From positions 8,680,001-8,744,000 of the forward strand of contig CP075496.1 in assembly GCA_021613535.1 (NCBI GenBank): a stretch of DNA of 64,000 nt, read 5' to 3'. The notes under the pieces were generated by a model. It was not told where the DNA came from and searched no databases. It saw only the letters and a program-made list of their open reading frames with translations. This document shows positions 1-64,000 of the stretch, piece by piece (within the stretch, counting starts at the first letter, position 1; the number at the start of each line of letters is the position of its first letter). A program made the position numbers and the translations under genes. The stretch comes from Adineta vaga. Its lineage: Eukaryota > Animalia > Rotifera.

Positions 1-973
1 GAATTATTTATGTCATAATATTCTGTAGTACCATCTGCAGGAAGAAAATGTTCATTTTTCATTGTAGTTAAAATCAATTGACATTTTTCATGTAAAGTTA
101 ATGTTAAAAATATTGGGTCATCAAGAAGTTGTTTACCGATTGTATGAAGACGTGCTAATTGAAGAAGAATACCATGTGGATGAAAACATTGAATAATTGA
201 TAGAGCATTCAGTAATGCTTTTCCTTCTGTACTAATATCTTCTTGAGTTTTCATATCCTGAAGAAGAGCTAAGCCAGTTTGTCGAGATATCAATCGAGCT
301 ATTTCTAATGAATAATATTCACGAGTAAGATTACGTGAATCAAGTGGAATTGATTTGGAAGCATCCATAGAAGGTGGAAAATAATGTTTGAACACATCAA
401 AACCTAACAGGCCGTATGTTGACGAGATCAGATTAGCATTATGAATTCCTAAATAATATGAAAATACAGATTGTATGCAATTTCACTTGGTATCACATAG
501 AAATTCATATGAAACTTACGATTTTTTCGAGTAGACATAATTTCATTCAGAAGAACTCGAATATGTTTATCTTGAAGTGATCTTTGTATGAAATATTTTT
601 GCCATGTATAACCATCAGGTAGTTCAGGAGATTTCTGTGCGGCAAACAATAAATAATTTTCATTGGAATATGAAATGCTTCGAACTGAATAGGTGTACCT
701 GAAAGAAACAAATATGATTCTATAACTATTCTGATATATGATAGATTGTAACATTTTGCGAAGTAAATTCTTTAGAATTCTCCCATTCTCATTTTCCTAG
801 TGTACAACATTCATATACCGTTCTAGATAATACTGTTGCCATATTTTATCATCACGAACAATTACATTCAATCTACGGCATGTTTGAGCTAGAGCAGATG
901 CTGCTTCTGGAGAAAGATGTGCAAGAATATATCTGAATAGTTCTGGCGGAAGAGCATCCAATGAGCAAGACAT
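1..973 (-). CDS. F-box protein, FBXO21-like; 5' part only, runs off the window start
   Basis: ATG at 973 gives MSCSLDALPPELFRYILAHLSPEAASALAQTCRRLNVIVRDDKIWQQYY (F-box). GT-AG introns at 818-699 and about 520-449. Later exon contains NLTREYYS and EYYDINNS, resembling the LTxKYY and YYxxxNS motifs of FBXO21/SirB1-type transglutaminase-like regions. Confidence 0.75.
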
Positions 974-3887
974 TGTGAATATCGATATTTTATCGATAAA
1001 ATGACATATATAAAATATAAAAGTAAAATATCAGATTATATTAACTAATAGAATCATAAAAAAGAGTACAATACTGTTCAGACTCTTTTCATATTAATTG
1101 TATGAGTATGAATTCTTCTTCCAAAAAAGAAACATCGATTCTCTTCTTCTTAATCTTAAGTTCTGTTATAACAGCTGATAGTATAGCCATTAAAGGAATG
1201 AATGTGCCTCTACAAAATTTCTGACTAAAATGATAGTAAAATATGAAAAGTTTTATTATTACTCAAAAACTTTAGTGTACTGTTCATAGGAGATATGCGC
1301 ATATTAATAGACAAATGTAATTATGGGTGATGATTTGAGGATATAGATACGTTTGTTTTTGACATGTAGTATACACTGATGCACCTAACTAGTGACGCGA
1401 TGTAGATAGCATTATTCAGCACTATATTGACTGGAACAATGCACTTTTACATGAGAAAGTTGTGTGTTTATATTATCTCATAGAACGAATGATGAACGTT
1501 GATTTAATGAAGGCAATATAACATCATGAAAAAAATGATTATTTGATGTACTTGTAAACACTTGCTCTTCATCATTCTGTTTGATTAACGTAGGCATCAA
1601 TTCAAGAGATCCATTTGATTAGATCATATAATTATAATCTAAAACATAACAATCAATTCCACAATTTATCTATAGAGTTAATAATCGACCTTTTCGAGTA
1701 GTATTATAGGGACTTAGTAAAAAAAAATTTACAATCCGTACACTTAACGAAGTATATTGTTGTGAAAAGAATAGTTTCCAATAAATAAAGAAGCATTTGA
1801 ATGATTATCAAGATGATTAGCAAAGTTCAATAGTTCACTTTTATTTTCATCACTACATAGAAGGAATAAGACGTCATGATTTACCCAACCTACATCATAA
1901 CTACCAGACAGCATAAATAAGCTCCCATTTCATTAGATCGATTTAGTCACGCTGCTGCAGGAAATGGTATCTATTTATAATATTTTCTACCTCAAAACTA
2001 GTGCAATTATCCTTTAACATCAATAATTGACTAGTTGCTTGAATAGGTATTTCAGTTTGATTAAACTATCAATTAGGATTTCGTCAATCATGAATTAACC
2101 AAACTTGAAGAGCACAATGAACAGTTTCTTGTTTTGGCCGAATCATTAATTCTCAGACATGTTGCCATGTTAGTATCATAGCATCAAAGATGCATATTTC
2201 CATTATGTGAAAACAAAACTTAAAATAACTATATTAATATTACTGAAAGATAATCGGATGCTACATAAAATAGTTGAAGTTTCATTTTGGCTATGACATA
2301 AGCTTTGACCTAAGAAAATTGGAATAAGCCACTATTTACATAGAAATTATAGAGAATCATTGACCAATTAGTATTTTTAAGAGAGTGAATATTGTATGTG
2401 TACATTGATATTCCTCGATATCTCAATGAATATGTACTGAATATTCACCGTGTTGCTGTTTGACATCAGTATTAGGTCTTTCAAATATGAAAGATATATT
2501 CTATATATTTGTACCATGCAATTAATAATCCAGGTACATTGAAAGCTGATTATGACAGAACTTGACTGATATATTGGATAATTTTTTTCTTATAATTAAT
2601 CTAACTTAATCAGTACTTTCGCGACGACTATTACAACATGAAAATGAAATATACCATCATTTAACTTTGACGTTTTAATAAATTAGTATTTCTACTTAGC
2701 TGCCACTTCAAGCAGTATGATTTCATTCTACAGCGATACTCGTGTTTTTCAGCAACATTTGCAGTACCACCATGTCCAACGTCTACTGCTGGAAATGTAA
2801 CTGTATTGCGGGTCACAAACGATCCAACAACAAATGGTCATGTTTTTTAAACTCGTTGCTGTTACTAATTCTAGTAGATCATCAAAAAGGGACTCGTACA
2901 ATCTGCGAAATGAATAAATAAATTGCTGTGATCATTTATGCTTGTAGTAAATGCGACTTATGATATTCAGTTATATTTACAAAAGTATTAATCAAAACCA
3001 ATTCAAAATATATGCTAGTTTAAAAATAACACATTTCTAAAAAAAATTTCCTATATATTGTATACTCTCTTCTTCTACTGATTACAATTCTAATTCTAAA
3101 TCGGAGGTATTCATCAATGTCTGTATTTATCCTTCAATATGATGAGCATGTCTTCGATTTATAGCACATGTTTCTACCTGTTCCTGTTGTAGATGCTTTT
3201 TAGTTATTGCTTACTTGATAGGAATGATCATATCGAGAATATCACGAATACTAACTGAAAAATACATCAAATACTTGATAGTATGAACTGAGCATAGAAA
3301 ACAAAGTTTGTTTATTCATTGACTCTTGTCTATTCTGTATGTCTGTCTAATAAATGTCGACTCTAACGCAGGGAAATTCTGCTGTATTTATCATAAGCTA
3401 TCACTATTTCCTTTTGTTGTCTCTAATTGATAGATTGAGATCTTTAGAAATTTAGCTTAGAAATGTACAACTATATACGTTCCTTTTATCATCACTCTTA
3501 TCAGCAATTCAAACAATGTACAGTGTGAAAAATGCATTGCGTCTCATTCATAGTCTTAAAAGGCTATTTTAAACTTCAAAATATAATGTTGTCTTTTGTT
3601 TTGTTTGATAAAAATTGTATGTGAAAAAAAGAATTTAGATTACTAGTTTAAACTGAAAGTATATTCAATAAGGCGTTGCCTATGAAAAATCTTATAAGAT
3701 GAGAATATATTTCTGAATGAAAAAGAATTTTCTAAAGCAAGAGAAAAGAACTCTTATAAATGAAAGGTGAATCCCATTAAAATGTAAATGAATTAAGAAT
3801 AAAAACTAGTTACATTCTCTATTTCTTAAACACAAAAGAAAAATAACTATTGCACTCTGTTGTTTGACAAAACTCGATTAGTTTACA

Positions 3888-5463
3888 ATGTTTTCGACAC
3901 AGCAGCAAAGTGCATCGGTTGAACCTTTAACTGCACCCACTTCAATATTTGGATCAACGCCAATGCAAGGAATTTCAACAACACCCACTGCGGCACCACT
4001 AGAAGGATTTTCATTACCATCTGCACCATCATCAACATCAATGTCAGCACTAAAGTCTGCAACAACACTGACACCAGGTTTCGAATCCTCACCGGCACCT
4101 GAACCTTTGCAAACATTTACATCGGCATTTTCATCAACACCGGCGACAACATCAGCCTTTAAATCTGCATCAACACTGTCACCGGCATCAGCAGAACCAA
4201 CGCCATCAGTATCTACAACTGTATCATCACAAGGATTTGCGTCAACATCTTCAACAGCAGCAACATTACCACCAGGTCAAACATTTTCATCAACATTCAC
4301 ATCTGCATCAAAGATAACACCACCAATATCAATGGCAACTACTAATGCTGCATCAACACTGACACCAGCACCCGTATCAGCCATTAAATCTGCACAAACA
4401 CTAATACCAGGATTATCATCACCAATGGCTCCAACATTCCAAGCTGCATCTACAAGAGCATCCAATTCAGCATCCTCAGCAGCATCGATGACTCAATCTA
4501 ATAATGCATCAGGATCAGGATCAGCATCAGCATCATCTTCCTCTGCAACAGCAACAGCTTTGAATGAATCAAAGTCTACGTTAACAAAAGTGATTATATC
4601 AACATCTGGTGGCAAAGTTTCACCAGCACCCTCAGCTGGTCGTTCACAAGCACAAGCATTCGAATCGACCATCTCAAAAACACAAATTATTACAGAACAA
4701 GGTGGTAAACTTGAAAAGCGATGTAAACCAGGCCTCGGGTAAGTCCTCTCTATCTATATTGCATACGAATAAAAGGTATATGTTTCTATCAATTAAGTGG
4801 AGATTGTTGTCCTAAACCATTAGCTATTGGAGTACTTGTTGGTGGTATTATTGCTGGCATTGTATTAATGGCATTAGTAGGTGTCTATATACGAGATAAA
4901 GGCAAGTATTTAGTAGAATTAGACTCTTTCACTATAATGTCCACTAAAGTTTCACGAGAGGGAGCAGTTATACAGCTATGAGAATGAAATTTGTAGATAA
5001 ACTATATAACAAATCAATGCATAGATTTCTATATCGACCAATTTCATATTATTTCAGATAAAACATCGACAATTGATAATATTTTGAATGGCGTTGGTGC
5101 ACCAAACACTACCCAGGCAACCAATACAACAAACCCAAGAGTGGTAAGCACAACCGATTCTCAATCGCCTAGTACAACCAATTCTCAGTCGCCTAGTACA
5201 ACCAATTCTCAGTCGTCTAGTACAACCAAATCTCAGTCGTCTAGCACACCAAAAGGACAGACATCGAGCACACCAAAGGACAAACATCGAGCACAACCGA
5301 TTTGCAATCGTCAAGTACGACAGGCTACGACTCATCATCATCAACAGCAGGTTCTGTTAACTTGGCAGGTAGTGAGGATGGTAGTGGTGATGGTAGTGGC
5401 GATGGTAGTGGTAGCACTCAAGGTGTCGCGTATGTACCGCAGGCAGCAGCTGGTGACAATTGA
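3888..5463 (+). CDS. Ser/Thr/Ala-rich single-pass membrane protein, 3 exons, one apparent frameshift
   Basis: Exons 3888-4738, 4798-4901 (GDCCPKPLAIGVLVGGIIAGIVLMALVGVYIRDK, a TM helix) and 5058-5463. Phases agree if intron 2 uses a GC donor (AG|GCAAGT). One A is missing in the second PKGQTSST repeat at about 5275. Restoring it gives ...GSEDGSGDGSGDGSGSTQG...GDN stop at 5463. Confidence 0.7.
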
Positions 5464-6275
5464 TCAGAAGTATCAAACAATAAATAAAAAGGACATTTTA
5501 AATTTAATCATTCATTCTTCCATATGGATCAAAATTTTTCTATGAGTTATCTGACCTATACGATAAAGTCTTCTCTCAAAAAATACTCCTTCTATATCTC
5601 GATAATTCGAATAAAAAAAACATACTTAAAATTTACCATATTCTTTATGTTCTGTATCATTAATTAATCAGAATAATAAAAAAAGATGAAATCGTATCAA
5701 TTTCCAGACAATATTGAAAAAAACAAATGACATAACACAAATATGTAAACTAGAAAAATAGTAATTACAATGAATATTATTACATTATTTACATAAAAAA
5801 AAAGAAGTGTAATAGAGAATTTCTATGTTAATCATACAAACAAATATCATCATAGGAATAATCGAAAGAGTATATTTTACGTATGCATACTGGAAAACAA
5901 TTATGGCAACAGTTATAAGAAATAAAATACGCAATACGAAATCAATAATATATGTGATGTTTTGTTGTTCTACAAAAGAATGGTATGACTTTATTTTTCA
6001 TGAAAAGTATTTACAGAATGACTTTTTATAACAAAATATGTATTAATAAGATTTTTTTAAGACATTTACTTAGTCTGAAGTAACTCGAGTAAAACAACAT
6101 ATAATAATTAGTATGATTATGAACAGAAAACTTTTAAGAAAATGACTACACCAACTTTCGTTGACAATAAGGAACTACTATATCTTCGTCAGATTAAACT
6201 ATAAAATCTTCTACTATGCAGAGAAAATGACAATCAAAATTCGATACGTTTCAATTGTAATAATGATAATATTTA

Positions 6276-8000
6276 TTATCGAATCCATATCTGTACAGAA
6301 GTAAGATTGCTAGATGTACCTCCTGTAATTACACAAGTTCTTGGTAGAAAATTTTTCAAAAATGTCACAAGTTCATCTTCTACATTACATTCATTGATTT
6401 TTCGAACTTGACCATAATTTTCGCATCGAACATTTAACATTCGAAGTTGTTTCATTTCATTGACAAGAACAAGAATATCGATTCGTGTTTCGACTGTAAT
6501 AAACAATATTTCACATTGAATTCCTAATGTTGAACACGTCAATTGTCTACATTGTTCCTCATTGAAACATCCAAATTCAGATAAATCAAGTCGACGAATC
6601 GATAAATTTTTCAGACTAAACAAAAGTCTATATGAAACTGGACATTCTTTCAATGTTAATGAATAAAGTTTAGTGGTACATCGAAGTAGATTTTTCAATT
6701 GTATTTTACCAACGATAGTTCTGACTGATTTAACAGTTAATGAAATTAATCGATGTAAATTTGGAACCATAAACCAAAAACTATCATCAATTGGAAGATA
6801 TATTTCAAGATTTTCTACTTCATTAAATCGAATAGAATGACGATTCGAACTATAATATGTTAAGTTTTTCACCTCATCATACGACCAATGAATATCATTA
6901 TTAGGACAGGTCGATTGAAATTTAAGATCGGAATTTATCAGAAATTGATTGAAATTATATGGCAACGTATAAAAAGAAATTTTCACAAGTAAATTCAATG
7001 TAAACCAATGACATTGCACGAACCATTGACGTTCAACAAGCCAAAATTGACTACGAAATGATTGAAGCAATCGATCGGGTTGACCATTTATTTTACTAAT
7101 CCATCTTCGAGAAACATCCATTTTTAAATGAAAATTTTTTAAATTAGGTAAATAATTCGTAATTATCTCTTTCCATTCATCTCCATCGACAAACACATAC
7201 GATAATTCAATAGTCAAATGAGTTAAATTTGGCATATAATGTAAAAGATGATTTGTTACATGAGATGAATATTGAAGTGAAATTTTCAATTTTTTTAACG
7301 ATAAAATTGGAGATGATATTGATTGATAATCATAATTATGATCCAGTGTGATATATAAGTTGACGAGATTAATTGTATTTTCAAATAAACGATGTAATTC
7401 ATTTGAATCATATGAAAAACCATCGAGATATAAATAGTTGATTGATGTAGAAAGACTTTTTGGTGAAATAAAAAAAGGATTCCATAGATATTTCTTTCTT
7501 TCAAATCGACAATGTGTTAATTTTGATAAATTCCAAATTTGATCAAATATTGATCCATGATTAATCAATTCATCGTCAATTTCACATTGTTTGATTTGTA
7601 GACGAGTAAAATTATTCAAATGATGTAGTTCATTGATAATTAATCGAAGATGTTCGGCTGAATGAATATGATTTAATGTAAGAGATTTTAAATAAATGAA
7701 TTGATGAAATTGATATCCATAGGAGAGAAAAAGAGTTGTATGTTGAACAGATTTATTTTCATCGAAAAGTTGAATGGAAATAATTCGATTAAGAAATTGT
7801 GAAAGATATTTTTGACAAATAATATCGAAACTGATTTTTGTTATGGAATAAAGATTGAAATGACCATGTATTTGTAAATGAAGGAAAATAAGTTTACTAA
7901 AACGATAATTAAGATTATAGAATGCATGAAATTGATCAGCAATATGAAGATAATCAAAGATATCGAGTAATAATTCATTAGCTAAGATTTCTAAATGCAT
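6276..8000 (-). CDS. F-box-like/LRR (RNI-like) protein of the bdelloid-expanded type, intronless
   Basis: 574-aa ORF beginning LEILANELLLDIFDYL, followed by repeated LxxLxL motifs and YTLPY. Confidence 0.85.
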   Translation of the reverse strand: MHLEILANELLLDIFDYLHIADQFHAFYNLNYRFSKLIFLHLQIHGHFNLYSITKISFDIICQKYLSQFLNRIISIQLFDENKSVQHTTLFLSYGYQFHQFIYLKSLTLNHIHSAEHLRLIINELHHLNNFTRLQIKQCEIDDELINHGSIFDQIWNLSKLTHCRFERKKYLWNPFFISPKSLSTSINYLYLDGFSYDSNELHRLFENTINLVNLYITLDHNYDYQSISSPILSLKKLKISLQYSSHVTNHLLHYMPNLTHLTIELSYVFVDGDEWKEIITNYLPNLKNFHLKMDVSRRWISKINGQPDRLLQSFRSQFWLVERQWFVQCHWFTLNLLVKISFYTLPYNFNQFLINSDLKFQSTCPNNDIHWSYDEVKNLTYYSSNRHSIRFNEVENLEIYLPIDDSFWFMVPNLHRLISLTVKSVRTIVGKIQLKNLLRCTTKLYSLTLKECPVSYRLLFSLKNLSIRRLDLSEFGCFNEEQCRQLTCSTLGIQCEILFITVETRIDILVLVNEMKQLRMLNVRCENYGQVRKINECNVEDELVTFLKNFLPRTCVITGGTSSNLTSVQIWIR

Positions 8001-8876
8001 TGTTTGAAGAAGAAATAAAACTGTTTATCTTTTGCTTTTCAATGATTATTCATTCTCTTCTCTCTTTTTTTTCTTTACTTTTTATGAGAGTAGCGAGTAA
8101 GCATGTTGACGGCAACGTCAATCTTTTTCTTTCCATTATTTATTCTCATAAAGAAGGTATGCATCTGTGAAAATATACATCTGTTTTGTTACATGTAGAA
8201 AAAGAAAAAAATAGAAGTTTCATAATTCATTCGATGATGTTATGAATCATATACATGGTTGAACTTGTAGGAGAAATACAACAACGTTCTGATGAAAATG
8301 TGGAATAAGTAGATTTTTTTGTGAATAATGTATATATAACGTCAAAGAAGCACTGATTTGATTGACAACATTAATAAGAAGCAAAGGAATACATTTGTTT
8401 GATGTAATTGAAACAGACGTGAGTGTTTTTACTTATTCAGAAATATCTGAATGGATAATTTTTAGAATGTATCCAATAATTCACTGCAAATACTACCAAT
8501 AAAATGTGTGCTCAGTCTTTGTAAAATTGACCAATGATATAAAGATTCTTATTCAACTGCTCTCATTTTAGGTTTGATCACATATTTTACTTCCTAAAAT
8601 ACGATACTTGTAAATATTTAATATTTTCTTGCAAAAAGTACATGAAATTCAACCAATCAGTTCTTTTATAACTATTTAGCATAGCCGCATAATGTATGAA
8701 TATCACTTCCGTCATACCAATCTGATACGTAGGCAAGTTTTTATTGTAACTTGATAGGCATATAGTCTAGTTCAAATTCCAAGTCAATATTGTCTGCTGT
8801 TGCTATATAAAAATGTTCGTAGATGATTACAATGCATTACCTATTATTTGCTTTGAATCAGTGAAACAAGTGAGAG

Positions 8877-9965
8877 ATGTATTCCAAGAAGTTTGCATGT
8901 ATGGTTTTGCTGCCCATTGGCTATGTTCAATAACAATACTTGCCGTACCGATGCCAAGTGGACCATTACGATCCCATATAACTGGTGGATTTAAAGGTGA
9001 TTTTGAATTGATGTTTTTTCTGTTTAATCAATGTGTGTTGTATGCTCTCTTTTTAGCAATTCAAACATGAAGCAGTCGATCCGATCTGGACTGTAGTCAG
9101 TTCACCAGTGATTATGATATTCTCTGTCATTTTCCTTTTTTCATCATGGTCAATCCAATAAATTCTGATTGGTCAAAGAGTACGGCTACGACGAACGAAG
9201 CTGGAACATTGGTTGTTAATCTTCGTTTACTTAACGAACTAAGTGTACCATTAAGTATTTTTTGTTTGAAAAATCTTCAATCTTTATACATCTCCAGTAC
9301 ACCGTTTCCCAACAGTAGGTTATCTTCGTGAAGAAATAGTTAGAACTTAATTGATAATTCTAGATATTGTACCAGATGATCTCAAGAATTTAAAGCAACT
9401 GGCTGAGCTTCAAATTTATAATTCGCCTGTTAAAAATATGACGGAGCAATTGGGTTCATTGACAAATCTTAATAGGCTATATTTGCAGAGCTGCTCATTA
9501 ACTCGTTTGCCTGATTTGAGTGGACTTTATAGATTACAAGGTGTTTATCTTGATAACAATCGTTTACATGAAGTCACTGGTTTGAACAGTGTAACTGATC
9601 TTGGCCTTAGCGATAACCTATTTATTCAGATTCCTATATTAGCAAATCCCGGAGATCTTCGTTCTTTGACATTGGATAGAAATCCTCTGAAAAATATGTT
9701 GGCAATTACTTCACATACTAATATATACTATCTCAATCTACAAAATTCAAATCTAACATCGGTTCCAGCGACAATTGATAAATTACAAAATCTTGAACAG
9801 CTCTATTTATCTTACAACAAATTATTTTATATTCCGACGAATATTTTGAAACTAACTAAACTTCAATATCTCTATATTCAAAACAATCTATTTTCCACCA
9901 GTGATCTTCAAACAATTAAAAACCAATTCAATAAAACGCTTCCAAGTGTGAAGTTGTATTCATAA
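8877..9965 (+). pseudogene. Secreted leucine-rich-repeat protein with an in-frame stop and a probable frameshift
   Basis: Three exons: 8877-about 8996, 9057-9314, 9364-9965. Phases are compatible and LxxLxLxxNxL repeats are clear. In-frame TGA at 9068-9070. A signal peptide (MYSKKFACMVLLPIWLCSITILA) appears if one T is added at about 8918. TATAAAA lies at about 8806. Confidence 0.7.
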
Positions 9966-12495
9966 ATAGTGAATATCACTTCTGCTCCATATTTACTTGA
10001 ACTTAAAGTATGAAAAAGAAAAATATTTATCATTTTATTGTGCTATTTTACTCTTTTAAATAAAATATACCACGATACAATCGGAAGTACTTTGAAGATA
10101 GATGTTGAAAGAATAGCGAAATGTTTTCACATCAATTTCTACATTTATGAACAAAATCAGAATTTGTCTAAACACATCTGTTGAATCTATTTTTCTTCCG
10201 ATTCATTATATGATATGAATAAAATGAGAATTGATGTGTTTTTTACTCTCATTCAGTCAAAAATAGAAATGTTGTCAAAAACATCTACTAGATATTAAAA
10301 ACCTTTTCAACCCGATAATAATGTGTTTCTTTTTTTAATTCCATAGTTACCAAACATCCTTCCTTCAAACGTTAGAAGACAAAAACAAAAGGATGATATT
10401 TCTTTCCAGAAGAAATTATTATTAATTCATTAAAATACGTTACTGTTCGATACTGGACCACTTCTCCTAATCAGAATAAAGATGACAAAAAGAATGGTTT
10501 CCGTCATTTTTGAAATTCAATTCCCCGTTCAAATCTTATATCATGCCATATCACTTCAATCCACTCGTACTGTTTCACTATTCACCATGAACATAATTAA
10601 TTCTTATGCTCCCTAATAAAACTTTATATTTATATTAAGCACATCTTCTTCATAATGATGATGATTATTATTCATTATTGACAGATTTTCTTCCACTAAA
10701 AACAAAAGAATTCGAACAATAACACGTCAAAGAAAAAAAATCGCTCTACTGAATCTCTGACGTATTCTGTTAGTTGGACGAGTGTTTTCTTTCCTTGTTT
10801 CTATAATATTTTCAAATTTCTCCTTTATTTCTCATAAATACCAACAGAATAAACGGTTTATTAGCACCTTTTCTTTTTCCAAAGAAAAATCAATTCATCT
10901 TTGCTTCGGTGAAATACAAATTCTATACAATTGTTCGTTCGTCATTTCTAAAAAAAGATTTCTTTTAGTTTCTATACATTTATCTAATGAAAATAACTCT
11001 ACTAGAAGTTATTGTTACATGTGAAACCATAGTATTTCATAGCCTGAATAAATTTTCTTCAAATCTGACGTAATGACAGTTCGATATTAAATGAGATAAC
11101 ATACAGTAGCACATTTTTTCCTACTGTAATCGAAAGAAAACAGTATGACTCTTAAATATTAAATTTTACTATCGATCATAATTTAACGAACAGTCTGCGA
11201 AAAATATTCCCAATTATTTTTAACGGAAAAAATAGGTGCTAAAACGACGGCACGCGTACCAAGAAGATAAAATTGCAAAGAAAATTCATTAATAATAAGG
11301 AGTTCTTTTTTCACGTTTATAAAATTTAATAATATATGGAAAACAAACGATTTGAAAAGTTTTCTTTTTAAAAAACACTTTCTTATAATATTAGAAGTCG
11401 AAGACTTTCATCGGATGTTAAACAAAAAACACATTTTTGTCAATGATCAACTTTATGAAAATGGCATTGCTTACGTAATTTTGCTTTATTTTTTTCCCTA
11501 ATGGAAGCAATATGAATTGATTATCAATTAGAAAATTGAGAGTTCCTTTAGGTATAATTTCTCATTCTAATTTAGAGAAAAGGAAAAACATTTTTTTACT
11601 TGACAACAAGCGCATCAAAGGAAAAATATAGGAGAGGAACAGAAAGAGGAAGAGAGAGAGAGAAAAGGAAAAAAGCTAGTTCTTGATTTGAAACAAGTTT
11701 CTTTTCAGTCATTGTTTTTCATAATCGACACTTCGTCTCTTTTTTTTCCTATCTACTTATCAGGAGAGAAATAGACAAACTTTTTTTCATATAGACACCT
11801 TTCTTTACCAGTTCATAAAAGGGATTTTCATCAAAAGACTAAATTGCTTTAGTGGGATTTCTTTAAGAAATAAATCTCACATGAGAATAAACCATGAATA
11901 TCATTTAGTTGAGACGGTATTTTTGTTCATCTCGTTAAAAGATTAGGTGGCTTGTTTTTCTTTCGTATGAAAAAAAATCTACCAAATTTACAGCAGCTTT
12001 TTATATCATTAAAAAAATGAAATACTAAACTTCTTTATTTTAATTTTATGTTGTACATAATATAGATAGAAAAGCATCCACCTCATGTTCATGTTTTAGT
12101 AATAAAAAAAAACATTCAATATATATGCCATTTAACAATACATGTCACTTATTGTAAACCATTTTTATTCTCTAATTTTTATGCATTATTGCTTATGAAG
12201 TGTTTTCTTACTTGCTAGGTGAACGACACAAAGTAAAAAACAACTCTCAACAAATGAATATATTACAATCTTTTTCTTCGCTTTATATTACAATATCACT
12301 TGATGTCTTTCTCTTTGTAGATATACTACCAACTTTTTATATGTAATAAATAAAAACAGTATTTGAAACGTACGATTACTGATAATAATTCAATCTCATT
12401 TTAATTTCTTGTCCACAAAAGATATTAGGAAGACAAATCTTCTACTTTTCAATTTTTCCCATTCATTTCTATTCTAGATAAATATCTGCGTCGAA

Positions 12496-15400
12496 ATGGC
12501 AGGTGCAGAAGAAATCAATCTAGCACCAATGAATCCACCACAGGCACCTGCTGCTAATAATCAATTGGTAGCAGTAATGCATAATGGATGGTAACTAAAA
12601 ATGAATGACCTACAATTGATAATTTGTTTCTTTCTTTTTTACAAAATAGGAGCAGACGTGCTAAAATTTTAACTGGTGTTGGAGCTGTCGTTGGTATGGT
12701 TGTATTCACCGTAACATTGCTCGTACCTATACTTGTGACACATAATAAATATAGTACAGATACAAGTAAATAATATGACTCAATTATGTTCTTTTCTCAT
12801 TTCACATCATTCATTTCAGCAATATCCATCATTCCAACTACCACACTCACCACAACAACAACTACAGTAACAACAAGCACATCAACGTCATCAACATCAA
12901 CAACATCCACTGCTACTACTAGCACTTCTAGTACTAGCAGTACTTCGACTTCATCAACATCAACAACATCCACCGCTACTACCAGCACCACCAGTACTAG
13001 CACTACTTCGACTTCGTCAACATCAACATCATCCACCGCTACTACTAGCACTTCTAGTACTAGCAGTACTTCGACTTCGTCAACATCAACAACATCCACC
13101 GCTACTACCAGCACTACTAGTACTAGCAGTACTTCGACTTCATCAACATCAACAACATCCACTGCTACTACCAGCACCACCAGTACTAGCAGTACTTCGA
13201 CTTCGTCAACATCAACATCATCCACTGCTACTACTAGCACTTCTAGTACTAGCAGTACTTCGACTTCATCAACATCAACAACATCCACTGCTACTACCAG
13301 CACCACCAGTACTAGCAGTACTTCGACTTCATCAACATCAACATCATCCACTGCTACTACCGGCACTACTAGTACTAGCAGTACTTCGACTTCGTCAACA
13401 TCAACATCATCCACTGCTACTACCAGCACCACCAGTACTAGCAGTACTTCGACTTCGTCAACATCAACATCATCCACTGCTACTACCGGCACTACTAGTA
13501 CTAGCAGTACTTCGACTTCGTCAACATCAACATCATCCACTGCTACTACCAGCACCACCAGTACTAGCAGTACTTCGACTTCATCAACATCAACATCATC
13601 CACTGCTACTACCGGCACTACTAGTACTAGCAGTACTTCGACTTCGTCAACATCAACATCATCCACTGCTACTACCAGCACCACCAGTACTAGCAGTACT
13701 TCGACTTCGTCAACATCAACATCATCCACTGCTACTACCGGCACTACTAGTACTAGCAGTACTTCGACTTCGTCAACATCCACTGCTACTACTAGCACTT
13801 CTAGTACTAGCAGTACTTCGACTTCATCAACATCAACATCATCCACTGCTACTACCAGCACCACCAGTACTAGCAGTACTTCGACTTCATCAACATCAAC
13901 ATCATCCACTGCTACTACCGGCACTACTAGTACTAGCAGTACTTCGACTTCGTCAACATCAACATCATCCACCGCCACTACCAGCACCACCAGTACTAGC
14001 AGTACTTCGACTTCATCAACATCAACATCATCCACTGCTACTACCGGCACTACTAGTACTAGCAGTACTTCGACTTCGTCAACATCAACAACATCCACTG
14101 CTACTACCTCAACGTCTGTTACATCAACAACAGCAACAACAACAACTGCAACTAGTAGCACGTCTAGCTCTTCTACCAGCACCTCAACATCACTCACATC
14201 CACTTCCAGCACTTCCAGTTCAACATCGACCACGAATTCAATATCCACCTCTACTACAACCATCGATACCACCACTATATCAACCACCACCACTACTACC
14301 TCAACGTCCACTTCTACCAGTACCTCAACATCAAACACTGACACCACAAGCACCTCCACCACTACTACCTCAACGTCCACTTCTACAAGTACCACAACAT
14401 CAAACACTGACACCACAAGCACCTCCACCACTACTACCTCAACGTCCACTTCAACCAGTACCACAACATCAAACACTGACACCACAAGCACCTCCACCAC
14501 TACTACCTCAACGTCCATTTCTACAAGTACCACAACATCAAACACGGATACCACAAGCACCTCCACCACTACTACCTCAACGTCCATTTCTACAAGTACC
14601 ACAACATCAAACACGGATACCACAAGCACCTCCACCACTACTACCTCAACGTCCACTTCAACAAGTACCACAACATCAAACACTGACACCACAAGCACCT
14701 CCACCACTACTACCTCAACGTCCACTTCAACAAGTACCACAACATCAAACACTGACACCACAAGCACCTCCACCACTACTACCTCAACGTCCACTTCTAC
14801 AAGTACCACAACATCAAACACTGACACCACAAGCACCTCCACCACTACTACCTCAACGTCCACTTCAACAAGTACCACAACATCAAACACTGACACCACA
14901 AGCACCTCCACCACTACTACCTCAACGTCCACTTCAACAAGTACCACAACATCAAACACGGATACCACAAGCACCTCCACCACTACTACCTCAACGTCCA
15001 TTTCTACAAGTACCACAACATCAAACACGGATACCACAAGCACCTCCACCACTACTACCTCAACGTCCACTTCAACAAGTACCACAACATCAAACACGGA
15101 TACCACAAGCACCTCCACCACTACTACCTCAACGTCCACTTCAACAAGTACCACAACATCAAACACTGACACCACAAGCACCTCCACCACTACTACTACC
15201 TCAACGTCCACTTCTACAAGTACCACAACATCAAACACTGACACCACAAGCACCTCCACCACTACTACCTCAACGTCCACTTCTACAAGTACCACAACAT
15301 CAAACACTGACACCACAAGCACCTCCACCACTACTACCTCAACGTCCACTTCAACAAGTACCACAACATCAAACACTGACACCACAAGCACCTCCACCAC

Positions 15401-18400
15401 TACTACCTCAACGTCCACTTCAACAAGTACCACAACATCAAACACGGATACCACAAGCACCTCCACCACTACTACCTCAACGTCCACTTCTACAAGTACC
15501 ACAACATCAAACACTGACACCACAAGCACCTCCACCACTACTACCTCAACGTCCACTTCAACAAGTACCACAACATCAAACACTGACACCACAAGCACCT
15601 CCACCACTACTACCTCAACGTCCATTTCTACAAGTACCACAACATCAAACACGGATACCACAAGCACCTCCACCACTACTACCTCAACGTCCATTTCTAC
15701 AAGTACCTGGACATCCACTTCTACTAGTACTTCAACATCGACTTCTACCGGTACATCAACGTCCACTTCTACCACTACCTCAACGTCCACGACAGATACT
15801 ACCAGCACTAGTACTTCAACGTCCACTTCTACTAGTACTTCAACTTCGACTGCTACCAGTACCTCGACATCCACGACAGATACTACTAGTACTAGTACCT
15901 CGACATCCACTTCTTCTAGTACTTCAACGTCCACTTCTACCAGTACCTCAACATCCACTTCTACTAGTACCTCGACATCCACCACGGATACTACCAGCAC
16001 CAGTACCTCAACGTCCACGACAGATACTACTAGTACTAGTACCTCGACATCCACTTCTACTAGTACTTCAACATCCACTTCAACCACTAGCTCAACGTCC
16101 ACGACAGATACTACTAGTACTAGTACCTCAACATCCACTTCTTCTAGTACTTCAACGTCCACTTCTACTAGTACTTCAACTTCGACTGCTACCAGTACCT
16201 CGACATCGACTTCAACCACTACCTCGACATCCACGACAGATACTACTAGTACTAGTACCTCGACATCCACTTCTTCTAGTACTTCAACGTCCACTTCTAC
16301 CAGTACCTCAACATCCACTTCTACTAGTACCTCGACATCCACCACGGATACTACCAGCACCAGTACCTCAACGTCCACGACAGATACTACTAGTACTAGT
16401 ACCTCGACATCCACTTCTACTAGTACTTCAACATCCACTTCAACCACTAGGCTCAACGTCCACGACAGATACTACTAGTACTAGTACCTCAACATCCACT
16501 TCTTCTAGTACTTCAACGTCCACTTCTACTAGTACTTCAACTTCGACTGCTACCAGTACCTCGACATCGACTTCAACCACTACCTCAACGTCCACGACAG
16601 ATACTACCAGCACTAGTACCTCGACATCCACTTCTACCAGTACCTCAACGTCCACGACTGATACTACTAGTACTAGTACCTCGACATCCACTTCTACTAG
16701 TACTTCAACATCCACTTCAACCACTAGCTCAACGTCCACGACAGATACTACTAGTACTAGTACCTCAACATCCACTTCTTCTAGTACTTCAACGTCCACT
16801 TCTACTAGTACTTCAACTTCGACTGCTACCAGTACCTCGACATCCACTTCAACCACTACCTCAACGTCCACGACAGATACTACCAGTACTAGTACCTCGA
16901 CATCCACTTCTTCTAGTACTTCAACGTCCACTTCTACCACTACCTCGACATCCACGACAGATACTACCAGCACTAGTACCTCGACATCCACTTCTACCAG
17001 TACCTCAACGTCCACGACTGATACTACTAGTACTAGTACCTCGACATCCACTTCTACTAGTACTTCAACATCCACTTCAACCACTAGCTCAACGTCCACG
17101 ACAGATACTACTAGTACTAGTACCTCAACATCCACTTCTTCTAGTACTTCAACGTCCACTTCTACTAGTACTTCAACTTCGACTGCTACCAGTACCTCGA
17201 CATCCACTTCAACCACTACCTCAACGTCCACGACAGATACTACCAGTACTAGTACCTCGACATCCACTTCTTCTAGTACTTCAACATCCACTTCAACCAC
17301 TAGCTCAACGTCCACGACAGATACTACTAGTACTAGTACCTCAACATCCACTTCTTCTAGTACTTCAACGTCCACTTCTACTAGTACTTCAACTTCGACT
17401 GCTACCAGTACCTCGACATCCACTTCAACCACTACCTCAACGTCCACGACAGATACTACCAGTACTAGTACCTCGACATCCACTTCTTCTAGTACTTCAA
17501 CGTCCACTTCTACCACTACCTCGACATCCACGACAGATACTACCAGCACTAGTACCTCGACATCCACTTCTACCAGTACCTCAACGTCCACGACTGATAC
17601 TACTAGTACTAGTACCTCGACATCCACTTCTTCTAGTACTTCAACGTCCACTACTACCAAGTACCTCAACGTCCACGACAGATACTACGAGCACTAGTAC
17701 CTCGACATCCACTTCTACTAGTACCTCGACATCCACCACGGATACTACCAGCACTAGTGCCTCAACATCCACGACGGATACTACAAGCACTAGTTCTTCA
17801 ACATCCACGACAGATACCACCAGCACTAGTTCATCGACATCCAGATACCACTACGACCAGTAAATGCTCACTTAGTACATACCCACGATACACGGATACC
17901 ACCACGATACTACCAGCACCAGTTCTAGGTACATCCAACTGACACCACGGACTGATTACCTGAGGTAGCACAGCTGACGGCGTCGTCGACGTCGTCAACC
18001 ACCAATTCAACCACGACTCAAACAGGTAAATATAAAAGAAATGATTTGGTAAAGCCTTGATTCCACACGATAGCGTTTTAGGTCGTAAGAAAAAGAAGAG
18101 CGCATTTTGATCGTTTAGATGATTGTTGAGAATGTAGGCGTTTTGATGAATGTTGCATCTTGATTGCATATAGATTGGGATGTTGAAGTGTAGAAGAATG
18201 CCCAAGATGACCTTCATATGTAGTCGATAGATCACATTTCTCATTTCGAAGTACGGTAGCGGTCGTGTGAGTTAGCAGGCGTAACCAGAAAAAACTGTAA
18301 ATGATGGGTTCGACCTCTTTGTTTGCGGTACTCTAGGAAGTATCAGATTAAATTACATTGTTATTGGAATGAGAAAGATCGAATTTTTCGATTATTTGAT

Positions 18401-19917
18401 TGGTAAATAAAAGAAGTGTAGGTTGAATGATTACAATCGTAGAAAAATTCAATTTATGTTATAAATGACAGTGCTAAAATACAAATTCCTGGAGAGTGTG
18501 AAATATATCATTGCTATATCATTCAGAGAGAATAAGAAGTTATGTTGTAGCATGTAGAATATCACGATATATTGATCATGTACTTCACTACTACTTATTT
18601 ATTATATAATTCATATATAAAATGTTACAAAAGAAAAGTATTCAAATAATTACTTACTCTGTGACAAAGCATAAATGAAGTTTTAAAGAAAGTTGAACAG
18701 TTGTGTATGTAACAAGTTTACATATTCATTTTTAGTTTTGCCATCTCAATTGGATGTGCTACCTGATACAGTTGAAGCTCTTTGGGATACAGTTGCTGGT
18801 GGAAACAGTACTTTGGCTGTCAGAGGTACTGGTCCTGGAACTTATATTACGAGTGAATCTATTGATAATCTATTTGATGGTGATCTCACAACACGATATG
18901 GTAGTCGTGGTAATTCCTCGTCTGGCAATAATTGGTATGCTGGTATCAATACTGGATTCTATGTTACCGTTGCACAATGTCAACCAGTTCTTATTGGATT
19001 TCGTTTCGGTAATGCTTACAATGGTACAACACGTGAGCCACTTGCAATCACAATTGAAGGAACAAATTGTGATGATTTACTCACGTGTACCAATTGGACA
19101 AGCATGTATAGTGGAACGACAGGTCTCGATATTGCCATATCAAGTTCATCATATGGTGAATATCAACCAATTTCAAATACAAATACTTACAGCAGTTATC
19201 GATTTCTGGTGACACAAAAACGTAGCAGAAGTTCGTATGTAAGTTATAGTGAAGTACAATTGTTTGGGTATACAAATTATACAGCAGGTTCTCTGAATGC
19301 AACAGCAAGTAAGTTATTCTGGTTTTGTCATTATAAGTAAATAAATGAACGATATGTTGATTTTTTTTAAAGATTCATCGACATTATTGTCAATTAAATC
19401 TGGATCAATAGAACCCTTGTGGAATACGGCCATTGGTGGAATAAGTGAACTTGCTACGGAAGCTACATCAGGTGTTGGGACATATTTAACTAACATGGGA
19501 CCAGATAAATTGTTTGATGGTCTGAATAGTACTAGATATTCAAGTCGAGGTAATTCTAGTGTGACAACATCGTCCCAGACTGCCGGTCTCTACACTGGTT
19601 TCTTTTTTACTATTGCACGATGTCAAACAACACTTGATAAATTTCGAATTGCTACTTCTAATATCGGCCTGAATAGTGATCCTACTTTCACGATAGTAGA
19701 AGGAACTAATTGTGTTAGTGCATTAAATTGTACTATTTGGACAACAATCTATAATGGACCAACAGGTATATCAGGTGTGTCAAATCGTACAACATTTGGA
19801 GATTGGCAAAATATAACAACGCCCACAGCTTTTCCAAGTTATCGTTTTACTATGATTAGTAAGAAAGGTAGTAGTCCTTATCTTGCATACGGTGAAATCG
19901 AACTGTACGGTTATTAG
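12496..19917 (+). CDS. Type II membrane mucin-like protein A: TM, about 1700-aa Thr/Ser stalk, two galactose-binding-like (F5/8C/discoidin-like) domains
   Basis: Exons 12496-12590, 12650-12765 (TM ILTGVGAVVGMVVFTVTLLVPILV), 12820-about 18025, 18736-19308, 19373-19917. Both C-terminal domains show LFDG..TRY and YRF...R/K...Y.E..L.GY. Frameshifts at about 16451, 17660 and 17830-18020 lie inside the repeats. Confidence 0.8.
12909..14105 (+). repeat. Coding tandem repeat, 63-bp unit (21 aa, TATTSTSSTSSTSTSSTSTTS), about 19 copies
   Basis: Periodicity read directly from DNA and translation. Confidence 0.9.
14331..15705 (+). repeat. Coding tandem repeat, 69-bp unit (23 aa, SNTDTTSTSTTTTSTSTSTSTTT), about 20 copies
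   Basis: Unit tcaaacactgacaccacaagcacctccaccactactacctcaacgtccacttctacaagtaccacaaca repeats with few variants. Confidence 0.92.
15720..17830 (+). repeat. Coding STTDTTSTST-type repeat with a 360-bp higher-order period
   Basis: The 60-nt lines starting at 15961 and 16321 are identical, as are those starting at 16741 and 17101. Confidence 0.85.
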
Positions 19918-22900
19918 TGAATTTTAATTTCAATCAGACTATTTCATAACTATTTTTAATAGTTATATAAAAAAAAACGTTTTCAATTTTTCTCATATAC
20001 ATATACATTTCAAGTTTTAATTTTGTTTGTTTTTGCTTATTTAACATTTATTACTCTCACAGCATGGCTTTCTCTAACACTTGTTTTCTTAATTTTCAAT
20101 AAACTCCACGAAAGACAATGATATACGATATGTCCATATACAATTCAGAAAAGATGGATATTGGATTCTAAAATTCTGTAAAAATTCATGATTTCGCTGA
20201 ATATATATTCAATTTTAACTTCTATAATACGCACTTTATTGCTTAAGATGATTACATAAATCTACTTTAGTTCTTAATTATTAAACGTGTATATTCAAAA
20301 TATATTGACAGTTATACTTTATTAAAATACGTCTTTTCAAAGAGAAATACTCCATCATATGTAATATCATCGAAGTCTATAGAACAAAATCATTACATGA
20401 TTTAATTAGTTAAATAAGATTTTATTTTCGTCAGATTTTCAAGTGGGATGTGTCACTTCATGTCTCATTTTTATTAGTAAATTCATTTCCGTTAGTTTCT
20501 CATGTCTAATCTTTTTTCATTAGCATAATAATGATAAGCATTGAATGAGCAATAGAAAAGAGTTAATTGTTCAATTAATATAATGGCACACTAGTATGAA
20601 AGAAAACAAAGATTAACACGCGATTTCTTTAGAAATAGAGAAAAACAAGTTATTTAACTTTTTTTTAGAATGATTTCGTTGTTGCATTTGTGATAAAACG
20701 GTAGAGATGAAAAATACTTCCGCTTGCCTTTTCTGTGTATAACATTTTATTCAGTAGATATAAAAAATAACATACTTCTATGTTTAGACAATCGATGAAA
20801 GTTTTTTTTTTCTCTCATTTAAAATGATTATATTTCAGTCAAACAATAACCAAATGTCTGTAGAGAACAAAAGCGTTCTACTTGAACTATGTCGTCGTAT
20901 TCATTTTACTTAACTAAATGTTTTGTTTTTACGCTGTTTATCAGGGAAATCTTTGTCGTCAACAAAATATATATGTAATATAAATGATTACGATTTGACG
21001 ATTCTCATTGTAGAGAGGAGAAAGTCACTTTCTTTTATCAGAGATAGAAAAATAATGACATCGATGGAAATTAAACGTTATGAAATCAAGTGCTATTTAT
21101 CAATCAAAATCCTATTGAATTATTATTGTCTCATAGCAACAATTACAACTTTAGTAGTTTTTGTTTTTAACATATGAAACTTTAAAGATGAAAAAGAGTA
21201 TACATCATTTGATTTCTAGAATTACATTTAGATTCAGTCTATTCTAATACCATTGTTTGTAGACAAAATGACTTCAAATTAGAAATGCCAATCGACGAAA
21301 GAAGATATGATGAATAGTCATTATGTATAAACGTTTCCAGGGTCATCGACTAACAAAGGTGAAAAAAAAATTTGTTTTTCTCTTTCTCTAAAAACATCAA
21401 CCGTTGCTATTGTATTAATTAAAATAGTCAGTTTTTGTCAGAAAAAAAAGAGAGCTCTCTATGTTATTCAAAAGGACTACTTTTCTTGTCAGTCATCATT
21501 CTCATCATAACGTATCTATTTTACGTATAATCTCGGCTTTTCTCCTCTGTTTTTCAGTAATATCCAATGTTTTAAAACAAATTTTTTAACTAAAGTCGTC
21601 TCCGATTTGGAGTATTATTGAGTAAATCTTTAGATTCAGAAAGATTCTCGAAATATTGAAAGAGATAAAACGCTATTTTATGACTGTGATTGATAGTTTC
21701 TGTATACAAATAACTTGTTACTTAACACCAAAGGAATCTGTAAGAAGATAAGTTATTTGTTTCATGTTTTTTGTTTTAGAAAATGTTTTTCTTTCCCAGA
21801 CAGAAGAAAAGAAGCAAAGATAAAGAAGAGAAAAGAGACACAGCGATGCGGAAAGACTCTATTTAAATATCCTGGATGTTCTATTTTCAATTAGAAATAG
21901 TTTTTTCCTAAAATCAACAGTTGATTCAGTTGATATTTACGATATTACCATAGAAGGTAGAAATCTTAATAGATTTAAACAATTATTTTGTATCAGATAA
22001 TAAGTAAGTTACATTTCTTTGTTTAGAAAGTATCGATTTCCTAATTATTATTGTACCTATCTAAAGAATTTGTATGAATCTTGTAGAAGAAAACTATTTA
22101 AGAGATCGGTGATCTAAGTTGATTTTAATATCATATTTATACAATTAGTATTATGATCACTAGTTTTGAACAATGTTTTTTCCCAGTAAAAGGTAAATAT
22201 TTTGATATAGTATTATACATATAAGAAAGTCTTTTGCTGATTTTTGAATATAATATTTCAAGTTACTTGATGACGTTGTTCATCCTTTTACTTTGTTTCC
22301 TCTTAACAACAAGAAACATCTCGTTTTTTCTCTTTTTTTTTGTTATTTCCAACGGATACAATTAGACAGTATACAACTTACTTTGATGATATTACATTAA
22401 GTGTACGTAAAAGCATCCTACTCAACAACATACTCATCTACATTTTTTCATCATGTGAACATTTTCTCCGAAATAATTTTTCATTTAATAGATGAATGGC
22501 ATAGAGAAATAGAAAAAAAACTTGTTACTAAATTGATATGCTTTTCAAATAATATTTCTTCATATTATGTTTCTTCTGTTGTAGATAGAAAGTAGATCTT
22601 CAATATGTAATTGATAGAAGCATTGTGTGAAAGGTAGGATGATACGAATAAATTATTTTAAAAATTTTAATCCGTCGAGAAATTTAACAGATGCAAAAAT
22701 AAAGTCATATATCTTATAAATAATATTATTTATTCTTACGTGAGAAAACTAATTTGAATAAACGATACCAGTTGACGTTTACTCTTGTTGTTCTTCAAAT
22801 AACATTATTTTCTTTGAAAAATGGTATGAAACACGTCTATCAATCTATATATATATATATATATCAATGAAAAATATTACTTAACTTAAACGAAACTACA

Positions 22901-22935
22901 TTTGTTTCTTTTAAGAGAATACCACACAATTCACT

Positions 22936-25881
22936 ATGCCAAGTCCCGAACAAATCAATCTTGCACCGGTCCCTACCAATGATTTAGTTACGGTGGGGCG
23001 TAGAGGATGGTATGTATGATATTCCTTCTAATTTTCATATGTTACGAAATTCATTTACTAGGAGTCGACGGGCAAAGGTACTGATTGCTACTGCTGGTCT
23101 GGTTGGTCTGGTTGTATTTACAGTAACTCTCTTGGTGCCCATAATTGTAACCCGCGACAAATATACCTCATCAACATCAACTACCACCACTACAAGTACT
23201 ACCACGTCGACAACAACGGTGACTACATCCACTACCTCATCCTCTACCAGCTCCACCTCCACTACTAGTACTAGCAGTACTTCAACATCATCCACATCAA
23301 CGACCACGACAACTTCAACGTCTTCAACATCCACTTCCACGACCAGCACAAGTACCACATCAACTACTTCGACAACCTCGACATCCACCACTAGTTCTAC
23401 CTCAACTTCATCCACATCCACTTCTACCAGCAGCACAAGCTCCACATCCACAAGTTCCACCTCTACATCAACTACGTCTTCTTCATCAACTTCGTCAACA
23501 AGTTCCACGTCCACCACTAGTTCTACCTCAACATCATCCACATCCACTTCTACCAGCAGCACGAGCTCCACATCCACAAGTTCCACCTCCACATCAACTA
23601 CGTCTTCTTCATCAACTTCGTCAACAAGTTCCACGTCCACCACTAGTTCTACCTCAACTTCATCCACATCCACAAGTTCCACCTCTACATCAACTACGTC
23701 TTCTTCATCAACTTCGTCAACAAGCTCGACATCCACCACTAGTTCCACTTCAACTTCGACCACATCCACATCCACAAGTTCCACCTCTACATCAACTACG
23801 TCTTCTACATCAACTACCACAACGTCTTCGACTTCTTCGACTAGCTCAACTTCGACTTCCTCAACATCCACTTCAACTACCAGCACTAGTACCACATCAA
23901 CCACTTCGACCGCTACAACTTCTTCCACCAGTTCTACAAGTAGTTCATCGTCTACATCCACATCCACCTCGTCAACATCATCTTCGTCCACATCCAGTTC
24001 TTCGACATCAACTTCTTCAACATCAACCACATCGTCCTCTTCTACTACCACTACATCAACATCCACTTCTTCTACTTCCACTTCGTCAACATCCACCTCT
24101 TCATCTACAACTTCATCCACATCCAGTTCTTCGACATCAACTACCTCCACCTCTTCAACGTCCACAACATCCACATCCACATCCACCTCTTCGACTTCCA
24201 CTTCGTCAACATCCACCTCTTCATCAACAACTTCATCAACGTCCACCTCGTCAACATCCAGCTCTTCAACATCTTCTTCGTCCACATCCAGTTCTTCGAC
24301 ATCAACTACCTCTACCTCTTCAACATCCACAACGTCAACATCCACTTCTTCTACCTCTACCTCTTCATCAACAACTTCGTCATCATCCTCTTCGTCCACA
24401 TCCACCTCTTCTACTTCGAGTTCTTCAACTTCCACATCTTCTACGTCGACTTCGTCTACATCCACCAGTTCATCATCAACGTCCACCTCCTCAACATCCA
24501 GTTCTTCGACAGCGACATCCACTACGTCCACATCGTCATCTACAACATCAACGACAACATCCACTACATCGACGACTACAACAACTACCATCGGTATGTT
24601 GTCATTTCGTTAAAATTTCATTCGAATCAGCTTACATTCAGCTATTCATCTTCTTTTCTCTTGACAAATACTATGATTCTATTTCCATTACATTACTTCT
24701 AGTTTTGCCATCTCAATTGGATGTACTACCTGATACTGTTGAAGCTCTTTGGGATACAGTTGCTGGTGGAAACAGTACTTTGGCTGTCAGAGGTACCGGT
24801 GCTGGAACTTATATTACGAGTGAATCTATTGATAATCTATTTGATGGTGATCTCACAACACGATATGGTAGTCGTGGTAATTCCTCGTCTGGCAATAATT
24901 GGTATGCTGGTATCAATACTGGATTCTATGTTACCGTTGCACAATGTCAACCAGTTCTTATTGGATTTCGTTTCGGTAATGCTTACAATGGTACAACACG
25001 TGAGCCACTTGCAATCACAATTGAAGGAACAAATTGTGATGATTTACTCACGTGTACCAATTGGACAAGCATGTATAGTGGAACGACAGGTCTCGATATT
25101 GCCATATCAAGTTCATCATATGGTGAATATCAACCAATTTCAAATACAAATACTTACAGCAGTTATCGATTTCTGGTGACACAAAAACGTAACAGAAGTT
25201 CGTATGTAAGTTATAGTGAAGTACAATTGTTTGGCTATACAAATTATACAGCAGGTTCTCTGAATGCAACAGCAAGTAAGTTATTCTGGTTTTGTCATTA
25301 TAAGCAAATAAATGAACGATATGTTGATTTTTTTTAAAGATTCATCGACATTATTGTCAATTAAATATGGATCAATAGAACCCTTGTGGAACACAGCCAT
25401 TGGTGGAATAAGTGAACTTGCTACGGAAGCTACATCAGGTGTTGGGACATATTTAACTAGCCAGGGACCAGATAAATTGTTTGACAGTAGTTTTACTACA
25501 AGATACTCAAGTCGAGGTGACTCAAATGTTACGGGATCAAATACGAATGCCGGTCTCAATACTGGTTTCTTTTTTACTATTGCACGATGTCAAACAAAAC
25601 TTGATAAATTTAGGATTGCTCCTGGAACTGTATCAGGCAGTGATCCAACCTATGTCATAATAGAAGGAACTAGTTGCAGTAGTGCATTAAATTGTACCAG
25701 TTGGACACCCCTCTACTCTGGTCCATCAGGTTTAGGAACTATTACGAATCGTTCTTCTTTTGGAGATCTTATTTCTATTGCAACACCTCAAGCCTTCGCA
25801 AGTTATCGTTTTACTGCTATCATCAAGCGTGCAGTGAGTGCTTACGTTTCATACAGTGAAATTGAACTCTATGGATATTAA
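22936..25881 (+). CDS. Type II membrane mucin-like protein B, tandem paralog of A, with about 480-aa Ser/Thr stalk and two galactose-binding-like domains
   Basis: Exons 22936-23009 (MPSPEQINLAP...GW), 23062-24593 (SRRAKVLIATAGLVGLVVFTVTLLVPIIV, then stalk), 24703-25275, 25340-25881. All phases are compatible. Confidence 0.88.
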
Positions 25882-26040
25882 TAACCCTCATGTCGTTTTT
25901 GCGAACTATTATTTTTATCATATATATATATATATACATTTCAAGCTTTATTTTTTTGCTTATTTAACATTGATTAACCTCACTGCCATCCTTTTCTTTA
26001 TTTTCAATAAATTTTGAAAACAGAAATAATCACAAACACA

Positions 26041-27256
26041 TCAATGGATCATATTCAATCGTTTAATTGAATAAGATATATGCTCTATAGTAGAACCTGT
26101 TGCATTAATGACAACATTTAATAAAATTTGTCGTATATGTGGTAAAATATGAAAACGATGTTGACAAATTAAATTTTCATTCAGTAAACAATCTAAACAA
26201 TGAACACCTTTCTTATTCAAGAAAAAAAAAGAACATTTTATTTTGAAATTTTTACTTAAAAAATCGTTTTGTTTCAAATACACCATGTTCTATTCCAATA
26301 CAATAGACTGATAATGACAGGAATGTTATTGCATATTGTTGTTGCTTTATTTCTACAAAAAATTCAGCTTGTCCAGCATTAATCAACTTTGAACGATCAA
26401 TCAATGATCGTTTAATCCAATGTGCTAGAACAACAAGTGGTCGAGTTGCAACAAATGTACAATTGATAATATGTAAAGCATCTAATGGTTGTATAGACCA
26501 TTGTTCTAATGAATTACATGGATTTAAATCGATATGAATATCTTCAATGAATGAAAATGTTCCATTCGATAAAATTGAATGTTCAATCAGAACGTATTTC
26601 ATTTGCATAGAATTGTCATCAAAACTTGCTTTTGTTAAATTAACATTAATAAATTTTACGTAATCCAATTTCACATTACGAAAATTCGTATTTGGTAATG
26701 ATGAATGCTTAACTTTACTTTCTGATATAACTGAATTTTGAAAACTAAGATTATCCATAGGACATGAAATAAAATTTGTTAGATAAAAAGCCGCATTTAT
26801 TAATCTTGCACGACGAAAAGCAACATTTTGAAAAATACAATCTTTACGATCGGTTTCAATTTGATTAAAATCTGCTCCTTCTAATAAACTATGTTTATCT
26901 TCAATTAATAATGAACTTTCTTTCAGGAATAATAAAACATATGTTTTTCGTTTATTATCTAATTTTCTTAATGATGTTAATGTTTTCGTTCGAATATAGA
27001 GCAATTTATCATAATTATTCGTTAGATCTTTAATATTTTCATCACGATAACGTGATATATCATCAATGTAATTAACAAATACATTTTGTCGTTGATCATC
27101 TTCATTTTGTATTAAATCTTGTTCACGATTTTGTCGTGCTATATTACGATTTTGTATTGTTGTTATCAATGTAAATATTGCAACAGCAAGTGGAAGTGCT
27201 AATGATGTTAAAATTTTAATAATTTGAAATGATGTTAAACGTGATTTTGTTGTCAT
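26041..27256 (-). CDS. Pentapeptide-repeat membrane protein
   Basis: N-terminal TM (ILTSLALPLAVAIFTLI), coiled segment, then RTKTLTSLRKLDNKRK..LLFLKE and repeats such as LEGADF, ARLINAAF, TNFRNVKL, VNLTKASF. Probable short intron near 26255-26195 and last exon ending at 26041. Start could be at 27319. Confidence 0.75.
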
Positions 27257-27712
27257 ACGATTTATTTCTTCATGATTATCAGTGTAGTTAGATCTCCAAG
27301 AATGGATATGTCGAAACATTAGAATGGAAAACTCAAAAGTTGAAAAGAGAGAATATCGAATCACCGTCAATATGATTAATCCTTCCTTTCGAAACATAGA
27401 AAGGAAAGTAGTCATCGAATCTCTTTGCATATTTGACTAATATTGATCTTGATTTATATTAACAAGTTTAATTTCAATACGTATTACGTGTTAGAAAAAT
27501 GAACGCATGTTAAAATATAAGTTAACGATGCATACTTTCGTCAATTTTTCATATACTAATTACAGAAAAAAAAAGTTATTAGGTTCATTTTTCCTCATTA
27601 TCACAGCTCTCTTTGTCTCTTTCAATGATATACCATTCGTGCAAAAACGTTTCTCACGCAAACACTTCTTATATATATGAAGACATTCTTATTCTATTAT
27701 CTATCTAAACAA

Positions 27713-28784
27713 ATGTCAACGTCATTTATTGCATCTCTTCTGGATGCTTATCGCGCAGTGATTGTTTATTCGGGAATTCCTATTCTTATTCTTGGTTTAA
27801 TTGGAAATTGTTTGAATACAATTGTATTTCTTAGTTTAAGAACATTTCGACAAAATTCCTGTGCATTTTATTTAACAGTTATGTCTATGGTTAATATTGT
27901 TCAATTGCTAACAGGCTTATTAACACGTATAATGATTACCGGTTTTAATATTGATTGGACACAATCATCATTAATTTATTGCAAATTTCGAACATTTTGT
28001 TTTCAATTAACTTCAGCAATGTCATTTACTTGCATTTGTTTGGCAACAATTGATCAATATTGTGCGACATGTTCACGTCTTCAATGGCAACAATTTAGTC
28101 GTATTAATTTAGCTCGTCGTCTTTTAATTTTAATTATTATTTGTCTATTTATTGAACAAATTCCTTGTATGATTTATTATGAACATAATCAATTAATTTC
28201 AACAGGAAAAGTTATTTGTACGATTACAAATCTATCTTTTATACAATTTAATACATATTTTAATTATCTTATTCTTGGAAATATTTTACCGTATTTAATT
28301 ACGATTTCATTTGGAATTTTAGCATATCGAAATGTTAAAAAATTAGCACATCGAACAATACCACTTGTACGACGTGAATTAGACAAACAGTTAACATCTA
28401 TAGTTCTTATACAAGTCATATTTAATTTCTTTTTTGTTTTTCCATCTTTTATTATGTATATTATTGCTTCATATGGACATATTCAAGAACCTATTGTTGT
28501 AGCACAGATTAATCTAGCTTATGCAATCACACTTTGTTTGTATTTTGTTTATTTTACAGTAAGTTTTGATTGATTTCGATGAGAATTAGTATTATTTCCG
28601 TTTAATTTAGTGTCCTTTTTACATTTATATCACTGTATCTGAAAGATTTCGTCGACAATTAGTTTTTGTTCTTTTCAAAACATATCAAAAGCGATTTCAA
28701 CGGCAACAACAACGAATTGTTCCCGATCAAACAAATCCTCGACCTAAATCGATCAATATGAATTCAATATTGATAAAACAATAA
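27713..28784 (+). CDS. Rhodopsin-like (class A) GPCR
   Basis: Seven hydrophobic segments, GLIGN in TM1, IDQY as the DRY variant. After intron 28559-28610 comes CPFYIY (NPxxY variant) and SERFR. Confidence 0.88.
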
Positions 28785-30116
28785 CAATTGTTAATTGTCT
28801 AATGAATAAACAATCTTCTTTCTATTATTATAACTAATTATGATAACAGTGCGAACAAACATATCTATTTTGAAAAAAAATTTAAAAATAAAACTATCAT
28901 CTATTGTACCGATCAGTTCGAACAAGTTCATGCAACACGTATACTAGGAAACATTGAAATAGGTACTTTTCTACGCTAGGAAAGGACACATTGATAATGA
29001 TTATTCTCATGAGTTGCTTTATACAAAAAAGAAACCTTCAAAGCAATGATATTTTATGTCAGTAATTGAACACTTAGTACAGTAATTTCTAGTTAAAGTT
29101 TTGAATACATAATGCTCAAGTATCTATCACAGAGATACGTTTACGATGAGTTCATCTTTACTTCGTATAAAATCAAATAAACAGAAAATGAGTCGATCAT
29201 GAAATATTATTACACCAATAATAGAACGAAATAAAAGTGATTTATTTTCAAAGAACAATGTTTTAATCACTAAATTCGATTGTAAACATATATCAAGAGT
29301 TGCTTCTTCGTATAGACACAATTACATAATTCGACTAACATTTGAGAATATACAAAAAGACGTCAATGTTTAATACCTTTTGACACTGATTATATTTATA
29401 AATAGTTCAAAGAGAGAGAGAGAGAACAAAAAATGTCGTTGTTTAAATGGGAAAGTACATGCCAATCTGTTTATTGTCTTGCCTAAACTTACTTTAAAAT
29501 AAATCAATTGTCTAAATATGGGATATTATTAAATTCATTGACAATCTTATTTCAATTATCTATCATTACAAGCGTATCTTCTTGTTTTAATTCAAAGATT
29601 AGCTGATTTTATTCTTTTGTTCCCTTTTCCATTATTTAATGATTTTCTATATCTTTCACAATATTATCAATGAAATTTTCCAGATATTAGTATTTCAAAT
29701 TTGATAGCCTATAATCTTTGATTATTTATTACATTTTCGTAAATATTATTGTATCCATGTGCTTTTATATCTAATATTATATTATATCAAAAAACCAAAA
29801 ATCAACGAAATCTCATTGTTTTTCGTCGTATTTTTATGTTTTCCCGAAATTATTTTTTGTCTTCATTTGCATTCAATTGAAATAATTACCATCTAGTAAC
29901 GATATCAATAGTGAGTTGAATAGATGTCGCTTAAATAAATAACAGTGTAATTCCTTTTTTACTAATGGTTCAATTGATTTCACCAATCGAATGCATTCAA
30001 TTTTTACCTTCTTCTTTTTTTTTCATTTTAAATTTTGTAATTGTAATCTCTAGTCTAAATTGAAGAACACTTTCCTAATTGAATTCAAATCTACTATTAA
30101 AGTCCTTGACAATACA

Positions 30117-31041
30117 ATGGAAACAACAACAAATCCAGGCAGTGATGAAGAAATCGCATTAGAAACAAATGATAAAACAGATGATACTTCTCCATCGACA
30201 AAAGATGATGATACAATTAATGTCAATGATAGTCCATTTCATCTACTTGAAGGTCGTTGGACATTTTGGTATACACATCGACCAACTACGTTTCGAAATA
30301 GTGCAGTTAATTATGATTCTTGTTTGAAAAAACTCGGTTTGTTCAAACCATTTCATCTTTCTTTTCTTCGTTTTTCGAATGAATTTCTTTTTCTTTCTCT
30401 AACAACAAACAGGTACATTTGGTTCAATTGAAGAATTCTGGTGCTATTATGATCATATGAAATTTCCTTCCGATCTTCCATTGTATAGGTAGGAGCAATG
30501 TAATGGCTTCTTTTTTTATTCAATTTTCTAGTTTGTTCTCTTCTGTATTCTAGTGATGTTCATCTATTCAAAGAAAATTTAAAACCCATGTGGGAAGAAG
30601 AAGGCAATCGTCTTGGTGGGAAATGGATTTTACGATTGAAAAAAGGTTTATCGACTCGTCTCTGGGAATTACTTGTCTTAGCTATTATTGGAGAACAATT
30701 TAATGTTGGAAAAGAAATATGTGGAATTGTTTGTTCCATTCGACCACAAGAAGATCTAATTAGTATATGGACAAAAACAGCAAATAATCAAACAGTTACA
30801 CAAAGAATTAAAGAAACAATGAAAAAAGTACTTAATTTACCACCAGACTGTAAGTTATTAGAATATATGCAGTAACATTGTTGAATTTCTATAAATAATA
30901 TTTCTCTTCGAATGAAAATTATTTTTTGTATAATAACATTAACTTCAATCGATTGTATTTTTAGGTCCAATGGAATACAAAACTCATAATGATTCTCTAC
31001 GTGATAATTGTAGTTATCGAAATACTGATCGTGTTCGATAA
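30117..31041 (+). CDS. EIF4E2: eIF4E-family cap-binding protein, class II (4EHP)
   Basis: Four exons giving WTFWY, GTFGSIEEFW, HLFKENLKPMWEEEGNRLGGKWILRLKKGL, GEQFNVGKEICG, EDLISIW and LNLPP..MEYKTHNDS. Confidence 0.92.
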
Positions 31042-31215
31042 ATTCATTCCAGATTATTCGCATTTTATGAAAGAGCATGTCTACATAAGATTTTGTTTTT
31101 GGTCTTCAAATACAGATATCATGTCATTTTCGTATCATCTACTTTCTTTGTTTCGAATTATAGTTGTTATTTTTTTTTCTTCTTGTTACTTTCGAAAAAC
31201 TTTCTTCCTTTTCAG

Positions 31216-31569
31216 ATGACTGAACATTTCTTTCAAGCAGCGAATCCATTATGGTATATACCATGTGATGGTGGTCTTTTACTACTTACTATCGTTACAT
31301 TTTCTCCACAAATTCTACCGAATAAATCTTTAGGTTTATTTGGTCAATTTCTCAATTATTTAGCATATAATCATCATTCATTACTTGTATGGATATTTTG
31401 GATTTCAATTTTTCTACATTTATTCGAAGCAGCAATAGCGTGGCGTATATGTCAACGTTTAAATATTGATTCTGAGAATACACGACGATGGATTAGACAA
31501 ACATTATTATTAGGTTATCCTTCGTTAGGTAAATTGAGACAATATGAAGCAAAAAAACGAAAATTATGA
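31216..31569 (+). CDS. TMEM254: TMEM254-like (DUF4499) membrane protein, copy 1
   Basis: MTEHFFQAANPLWY...SLGLFGQF...HLFEA...W..QT..LGYPSL matches the TMEM254 pattern. ATG directly follows ttttcag. Confidence 0.8.
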   Translation: MTEHFFQAANPLWYIPCDGGLLLLTIVTFSPQILPNKSLGLFGQFLNYLAYNHHSLLVWIFWISIFLHLFEAAIAWRICQRLNIDSENTRRWIRQTLLLGYPSLGKLRQYEAKKRKL

Positions 31570-31696
31570 TCAATAGAAATTTGTGCTAAGTTTATGATTT
31601 AATTTTATAATAAAATTCATCAAGAAGTTTTATAATAACGTTTTTGTCTTTTAAGACTTTTGTGATTAAATACATTTTCTTTTCTTCGAATTTTAG

Positions 31697-32038
31697 ATGA
31701 CTAATCGTTTTCAATCACCTCATCTCTTTTGGTGGATCATCATATGTGGTGGAATTAGTATTACATTTCTTCTAGCACATTATCCACACGTGATACCAAT
31801 GAATAGTTTAGGAGTACTTGGTAGTTTCTTATCGTCCCTAGTTGTGAACTATCGTCTTCTTCTAATCCTTACTTTCTGGGCCACTGTTATTGCACATGCT
31901 TATGAAGCATTACTGGCTCGTCATATTTGTCAACAACTTCATATTGATCAAATATCGACTTGTTTGTGGATGATACAAACATTTATACTAGGTTTTCCGT
32001 CACTAATGATACTCAAAGGTTATGTTCGACAACGTTAA
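31697..32038 (+). CDS. TMEM254: TMEM254-like membrane protein, copy 2 (tandem paralog)
   Basis: FQSPHLFWW...IP.NSLGVLG...HAYEA...WMIQTFILGFPSL. ATG directly follows ttttag. Confidence 0.82.
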   Translation: MTNRFQSPHLFWWIIICGGISITFLLAHYPHVIPMNSLGVLGSFLSSLVVNYRLLLILTFWATVIAHAYEALLARHICQQLHIDQISTCLWMIQTFILGFPSLMILKGYVRQR

Positions 32039-32161
32039 TAATTAATACCATATCAGATTACATGTTTTTGTTATTTATGTAATTCAAATTCCGAGAATCA
32101 ATTGATGCAATAATTTAATAGTTTTTTATGTAATTTAATCTAATCGCTTTTTAGATAAAGT

Positions 32162-32655
32162 ATGTCTGCATCATCCAATGACAAACAGGAACAAAAATCA
32201 CCTGCAGTAAAGCTGTCAGATGCTGAATGGAAAGCAAAGTTAACTCCTGATCAATATCGAATATTACGAAAGAAAGATACCGAATATCCCGAAACGGGTG
32301 AATATAATAAACATTATGAAGAAGGTGTGTACAAATGTGCTGGTTGTAATCAAGATCTTTACGAGTAAATAAACAAATGTTTATTAAATTTGAATAATGT
32401 TATGCATAAATTATTAGTTCAACATCGAAATTCGATTCACATTGTGGTTGGCCCGCATTCAGTTCATCAATAGGTACAGCAGTTCGACGAGAAAAAGATA
32501 AAGATGGCCATCGTGTTGAAATTTTATGTGGAAATTGTGATGGACATTTGGGTCATGTTTTTGAGGGTGAAGGTTTACGCGATGCAAATGGTAAACTAGT
32601 TCAACAACGTCATTGTGTTAATTCGGCTTCGTTGAAATTTCAAAAGAAAAACTAA
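32162..32655 (+). CDS. msrB: Peptide methionine-R-sulfoxide reductase MsrB
   Basis: Exons 32162-32364 and 32418-32655 give EWKAKLTPDQYRILR, CAGC, KFDSHCGWPAF, CGNCDGHLGHVF and RHCVNS. Confidence 0.95.
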
Positions 32656-32756
32656 TTTTTATTTATTTGACAACATTTACATTTTCTCTTTCTTTCTATA
32701 AATAGAACGACGTATAAAAGTCTTTAACTACAAAAAAATGAATTCGTTTTTTCTAG

Positions 32757-33446
32757 ATGAAACTTGAAAATAATTCTCTAAAGAAGAAGAAGAAACGAGT
32801 GACGAAAACTTTACCAAAGAATGTTTTCGAAATCATTGGTGAAAGTGGACAACTTGTTGAACGAGTAGATCCAAAGAAGCAAGAAAAACAAGCGAAGAAA
32901 ACACAAGATAAGGAATCAAAACCAACATTCAGTGAACGAACAACAAAACGACGCGTCAGTTTTTTCATTCATTTACAATATTCGATGTTTCTTAGTTTTG
33001 TTTTACTTCTAGAGACGTGATTGGGATGCAATGAATTATGAACCATTTGATATCACACGTAGTCGAGATTTTGAACGAGCATTACAACGAGTAGCTACAC
33101 GTGGTATTGTTCAATTGTTTAACACTGTTCGAAAACAACAACAACAACAGAAACACCATAGTTCGTCGTCGAAAAAAGATAAAAAAGAAACGAACATCAA
33201 TAAAGGAGAATTTCTTGATATGCTCAAAACCATTGATTCCGATGAAGTTTCATGCAAAATTATGAAAAATAATTCATCAATGGTATATACAACTCTTTTA
33301 CAATTTGAATGAAACATAAGAGATAAAAATGTATTTGCTTTTAGTTTGAATCAACAACAAAACCAACAACACCAGTCAGATGGAATGTTCTTCAAGATGA
33401 TCTGATGGCCAGTGTTCAAGACAATGATGATGACGATGATGATTGA
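32757..33446 (+). CDS. RRP15: RRP15-like ribosome biogenesis protein
   Basis: Three exons with ERALQRVATRGIVQLFNTV, FLDMLK, WNVLQDDLM and an acidic tail. Confidence 0.88.
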
Positions 33447-34336
33447 TTGATTGATTGTTCGGTTGTTTGTTGTTTTTGTTATATTCATAATAAATATATG
33501 AATAGAGAATCCTTATAATCAAGGATAGGAAAAATTAGTTTCGACAAAACAAAATCATTGCAAACGTTAATCAATATTGAAACATTACAACAGCACACGA
33601 ACTGTTCAGTTACAAATCAGTTTTCTTTTGTCCCGTTTGTAGATTTAAGCATTCTATCTAAGATGAATTGAACTGACTGATTTTGATCGAACTAATTATT
33701 TCACATCTGAATACTCAGTCATGTCCTTTATTTTATTACTTTTACCATAGAAATATAATGAATACGAATATTTATCTTTGTATTCAAAGCATCAAACAAG
33801 CGTGATTGTCCTATCATGAATTTCTCTAAAAGTCTATTTTCTTCACCTTAACTTGTCTGATGAATACTAAATGTAATAATCAATTTAAAATGATATATTC
33901 GATAAATTTTAGCAAGTTATGTAACAAAAGATTTCAGTCATTCTTCAATATTTCATTTGAATTAGACCCACACCCTCAATAAATTCTAATGGTTCATTAA
34001 ATTATTTTCTTTTGCATTTCACTAATATGTTAATATAATATTCTCAATGTTCGCAAAGTTTACATTTATAATCATTTCTAAAAATATTCGGGGGGAAACG
34101 TTTTAAGGACAATGTGATGATGAATATAAAACTGTTGAGTGACATATGAAAACATGTGTGTCATGATTATTCTTTCTACACATAACATTTTCTATTGGGT
34201 AACAATGACGTTAGAATTCATCATTGTCGTCTTTTAATTTTCTCTTCGCATTCTATGCTTCGTTCGTTCTTTTTTCTTTCTACCATATCAACGTCACTAC
34301 GAAATAAATTGGAGGGAGTGTGTTGACTCAGAGCAA

Positions 34337-34367
<31 letters not shown>

Positions 34368-34390
34368 TAAGAAAGAAAGTAAGAAAGAAA
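34337..34390 (+). repeat. (GAAA)n microsatellite upstream of the vWA gene
   Basis: Run of gaaa units with two gtaa variants. Confidence 0.85.
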
Positions 34391-34483
34391 AAACAACAAT
34401 ACAGCCTATACTAAATACGAATAAGTATTGTATGTATTATAATCGTTAAAGAATACAAAATAATCGATACACAAAATTTGAAT

Positions 34484-36550
34484 ATGTATCCAAATCTCGG
34501 CTCAGGCAATCCACAGCCATCAGCACCACCACCGCCACCATCATCATCATCATCATCAAATCCGTCAACGTTAGCAAATGCAGGTGGATCACAACCTGTT
34601 GGATTTTCGAGTCTAACGGCACAACCATCGAATCAACCTCTACCATATCCACCAGGTCCTCCTCCACCACCATCATCATCATCATACAATAATCCTTATG
34701 CATCAAATAATCAACCATCAAAACCAGGTAACTATTCTTCTTATTCTCTTCCGCACGTTGGACAACAACCTCCACCACCGCCATCGCAACAAGGTTAGTT
34801 GATTATCTATTGTTAGATTATGAAAAATGTAGATTTTTCCTTTAGGAGGCGGTGGTTATCAACAAGGTCCTTATCCACCACAATCAAACCCTTATATAAA
34901 TTCGAATCAACCTTCTGGATATCCAGGAAACCCACAACTACCGCCATCACAATCAACTGGTTAGTCAAATTTCTAGAAAAGTTGTTTTTTTGCGAACATT
35001 TGATTTATTTTAGGTAATGCTGGCTTTCAGAATCCATACGGTTCATCAAATCCATATCAATCACAACAAGGTAAATACCTATATTTATTTAATAAAAAAA
35101 CAAATTATCTGCTCATTTTTAGGTAATCCTAACAATCAGAATTCTTATCGACCAGCAAATCCCTATCCACCACAACAAGGTAAATTAAATAAAAAATAAT
35201 TAATTGAATATTCAGAATGATTTCTATAATATATTCTAAAATTATATTTTAGGTAATGCTGGTTATCAGAATCCATATTCATCGCAACAAGGTAAATTTT
35301 CGTTTGACAGTTTTTTGCAAAACAATTCATGATAATTTCAGGTAATTTTCCTCCACAACAACCACCTCCATATAATCAACAGCAACAGCCGCCTTATAAT
35401 CAGCAACAGCAACCACCGCCATATCAAAATTCACAACAATTTCCAGGTAAAAATTCCATTCTATCTCTAACGAATGCTTGTTTAAAAAGTCGATTTGCTC
35501 TGAAAGACTTTCATTATATACTAATGCTTTATATAATTCAAGCTGTTCTCTGTAATAGGAGGTTATGGAGGCTACTCACCCTATAATCAACAACCACCAC
35601 AACAACAATCCTATCAGAATGCTCAAAATGCTTATCCACCACAAGGCCAGTGATCATCGTATATTATCTTTAGTATATATCTTCTAAATGTTGTTTTGTT
35701 TTTAGGTGGAGGTTATAATGCCAACTCCTTTGGAGCAGCAGGACCTGGTAAGTTTTATTTGAAAAATGGACTAAAAATAAGAAATCTGAGTTGAAATTAT
35801 TTAGTTAATGAGCGTCTTCGTTCAATAGCAGCTCGATATGAAATTAATGATCAATTAGCTCAACGTATGAATATTCTTCAACAGTTCGAAATCGTTGTTC
35901 TTTGTGACGATTCTGGTTCGATGAATACACCTGTTGATGGAACACAAGGAACACGATGGGATGAACTACGATCTATCATACAAATCGTTATAGAAATTGG
36001 CACTGTATTTGATTCCAATGGTGTTGATGTTCATTTTCTCAATCGTCCACCTATGCCTAATGTTACAGATAATCGACAAGTTATGGAATCTTTCAGTCAA
36101 CGTCCTGGTGGTTTAACACCATTAACACCGGCTTTACGACGTATATTTCAGTCAGCAGCAAGTCGACCAGGTAGTGATAAACGTCTACTTGTATTTGTTG
36201 CCACGGATGGAGCACCGACAGATCCTAATGGTAATGTTGATATACAAGGCTTAGAAAATTTAATGCGTAATGAACGTCAAGCAAATACAACATATGTTAC
36301 ATTTCTTGCATGTACAGATGATGAATCAAGTGTAGCATATTTATCACAATGGGATCGAAATATGATGAATGTTGATGTTGTAGATGATTATAAAAGTGAA
36401 CGAGAAGAAGTTCGTCGTATACGTGGACCAAATTTTCCATTTTCCTTTGGAGATTATGTTGCAAAAGCATTGCTCGGTGCCGTGGATTCATCAATGGATC
36501 AACTCGATGAATCAGGAAATAATAATAATAATAATTATCGTCGATTTTAA
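34484..36550 (+). CDS. vWA-domain protein with Pro/Gln/Tyr-rich low-complexity N-terminus, 9 exons
   Basis: Exons 34484-34793, 34846-34959, 35014-35070, 35123-35179, 35253-35291, 35342-35446, 35559-35645, 35706-35747, 35805-36550. MIDAS elements DDSGSM, TPL and ATDG are present. Confidence 0.88.
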
Positions 36551-36994
36551 TTGATTAACATTTTTTTCTCATGTTCTTTACAAAATTCAAATCAATTATA
36601 ACACACATTTTCGAACAAATTACAATTCTACACAAATCATTAATGTTTATTCATATTTCACTTTTATCTTCAGAAAAAAATAAATAATTATGAAAGAAAA
36701 ACATGCCTCTAATCGTATTGAATGAATCGTTTTAGTACCATATCAAACGTATTCTTAATATTAAGTCATAGAAATTCAATCATAAAAGTTCATCTTTTAG
36801 AATCTTATTTTTCTTCAAAACGTATGAAATCATCATTGTTGTATCAATATTTTTTTTGATAAAAACATAATTTCTATTTACCTAGCTTTCACAACCAATG
36901 AGTAACGTATAAAAGAACATTACACTTCTACTTTTCATCGTTCTTTCATATTTATAAAAACACGTAAGACGGTATAAAAATTGTTATTATTAAA

Positions 36995-37915
36995 ATGCAT
37001 GCTACGAATATAAAAAGTGCAGGTTTAAAATATCTAAACGGTTTACAACTTGATGACCTTTGTCAATTACAAGATGAATTAAATATAGCATGGAAAAATG
37101 GCCAGTCAGTCGTTTCAAATGCAATCTACGATAAAATATCAGATAGTATTCAGTATGAAACAACACAATTAAAAACTGATCCATACAATTTTGCTATGAA
37201 GAAAACAGATGGTGAATTGAAAAAATTGATTGATTTTCTAACACAAATTCACGCACAAGGAAGACCATTAGTTGATAATTCAATATGGGATACTTTAAAT
37301 CGAGAATTAAATTTAAGAAATTTAATAAATATAAATTCATTGCTAACATATCCTTCGATATGGATCGGAATGTCCTTGACAGAAACACCTATTCAATTCA
37401 TTTCTTTATCACGAACATCACAAGAATTTCAAGATCTTTCAAAATTCTTCTCGTTATCTCTTGGTCAATCTTCCGTTGTTATCTATTCTATTACTCGTAT
37501 TCAAAATCTTCGACTGTGGTATATTTTTCAACAATTACTTCAAAGTTTTCCGAAGAATATTCAACGTCTTATTCATGGAACAGCATCATCAACTCATCAA
37601 AAACTAATTATGCATCATGGTTTCTGTCATAGTTTTTGTCCAAATGGTGCTATTGGTGATGGAGTTTATTTTGCAGTTAATGCATCTTATTCAAATAATG
37701 ATCCATATGTGTTAAAAAGAACTAATCATCGACGAGAATTATTTATTTGTCAAGTTTTATTAGGTAATTCAACAAAAGGTAATCTGGGATTAAAATCGAT
37801 ACCGAACGGTTATCATTCAGTATTTCATCAAGAAGGATTACTAAATAATATGTTCTGTATTTTTAATTCATATCAAGCATATCCAGAATATATTGTTCAA
37901 TATGATTATGCATAA
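36995..37915 (+). CDS. PARP-family (probably mono-) ADP-ribosyltransferase with an unusual duplicated N-terminal motif, intronless
   Basis: ITRIQNLRLW, LIHGT, GDGVYFAVNASYS, LFICQVLLG and QAYPEY are PARP catalytic-domain hallmarks. No obvious catalytic Glu (NNMFCIF). Confidence 0.85.
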   Translation: MHATNIKSAGLKYLNGLQLDDLCQLQDELNIAWKNGQSVVSNAIYDKISDSIQYETTQLKTDPYNFAMKKTDGELKKLIDFLTQIHAQGRPLVDNSIWDTLNRELNLRNLININSLLTYPSIWIGMSLTETPIQFISLSRTSQEFQDLSKFFSLSLGQSSVVIYSITRIQNLRLWYIFQQLLQSFPKNIQRLIHGTASSTHQKLIMHHGFCHSFCPNGAIGDGVYFAVNASYSNNDPYVLKRTNHRRELFICQVLLGNSTKGNLGLKSIPNGYHSVFHQEGLLNNMFCIFNSYQAYPEYIVQYDYA

Positions 37916-38758
37916 ACAGAACTATGTTTGTTGATTTAGAATTGAAAGTTTATATTTCATATAATAAATTTATCGATTAGCAATATAATGGAATGCTTTT
38001 GTTTATGATAGTTTCAAAGACAGATATCGTATTATTATTAAGATTGATAGAATGCATTCATCATTCTTATCTACTCGCGAGAAATTGTCAGATAAGTAAA
38101 TGTTGATCAATTGTTTCATAAGTTATGGAATATAGAAATACGACATGCTAATAATAATAATATATAGTGAAATGAAAAGATTTTTCAATTTAATCTATGT
38201 GTATCAAATGTAAATAAAATAGTTCTTATAACGTAGTATGTTGAAAAAGTACAGTTATAATCATAAGTAATAATTCAAGGTTAGGAAATCAAATGTATTA
38301 TTATATGCACATGTCATTAATTTTAGTGTTTTGATCTTTTCTTTATTATGACAAACAAAGACGTGATATACATATATTATTGAAAGGACACACAACATAC
38401 ATGTACTATAGTTATCTTGTCTAGAAATCAAACTAAACAGCTTGAAGAGTCCTTAGTTCTATTGATGGAAAACACACGTTCATATACTCGTACATCAAAA
38501 AGATCGAACAAATACAGATGGCAAAGTAACGTAAGTTGGGAACAATTCATCAGAATGATATAGGTAAGAAGAGCAATACATAGTAAAAAAAACAGTAAGA
38601 ATAGGACGAATATCGTTACATTTCATGACACCGTTTTTTTCACATCATCAATCGAAATAACCATATTTATGAGAAAAATCGTCTAACCTTTCTTTTTTAT
38701 ATCTAGACATGTCATTCGAATACTATCATTTCATTATTCTATTTCGTCATTAAAACAT

Positions 38759-39214
38759 ATGCATTCATTTTCATCAATTATTTTCTGTTTTTTGATTCTA
38801 TTCTGTAAGTATATTGAGAAAAAAAGTTTTTTAAAAATCATTAAAATGAATTTATTTCAGCATGGAATCAATTAACAAACGGTCTCGCATGTTATTCATG
38901 TACAAATTGTAATGATCCATTTAATCCTACTTATGTTTTAGTTAGATATGAAAATGATACAACAACTTGGTATTGTACAGTAAGTATAGTACTACAAGTT
39001 TCTTTCATCAAGATTCTATGTTTTTTTCATTTAGAAATCATGGGTATCAAATAATATTGTACGAAGTATAGCAACAAGCTGTACCCAATCAAGTACTGTT
39101 GGAAGTAGTCAAACGTGTTGTCAAAGCAATCTATGTAATAATGCCCAAAGATATATGTTAACAAAGACATTTAGTTTTAGTATTGGTATTCTAATGCTTA
39201 TAGTTTTCTTTTAA
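38759..39214 (+). CDS. Ly6/uPAR three-finger-like protein, predicted GPI anchor (copy 1)
   Basis: Exons 38759-38804, 38861-38979, 39035-39214 give a signal peptide, LACYSCTNCNDPF, WYCT, CCQSNLCN and a hydrophobic tail. Confidence 0.85.
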
Positions 39215-39809
39215 AACTCATTAGATTATCTTGCTTCTTTTTTTCGCTTTATATCAAATGCTCTTATTATCCCTTGCTTTATTTCTTTTTTTGCTCTCAA
39301 TGAAATAAATTTATCCCATGCAATTCAGACATCTTTCTCAAATGAATATTGAACTGATAATATTTTCGAAGTAGTTCTAGCGTAATTGAACACTTCACTT
39401 AGAGTATATTTAAATCCATTCGATTTTGTCGTGTATAATCACATTTTATGCCATAGGACGAGATTATAAAATCTAATGTGAATAATAGACCTAGAGAAAA
39501 TAAGAGTAAATTTTCGATACTATTTGTTTGTTTAACTAGTTCGATGTAAATAGTTCTTTAGTTATTCAAATTTGCAAAGATTAAGTCATTCTACATGTTA
39601 AGTAAATTTTGTCAATGTTTATTATCAATTAATAAAATATTTGAGCATAATTTCATGGAAAAACAAACGTAGCAATCGGAAACATATAATAAAGTTTAGA
39701 AAGAACAAACGTAGCGACTTATTGAGAAAGTTTGATTATGATCGTTTAGTTTGGAATACTTTAAAAAACAATTGCAGTGAAGAAAAAACAAAATCGTCTG
39801 ATTATTTGT

Positions 39810-40487
39810 TTATAATTTAATGAGAATATTTGGTATTGAACCACCTTTATAATTTTTATATGGATATGTTAATTCATTGCCATTCTTTTTCCATATCCAT
39901 GTTGTTGGATCAATAATTGTTACTTCTTTTCCAGCAAATTTCTTTATCCATACATGTCGTGTTGCTTGATGTGTCGTTTGACCGAGTAAATATTGAAAGC
40001 CTTTAGTCTCACGTGCATTTTTACATGCAAATTGCATCATTTGAGTAAGAATACCTTTTCCAGAATGTTCTAATCGAACTGCACAAAAAGGAAAATGTAA
40101 AACCATGTTCATTTTCAATTCTTGTCCAAAATCTCGTGAAATAAATAAATCATCCATTTCATTCAATAAAACATCAACTGGAATCGTATGTGAAAGATTT
40201 GAAATATCACATAAATGTTTTCGTTGACGTTCTAAATACAGATCACCAGCAATTGTTGCAGCAACAATTTCATTTGTCGAACGATGTCGCACAAGAACTG
40301 ATAAATGTTCAGGTAACATATCTTTCATTAATGGCCATGAAGATTGATCAAAAAAGCATGTTGGCGTAATTTGATCAAAACATGTAATAGGATTATGTGC
40401 AGAAAATTCTTCGGCAATAAGAAGTGCACAAACACGTGCATCATTTTCATTAGTTGTTATTTCACAGATATATTCACTGTCAGACAT
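39810..40487 (-). CDS. GNAT acetyltransferase, arylalkylamine N-acetyltransferase-like, intronless
   Basis: Acetyl-CoA motif AVRLEHSGKGI, F..HNP near the N-terminus, and GFQY...TT...T.HV..K. Confidence 0.75.
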   Translation of the reverse strand: MSDSEYICEITTNENDARVCALLIAEEFSAHNPITCFDQITPTCFFDQSSWPLMKDMLPEHLSVLVRHRSTNEIVAATIAGDLYLERQRKHLCDISNLSHTIPVDVLLNEMDDLFISRDFGQELKMNMVLHFPFCAVRLEHSGKGILTQMMQFACKNARETKGFQYLLGQTTHQATRHVWIKKFAGKEVTIIDPTTWIWKKNGNELTYPYKNYKGGSIPNILIKL

Positions 40488-41834
40488 TTTCAGAAAAGAA
40501 AAAGAAAAGAACTGAAAAATAAAAAGTTACTCTCGATGCGCTATGTAGTTGTATAAATATATCACGTTTTTTTTTCTTTTTCTTACCTTTCTTTTTTCTT
40601 TTACTTTGTGGCAATGTGTCAGATGTCGACTCATTGTTTTCGTCAAACTTTTGTTATTCATAGAAGTTAACCATTAATCTCCGAAAAGAAAGAAAATGTA
40701 CTTATATATTCAACTTTTTTGAAGAATTGAATTGTTTAGGTAAAATGCGATCTTATAATTCTCAATAATAGATATTTCATAAAACTTTAACAAAGAAAAA
40801 GAAAAGTTCAACGTGAAATTTATTATTTATAACAGTGTATATGATCATCTCGACGTTTGTCTTCTCGTTTGAAAGAAAAAGAAAAAAAAACGACTCATTC
40901 TTTTTTCTATGCCATTTTTCTAGGTGCCATCAATAATTAGATAAGAAGGAAAAAAATTACGAGATATCTTTTCCTTTTTTTGCTGCAAGTTTGTAATATA
41001 AAATAGATACACACCAAAGGAAAGAATTTCGAGAGAAGAGGAAATTTATTGTACGGTTCTATCCATTAGTTAAATTTTTATCGATCAACAAGTTACAACG
41101 ATCTTCTTCTTCTTCTTCTTCTTCTTCGAAATCTCGTCGAGTTACTCAGAAGTAATCGGAAAGGGATGCATGTAGCTATAAAAAGAAAACCTTTTAAACT
41201 ATATAGACAATGTGTTTTCGTCACACAGCTGTCGATTTTTAATGGACAAGAAAAAGATTGATAGCATAGGCAAACGATTAGTAAGTAAAATATCCATTTG
41301 CATAGAAAGAATTTCATATAACTTTATTGAAGGTGGTAAAACTTCAAATACATAGTAATATGTTTTACATGAGAAGAAGAAAAAAACTCGCTCCTTTATA
41401 TTGATATACATCTATTTCATTCGTGTACTTTATCGATGTAAAATGTATCGATTAGCACTCATACATTAACAAGCTGTATGAAGGACATTTATAAAATACC
41501 TTTTCGCGTCATATATTACTGATTCATTTCGTTTCTTTTTCCTGTTCTTCTTTCAATCGTGTTTATAAAGAAATAAAAAGAAACACATTTTTTTGTAGCT
41601 ATTGTATTCATATTATTCGACTTTTTTTCTCTTTTCAATCTAATTGAAAATTCGTATTTTATGTCAGCGTCTAAAATCCCGATAGAGTTTTTTCTTTTTC
41701 TCTCTGTCTGTCTGTCTCTCTCTTCGATTTTATTGGTAGAGAAATTCTTCGAAATTTCATTTGAATCACAATGATGACAAGTACATATGTCATTTTGTTT
41801 TGATATTTTAGTTTGAAGGATTTACTTCTCACAA

Positions 41835-42794
41835 ATGCTTATGTTCATTTTTAATATTATTAAAAGAATATGTTGGGAAGTTTATCTTTTATTTACACGA
41901 CTTCCACCAAATCAAGCATGGATGGATCCAAGAGAGCAAACATTAATGGTGAAATATATTCAAGAATACAAAAAAGAAAAAGGGTAAGGAGACAATTTGG
42001 AATATTTACATGTTCAGGTTGTTGAATGGAATTAGATTGAATAATTGAGTATGTGCACATGTAGATATCAAGCGATTGAGATAATAGTTCGATCATGATC
42101 AATTATATTTTCAAATTTTGTATTTAGTGAACAAAAGGTGACCATGGCTGAATTTGGTGCTGGAAGTAGTACGTTTTTCTTTAGTACTTATGTTGATCAT
42201 TATATAAGTATTGAACATAGTCCGGATTATTGTCGTGAACTTGAACGTATGGCTGCTAGTCAACCAGATCGATCTGTCAAGATATTCTACATGGATCGTA
42301 ATTCCTCAGGATTTTATATCAAACATGTTTTTGAACAAGTTTCTTCAACGAAATCGAATTCTTCATCACAAATTGAAATATATTGTGTACCAAGAAATGC
42401 TTATTCATTTATAGCTTATCGTTTATGGGCAACTGGTGGACGAAGTACTTATCGAATGTATCGTGATTATGTTGATTTTCTTTCAATATACTTTCGCGAG
42501 AAGAAATTTGATTTTATATTTCTTGATGGACGTGCTCGACCTCAAGTTGCCTATGCTGTTGCAAAGCAATTGAATGGTTCACATGCAAAAGTATTTATTC
42601 ATGATTGGAATCAAAGAAAAGAATATCATATTATTGAACGAGAATTTTATAATATAATTGATCAACAAATCGAAAGTAATCAAGTTGGTGGTGGTGGTCT
42701 TGTAGTTTTAGAAAAGAAATCTGAAGATATTGGACAAAGAAATATTAATGATATTCAATGGAAATTTGGTAGTGAACCTGATTGGTGGATTTAA
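41835..42794 (+). CDS. Class I SAM-dependent methyltransferase-like protein
   Basis: Exons 41835-41983 and 42128-42794 (phase 2) give WMDPRE, EFGAGSST, SIEH, FDFIFLDGRAR and IHDW. Confidence 0.82.
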
Positions 42795-43154
42795 ATACTT
42801 TAATCGTAGACAACACATTATAGTCAGAAGGAACTATAATGCATTGAAGAAGAAGAAAAAAGAAATAGTTAAATTGATATTTATTTTGTTCGTATATACA
42901 TTAATCTTTTGTGAATGTTGATGAATTGCTTTGTCTTTCGTTGCGAATAAAAACTTTATCGATGGGTTTTATATATAACTAAATAAGAATAAAAAAAAAG
43001 TTCTATACCGATTGATAAAACTATATAGATACTATATATATATAAGGAGAATTCATATTTTTGCTGCTACTATTTTTGCCATTCGTTGGATGAAAAACAG
43101 TTTTCAAGTAGGAAGAGTAAATAAGTTAGAGTTTTTTGAAAACGAAGTCTTTTT

Positions 43155-44517
43155 TTAACAATAATTGATCCATTCTGTTTTCGTTGGTGCTGTTAGTGGT
43201 CGTGTAGGAAGGAGAACTCGAACATTTTTTGTATTTTCAATAGAAAATAATGAAAGTGAATCTTGAAATGATGTTACACATGATGACAAAGGTGGTGCAG
43301 TATTGACTCTTGATTCTGCTGGTACGTCATTTGATGGAATTAATGAAAAACATTTCATAGGCGTTCGTTTTGAAACAACTGCGGCTGTTTGAGGTCGTGA
43401 AATTGATTTGTCTCGATATTCTTCTTCGAATTCATTTGCTCGCTCAAGAATTTCTCGATAACATGTTGGATTATCAACACCAATGGATCTTCGTTTCCAA
43501 TTATGTTCCATTTTGAATTGATTCTTTTTCGTTTGTGTCATCATTTTAACAACTAATTGTCGACGATTTGCTATTAATGACATCGAACGTCTATGATTCA
43601 TTTCACGTAAGACATGTTCATTAGGTTGTCCGATAGATTCACGTTTATCAATCACTTGAACGCGTTGAGGAGGACGTGTTACAGCTGGAAAGCGTTCCGC
43701 AAAACTTCGAGCAGCTTGATGAGCAAATTTTTCCACTTCTTTTTTTGCACGTATATTATTATGAAGAAATCGACGAGAACAATCTGCATAGAACAATTCC
43801 ACAGCATCTTTATCACATGCAGCTAACACTGCAGATTTCGGATGCGCTGATGCTGAACGAGAATTTCTGAAAATAAACAATAGAATTGGATTCTTTTTTA
43901 GATGATTGTAATGAATAAGAGAGTTTTTACATACGTTGTTTTTGTGAGTGTTGTTGATTTTGATTCATCTACGAAAATGATTTTGATATCCCTTGCTGCT
44001 GGATATAGAGCCATATAGTTTTTTTCGAAATCCACAAAAGCAAATCGTCGAAACTTTTTTGTTTCTTCTTGTCTTTTAATTTCTTCATTGTGATCATGAA
44101 TTTTCTTGTAATAATCACGTGTAAATTTACCGAATGACTTTTCTTTTATCGCAATTAAACAATCATTTTCAAATTGAATTCGATCATCATTTGTTTTCAA
44201 AATTCGTGCAGCTTGAAGAGCTTGTTCTAGTTGAGCTAATCGATATGAACGTGTCAGACCTTTTCTTGATGGAGCAGATGATGTTAAAATTGAAAATTCT
44301 GAACATGGACGATTGGGTATCGATGTTTCAGGTGATTGTTTTTCTGAATCTTCAATATCCGGTGTATCATCATCATCTTGATCGGATGTTAAATCGTTCA
44401 GCTTCTGTTAACTGTCGTTGATGAGATTCAATCTTTGAATAGATACTATAAACTTTTGAAAGAAATCTATTTATCAACTTTTACTTGATAATTGTTATTT
44501 ACAACTACTGCTGTCAT
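43155..44517 (-). CDS. Uncharacterised basic protein, 3 exons, with RPxTA-type motifs
   Basis: Exon 44517-44485 splices in phase to an exon starting at about 44404, then to the final 43155-ending ORF. Motifs SRPQTA, RPLTAP and RSASA are present. No domain recognised. Confidence 0.65.
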
Positions 44518-45008
44518 GTGTTGGTTACTACTTTTTTTTACTGATTGTGTGTGTCTTATGTGATGAAAGTACAGGGTAAGAAGAAAAAAATGAAGAAAGA
44601 AAGAAATTAATACAACGTTTTTCTTTTTAGATGTTCTCTCTTTCTCGTTTGGCAACAAATATAAATATATAGTCAATCATGAAAGACAAACAAATACATA
44701 ACTGCTGCAATTCAGAATTGTTAATAAAACTTTGGCAAATAGTAACTGATCTCGATTGAAAATAATCGATGAAGCACTATATTACAGAATCGATACAAAA
44801 AAGAATTCTGATTTTTAAATCGAAAATTAATCTTCAAATAGATTCAACTATCAAATCTATTCTTCTGTTGAATAATGCGATGATTTTTCTCTTTCAGTCA
44901 TTTACGAACATTCCTATCTTTTTTCATTCTTTAACACGTGAATCAGTCTGATCCTTGCTTCTATATAAACTTCGAAACATCATTTATCCTCTTGTTTTTC
45001 TCTTTATC

Positions 45009-47358
45009 ATGGTTCGTCCACCAGTCTTATCGTCATCATCATCATCTCATGAAGATTCCAATATATCCTTTTCATCTGTATCAACTGAATCAGGTGAATT
45101 TACTGTTACATCAGATATAATTAGTCCATCAACACATACAATAAATGATTTATCGACGAATCGAAATCCCTATGTTGAACAATATTTAAATATTTACTAT
45201 AAAAAATCACTTGATCCATCTGTAAGTAAACTCTACTATTCGTTGTCTTTTTTCTTAAATAAATTTCTAAATTCAATTTCAGATGTTATTAACCACAAGT
45301 CAATTAGTCGAAAATACATTAGCTTTATACGATAGTATGGATGATGAAGCAGCAAATTCTTATATTCTTTCATTTATTTTATTACGCGTTGGTTGTATAT
45401 CTAAAACATATGATTTCGAACAATTTATCGATATGAATCGAGAAGAAAAAGATAAGATTATTAAAGATGTAAGATAGAATTGACTAGTTTTCTTTCTTCT
45501 ATTCTTATTTCACTTTTAGAATTGGTCGGGAAGAAAAATATTAATGAATTTATCTTCGAAAGATGAAGAAATTGAAAAAAATTATAAACGTTTTGAAGCA
45601 TTTTTTTCCACATTAGCTTGTCTACGTTTTGATGATATTCTTCGAATTAATAATGAAACAAATCTAAAGCAAATTATTTCGTTATTAATTGATGATATAC
45701 AATCACCGATTGTTGAATATCGTTTTACAATATTACTTGCACGTAAGAAACGATTTATTTGAGTGTCTAAGTCGTTTTGTTGTTCTTTGTTTTTCGATAT
45801 AGTTGAAGCAATTTTACGTGGATTAATAACAACTGTTGCTCATGCAAGACGAAATAAACCAGGAAAGATTTCACCATTTATTGGACATAAAGTAGGAGAT
45901 GGAAAGGATGTTGTGAATAGTTTGAAAATACTTTCGTTTAGGATGCATTGAAAATATTCGAATTCATATCAATGACTTTTACAAAATCGATTGCACTTCG
46001 TCTTTCGTAAGAATGCATTGTTTATCTCTTCTTTATTTATTTGTAGAAATGAATTTTAGTGATTCAGAAGCACAAATTAGTCATGTAGCATATCAAGCAT
46101 TGATTGAATTATCTGAAGTTTGGCCGAATTCTTGGATATCGAAAGAAGTATTTGATGAATGTATTTATTCAATTGTTTCTCAAGTAAATTCACCCAAATT
46201 TTGTTTTTCATACAAAACTTTCATTTTTAGGATGATAAATCTGATTTTATCAATTCTATTCGTGCTATACGAACATTATTAACTCATCATGAACTCGATA
46301 AAGATTCCATTGATTCCTATATTTATCATTTATTAATAAAAATATCTTCTGATGATTTCGAACTTCTTTCAGTTTCTCATACAATTTCAATTTATAAATT
46401 AATCAATGATATATTAACGTATGTAATAAGAGGAATTTTTCAACCAATGAATTTGTAACATGAAAAACTTTCCTATTAGAATTTATCCGGAAATGTTTTC
46501 AACAAAAATGATCTACCATTGGTCAAGTGGAATCTTTCAAGATAATAATCGAACACAAAAATTAGCTTTCAATTTTCTTATAAGATTTATTCAAATGAAT
46601 GAAGAACAATTTCAATCAACAACGATTTGGCCTTATATTATTCATGTTTATGTGACAATATTTCAGGTGAAGATCAAGATACTATTTTATCGTGTTGATT
46701 CATTCGAGAAGAGAGAATTTGTATTTTTATTATTTAATCAATCTTACTTTGATTTTAGTTGAATGTCAGTGAAGAAACAACAGCTTGTTTGATTCATGCT
46801 ATGGAAAATAATCTGAAAATTTCTACGATTCTTACGAATTTATCTGGTATTGAATATTATATTGAAACGAAAATCTTCGATAGTAATAAATGAAATCCAT
46901 TTGTAGTTTTCTCAAGAAAAGTTTCATGTTTATTCTAGATTCTCAAATATCTTCAATTCTTGTCATTCTTCAATTACTTCGGTCACTTTTTATTCTTCAT
47001 ATTAATCGACAACGATCAGCAATGGCAGTGAATGATGAAGAAAATGATGATGATAATGAAATTATCTGTCGAAATATTAGTCGACTTACATTTAAATTTA
47101 TTACACGGATTGTTCAACAAGTAAAATGAAATTCTTCATTTACTCTCTTCTCATTGTCTTTTCTTTTCCAAGGATAATATTGATAAATTAATCTTAATCG
47201 AATGTTTAACTGCATTACAAACAACACTTTGTTCATTACCAATTGAACATCTTCGTGAAAATTCACTTTCATTAGAAGATTTAATTAATGAAATGAAAAT
47301 GATGCTTACAACACATCAATTAGCTGATACATCAATTGATACAAATATGGATGAATGA
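45009..47358 (+). CDS. Multi-exon helical (ARM/HEAT-like) protein of unknown function
   Basis: Chain of short Leu/Ile-rich exons with GT-AG boundaries from ATG 45009 to TGA 47356-47358. The fold is inferred from composition only. Confidence 0.6.
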
Positions 47359-47997
47359 TGTATTACTATTATTATTATTATTATTAATATGAAAACTTTG
47401 TTTGTTTTTTTTAAACGATGAAATGAAATTTAGAATTAAATAAAAAGTGTGATTTTATGAACATGTTGTTTAATGACGTGCATAAATGCTCGTTTACATC
47501 TGTAAACGAAAATAAGACGACAGAATTGTGTAAATATCGATAAACTGTTGTCGTTCAAGAAACATTGCTATTCAAATTGAAATCTAAAACATAGTATTAT
47601 TTTACATCAGTATTCAAAATGAGTATTTTCTTTTTAATACGCGCATCAACATGTTATTGTAATAAATCTTTAGCAGGAAAACGCCAGAGTTAGTAATGTC
47701 ACCTGCACTTAATGAATAAATATCGGATGTATTTCTTTGTTCAATCTGTTTTACATATGATTTTGTGAGAGAAGAAATCAATTTCGAATATTTATCAACA
47801 TTATTTCATGATTTTTATAAAATTAATAAAGTTCTGTCTGTCTGTATACGTTCTACTATAAAAACCAAGACAATTTCATTAGAAAAAAAAATTTTCTCTT
47901 ACAATGCATCGATTATTCGTTTTTTTGTGGTAGGAAATTTTTATCTTTAAATATGTTAACTTTATATTTTCTTCTATAGTTATTTCTCGTTATTGGA

Positions 47998-48408
47998 ATG
48001 ACAATAGCACGTCGAGATATAACAAAGAAAAAACATAGTTCACATGTTAATCATGAAATATCATCAAAACAGCTTAGATTATCAAAATTTTGTTCAAATA
48101 ATACCATTGCCGAAAATTATCTCAATAAAATTCTTTCTTTTATTCATACATTTCAATCCAATTCATCATATAATTCGATTTTAAGGCTACAATCAGTTCA
48201 TTTTATGAATTATTTAACAAATCATACCAATCAAGAATTATTACGACATGATTGCCAAGCTTTTAGTAAAGGACTGATGGCTGCTCATAAACTTGATAAA
48301 ACAATTGAACGAACACGAAAACAATTAGCATACATTATTCGAAATGAAATTAAACAAGTTTCTCATAATGTTAACGATGGAAAAGGATTTCATGAACTTG
48401 AGAGTTAA
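47998..48408 (+). CDS. Uncharacterised 136-aa protein
   Basis: Open ORF with protein-like composition, acceptor-like ttctatag just upstream and AATAAA at about 48433. Confidence 0.5.
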   Translation: MTIARRDITKKKHSSHVNHEISSKQLRLSKFCSNNTIAENYLNKILSFIHTFQSNSSYNSILRLQSVHFMNYLTNHTNQELLRHDCQAFSKGLMAAHKLDKTIERTRKQLAYIIRNEIKQVSHNVNDGKGFHELES

Positions 48409-48599
48409 AATTTTGTCAAAAATTCTAATTTCAATAAATAAATGAATCATCGAGGAAATAAATTCTTTTCTGTTTTAACTAATATTTATTCATAGATTAT
48501 TTTATTATCTGTTAAACACAAACGATAAGTCAAAAAAGAAATATTGCTAAGTTAATTCAATGAAAAATATTCATGTCTTTATTTGATTTTTTTTTGTAC

Positions 48600-49045
48600 T
48601 TAAATCAATGTTGTAATGAAACCAATAATAAGAACAATGATCAAAGGATTGATTGACAATATTTGATTACTACCATTACATAAATCTGTTTGACAACAGT
48701 GTACACCATTGCCACCAACAGTAAATGGTGAACATGTATCCGTTATATTTCGATCGATAATAGTTGCTCCTTTGGTTTTCTAATGAATTGAAAATAAAAG
48801 AAATTTTAATTATAGAAATAGAATACTTTGCAATATAAATCTGAAGTATTCACGGAGATTTGATCGATACCAGATGGATCGAATGGATCACTACAATCGC
48901 TACATGAGTAGCATACAAGACTATTTGTATAACCACTTATTACTAAAGAGAAAGAAAAGAAGATTTTGAGAGCTTATAAATGATTTTTGTTCAACTAACA
49001 GATAAAGATGAATGCAACGAGAAGAAGATTTTGTTGAGTAGACAT
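48600..49045 (-). CDS. Ly6/three-finger-like GPI-anchored protein (copy 2)
   Basis: Three exons: MSTQQNLLLVAFIFI, LVCYSCSDCSDPF...YCK, KTK...CCQTDLCN plus hydrophobic tail. Same intron positions as copy 1. Confidence 0.85.
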
Positions 49046-49620
49046 GTTTGTTTTTATACGTTATATATTCGAATGACATTGTGATTTAGGCATTGATTTT
49101 TAATGGGTACGTGATTATTCAAGCGAAGAGCAGAAGAAAACGAATAAATGAAAAATACATCTATACATTCATATATAAACACTTTTTGATAATGATCACC
49201 TATTGTATCTCTATATCATTTTTGCTATATGATGTATTGGTAATGTATTTTACCACATGGTAGTTATAAACAAATAATATTAATCGTTTCTACTTGGAGT
49301 ACAAATGTAAAAGGATTGATTTTTTATTCATTTTCAAAAAATAATGATGTAGTTAATACATTTTCGAATGGTCCTATTAATAGAAATACTTAGAAATCTA
49401 AACCTTCAACAATTTTACAGTTATTGTAAATCATTTTTCTTATCGTTTGAATTAGACTTCTACCAGCATATCTGCTTGGACAAAATCAATTTACAATGAA
49501 AAGAACATGTATTTTGAGTGTATTTAAACAATACTATTCTCTATGCGAGATTAAATAAATGCACTGAATCAAGAAAAAAAGATAAAATACGATAAAAGTT
49601 CATTTTCGAAACAAATTCTT

Positions 49621-50065
49621 CTACAAGAATTTCAAAATAATCATGATAATGAAAACTAAACCGATTGAACTAAGTGAAAACAATTGAGTAGCACTATTGC
49701 ATAGATCAGTTTGACAACACCATTGACCATTACCTAATATATTGACTGATGAACAAGAACCGGATGTACCACGATTAACTACAGAAACTGTGGATATTTT
49801 CTAAATAATAAAAAATAAATGAAAATTTGTTCGATGAGTAAGAGATTCACTTTCTGTACAGTAACCTCCAGTAGTAGCTGCTACTGTAGTGATACCACTG
49901 GAATTAAATGGATCATTACAACCTGTACAGGAATAACAATTGAACCCATCAACATGTTGATTGAAAACTAGAAAGATTCAAAAATATTATTAATATAGAA
50001 TTAAAATTATGAGCTTTACTTAAAAGGATGGAACAAATAAAAAGAATTTTGTATAGAACAGCCAT
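49621..50065 (-). CDS. Ly6/three-finger-like GPI-anchored protein (copy 3); intron 2 has a GA donor or a mutated donor
   Basis: MAVLYKILFICSILL, FNCYSCTGCNDPF...YCT, KISTVSVVNRG...CCQTDLCN plus hydrophobic tail. The homologous donor position reads GAAAGT. Confidence 0.8.
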
Positions 50066-50870
50066 AATTCTTTGAATGATTGACGTATATGTATATAGAT
50101 TTGAAATAAACTGATGTTGATATTTGAATTGACACCTTCTTAAATAGACTTATCGTAACAATAGAGAAGGTACAAGAAACATATTTTATTTCTTCTCATT
50201 GTTGTTTGATTCGAAATAAAAGGTTCTCTTTTCTACGTCATACTTTTAAAATTTACTCGATGAATCAGAACAAGTTTGTTCATTTTAATCATATAAAATT
50301 GTTGCGCGAATCCGTTTTGATGTATTGAAAAATGTACGTTGAGTGCATTTATTGCCTTTGACACCTTCATCTTATCGATGAATGATCATGAATGCATCTC
50401 AATGTGATGATGAATTGCAAAAGACACAAATGTATCTACAATTATTCTAATACGAAAGTGTGCGAAAAAAGTCGTAGAAATTTCATAAAAAGAAGAAAAG
50501 TTTTTTTAGGTTTAAACAAAAATCTTTAGCGAACTTCCGAAAAGAATAAAAAAATGTGTTGCATGACCGAAAGATAAAAAGATTTCATAGACGTCTAAAA
50601 GTTTTCGATTATGATATTTGAGCTCTATACGAGATCTTTTAATTCATATATTCAACTCTGATAAGCATTTGAGGACAGATACATTATGATTCATAGCGAG
50701 AGGGTATTTTTCATATTTTTAGAAAATATTTTTTTATTATGAATCATACATTTGTCTATCACATGGGTGTTGCAAACTACAACAAATATGACGTTTGCAA
50801 CGTAATATAAAAATTATTCTATCAAAAAAAAAACTCTGTGTACAAAGTAGTAAAAACAAAAACAAAAATT

Positions 50871-52037
50871 TCAAGAATAAACTCGAACAAATGACTCAAT
50901 ATGTGTTCGACACATAGGACATGTGCGAACGCTATAACCACAACAAGTACACGTACATAAATGTCCACAGGGTAAGCATGCTATTTGTCTTTCTTCAGTA
51001 AGACAAACTACACATTCTTGGAGTTTTCCATCTGTAATTTCATTTGAACTAACTGACATACGATTTTTCGAAGGAACAATTATTTTTTGTTCATCACCTT
51101 TTATGATATCAAGTTGTTTCTGTAAAAGAAAACAACTCATACTGAATTCTTCGTCTGAAGCAAAATCGTCATGATTCAATTTTAATTGATCTTCGAGACA
51201 CCGTTTTATAATCGCTAATCGATATTGTTTCAGAAGTCTTTGAACGATAGGTAAATCTAGTCGTGCATTAACAAAGCGATTAAGTGTTTCTTGATCCAAC
51301 GTTTTCTTCTTTAGTTCATGTTGTTTTTTAGCTACTTGAATTTGACCATAAAGTTTATCACCACATAAATGTTTGGCGTACAAACAATGAGAAAACCAAC
51401 GTGCATGTTCGATCTTAGGACTATCTTTGATACCCCACTGATGCAATGATCCATTACAATAGAAACAAGTGACAACATTGTCAGCACCTGAATAGAAAAA
51501 TCCAGCATATGCTAAATCATCAGGACTTGGTGATGTTAGTGTCCACGATGGTTTTTTAAAAGATTCTACTCGACGTGATATTTCACGCATATTACTATGA
51601 TGTGGTTGAAATACGGCATTCGAATTTTGGGTCACTATTTTAAGTGTATCGTTTGATGAACTTGATGATTTCGATTGAATGAATGGACATCGTGGGCTAA
51701 GTCTTCTATGCACTTCTTCTGGGTCGTCATAAGGTGTCCATTGTTGACAAATATTATCACAATAGATACATATCACACGATCATTAATCTTGCAGGAGAA
51801 CCAACCGTTTGACGACATATCATCAGCATTAGGTTTAATATGAGGCCAATTTTTAAAGCTTTGTTTACGAGCTAATGCCATTGATTCTAATTCGTCGAAG
51901 TTATGTTGTATCTTGAGATGATCTGTAAGCTCGGATTTAAATAATAAGATTGGAGCATTTTTGATATTTTGTTCTTTAATATGGTGAAGAAGAGAATAAG
52001 AACACTGTAAAGTTGAGCCATTCACGACGTCTGACAT
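50871..52037 (-). CDS. Inhibitor of apoptosis protein (2 BIR + C-terminal RING), intronless
   Basis: Two BIR motifs (R..SF..W, CxxC, W...D.P..H...C) and a RING (CVVC...CLPCGH..C..C...CPMCR). Confidence 0.93.
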   Translation of the reverse strand: MSDVVNGSTLQCSYSLLHHIKEQNIKNAPILLFKSELTDHLKIQHNFDELESMALARKQSFKNWPHIKPNADDMSSNGWFSCKINDRVICIYCDNICQQWTPYDDPEEVHRRLSPRCPFIQSKSSSSSNDTLKIVTQNSNAVFQPHHSNMREISRRVESFKKPSWTLTSPSPDDLAYAGFFYSGADNVVTCFYCNGSLHQWGIKDSPKIEHARWFSHCLYAKHLCGDKLYGQIQVAKKQHELKKKTLDQETLNRFVNARLDLPIVQRLLKQYRLAIIKRCLEDQLKLNHDDFASDEEFSMSCFLLQKQLDIIKGDEQKIIVPSKNRMSVSSNEITDGKLQECVVCLTEERQIACLPCGHLCTCTCCGYSVRTCPMCRTHIESFVRVYS

Positions 52038-52797
52038 TACAATAGTTTATTTAACGAGTATATACGATAAGTATGGATTTATTTTCGTTATGTCATCTTC
52101 GGAGTAATTGCAGTATATATAGTCACTATGATTGGAATTTCAGAAGAAATTAACAACACAAAATGTTGGAAATTTTCTTTCGATGTCTCACTTGATTTAA
52201 ATGAGTCATGTCTGAAAAAGGAAAAAAGAAAAGGAAGAGACAGAATAGCGCAAATGGATATTGTTTTCGTACATTCATTCTTCATCAATGTATTTCAAGC
52301 TTGAATCATACATGTGTAATACTTACTCTCCCATTCTCAGAAAATAAAGAATAATATACTGTCTCACAAAAGATCCAAAATAAACATGACTGGGCTAGAT
52401 CCATATGTCATTGGCAAATCACAAAATCATTTTACATGTTAGTAGGAAGAATTTTCTTTCCAACCTTTTCTCATTTTTCGTATTTTCGTCATAAACCTCT
52501 TGTCTATTTCTTATCTCAACCACTTATTAAAATTAAAGTTTTTGCCTGCATCATTTCCTATCTTTTATTCTTTTCCTATTATTTATTTGCTTTACAAAAA
52601 AAGAAAGAAACGGAACTGTAAGAGAGAGCAAGAGAAAAAACGTGTCGACTAAAGTTTTATTGATATTAATTTTTCTTCGTTTCTTTTAACATTCACTAAC
52701 ATTGGCAATCATACGCATTTAGTTCTACAACCAGAACAAAGAAGAAGAAGAAGAAGAAGAAAAAAAATGCTTTGACATGCACTTCCATTGATGCAAA

Positions 52798-55700
52798 ATG
52801 GTATTGAAAAATCTCGTACGATATATTATTAATAAATACCTAAAAGATTATATCGAAGAATTAGATTATGAAAAACTGAAACTGGATTTAAGAAATGGTA
52901 AAAATTCTGTTGATTTAATCATATAATTTTGTATTCGCTTTATCTAGGGCATGTTTGTTTGGAAAAACTACATTTAAAACCTGAAGCACTTGTAAGTCGC
53001 TAGACAATCAATTCAGAAAAGAATTTTATTTTGAATATTTTAGGTTGATCTTAGTCTTCCGGTAACAGTCGCCGTTGGTTACCTTGGTAAATTCGATTGC
53101 ATTCAACATATTCATAAAAAAAAAGAAATTTTCGTTTTTTAGAAAAATTAAAATTAATTATTCCATGGAAAAATCTTTATCATAATCCAACAAAAGTATC
53201 AATTGATGGTCTTTATATGTTAATTGTGCCGAAAAATGGTAGGAAAGACAATTATATACAGATTCTTCTTATCTAACAGTTATCTATGTCACATTTTTAT
53301 CTCTTTGCACTTATAATATGTCGTAAACTTACCTTTGATAAGAAAGGATTGGAAAAAAAACAAATAATATTATAAGTGAGAAAAATCCAATTTAAGAAGG
53401 AAATTTTCTAACTAATCTGCATATAGAAATAACTTTTAATTTTTTCTTATTTTTTTCTCTCTTAATAGAAGTTCGTCGAGATTTTACAGGTTATTATGAA
53501 GATAAAATGTGTCGTGTCCAACGAAAAGTTGATAATCTACGAAAATCAGTATTAAGTTCGTCCAAATCTCTTTCAATACTTCTTTTGTTCCTCTTCATTG
53601 ATAAGCATTTCTAGATAATAAAAATCTTGATGAAAAAGAAACAACATTTCTCGAACGAATGCGTTTGCAAATTATGCAAAATCTTCAAATAACTATTGAT
53701 AATTTACACATTAGTTATGAAACCATATCTACAACTAAATTAGGACATCCATTTTCATTTGGTCTAACTATCTATCATCTTGAAATGATTGTAAGTACAT
53801 GTTTATTTTCTTCGGAGAAAATTTTCATAATGAAAAGAATCATTTAGACAACAACAAATCAGAAATCAATTGGAAGAAATAAAGAAAATTCAACAGTTAT
53901 TTTTAAAGTAAATTCAAGTTTTAAAAAAAAATATATATTTCCATTAATAAATAAATATTTAGATGAAAGAAATGCATGCACTTTCACTATATTGGAATAC
54001 AAAATGTAAATCAAGAATTGATATGTCATTCGATGATGTCGTAGTTAGTAATGCAAAAATCTTTTTCTATACAATTTCAATCGATTCATATATATATATA
54101 TATTTAGAAAGATTTAAAACTAAAAATTGCGACAAATGAATATCTACCAAACGATGATGAAATGAATTATAGTTTGTAGAATTTTATTAATTGTCTTTCT
54201 TAAAACTCTTATTTTCAAATAGTTCTTCGTCCAGTAAATCCCATGATTGATTTAACGATTATCTTACAACCTGGAGAATATAATTTCCAACGTCCAACAT
54301 ATGATATTGACATTCAAATTGATCAATTAGATCTGCATATTGATCCGAAACAATTTTCAGATTTACTTGATTTTATGAAATTTCAAAATTATAGTAAACT
54401 TTACGGTATGGTTATTCATGCTTACATATTCTTATTCTTCGTCTTCTTTCCTACAGATCGTTGTCGAGAATATCGTGAATTACAAATGCAATTATTGATT
54501 GATAATCAAATATTAACAAACGAACAAAAAGAACGTATTCAAGTAAGTTTATTTTGTCAAACAATCGATATTCATAAGAATTCATTTCAAAGTATTTGGA
54601 ATCAAAATTGGATGTATTCAATCTTGCTTATATCCGTCATCAAGTTGAATTAGAAACAAATCCTTTAATAACAGTCAAGCATCATCATCATCATCATCGA
54701 ACATTTCACCGTCATCATCATCCGAAAACGAATCGAATGACAGCTTCATCCGTTTCTCCAACAAATCATCATAAATGGTGGAATTCCTGGTGGAAAACAA
54801 AAACTAATGGTGAAGAAGGTAATTAATCTCTTCAATTTCAGGATTTTATAAATAGTACTCAATTCAGAACGTCGAAGATCATCTGTATGTGAATCAATAA
54901 CAACAAATGGTGATCTTTTTTCCGATGATGTACGTGACTTATGATATTAATCGTTGGATTTATCTCTATTTTGTGGGGGTTTTTTCCTAGTCACCAAATA
55001 TTGATGTCGAAGTGAAAGTTCGTAATTTAACATTGAATTTATCATTTCCACAAAACAAAAATCGAGTTTTATTAACAGAGAATAATATTCTTTGTCCAAT
55101 TCAAATTACCAATGCTCGAATTGATTTCAAACGACGAGCAATTTCATCAAATATTTTGTAAGTATAACAAGTTCTATTCTCTCTCTCTCTCTTTACTACA
55201 GAATTCATTAGATTTATTATTGATTTACAATCATTATCTTTATTTGGTATGCAAACTATTAATCAATCACGACCATTATTAGTAACAGCAGTTTCCATGT
55301 CATCTCTTTCATTGATACATAGTGAATTGGAACTATCTCCAATGGATAAAAAGTCGGATTATCGTTTGAATTTTGTTATACAACCACTTAAGATAACATA
55401 TGATGCGGTAAGTTAAGCAGATAATATGTTTTCAGAAAGATTGTTAATCATTATATTGATATATTCTACATATTTTAGCCAACAATTAATCATATTGTTG
55501 AATGTTTTGATACAAATATTACTGATCAATGGCCTACAACGTCTGAGTTCGTTTTATAAATCGATATGATGAATCGAATTCTATCTGATTATTTTCTTGT
55601 GTAGAATTACACAAAGAACAATTGAAGAAATGGAACAAGATCTTTCAAGAGAAAAGATTTTTGATATGACACTTCAATTACAAGGAATTTCATTGATATT

Positions 55701-56765
55701 ACCTGGAAATGACATGAAGTATATTAAAATATGTCTTTTTCTCACTAAATCTCACGGATTTTTCTTTGCTATAGTCATCCTTCGAAGATTAATATTGGTT
55801 TTAGTAGTTTAATATTACAATCATGTTTGGATAATCATAAAGATGAAAATAGTTTAGTAACTCAGGTACAATCACTTATAGAATTACTAATCTATTCGAA
55901 AATTTTCTCGTTTTTCTTCGTATATAGGAAGAATTACAATGCTTACGTTTTTACACAAAATATAATTTGAAATTAAATGATCTGCAAATCATCTACTCAT
56001 CCTCTCGTAATAATTTCCTTCGCTATCTTCAATTACAATAATTCATCTGTCATTTTCTAGGTAAACAATCAGTGCACATCTTACGACGAATACCATTAGT
56101 TAATACTGACTTTTACAAATGTATTTATACAAATGATACAAATTTAGTCAAGTAGAATTAACACCCATAAAATATCTGTTTGATTTTTTTTATATATAGT
56201 TGGCGTATGGTCGTGAGTATTGAAAAAATGAATCGAATTGAATTATCGACAATAATTCTGATAGAATTAATTCAACATTTACAATCTGTTCCATTACTTT
56301 ATTCAAACATGATGGAAACTTTACATCGAATTAATCTATATTGTAAATCTTCTTTCGTTTCATTTATTTCTTTTTGAATAATTTCATTTTTCTTTTTCAG
56401 TTACTATATTTCCACCACGAACAACTGTTGACATCGATTTTAGTATCGAGAAATGCTTTCTTCTTCTAACGCAATCTTATACAACAGTAAACACGGGTAA
56501 AATTTTCTATTATTCTTATTTTAAGAAATTTCTTTTTGGTTTATCAAAGATATTTATTGTCATATGTCAAAAACGAGAAATAACAAAGAGATTACAATTT
56601 TATTGAAGAATTTAATCATGTTACATCAAAAGAATTTCTCGTAAGATTTCAATTATTTTCTATTTAATTATTTTTTATGATGATTTATTTAGAATGCCGT
56701 ATAAATTTTATCAGAATGACTCAATAAAATTTATTTCTAATAATGATCTGATCGATAGACTGTGA
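52798..56765 (+). CDS. VPS13: Short VPS13A/C-like protein: chorein-N plus N-terminal lipid-channel region only
   Basis: MVLKNLVRYIINKYLKDYIEELD...LKPEAL..L.LPV.V..G.L.KL.L.IPWKNLY, NLQITIDNLHISYE, HPFSFGLT, YWNT and PLKITYDAPTINHIVE match VPS13. More than 20 short exons. Apparent stop at 56763-56765. The 3' exons are less certain. Confidence 0.75.
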
Positions 56766-56959
56766 TATTTTTTTTTAGGATATTTACACATATTAGTAAT
56801 AAATAAAACTGATATCACAAACGAACAAAGTCCAACTGAATACAACATGTCAATCGAGATATAAAATGTACTCAGCTGACCTCTAGAACGAAAGGTTAGA
56901 TATCAGTACATTGTGTAATCGACGAACATGATAACTATAGAAAAGATAGAAACAGAATA

Positions 56960-58180
56960 AACAAAGTGCATATCGTACGATTTATCCGATGAAGCGTCAT
57001 TTATCCTATACATGTACTAGTTAGCTTGAAATCTTTTCAATTGTATGAATAAAAAAATAATGTATCATCTATCTGTTCGCATAGAATTCGATGATAGCAT
57101 ATTATTGATCACAACCATAAATATACATTGGAATAAATGAATTTTATTGAATAACTAGAAAGCCAATGATTTGATTTCAGGGTTTCTTTTAATTTTATCT
57201 AATGTACTTTTATAACCTTTATGAAAATATAAAAGATTCAGATTGTGTTCTCTTTTTGACAATAATAATTCTAGATAAACGTAGTAAATGAATGATATTT
57301 TCAGTATCAAATCCATCGCAAGTGATACGCAAATGAGTCAACTGTGATACAGTAAGAATCTTTTGCAGATGATCGATTGTTTAATCAATACTAATTGTGA
57401 AAATCTGCATAGAAATAAGTTCCGTAGCGTTTGGAAAGTAATTCGTACAGCTCATTAAAGCTTTGTTGCCTTGAATATGGAATACTATGTACAGAAATCA
57501 AATTCATTATGATTAGTAAATAATTAAGTTTGATGAAAGAGATTTTCATAGCCTTGTCATGGAGGTCAGATATAACATTTCATGAAAGACGTCGAAAGTT
57601 GCAGAACATATGATAGAACACAATTCAATTCATTGAAATCCGCTAAACGGTCGATAGTTAAATATTGAATAGAACTGAATTGATCAGTCGCCATCGATAA
57701 TAGATTCGACTGAGAACTTGATGTAAAAGATAGTAAACGACTTTGGTTTTAACTGGATCGATTAAATTAAGAACTAATGAATGCAGATTCAGTAGTTAGA
57801 AGTAAATATTTAAGAAGATTGTTTACAAATGTTGTTTCAATATGATTAAATATAAGTAGTTCAAGACGAAGAAATTGTTGAATAATAATGCTTGGGAGTG
57901 AAAAGTAACGATCAATAAGAAATGGTTGGGATAAACAAATCGATTGAATTCGAGATCTATTCGAAAGAATAATATGTTTATGATAATGTTAAAATACAGT
58001 TTTTGATACAGATGAAGTATTAATTCTAATTGGCGATGTTGAATAGATAAGTAAATTATGAAATCGTTTTATTCCGATTTGAAAAAGATGTATGAATATG
58101 ATAAAGATCTAAGAATTCCATTATTTCATACATTAATTCATTAGGTAAATCTTTTCAAAACGAGTCTGAGTTCTATCATG
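56960..58180 (-). pseudogene. Decayed F-box-like/LRR gene, same family as 6276-8000
   Basis: DLPNELMYEIMEFLDLYHIHTSFSN, RFHNLL, RIQSICLS and FLRLELL are recognisable but broken by several frameshifts and stops. The 3' end is approximate. Confidence 0.7.
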
Positions 58181-58567
58181 TATTTCAATCAATCTATTCG
58201 ATTGGACTATTATCATAAAAATAAACAAATCTTATTTTATAACATAATTCGATTCGGAATTGCTTGTATGTTATGCAATAACGTGTTATTCATATGTCCT
58301 TCTGCACAGAATATATGAAACAGAACGTGGAAAGAGACGTGTCATTAAAACAGATTTTCAATTTCATTGAAAGATTTTTCTTACGTAATTCTTAACTAAG
58401 ACAGCTAATGTTTTTTACACGTGTAAAATCTTTGTCTTTTCTTTCACCTTATCGTATTTCACACTTTCTACAATAAACAATGACACGCATTATACTATAA
58501 AAAGTGTTTTTTTTACTTTATAGGCAATATAATATCGATCTTCCGGTAAATCGTTCTTTGCAAAAGA

Positions 58568-59587
58568 ATGGCAACATCAAATTCACAAAAAGCACCGTGT
58601 GTGACTTGTGGTAAAGTAACGGGTCTCTTCACCTGTCGTGGATGTCAACAAGATTTTTGTACACGTCATGTTGCAGAACATCGACAAGAATTAGGAAAAC
58701 AAATGGATGAATTATCATTTGAACATGACCGTTTACGGCAGATTTTACTTGAACCAACAACAGATCTGAAATTACATCCGTTCATAATAGATATCAATGA
58801 ATGGGAACAACAATCAATCGATAGAATTCATCAAATAGCTAATGATGCTCGAAAACAGTTGGAAATATCGATATTGATTCATCGAACAAAATTCAATGAG
58901 GATCTGACTAAGATTGCAAATGAATTAAAAAAAGCGCATGAAGATGATGATTATTTTGAAACTGATTTAAGACAATGGATAGAAAAAATAGATCAGCTGA
59001 AAAAAGAGCTCATTCAACCATCAAATGTGAAACTTTCTCGAGTATATAATGATATTCTTTCATCCATCCCAAGAGTGATTGAAACTACTTCATCTAAAGA
59101 AGTCTTTCAACAATCGACGGATGGAGTTCAAATAGAAGAAAATGGTCACGTTATTACTAAAACTATACGTTCTACTCATGCAACAGTACGTGGTAGTGGT
59201 GAATATACGAACGGTCAACATCAATTTCGATTTAGAATCGAGCGATATTCTCAACCTGGATGGATACAGATTGCAATTGTATGTAAAAATATACCTCTTC
59301 AAGCAAATTGTTATGACACTCGATCATTATATGGTTGGGCGGGATCTAATCAAGTTTATATTGATGGAAAAAATTATCAAGGACATAATGGATATCAGGT
59401 CGATATAGAAACAAATGATATATTAGAATTCATCGTTGATTGTGATCGACGAATCATCCGTTTAACCAACGAACGTACACATTCATCATCTATACTGAAT
59501 ATTGATATACAGCATTGTCCATTTCCATGGCAACTTAGTTTTGGTCTTTACAATCTACAAGATCGTGTTCGCATTCTCCATGCATGA
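58568..59587 (+). CDS. B-box-like zinc finger + coiled coil + SPRY/B30.2-like protein (TRIM-like, no RING), intronless
   Basis: CVTC...CRGC...FC..H...HR, then a coiled coil, then a beta-rich domain (GQHQFRFRIE, YGWAG, DILEFIVDCD, PWQL). Confidence 0.85.
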   Translation: MATSNSQKAPCVTCGKVTGLFTCRGCQQDFCTRHVAEHRQELGKQMDELSFEHDRLRQILLEPTTDLKLHPFIIDINEWEQQSIDRIHQIANDARKQLEISILIHRTKFNEDLTKIANELKKAHEDDDYFETDLRQWIEKIDQLKKELIQPSNVKLSRVYNDILSSIPRVIETTSSKEVFQQSTDGVQIEENGHVITKTIRSTHATVRGSGEYTNGQHQFRFRIERYSQPGWIQIAIVCKNIPLQANCYDTRSLYGWAGSNQVYIDGKNYQGHNGYQVDIETNDILEFIVDCDRRIIRLTNERTHSSSILNIDIQHCPFPWQLSFGLYNLQDRVRILHA

Positions 59588-59765
59588 TTCGTTCTTATTA
59601 AGAAATAATCAAAATCTCTATAAAAATCCTTCGAGAGTTATTTTATACATCGTATGTCTTGCAATGAACTCAATGATTATCTGAGACACACAACATTCGT
59701 TGTATCTATCATTCATCAAGTTTAATTAGTATCTCATATGTGTGCTTTTTTCTATTCATTTAAGA

Positions 59766-59968
59766 AACCTGACTAACGGTGTGCGTGTGATCGATGAGAT
59801 GTGTCATAGATAAAATCGATACAAATCATCAAAATGATGTCGTAATGTACATACCACCCATCGAAACGACAATTTCTATCGTTCATAAGTTTCAAATTGC
59901 ACTAAAAGGAAGAGAATCATTTGAATTCGTTTGCAGAAATCCTTTATCACCGAGTCGGGTTGTTTTTT
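59766..59968 (+). ncRNA. Candidate structured RNA or MITE-like element (tentative)
   Basis: 14-bp terminal stem with an AA bulge and one G-U pair (59766-59781 with 59948-59961), internal hairpins, then T6. Confidence 0.25.
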
Positions 59969-60111
59969 ATTTTATTGTCTCCAAATAAACATACCTAAGC
60001 AGACCATTTTAGAATTACATAAAACTATGAACACAAAAGAAAAATGACAAATATATTGATGGATATTTCAGACGTCTGTTCTAATAATAAGACATCAGGA
60101 GCATGTGTTGA

Positions 60112-60360
60112 TTATTTTGTTGATTCATTCTTTTTTTCTAAACGAAGTTTTGTTATATTATCTTCGATACTCTTGATGGTACTCATTTTCAGCTCATGAT
60201 ATTGACGTAATTTCGCATCTTGTTGCTTTTCTAATTCATTGAATTCTTGTTGAAGTTCATGATGCCATGGATATAAAACGGTTACTTGAAAGCCTAAAGC
60301 CACCGATGCGATGAGAAAATTGACGAATGGCAGATATTTTTGAACGAGACGATGGACCAT
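60112..60360 (-). CDS. Small single-TM coiled-coil protein (FQVxVLYPWH motif)
   Basis: 82-aa intronless ORF: TM PFVNFLIASVALGFQVTVLYPW followed by a coiled coil. Confidence 0.75.
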   Translation of the reverse strand: MVHRLVQKYLPFVNFLIASVALGFQVTVLYPWHHELQQEFNELEKQQDAKLRQYHELKMSTIKSIEDNITKLRLEKKNESTK

Positions 60361-62466
60361 CTTATCTTGATTAAAGTGTACTTTTAAAAAGTCTTGTGTT
60401 ATTGTTATTTTTAACGAAGTAAATAATGAGTGTGTTTTCGTCGATGATGCTGAGAAGAACAGAAAAAGTAACTTGTCGTCCTTTGCACCACCATTGTGAC
60501 GCTACATCAACAACCAATCAAATGTTACATAGAATGATCCAATGAGAAATCAGATGTTCAAAATAAACAGAAATACCCCATCTACATTAATGTAGAAAAC
60601 GAAAAAGAATCTTCATAAATGATGAAATTCTTTGAAATTTTAATAGAGTTATATAAAAACAATCATTGTCTATTCGGGATCCTGTTGTTATAGAAACCTC
60701 AGAGGCGGTAATCGATTGATTTTCTTTCGTGTTCGAACATGTTTAATGTATTTCATTGAAACTGCTACCTGACATCTAGAAATCGATTCTTTATTTATAT
60801 AGTTATATCATCAATCGTACATATTAGTCAGAGAAGATAAATGATCTACGTAATTACGTTACTATATCCGACCATGTCATGTTTTGTATACTCTGAGTTG
60901 AGAGTTTAACGATCGCTAATAAAAGATAAGAGATATAATTTCTTTTCTTTTTTTCACACAAAAATATACCAATTTTCATAAGGAAAAGAAAACATTGGAA
61001 TATCATACATTAATTACAATCCACTTCCTTCGTCTGAACTATCGGAAACGTTATTTACAAACTAAGATTTTCTGAGAACAAAGAAGACTAAATAATAACC
61101 TATGTTGTATTTTCTTTCACACATAAAATGTCACACCATAAATAATGAAAAATCACTACTGATTTCACTGAAATGTTCAAAAAAAATTCATTCATCCTCG
61201 ACAAATAAGGATTCTTTTTTTCTAATTCTGATTAGTCTAGCTATATTATTCAACTATTATGCTTCATCAACCATATTGTTATATTCTCTACGGAATCATA
61301 TTTATTCAATGCAATCGGAAAAGATAAAATAAAGGTACTGTTCTTTTGATTTCTCAACGGTAAAGAAAACAACTCAATCATCCAAACTATTTCTTTCCAC
61401 ATGTCATTAAATCAGTTATTAGTTTACAATTGACTTGAACGAAATCATTTTGTATTATATATCGATTTCGAGAGCAACTAATATACTAATAAGAAATGTC
61501 TTGTTAACTTATCATCATCTTCGTTTCTTTTTCCTTTACGTTCATTCTTATCGATGCTGTTATTATTGTTCTAGTTATTTAATTTTTCTTTCTTTTTTAC
61601 TCTCTCTCTCTCTCGTAACAGTGGTTATAAAAAAAGAAGAAGAAGAAAGAAATATACGTAAACTCTAGTGGAACAAAAAAGCAAAAGAAGAAAAAACGAT
61701 GAAGAAAAAAAATTCAAATTCACAACACCATTTTATTCTTTTCTTTTATTCGACTACTGATAGATGCTTGTGCGTTTTGTCTACATCGAGTGTTCTTGAC
61801 ATATATTCTCATTCAATTTCTTATGTGCATTCATTCAATGCAACGATTAGATGTATATGAATATAAAACGTGTGTTTGTATCTTCTGAAAAAAAGTAGAT
61901 CATTCAAGGTAAGATAGCAATTTTATAACAATCAAATCAAAGAAAATGAAACCTCTATAATGCTCACATACATACATTCATTCATTCATTGGTTGCTATT
62001 TGTCGACTAACAGTAGTAACATTGAAAAAAACGACTTCTTTACTACACTTGCCTACCATCCTTGCCATTGAATATTTACTTATTTCTATCATTTTTTGAC
62101 TTTTTCGTTCCTTTTATTCCATGTTATCAACTGATAACTATTTCATTTACAACTTTGTCATATGTTCAATCTATTCTTTAACGAGATAAGTCTCATGTTA
62201 ATATTCTTTCAATAGTAAATACATGAACATACATATTGGAAATCATAAAAACAAGATATAATAGTATTTTTCTTCAGTTTATAATTACATTGCATGTCAT
62301 AATCCTTTTTTTCTCATTTCGATTATTTGCATTGTTATTGGAAACCATTAATTAGGTTTTTTTCTTCTTTTCTATTATTGATTTATTTTAATTCAAAAAT
62401 AAGAATTTAAATCGATATTATATGATTAAATTTTCTTTCGTTCTTTTTCCTTTAGATAATCATCCA

Positions 62467-63219
62467 ATGGTGAATATGTCTAGTAGTAATAATAGCACAC
62501 CACGTTCAACATCTCGTCAATATTCACCAACAGGAATCAATACAAGTCCTGGTGCTCGTTCAACTATTGATGAATTTCGTGAAATTGTACGTGAACAATC
62601 TTTTGTCCTTCCAAATAATTCGTCATCTGAACAAGTTCCAGTAAAACGATATCCACCATTACCTGATATTACCGTACCAAATAATCCCTTCTTTCGTACA
62701 GAAGCCACTTTAACTACGCCAAAATCCACTCAACCAAAAAAACAAATGTTCTACCATTTTGCACCAACACAACGAGCACATTTACCAGCATTAAATAAAC
62801 GTAATAATTTACCGACAATGTCTAATGTTATGGACCTAGACGAAGATCTTCCTCAATGTCATACAACTATTGCACATCGTGCAGCGACATATACATCACC
62901 AGGTGACCGAGTTATATCACCGATCAAAAGACCGTCAGCACCTTCACCACCGGCAAGTGCACATTTGAAACGACCTGGTCAAAATACTTATGCTTATGGT
63001 GATGACGATGATGAGAATTATTCCGAATTAGAAGAAAACGATGATGATGATGATAGTCAATCATTTGACGAACAAACTTATCGTTATAATCAACAACCAG
63101 TAACAATAATGAATCGTCGGATCGATCATTATAGTCAGGATAACCGTTTTATAGATATGAATCATACTCATCATAATGAACGTTCGCATCCATTGAACGC
63201 AATCAGTTTTGAACCGTGA
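62467..63219 (+). CDS. Uncharacterised disordered Pro/Ser-rich protein with an acidic tract
   Basis: 250-aa ORF after acceptor cctttag at about 62456. A probable upstream non-coding exon ends at the donor caag|gtaaga near 61908. Confidence 0.65.
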   Translation: MVNMSSSNNSTPRSTSRQYSPTGINTSPGARSTIDEFREIVREQSFVLPNNSSSEQVPVKRYPPLPDITVPNNPFFRTEATLTTPKSTQPKKQMFYHFAPTQRAHLPALNKRNNLPTMSNVMDLDEDLPQCHTTIAHRAATYTSPGDRVISPIKRPSAPSPPASAHLKRPGQNTYAYGDDDDENYSELEENDDDDDSQSFDEQTYRYNQQPVTIMNRRIDHYSQDNRFIDMNHTHHNERSHPLNAISFEP

Positions 63220-63837
63220 AAATTGATAAATTTGTTTTATTCATAAACAGAATTTCTTTTTTTTCTTATTCTTATTATTGAAGAATGAAAAATAGATTTT
63301 GATTTTTCTTTTTATTTCGAAATTTTCTGTTAGATATATATAAATAATAATTTGATATCGGTAAATAAAAACATTAAATTTCAATGATCTAATTCTAATA
63401 AATTCTTACAACTTTTGTAGTTAATAATAACATAGAATATTGCTACTATGACGATATGAATATATTAGAAAGAAAAAAGTTGTAATTGTAAAAGTAGATG
63501 ACTTTCTCATCCATTATGTCAAATACATCAATAAAATTCAATTTTGATTTTTAAAGAGATTATTGAATAAACTATATGATACATTTCTTTTTCAAGTATT
63601 TGATAGTTTATTTATATTGATACAATAGAATTGATTGAAATATTCTTTCTTTTATATGTATATCAAGTTGTATAATCTCTCGTACATAAGCTATAAAAAT
63701 GACGAAGGTTATTGATTTCTTCTGAATGAAAGAAATATTGAGATTGATTTGTCAATACTGTATCTAGATTCCTTTTCTCATTTTACTCTAAGAGACATTT
63801 GTATTTTATGATCAATGATTTGTACATGAATTGAATT

Positions 63838-64000
63838 ATGTTGGTTGGTATCATTTTCTTCTGTATGTTTTATCAATCATTCTTTTCTTCTCTTTAAATT
63901 TTTTTCTTTCATTTTAGTAGCTTTGATTCCAATTAGTACTAGTCTTCAATGTTATGCTTGTGGATTTTGTAATGATCCATTTAATATTGAAAATGCACCC
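63838..64000 (+). CDS. Ly6/three-finger-like protein (copy 4), 5' part, runs off the window end
   Basis: MLVGIIFF, an intron, then LALIPISTSLQCYACGFCNDPFNIENAP. Confidence 0.75.

What the first reader, a model, noticed from the sequence alone, without database searches (positions are those of the whole stretch)
30040..33500. Candidate five-gene trans-spliced operon: eIF4E2, TMEM254a, TMEM254b, MsrB, RRP15
Seen: five same-strand genes, functionally unrelated apart from the TMEM254 pair, separated stop-to-start by only 174, 127, 123 and 101 nt. Most other genes in the window are hundreds to thousands of bases apart. Each downstream gene has a U-rich tract and 3' splice site at or beside its ATG: ttttcag|ATG 31216, ttttag|ATG 31697, tttttag 7 nt before ATG 32162, ttctag|ATG 32757. 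No strong matching donor was seen in the spacers. AATAAA occurs at 31609 and 33489. Known: this is the layout of nematode and tunicate operons resolved by spliced-leader trans-splicing, and SL trans-splicing occurs in bdelloids. Inferred: one polycistronic transcript, led by a cap-binding protein and containing an internal duplication and a foreign-looking gene.
Basis: partly seen in the sequence, partly recalled or inferred. Interest (0 to 1): 0.8.

Follow-up and report, generated by a model that had tools for sequence, protein, structure and literature searches.

The report
Spliced-leader operon in a bdelloid rotifer
Five unrelated genes lie 101-174 bases apart in a bdelloid rotifer genome, and RNA data show the rotifer spliced leader joined at exactly the four predicted sites and upstream messages ending where the next gene begins, which is a sea-squirt-type operon layout that the papers I could search do not report for rotifers.

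Summary
Five + strand genes (eIF4E type 2, two TMEM254 paralogues, MsrB, RRP15) are separated stop-to-start by 174, 127, 123 and 101 nt.

RNA-derived contigs from four public runs (four studies) carry the 3' end of the rotifer spliced leader (..AACTTACCAAG + AG).

The window holds no SL-like exon. 42 SL RNA gene copies lie elsewhere in the genome, all more than 5 Mb away.

Poly(A) tails of TMEM254a and MsrB begin exactly at the next gene's acceptor, and TMEM254b's probably does too. No intercistronic DNA is left at these junctions, as in Ciona operons and C. elegans SL1-type operons.

The short spacers and the AG|ATG abutment are kept in at least six related lineages and partly in the genome's own ohnologous copy.

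Not shown:
- A dicistronic RNA.
- A single promoter.
- The 3' end of eIF4E2, so its membership is about even odds.

Genes 2-5 as one unit is about 0.8.

The scan has flagged similar candidates elsewhere in this genome. The papers I could search report no rotifer operons.

Verdict: a new member of a known kind, and of moderately high interest.

The parts
30015..30116 (+). 5' UTR of eIF4E2; the start of transcription lies at or upstream of 30015; no spliced leader seen
   Evidence: RNA contigs of X1, X17 and X5 begin at 30016, 30015 and 30040 with no loose end. There is no depth at 29500-29952.
30117..31041 (+). eIF4E type 2 (4EHP-like) gene. Exons 30117-30336, 30413-30488, 30554-30849, 30965-31041.
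   Evidence: Pfam IF4E 1.7e-35. PDB best hits are eIF4E type 2. Three GT..AG joints in RNA contigs.
31042..31215 (+). Spacer 1 (174 nt), with a long pyrimidine tract and the acceptor AG at 31214-31215. The eIF4E2 3' end is unresolved.
   Evidence: SL loose end CTTACCAAG before 31214 in X1. An X8 contig ends at 31053. No RNA contig covers about 31059-31213. AG|ATG is kept in 7 of 7 lineages.
31216..31569 (+). TMEM254a, single exon
   Evidence: Pfam TMEM254 4.5e-25. RNA contigs cover 31214-31586 and 31223-31697.
31570..31696 (+). Spacer 2. All of it is the TMEM254a 3' UTR. ATTAAA at 31665-31670. Acceptor AG at 31695-31696, which is also the TMEM254a poly(A) site.
   Evidence: X5 contig 13 runs from 31223 to 31697 and then A8. 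SL loose ends lie before 31695 in X1 (2 contigs), X5 and X17 (2 contigs).
31697..32038 (+). TMEM254b, single exon, 38% identical to TMEM254a
   Evidence: Pfam TMEM254 9.2e-18. X5 contig 14 is SL + 31697-32159.
32039..32161 (+). Spacer 3. The TMEM254b 3' UTR runs up to the acceptor AG at 32153-32154, followed by a 7-nt MsrB 5' UTR.
   Evidence: SL loose end before 32153 in X1. X5 contig 14 ends at 32159 with 3 further letters and one unlisted mismatch. This fits poly(A) starting after 32154, which is an inference.
32162..32655 (+). MsrB (SelR) gene. Exons 32162-32364 and 32418-32655.
   Evidence: Pfam SelR on both exons. GT..AG joint 32364>32418 in all four runs.
32656..32756 (+). Spacer 4. All of it is the MsrB 3' UTR. 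Acceptor AG at 32755-32756, which is also the MsrB poly(A) site.
   Evidence: X5 contig 15 covers 32221-32757 and then A12. SL loose end AACTTACCAAG before 32755 in X17.
32757..33446 (+). RRP15 gene. Exons 32757-32954, 33013-33282, 33345-33446. Single copy in the genome.
   Evidence: Pfam Rrp15p 1.4e-16. Two GT..AG joints. Only one match in G000.
33447..33534 (+). RRP15 3' UTR and the end of the unit. AATAAA at 33489-33494. Poly(A) at about 33529-33534.
   Evidence: X5 contig 16 ends at 33534 followed by A17. Depth falls to about zero beyond 33577.

Best explanation
This is a spliced-leader-resolved operon of the type that lacks intercistronic DNA.

RNA polymerase II transcribes across TMEM254a, TMEM254b, MsrB and RRP15. 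It may start upstream of eIF4E2, near 30015. The precursor is then cut into monocistronic mRNAs.

Each downstream cistron gets its capped 5' end by trans-splicing of the 23-nt rotifer spliced leader. The leader is joined to a pyrimidine-tract/AG acceptor that sits directly at the AUG (7 nt before it for MsrB). Each upstream cistron is polyadenylated at that same AG, so every spacer is simply the upstream gene's 3' UTR.

Shown here:
- SL addition at all four acceptors.
- Poly(A) at the acceptor for TMEM254a and MsrB.
- SL RNA genes only at distant loci.
- Conservation of the acceptor-at-ATG layout.

Inferred:
- Co-transcription from one promoter.
- Poly(A) at 32154 for TMEM254b.
- Inclusion of eIF4E2, at about 50%.
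- Whether one precursor molecule yields both neighbours, or only one of them as proposed for Ciona.
For::
- Loose ends CTTACCAAG or AACTTACCAAG lie before 31214, 31695, 32153 and 32755, in runs from three studies.
- Together with the genomic AG they equal the last 11-13 nt of the published rotifer SL, GGCTTATTACAACTTACCAAGAG (PMC3795323, Table 1).
- Poly(A) loose ends lie behind 31697 and 32757, on contigs that cover the whole upstream coding sequence and spacer.

no SL-like 13-mer in the 64-kb window.

42 copies of the SL exon followed by GT are found elsewhere. The nearest copies on the same chromosome are more than 5 Mb away.

- The same gene order is kept in at least six related lineages, with TMEM254a 52-72% identical.
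- Spacers are as short as 58 nt (TMEM254a to b) and 78 nt (eIF4E2 to TMEM254a).
- AG|ATG is invariant, while the rest of spacer 1 averages 37% column identity.

the ohnologous copy keeps eIF4E2 > TMEM254b > MsrB, with tttcag|ATG.

PMC1488885 gives the logic. Where no intercistronic DNA exists, making either the upstream 3' end or the downstream 5' end requires transcription across the boundary.
Against: - No contig bridges a junction by 31 nt or more on both sides, and contigs cannot show single molecules.
- SL trans-splicing is common in bdelloid mRNAs in general, so SL addition alone does not prove an operon.
- A promoter embedded in the upstream gene is not excluded.
- eIF4E2 RNA contigs stop near 31053-31058, and nothing covers the next 155 nt or so. 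Spacer 1 also carries partly conserved motifs that could be promoter elements.
- Flanking genes are collinear too in the related contigs, so gene order alone is not operon-specific.
Confidence: 0.75

Rival explanations
1. These are tightly packed but independently transcribed genes. Each downstream gene has its own promoter inside the upstream gene or its 3' UTR. It makes a short outron that SL trans-splicing removes. The poly(A) site coincides with the acceptor because the two processing signals overlap in a compact genome.
For: SL trans-splicing is not confined to operons in any SL-using animal (general knowledge; PMC1488885). No dicistronic RNA was seen. Contig depths differ several-fold between the genes, although the tool warns that depth is a poor measure.
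Against: The poly(A) site and the acceptor coincide to the nucleotide at two junctions, and probably at three. Spacers of 58-101 nt in relatives leave no room for a 3' UTR plus promoter plus outron. The acceptor-at-ATG layout is kept in lineages with GC content from 26% to 53%.
Confidence: 0.18
2. There are two units. eIF4E2 is a conventional monocistronic gene ending near 31055. A promoter in the 174-nt spacer drives a four-gene operon of TMEM254a, TMEM254b, MsrB and RRP15, whose first cistron is also SL trans-spliced.
For: An X8 contig ends at 31053. Depth arithmetic puts the X5 end near 31058. No RNA contig covers about 31059-31213 in any of the four runs. Spacer 1 is the longest, and it holds a 20-nt element shared with L019 and, in five relatives, a TGATAAGAA motif about 25-35 nt before the acceptor.
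Against: The tool states that a hole in contig coverage proves nothing. X1 even lacks the last 24 coding bases. The spacer is only 78 nt in L028. The eIF4E2-TMEM254 adjacency with tttcag|ATG survives in the ohnolog, whose flanks are otherwise rearranged.
Confidence: 0.4
3. It is an assembly or alignment artefact. The short loose ends are chimeric contig tips or a cis-spliced local leader exon, not a spliced leader.
For: The loose ends are only 9-11 nt long and come from contigs, not reads. Other loose ends at 33132-33155 and 33419-33443 are clearly chimeras at codon repeats.
Against: The same string appears at four sites, in runs from three studies. It extends the published SL exactly. The window holds no copy, even allowing one mismatch. 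Genuine SL RNA genes with a GT donor exist elsewhere in the genome.
Confidence: 0.02

Closest known systems
Ciona intestinalis SL-resolved operons (Satou et al. 2006, PMC1488885)
   Same: Same-strand unrelated genes. The downstream cistron is SL trans-spliced. The upstream poly(A) site lies directly at the downstream acceptor (..AG followed by the A tail), so there is no intercistronic DNA. Only one SL sequence was seen here, and an SL2-type leader was not excluded. A canonical AATAAA is often missing: here it is absent within 40 nt of two of the three sites.
   Different: A different phylum and an unrelated SL sequence. Here the acceptor abuts the AUG itself, so the 5' UTR is just the 23-nt leader. 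Dicistronic cDNAs were shown for Ciona but not here.
C. elegans SL1-type operons (Williams, Xu & Blumenthal 1999; as summarised in PMC1488885 and from my own knowledge)
   Same: No intercistronic region. The polyadenylation signal lies shortly before the trans-splice site (ATTAAA is 26 nt before 31696). There are long pyrimidine tracts in the upstream 3' UTR. The general SL is used.
   Different: This is a minor class in C. elegans. A canonical AAUAAA is present in the three characterised cases, but only one of the three junctions here has an A(A/T)TAAA hexamer.
C. elegans SL2-type operons
   Same: A cluster of unrelated, mostly housekeeping genes on one strand. Downstream genes are trans-spliced. 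The first gene need not be.
   Different: SL2-type operons have a spacer of about 100 nt between the upstream poly(A) site and the acceptor, and a dedicated SL2 leader. Junctions 2/3 and 4/5 here have no such spacer. Only junction 1/2 could be of this kind.
Chaetognath operons (Paraspadella gotoi, PMC12460157)
   Same: Chaetognaths are another gnathiferan lineage with SL trans-splicing. 18% of their genes sit in operons, defined there as genes less than 250 bp apart with SL evidence. There is no operon-specific leader.
   Different: The leaders are different. That paper treats the origins as independent. Whether chaetognath junctions lack intercistronic DNA was not compared here.

Membership tests
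SL-resolved eukaryotic operon | Two or more same-strand genes separated by very short spacers | tested here: met
   Spacers are 174, 127, 123 and 101 nt, against flanks of about 0.9-1.4 kb.
SL-resolved eukaryotic operon | All downstream cistrons receive the spliced leader | tested here: met
   The SL 3' end lies at 31215, 31696, 32154 and 32756 in RNA contigs from three studies. It matches the published rotifer SL.
SL-resolved eukaryotic operon | The leader comes in trans from separate SL RNA genes | tested here: met
   No copy in the window. 42 copies of the SL exon plus GT donor lie elsewhere in G000, more than 5 Mb away.
SL-resolved eukaryotic operon | A polycistronic precursor RNA exists | tested here: inconclusive
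   No listed contig bridges a junction by 31 nt or more, and contigs cannot show single molecules. Transcription across boundaries is implied by poly(A) at the acceptor.
SL-resolved eukaryotic operon | A single promoter upstream of the first cistron and none inside | not testable with these tools
   This needs CAGE or TSS-seq, or chromatin data.
Operon without intercistronic region (Ciona type / C. elegans SL1 type) | The upstream poly(A) site directly abuts the downstream trans-splice acceptor | tested here: met
   Met at 31696/31697 and 32756/32757. Inferred at 32154. Unresolved at 31215.
Operon without intercistronic region (Ciona type / C. elegans SL1 type) | The same leader is used as for monocistronic genes (no SL2-like leader) | tested here: inconclusive
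   Only the last 11-13 nt of the leader are visible.
C. elegans SL2-type operon | An intercistronic region of about 100 nt between poly(A) site and acceptor | tested here: not met
   There are zero nt at junctions 2/3 and 4/5. It remains possible only at junction 1/2.
eIF4E class II (eIF4E2/4EHP) | Closer to eIF4E type 2 than to eIF4E1 or eIF4E3 | tested here: met
   Exon 3 scores 143.9 bits to human eIF4E type 2 chains, against 74 or less for eIF4E1 and 57-71 for eIF4E3.

The most novel reading that the evidence does not exclude
The 3' ends of the upstream mRNAs are made by the trans-splicing reaction itself: a cut at the acceptor AG, then debranching and polyadenylation. One precursor would then yield every cistron without a conventional cleavage signal. 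Such intercistron-less operons would be a genome-wide bdelloid feature older than the bdelloid genome duplication, and possibly shared with chaetognaths within Gnathifera.
Probability: 0.15. Interest if true: 0.85.

Novelty: new member of a known kind. Interest (0 to 1): 0.62.

Why it matters
SL trans-splicing in rotifers has been known since 2005. [quoted passage not shown]

This locus gives nucleotide-level RNA evidence that bdelloids resolve tightly packed genes the way Ciona does. That would add a phylum to the short list of animals with operons. It also offers a second, independent case of operons without intercistronic DNA, in which to ask how 3'-end formation and trans-splicing share one site.

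It matters for practice too:
- Gene models and promoter assignments in bdelloid genomes should allow for operons.
- Horizontally acquired genes could gain expression simply by landing behind an acceptor.

Tried and rejected
- Exact-sequence look-ups of TMEM254a and TMEM254b, done to fetch full transcripts, found nothing. Records of the window's own genome seem to be withheld.
- L019 (1.4 kb, eIF4E2 + TMEM254a + TMEM254b on one Logan contig) looked like a possible polycistronic RNA. It keeps both eIF4E2 introns, so I treat it as DNA.
- P0003 and P0004 contigs of mRNA-like length turned out to be metagenome DNA.
- A cis-spliced leader exon is rejected, because the window has no SL-like string.
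- Gene order as operon-specific evidence had to be downgraded. The control showed that flanking genes are collinear too in L007 and L013.
- Foreign origin of MsrB: PDB hits mix bacterial and animal chains without a clear lean. I ran no further search on this side issue.
- Contig depth as a measure of co-expression was not used, because the tool warns against it.
- Multi-exon proteins were searched exon by exon, by reference.
Full report
**What is there**

Reading the sequence and scanning it exon by exon against Pfam confirms five + strand genes:

| Gene | Coordinates | Structure |
|---|---|---|
| eIF4E family | 30117-31041 | four exons |
| TMEM254a | 31216-31569 | single exon |
| TMEM254b | 31697-32038 | single exon |
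| MsrB/SelR | 32162-32655 | one intron |
| RRP15 | 32757-33446 | two introns |

Exon 3 of the first gene matches human eIF4E type 2 at 144 bits, against 74 for eIF4E1. The two TMEM254 proteins are 38% identical.

Stop-to-start spacers are 174, 127, 123 and 101 nt, and the acceptor strings are exactly as described. The nearest long ORFs on either side are about 1.4 kb and 0.9 kb away. I searched multi-exon genes exon by exon by reference and did not build joined models.

**RNA evidence**

I laid contigs of four runs from four studies on 29500-34000.

These contigs are RNA-derived. They skip all six introns at GT..AG, and some carry poly(A).

- **Leader at the acceptors.** Contigs begin with unaligned CTTACCAAG before 31214 (X1), before 31695 (X1, X5, X17) and before 32153 (X1). 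One begins with AACTTACCAAG before 32755 (X17).
- **Identity of the leader.** The published rotifer leader is GGCTTATTACAACTTACCAAGAG (PMC3795323, Table 1). Its final AG aligns on the genomic acceptor AG.
- **The leader comes in trans.** The window has no copy of the 13-mer, even with one mismatch. The genome is 100.8 Mb in six contigs, with the window at C4:8.68 Mb. It holds 42 copies of the leader exon followed by a GT donor, and none is within 5 Mb of the window.
- **Gene 1.** eIF4E2 contigs start at 30015, 30016 and 30040 with no leader.

**Where the upstream messages end**

- X5 contig 13 covers TMEM254a from 31223 to 31697 and then continues as A8.
- X5 contig 15 covers MsrB to 32757 and then A12.
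- The genomic base after each acceptor is the A of ATG. The last templated base is therefore the acceptor G or that A.
- The downstream sequence is not A-rich, which rules out internal priming.
- X5 contig 14 (leader + TMEM254b) ends at 32159 with three further letters and one mismatch that is not listed among the mid-contig differences. That is what a tail starting after AG 32154 would look like on the genomic ATAAA. This point is my inference.
- RRP15 ends at about 33529-33534, 35-40 nt after AATAAA, and coverage stops there.

Spacers 2, 4 and probably 3 are therefore nothing but the upstream gene's 3' UTR. The poly(A) site and the trans-splice site are the same place.

This is the arrangement described for Ciona. 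There the authors argue that, without intercistronic DNA, making either end requires transcription across the boundary (PMC1488885). It is also the arrangement of the minor SL1-type operons of C. elegans.

Polyadenylation signals are mixed. ATTAAA lies 26 nt before 31696. No canonical hexamer lies within 40 nt of 32154 or 32756. The AATAAA at 31609 is 83 nt from the site actually seen.

**The weak junction**

The 3' end of eIF4E2 is not resolved. An X8 contig ends at 31053. Depth arithmetic puts an X5 contig end near 31058. No contig covers about 31059-31213 in any run.

The tool warns that holes prove nothing, and X1 even lacks the last 24 coding bases. Three readings remain:
- eIF4E2 is a first cistron in a Ciona-type junction.
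- eIF4E2 is a first cistron followed by a 160-nt intercistronic region.
- eIF4E2 is a separate gene, with a promoter in the spacer.

I put its membership in the operon at about one half.

**Relatives**

A word search with TMEM254a found eight relatives, 52-72% identical. Their contigs come from metagenomes and one Logan assembly. They show the same order, eIF4E2 > TMEM254a > TMEM254b > MsrB > RRP15, in at least six lineages whose GC content ranges from 26% to 53%.

- **Spacers stay short.** TMEM254a to b is 58-130 nt. eIF4E2 to TMEM254a is 78-293 nt.
- **The acceptor keeps its place.** It abuts the ATG in 7 of 7 TMEM254a starts, in 7 of 8 TMEM254b starts as first placed (the eighth was my mis-set coordinate), and in all RRP15 starts. 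It lies 7-25 nt before the MsrB ATG.
- **Little else is conserved.** In an alignment of spacer 1, only the pyrimidine tract, AG and ATG are invariant, and mean column identity is 37%.

A control tempers this. Flanking genes are also collinear in L007 and L013, so gene order alone is not specific to an operon. What is specific is that the flanking intergenic distances vary and take up extra ORFs, while the internal spacers stay tight.

The genome's own ohnologous copy on C1 keeps eIF4E2 > TMEM254b-type > MsrB, with tttcag|ATG after a 178-nt spacer. It has lost TMEM254a and RRP15, and it has different flanks. This suggests that the block predates the bdelloid genome duplication. The dating is an inference.

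**Literature and the scan's own notes**

Full-text searches found no report of operons in rotifers. Wenzel et al. [quoted passage not shown] The 2025 chaetognath genome paper lists rotifers only loosely among lineages with trans-splicing and operonic transcription (PMC12460157).

Earlier notes of this scan describe similar candidates at other loci of the same genome, which they name as Adineta vaga. They are unchecked leads and I did not test them. The assembly size, the six contigs and the leader sequence fit that name.

**Verdict**

The best reading is a spliced-leader operon without intercistronic regions, covering at least TMEM254a-TMEM254b-MsrB-RRP15 (about 0.8) and perhaps eIF4E2 (about 0.5).

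The main rival is independent promoters embedded in the upstream genes. It is not excluded, because no dicistronic RNA or cap data could be examined.

This is a new member of a known kind of system in a phylum where it has not been reported. It is one of several such loci the scan has flagged.

Noticed in passing
G000 C1:2551158-2551338, C1:7347777-7347958, C2:8686250-8686431, C5:9.88-9.93 Mb and others: Many SL RNA genes stand as head-to-head pairs, with their 5' ends about 131 nt apart. They cluster on C5 (9.88-9.93 and 10.91-10.93 Mb), which suggests shared bidirectional promoters. The genomic base before the leader is T (TGCTTATT..), whereas the published cDNA leader starts GG.
   Followed up: partly
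window 31152-31175; L019 about 603-626: A stretch of about 20 nt in the eIF4E2-TMEM254a spacer (TCGAATTnTAGTTGTTATTTT) is nearly identical between the window and a 53%-GC relative, although the rest of the spacer has diverged. It ends in a pyrimidine/AG-like site. It could be an alternative acceptor, a 3'-end element of eIF4E2 or a promoter element.
   Followed up: partly
L007:3690-3700, L031, L028, L014, L026 (ohnolog), about 25-35 nt before the TMEM254 acceptor: A TGATAAGAA-like motif recurs before the first downstream acceptor in five relatives and in the ohnolog, but not in the window itself. It could be a branch-point region, a GATA-type site or a poly(A) signal variant.
   Followed up: no
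L026 (G000 C1:4553000-4562999), minus strand, locus coordinates about 5430-7530: The ohnologous copy keeps eIF4E2, one TMEM254 (b-type, 58% identical) and MsrB. Its MsrB has an extra 5' exon encoding MLRRSLTILTQRSLFLFTKPKYNIERYEN, which looks like a mitochondrial presequence, and a second intron. RRP15 is absent and is single copy in the genome.
   Followed up: partly
L007:4217-4614 (also L008-L011): In the lineage 70% identical in TMEM254a, the TMEM254b gene matches in three overlapping or shifted pieces. It has either gained introns or is decaying inside the otherwise intact cluster.
   Followed up: no
window 33132-33155 and 33419-33443: Long loose ends (139-255 letters) in several runs start at the CAA and GAT codon repeats of RRP15. 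These are contig chimeras at low-complexity words, not splicing. Allelic indels occur at 33440 and 33466.
   Followed up: no
window 31161-31311, run X8: Depth jumps to 153 in one bin, against 1-6 beside it. This is probably an unrelated high-depth contig landing on the T-rich tract.
   Followed up: no
L013:1806-3866: In one related lineage the upstream neighbour gene (window 27677-28573; 7tm_1 in Pfam for the relative) is tandemly duplicated.
   Followed up: no
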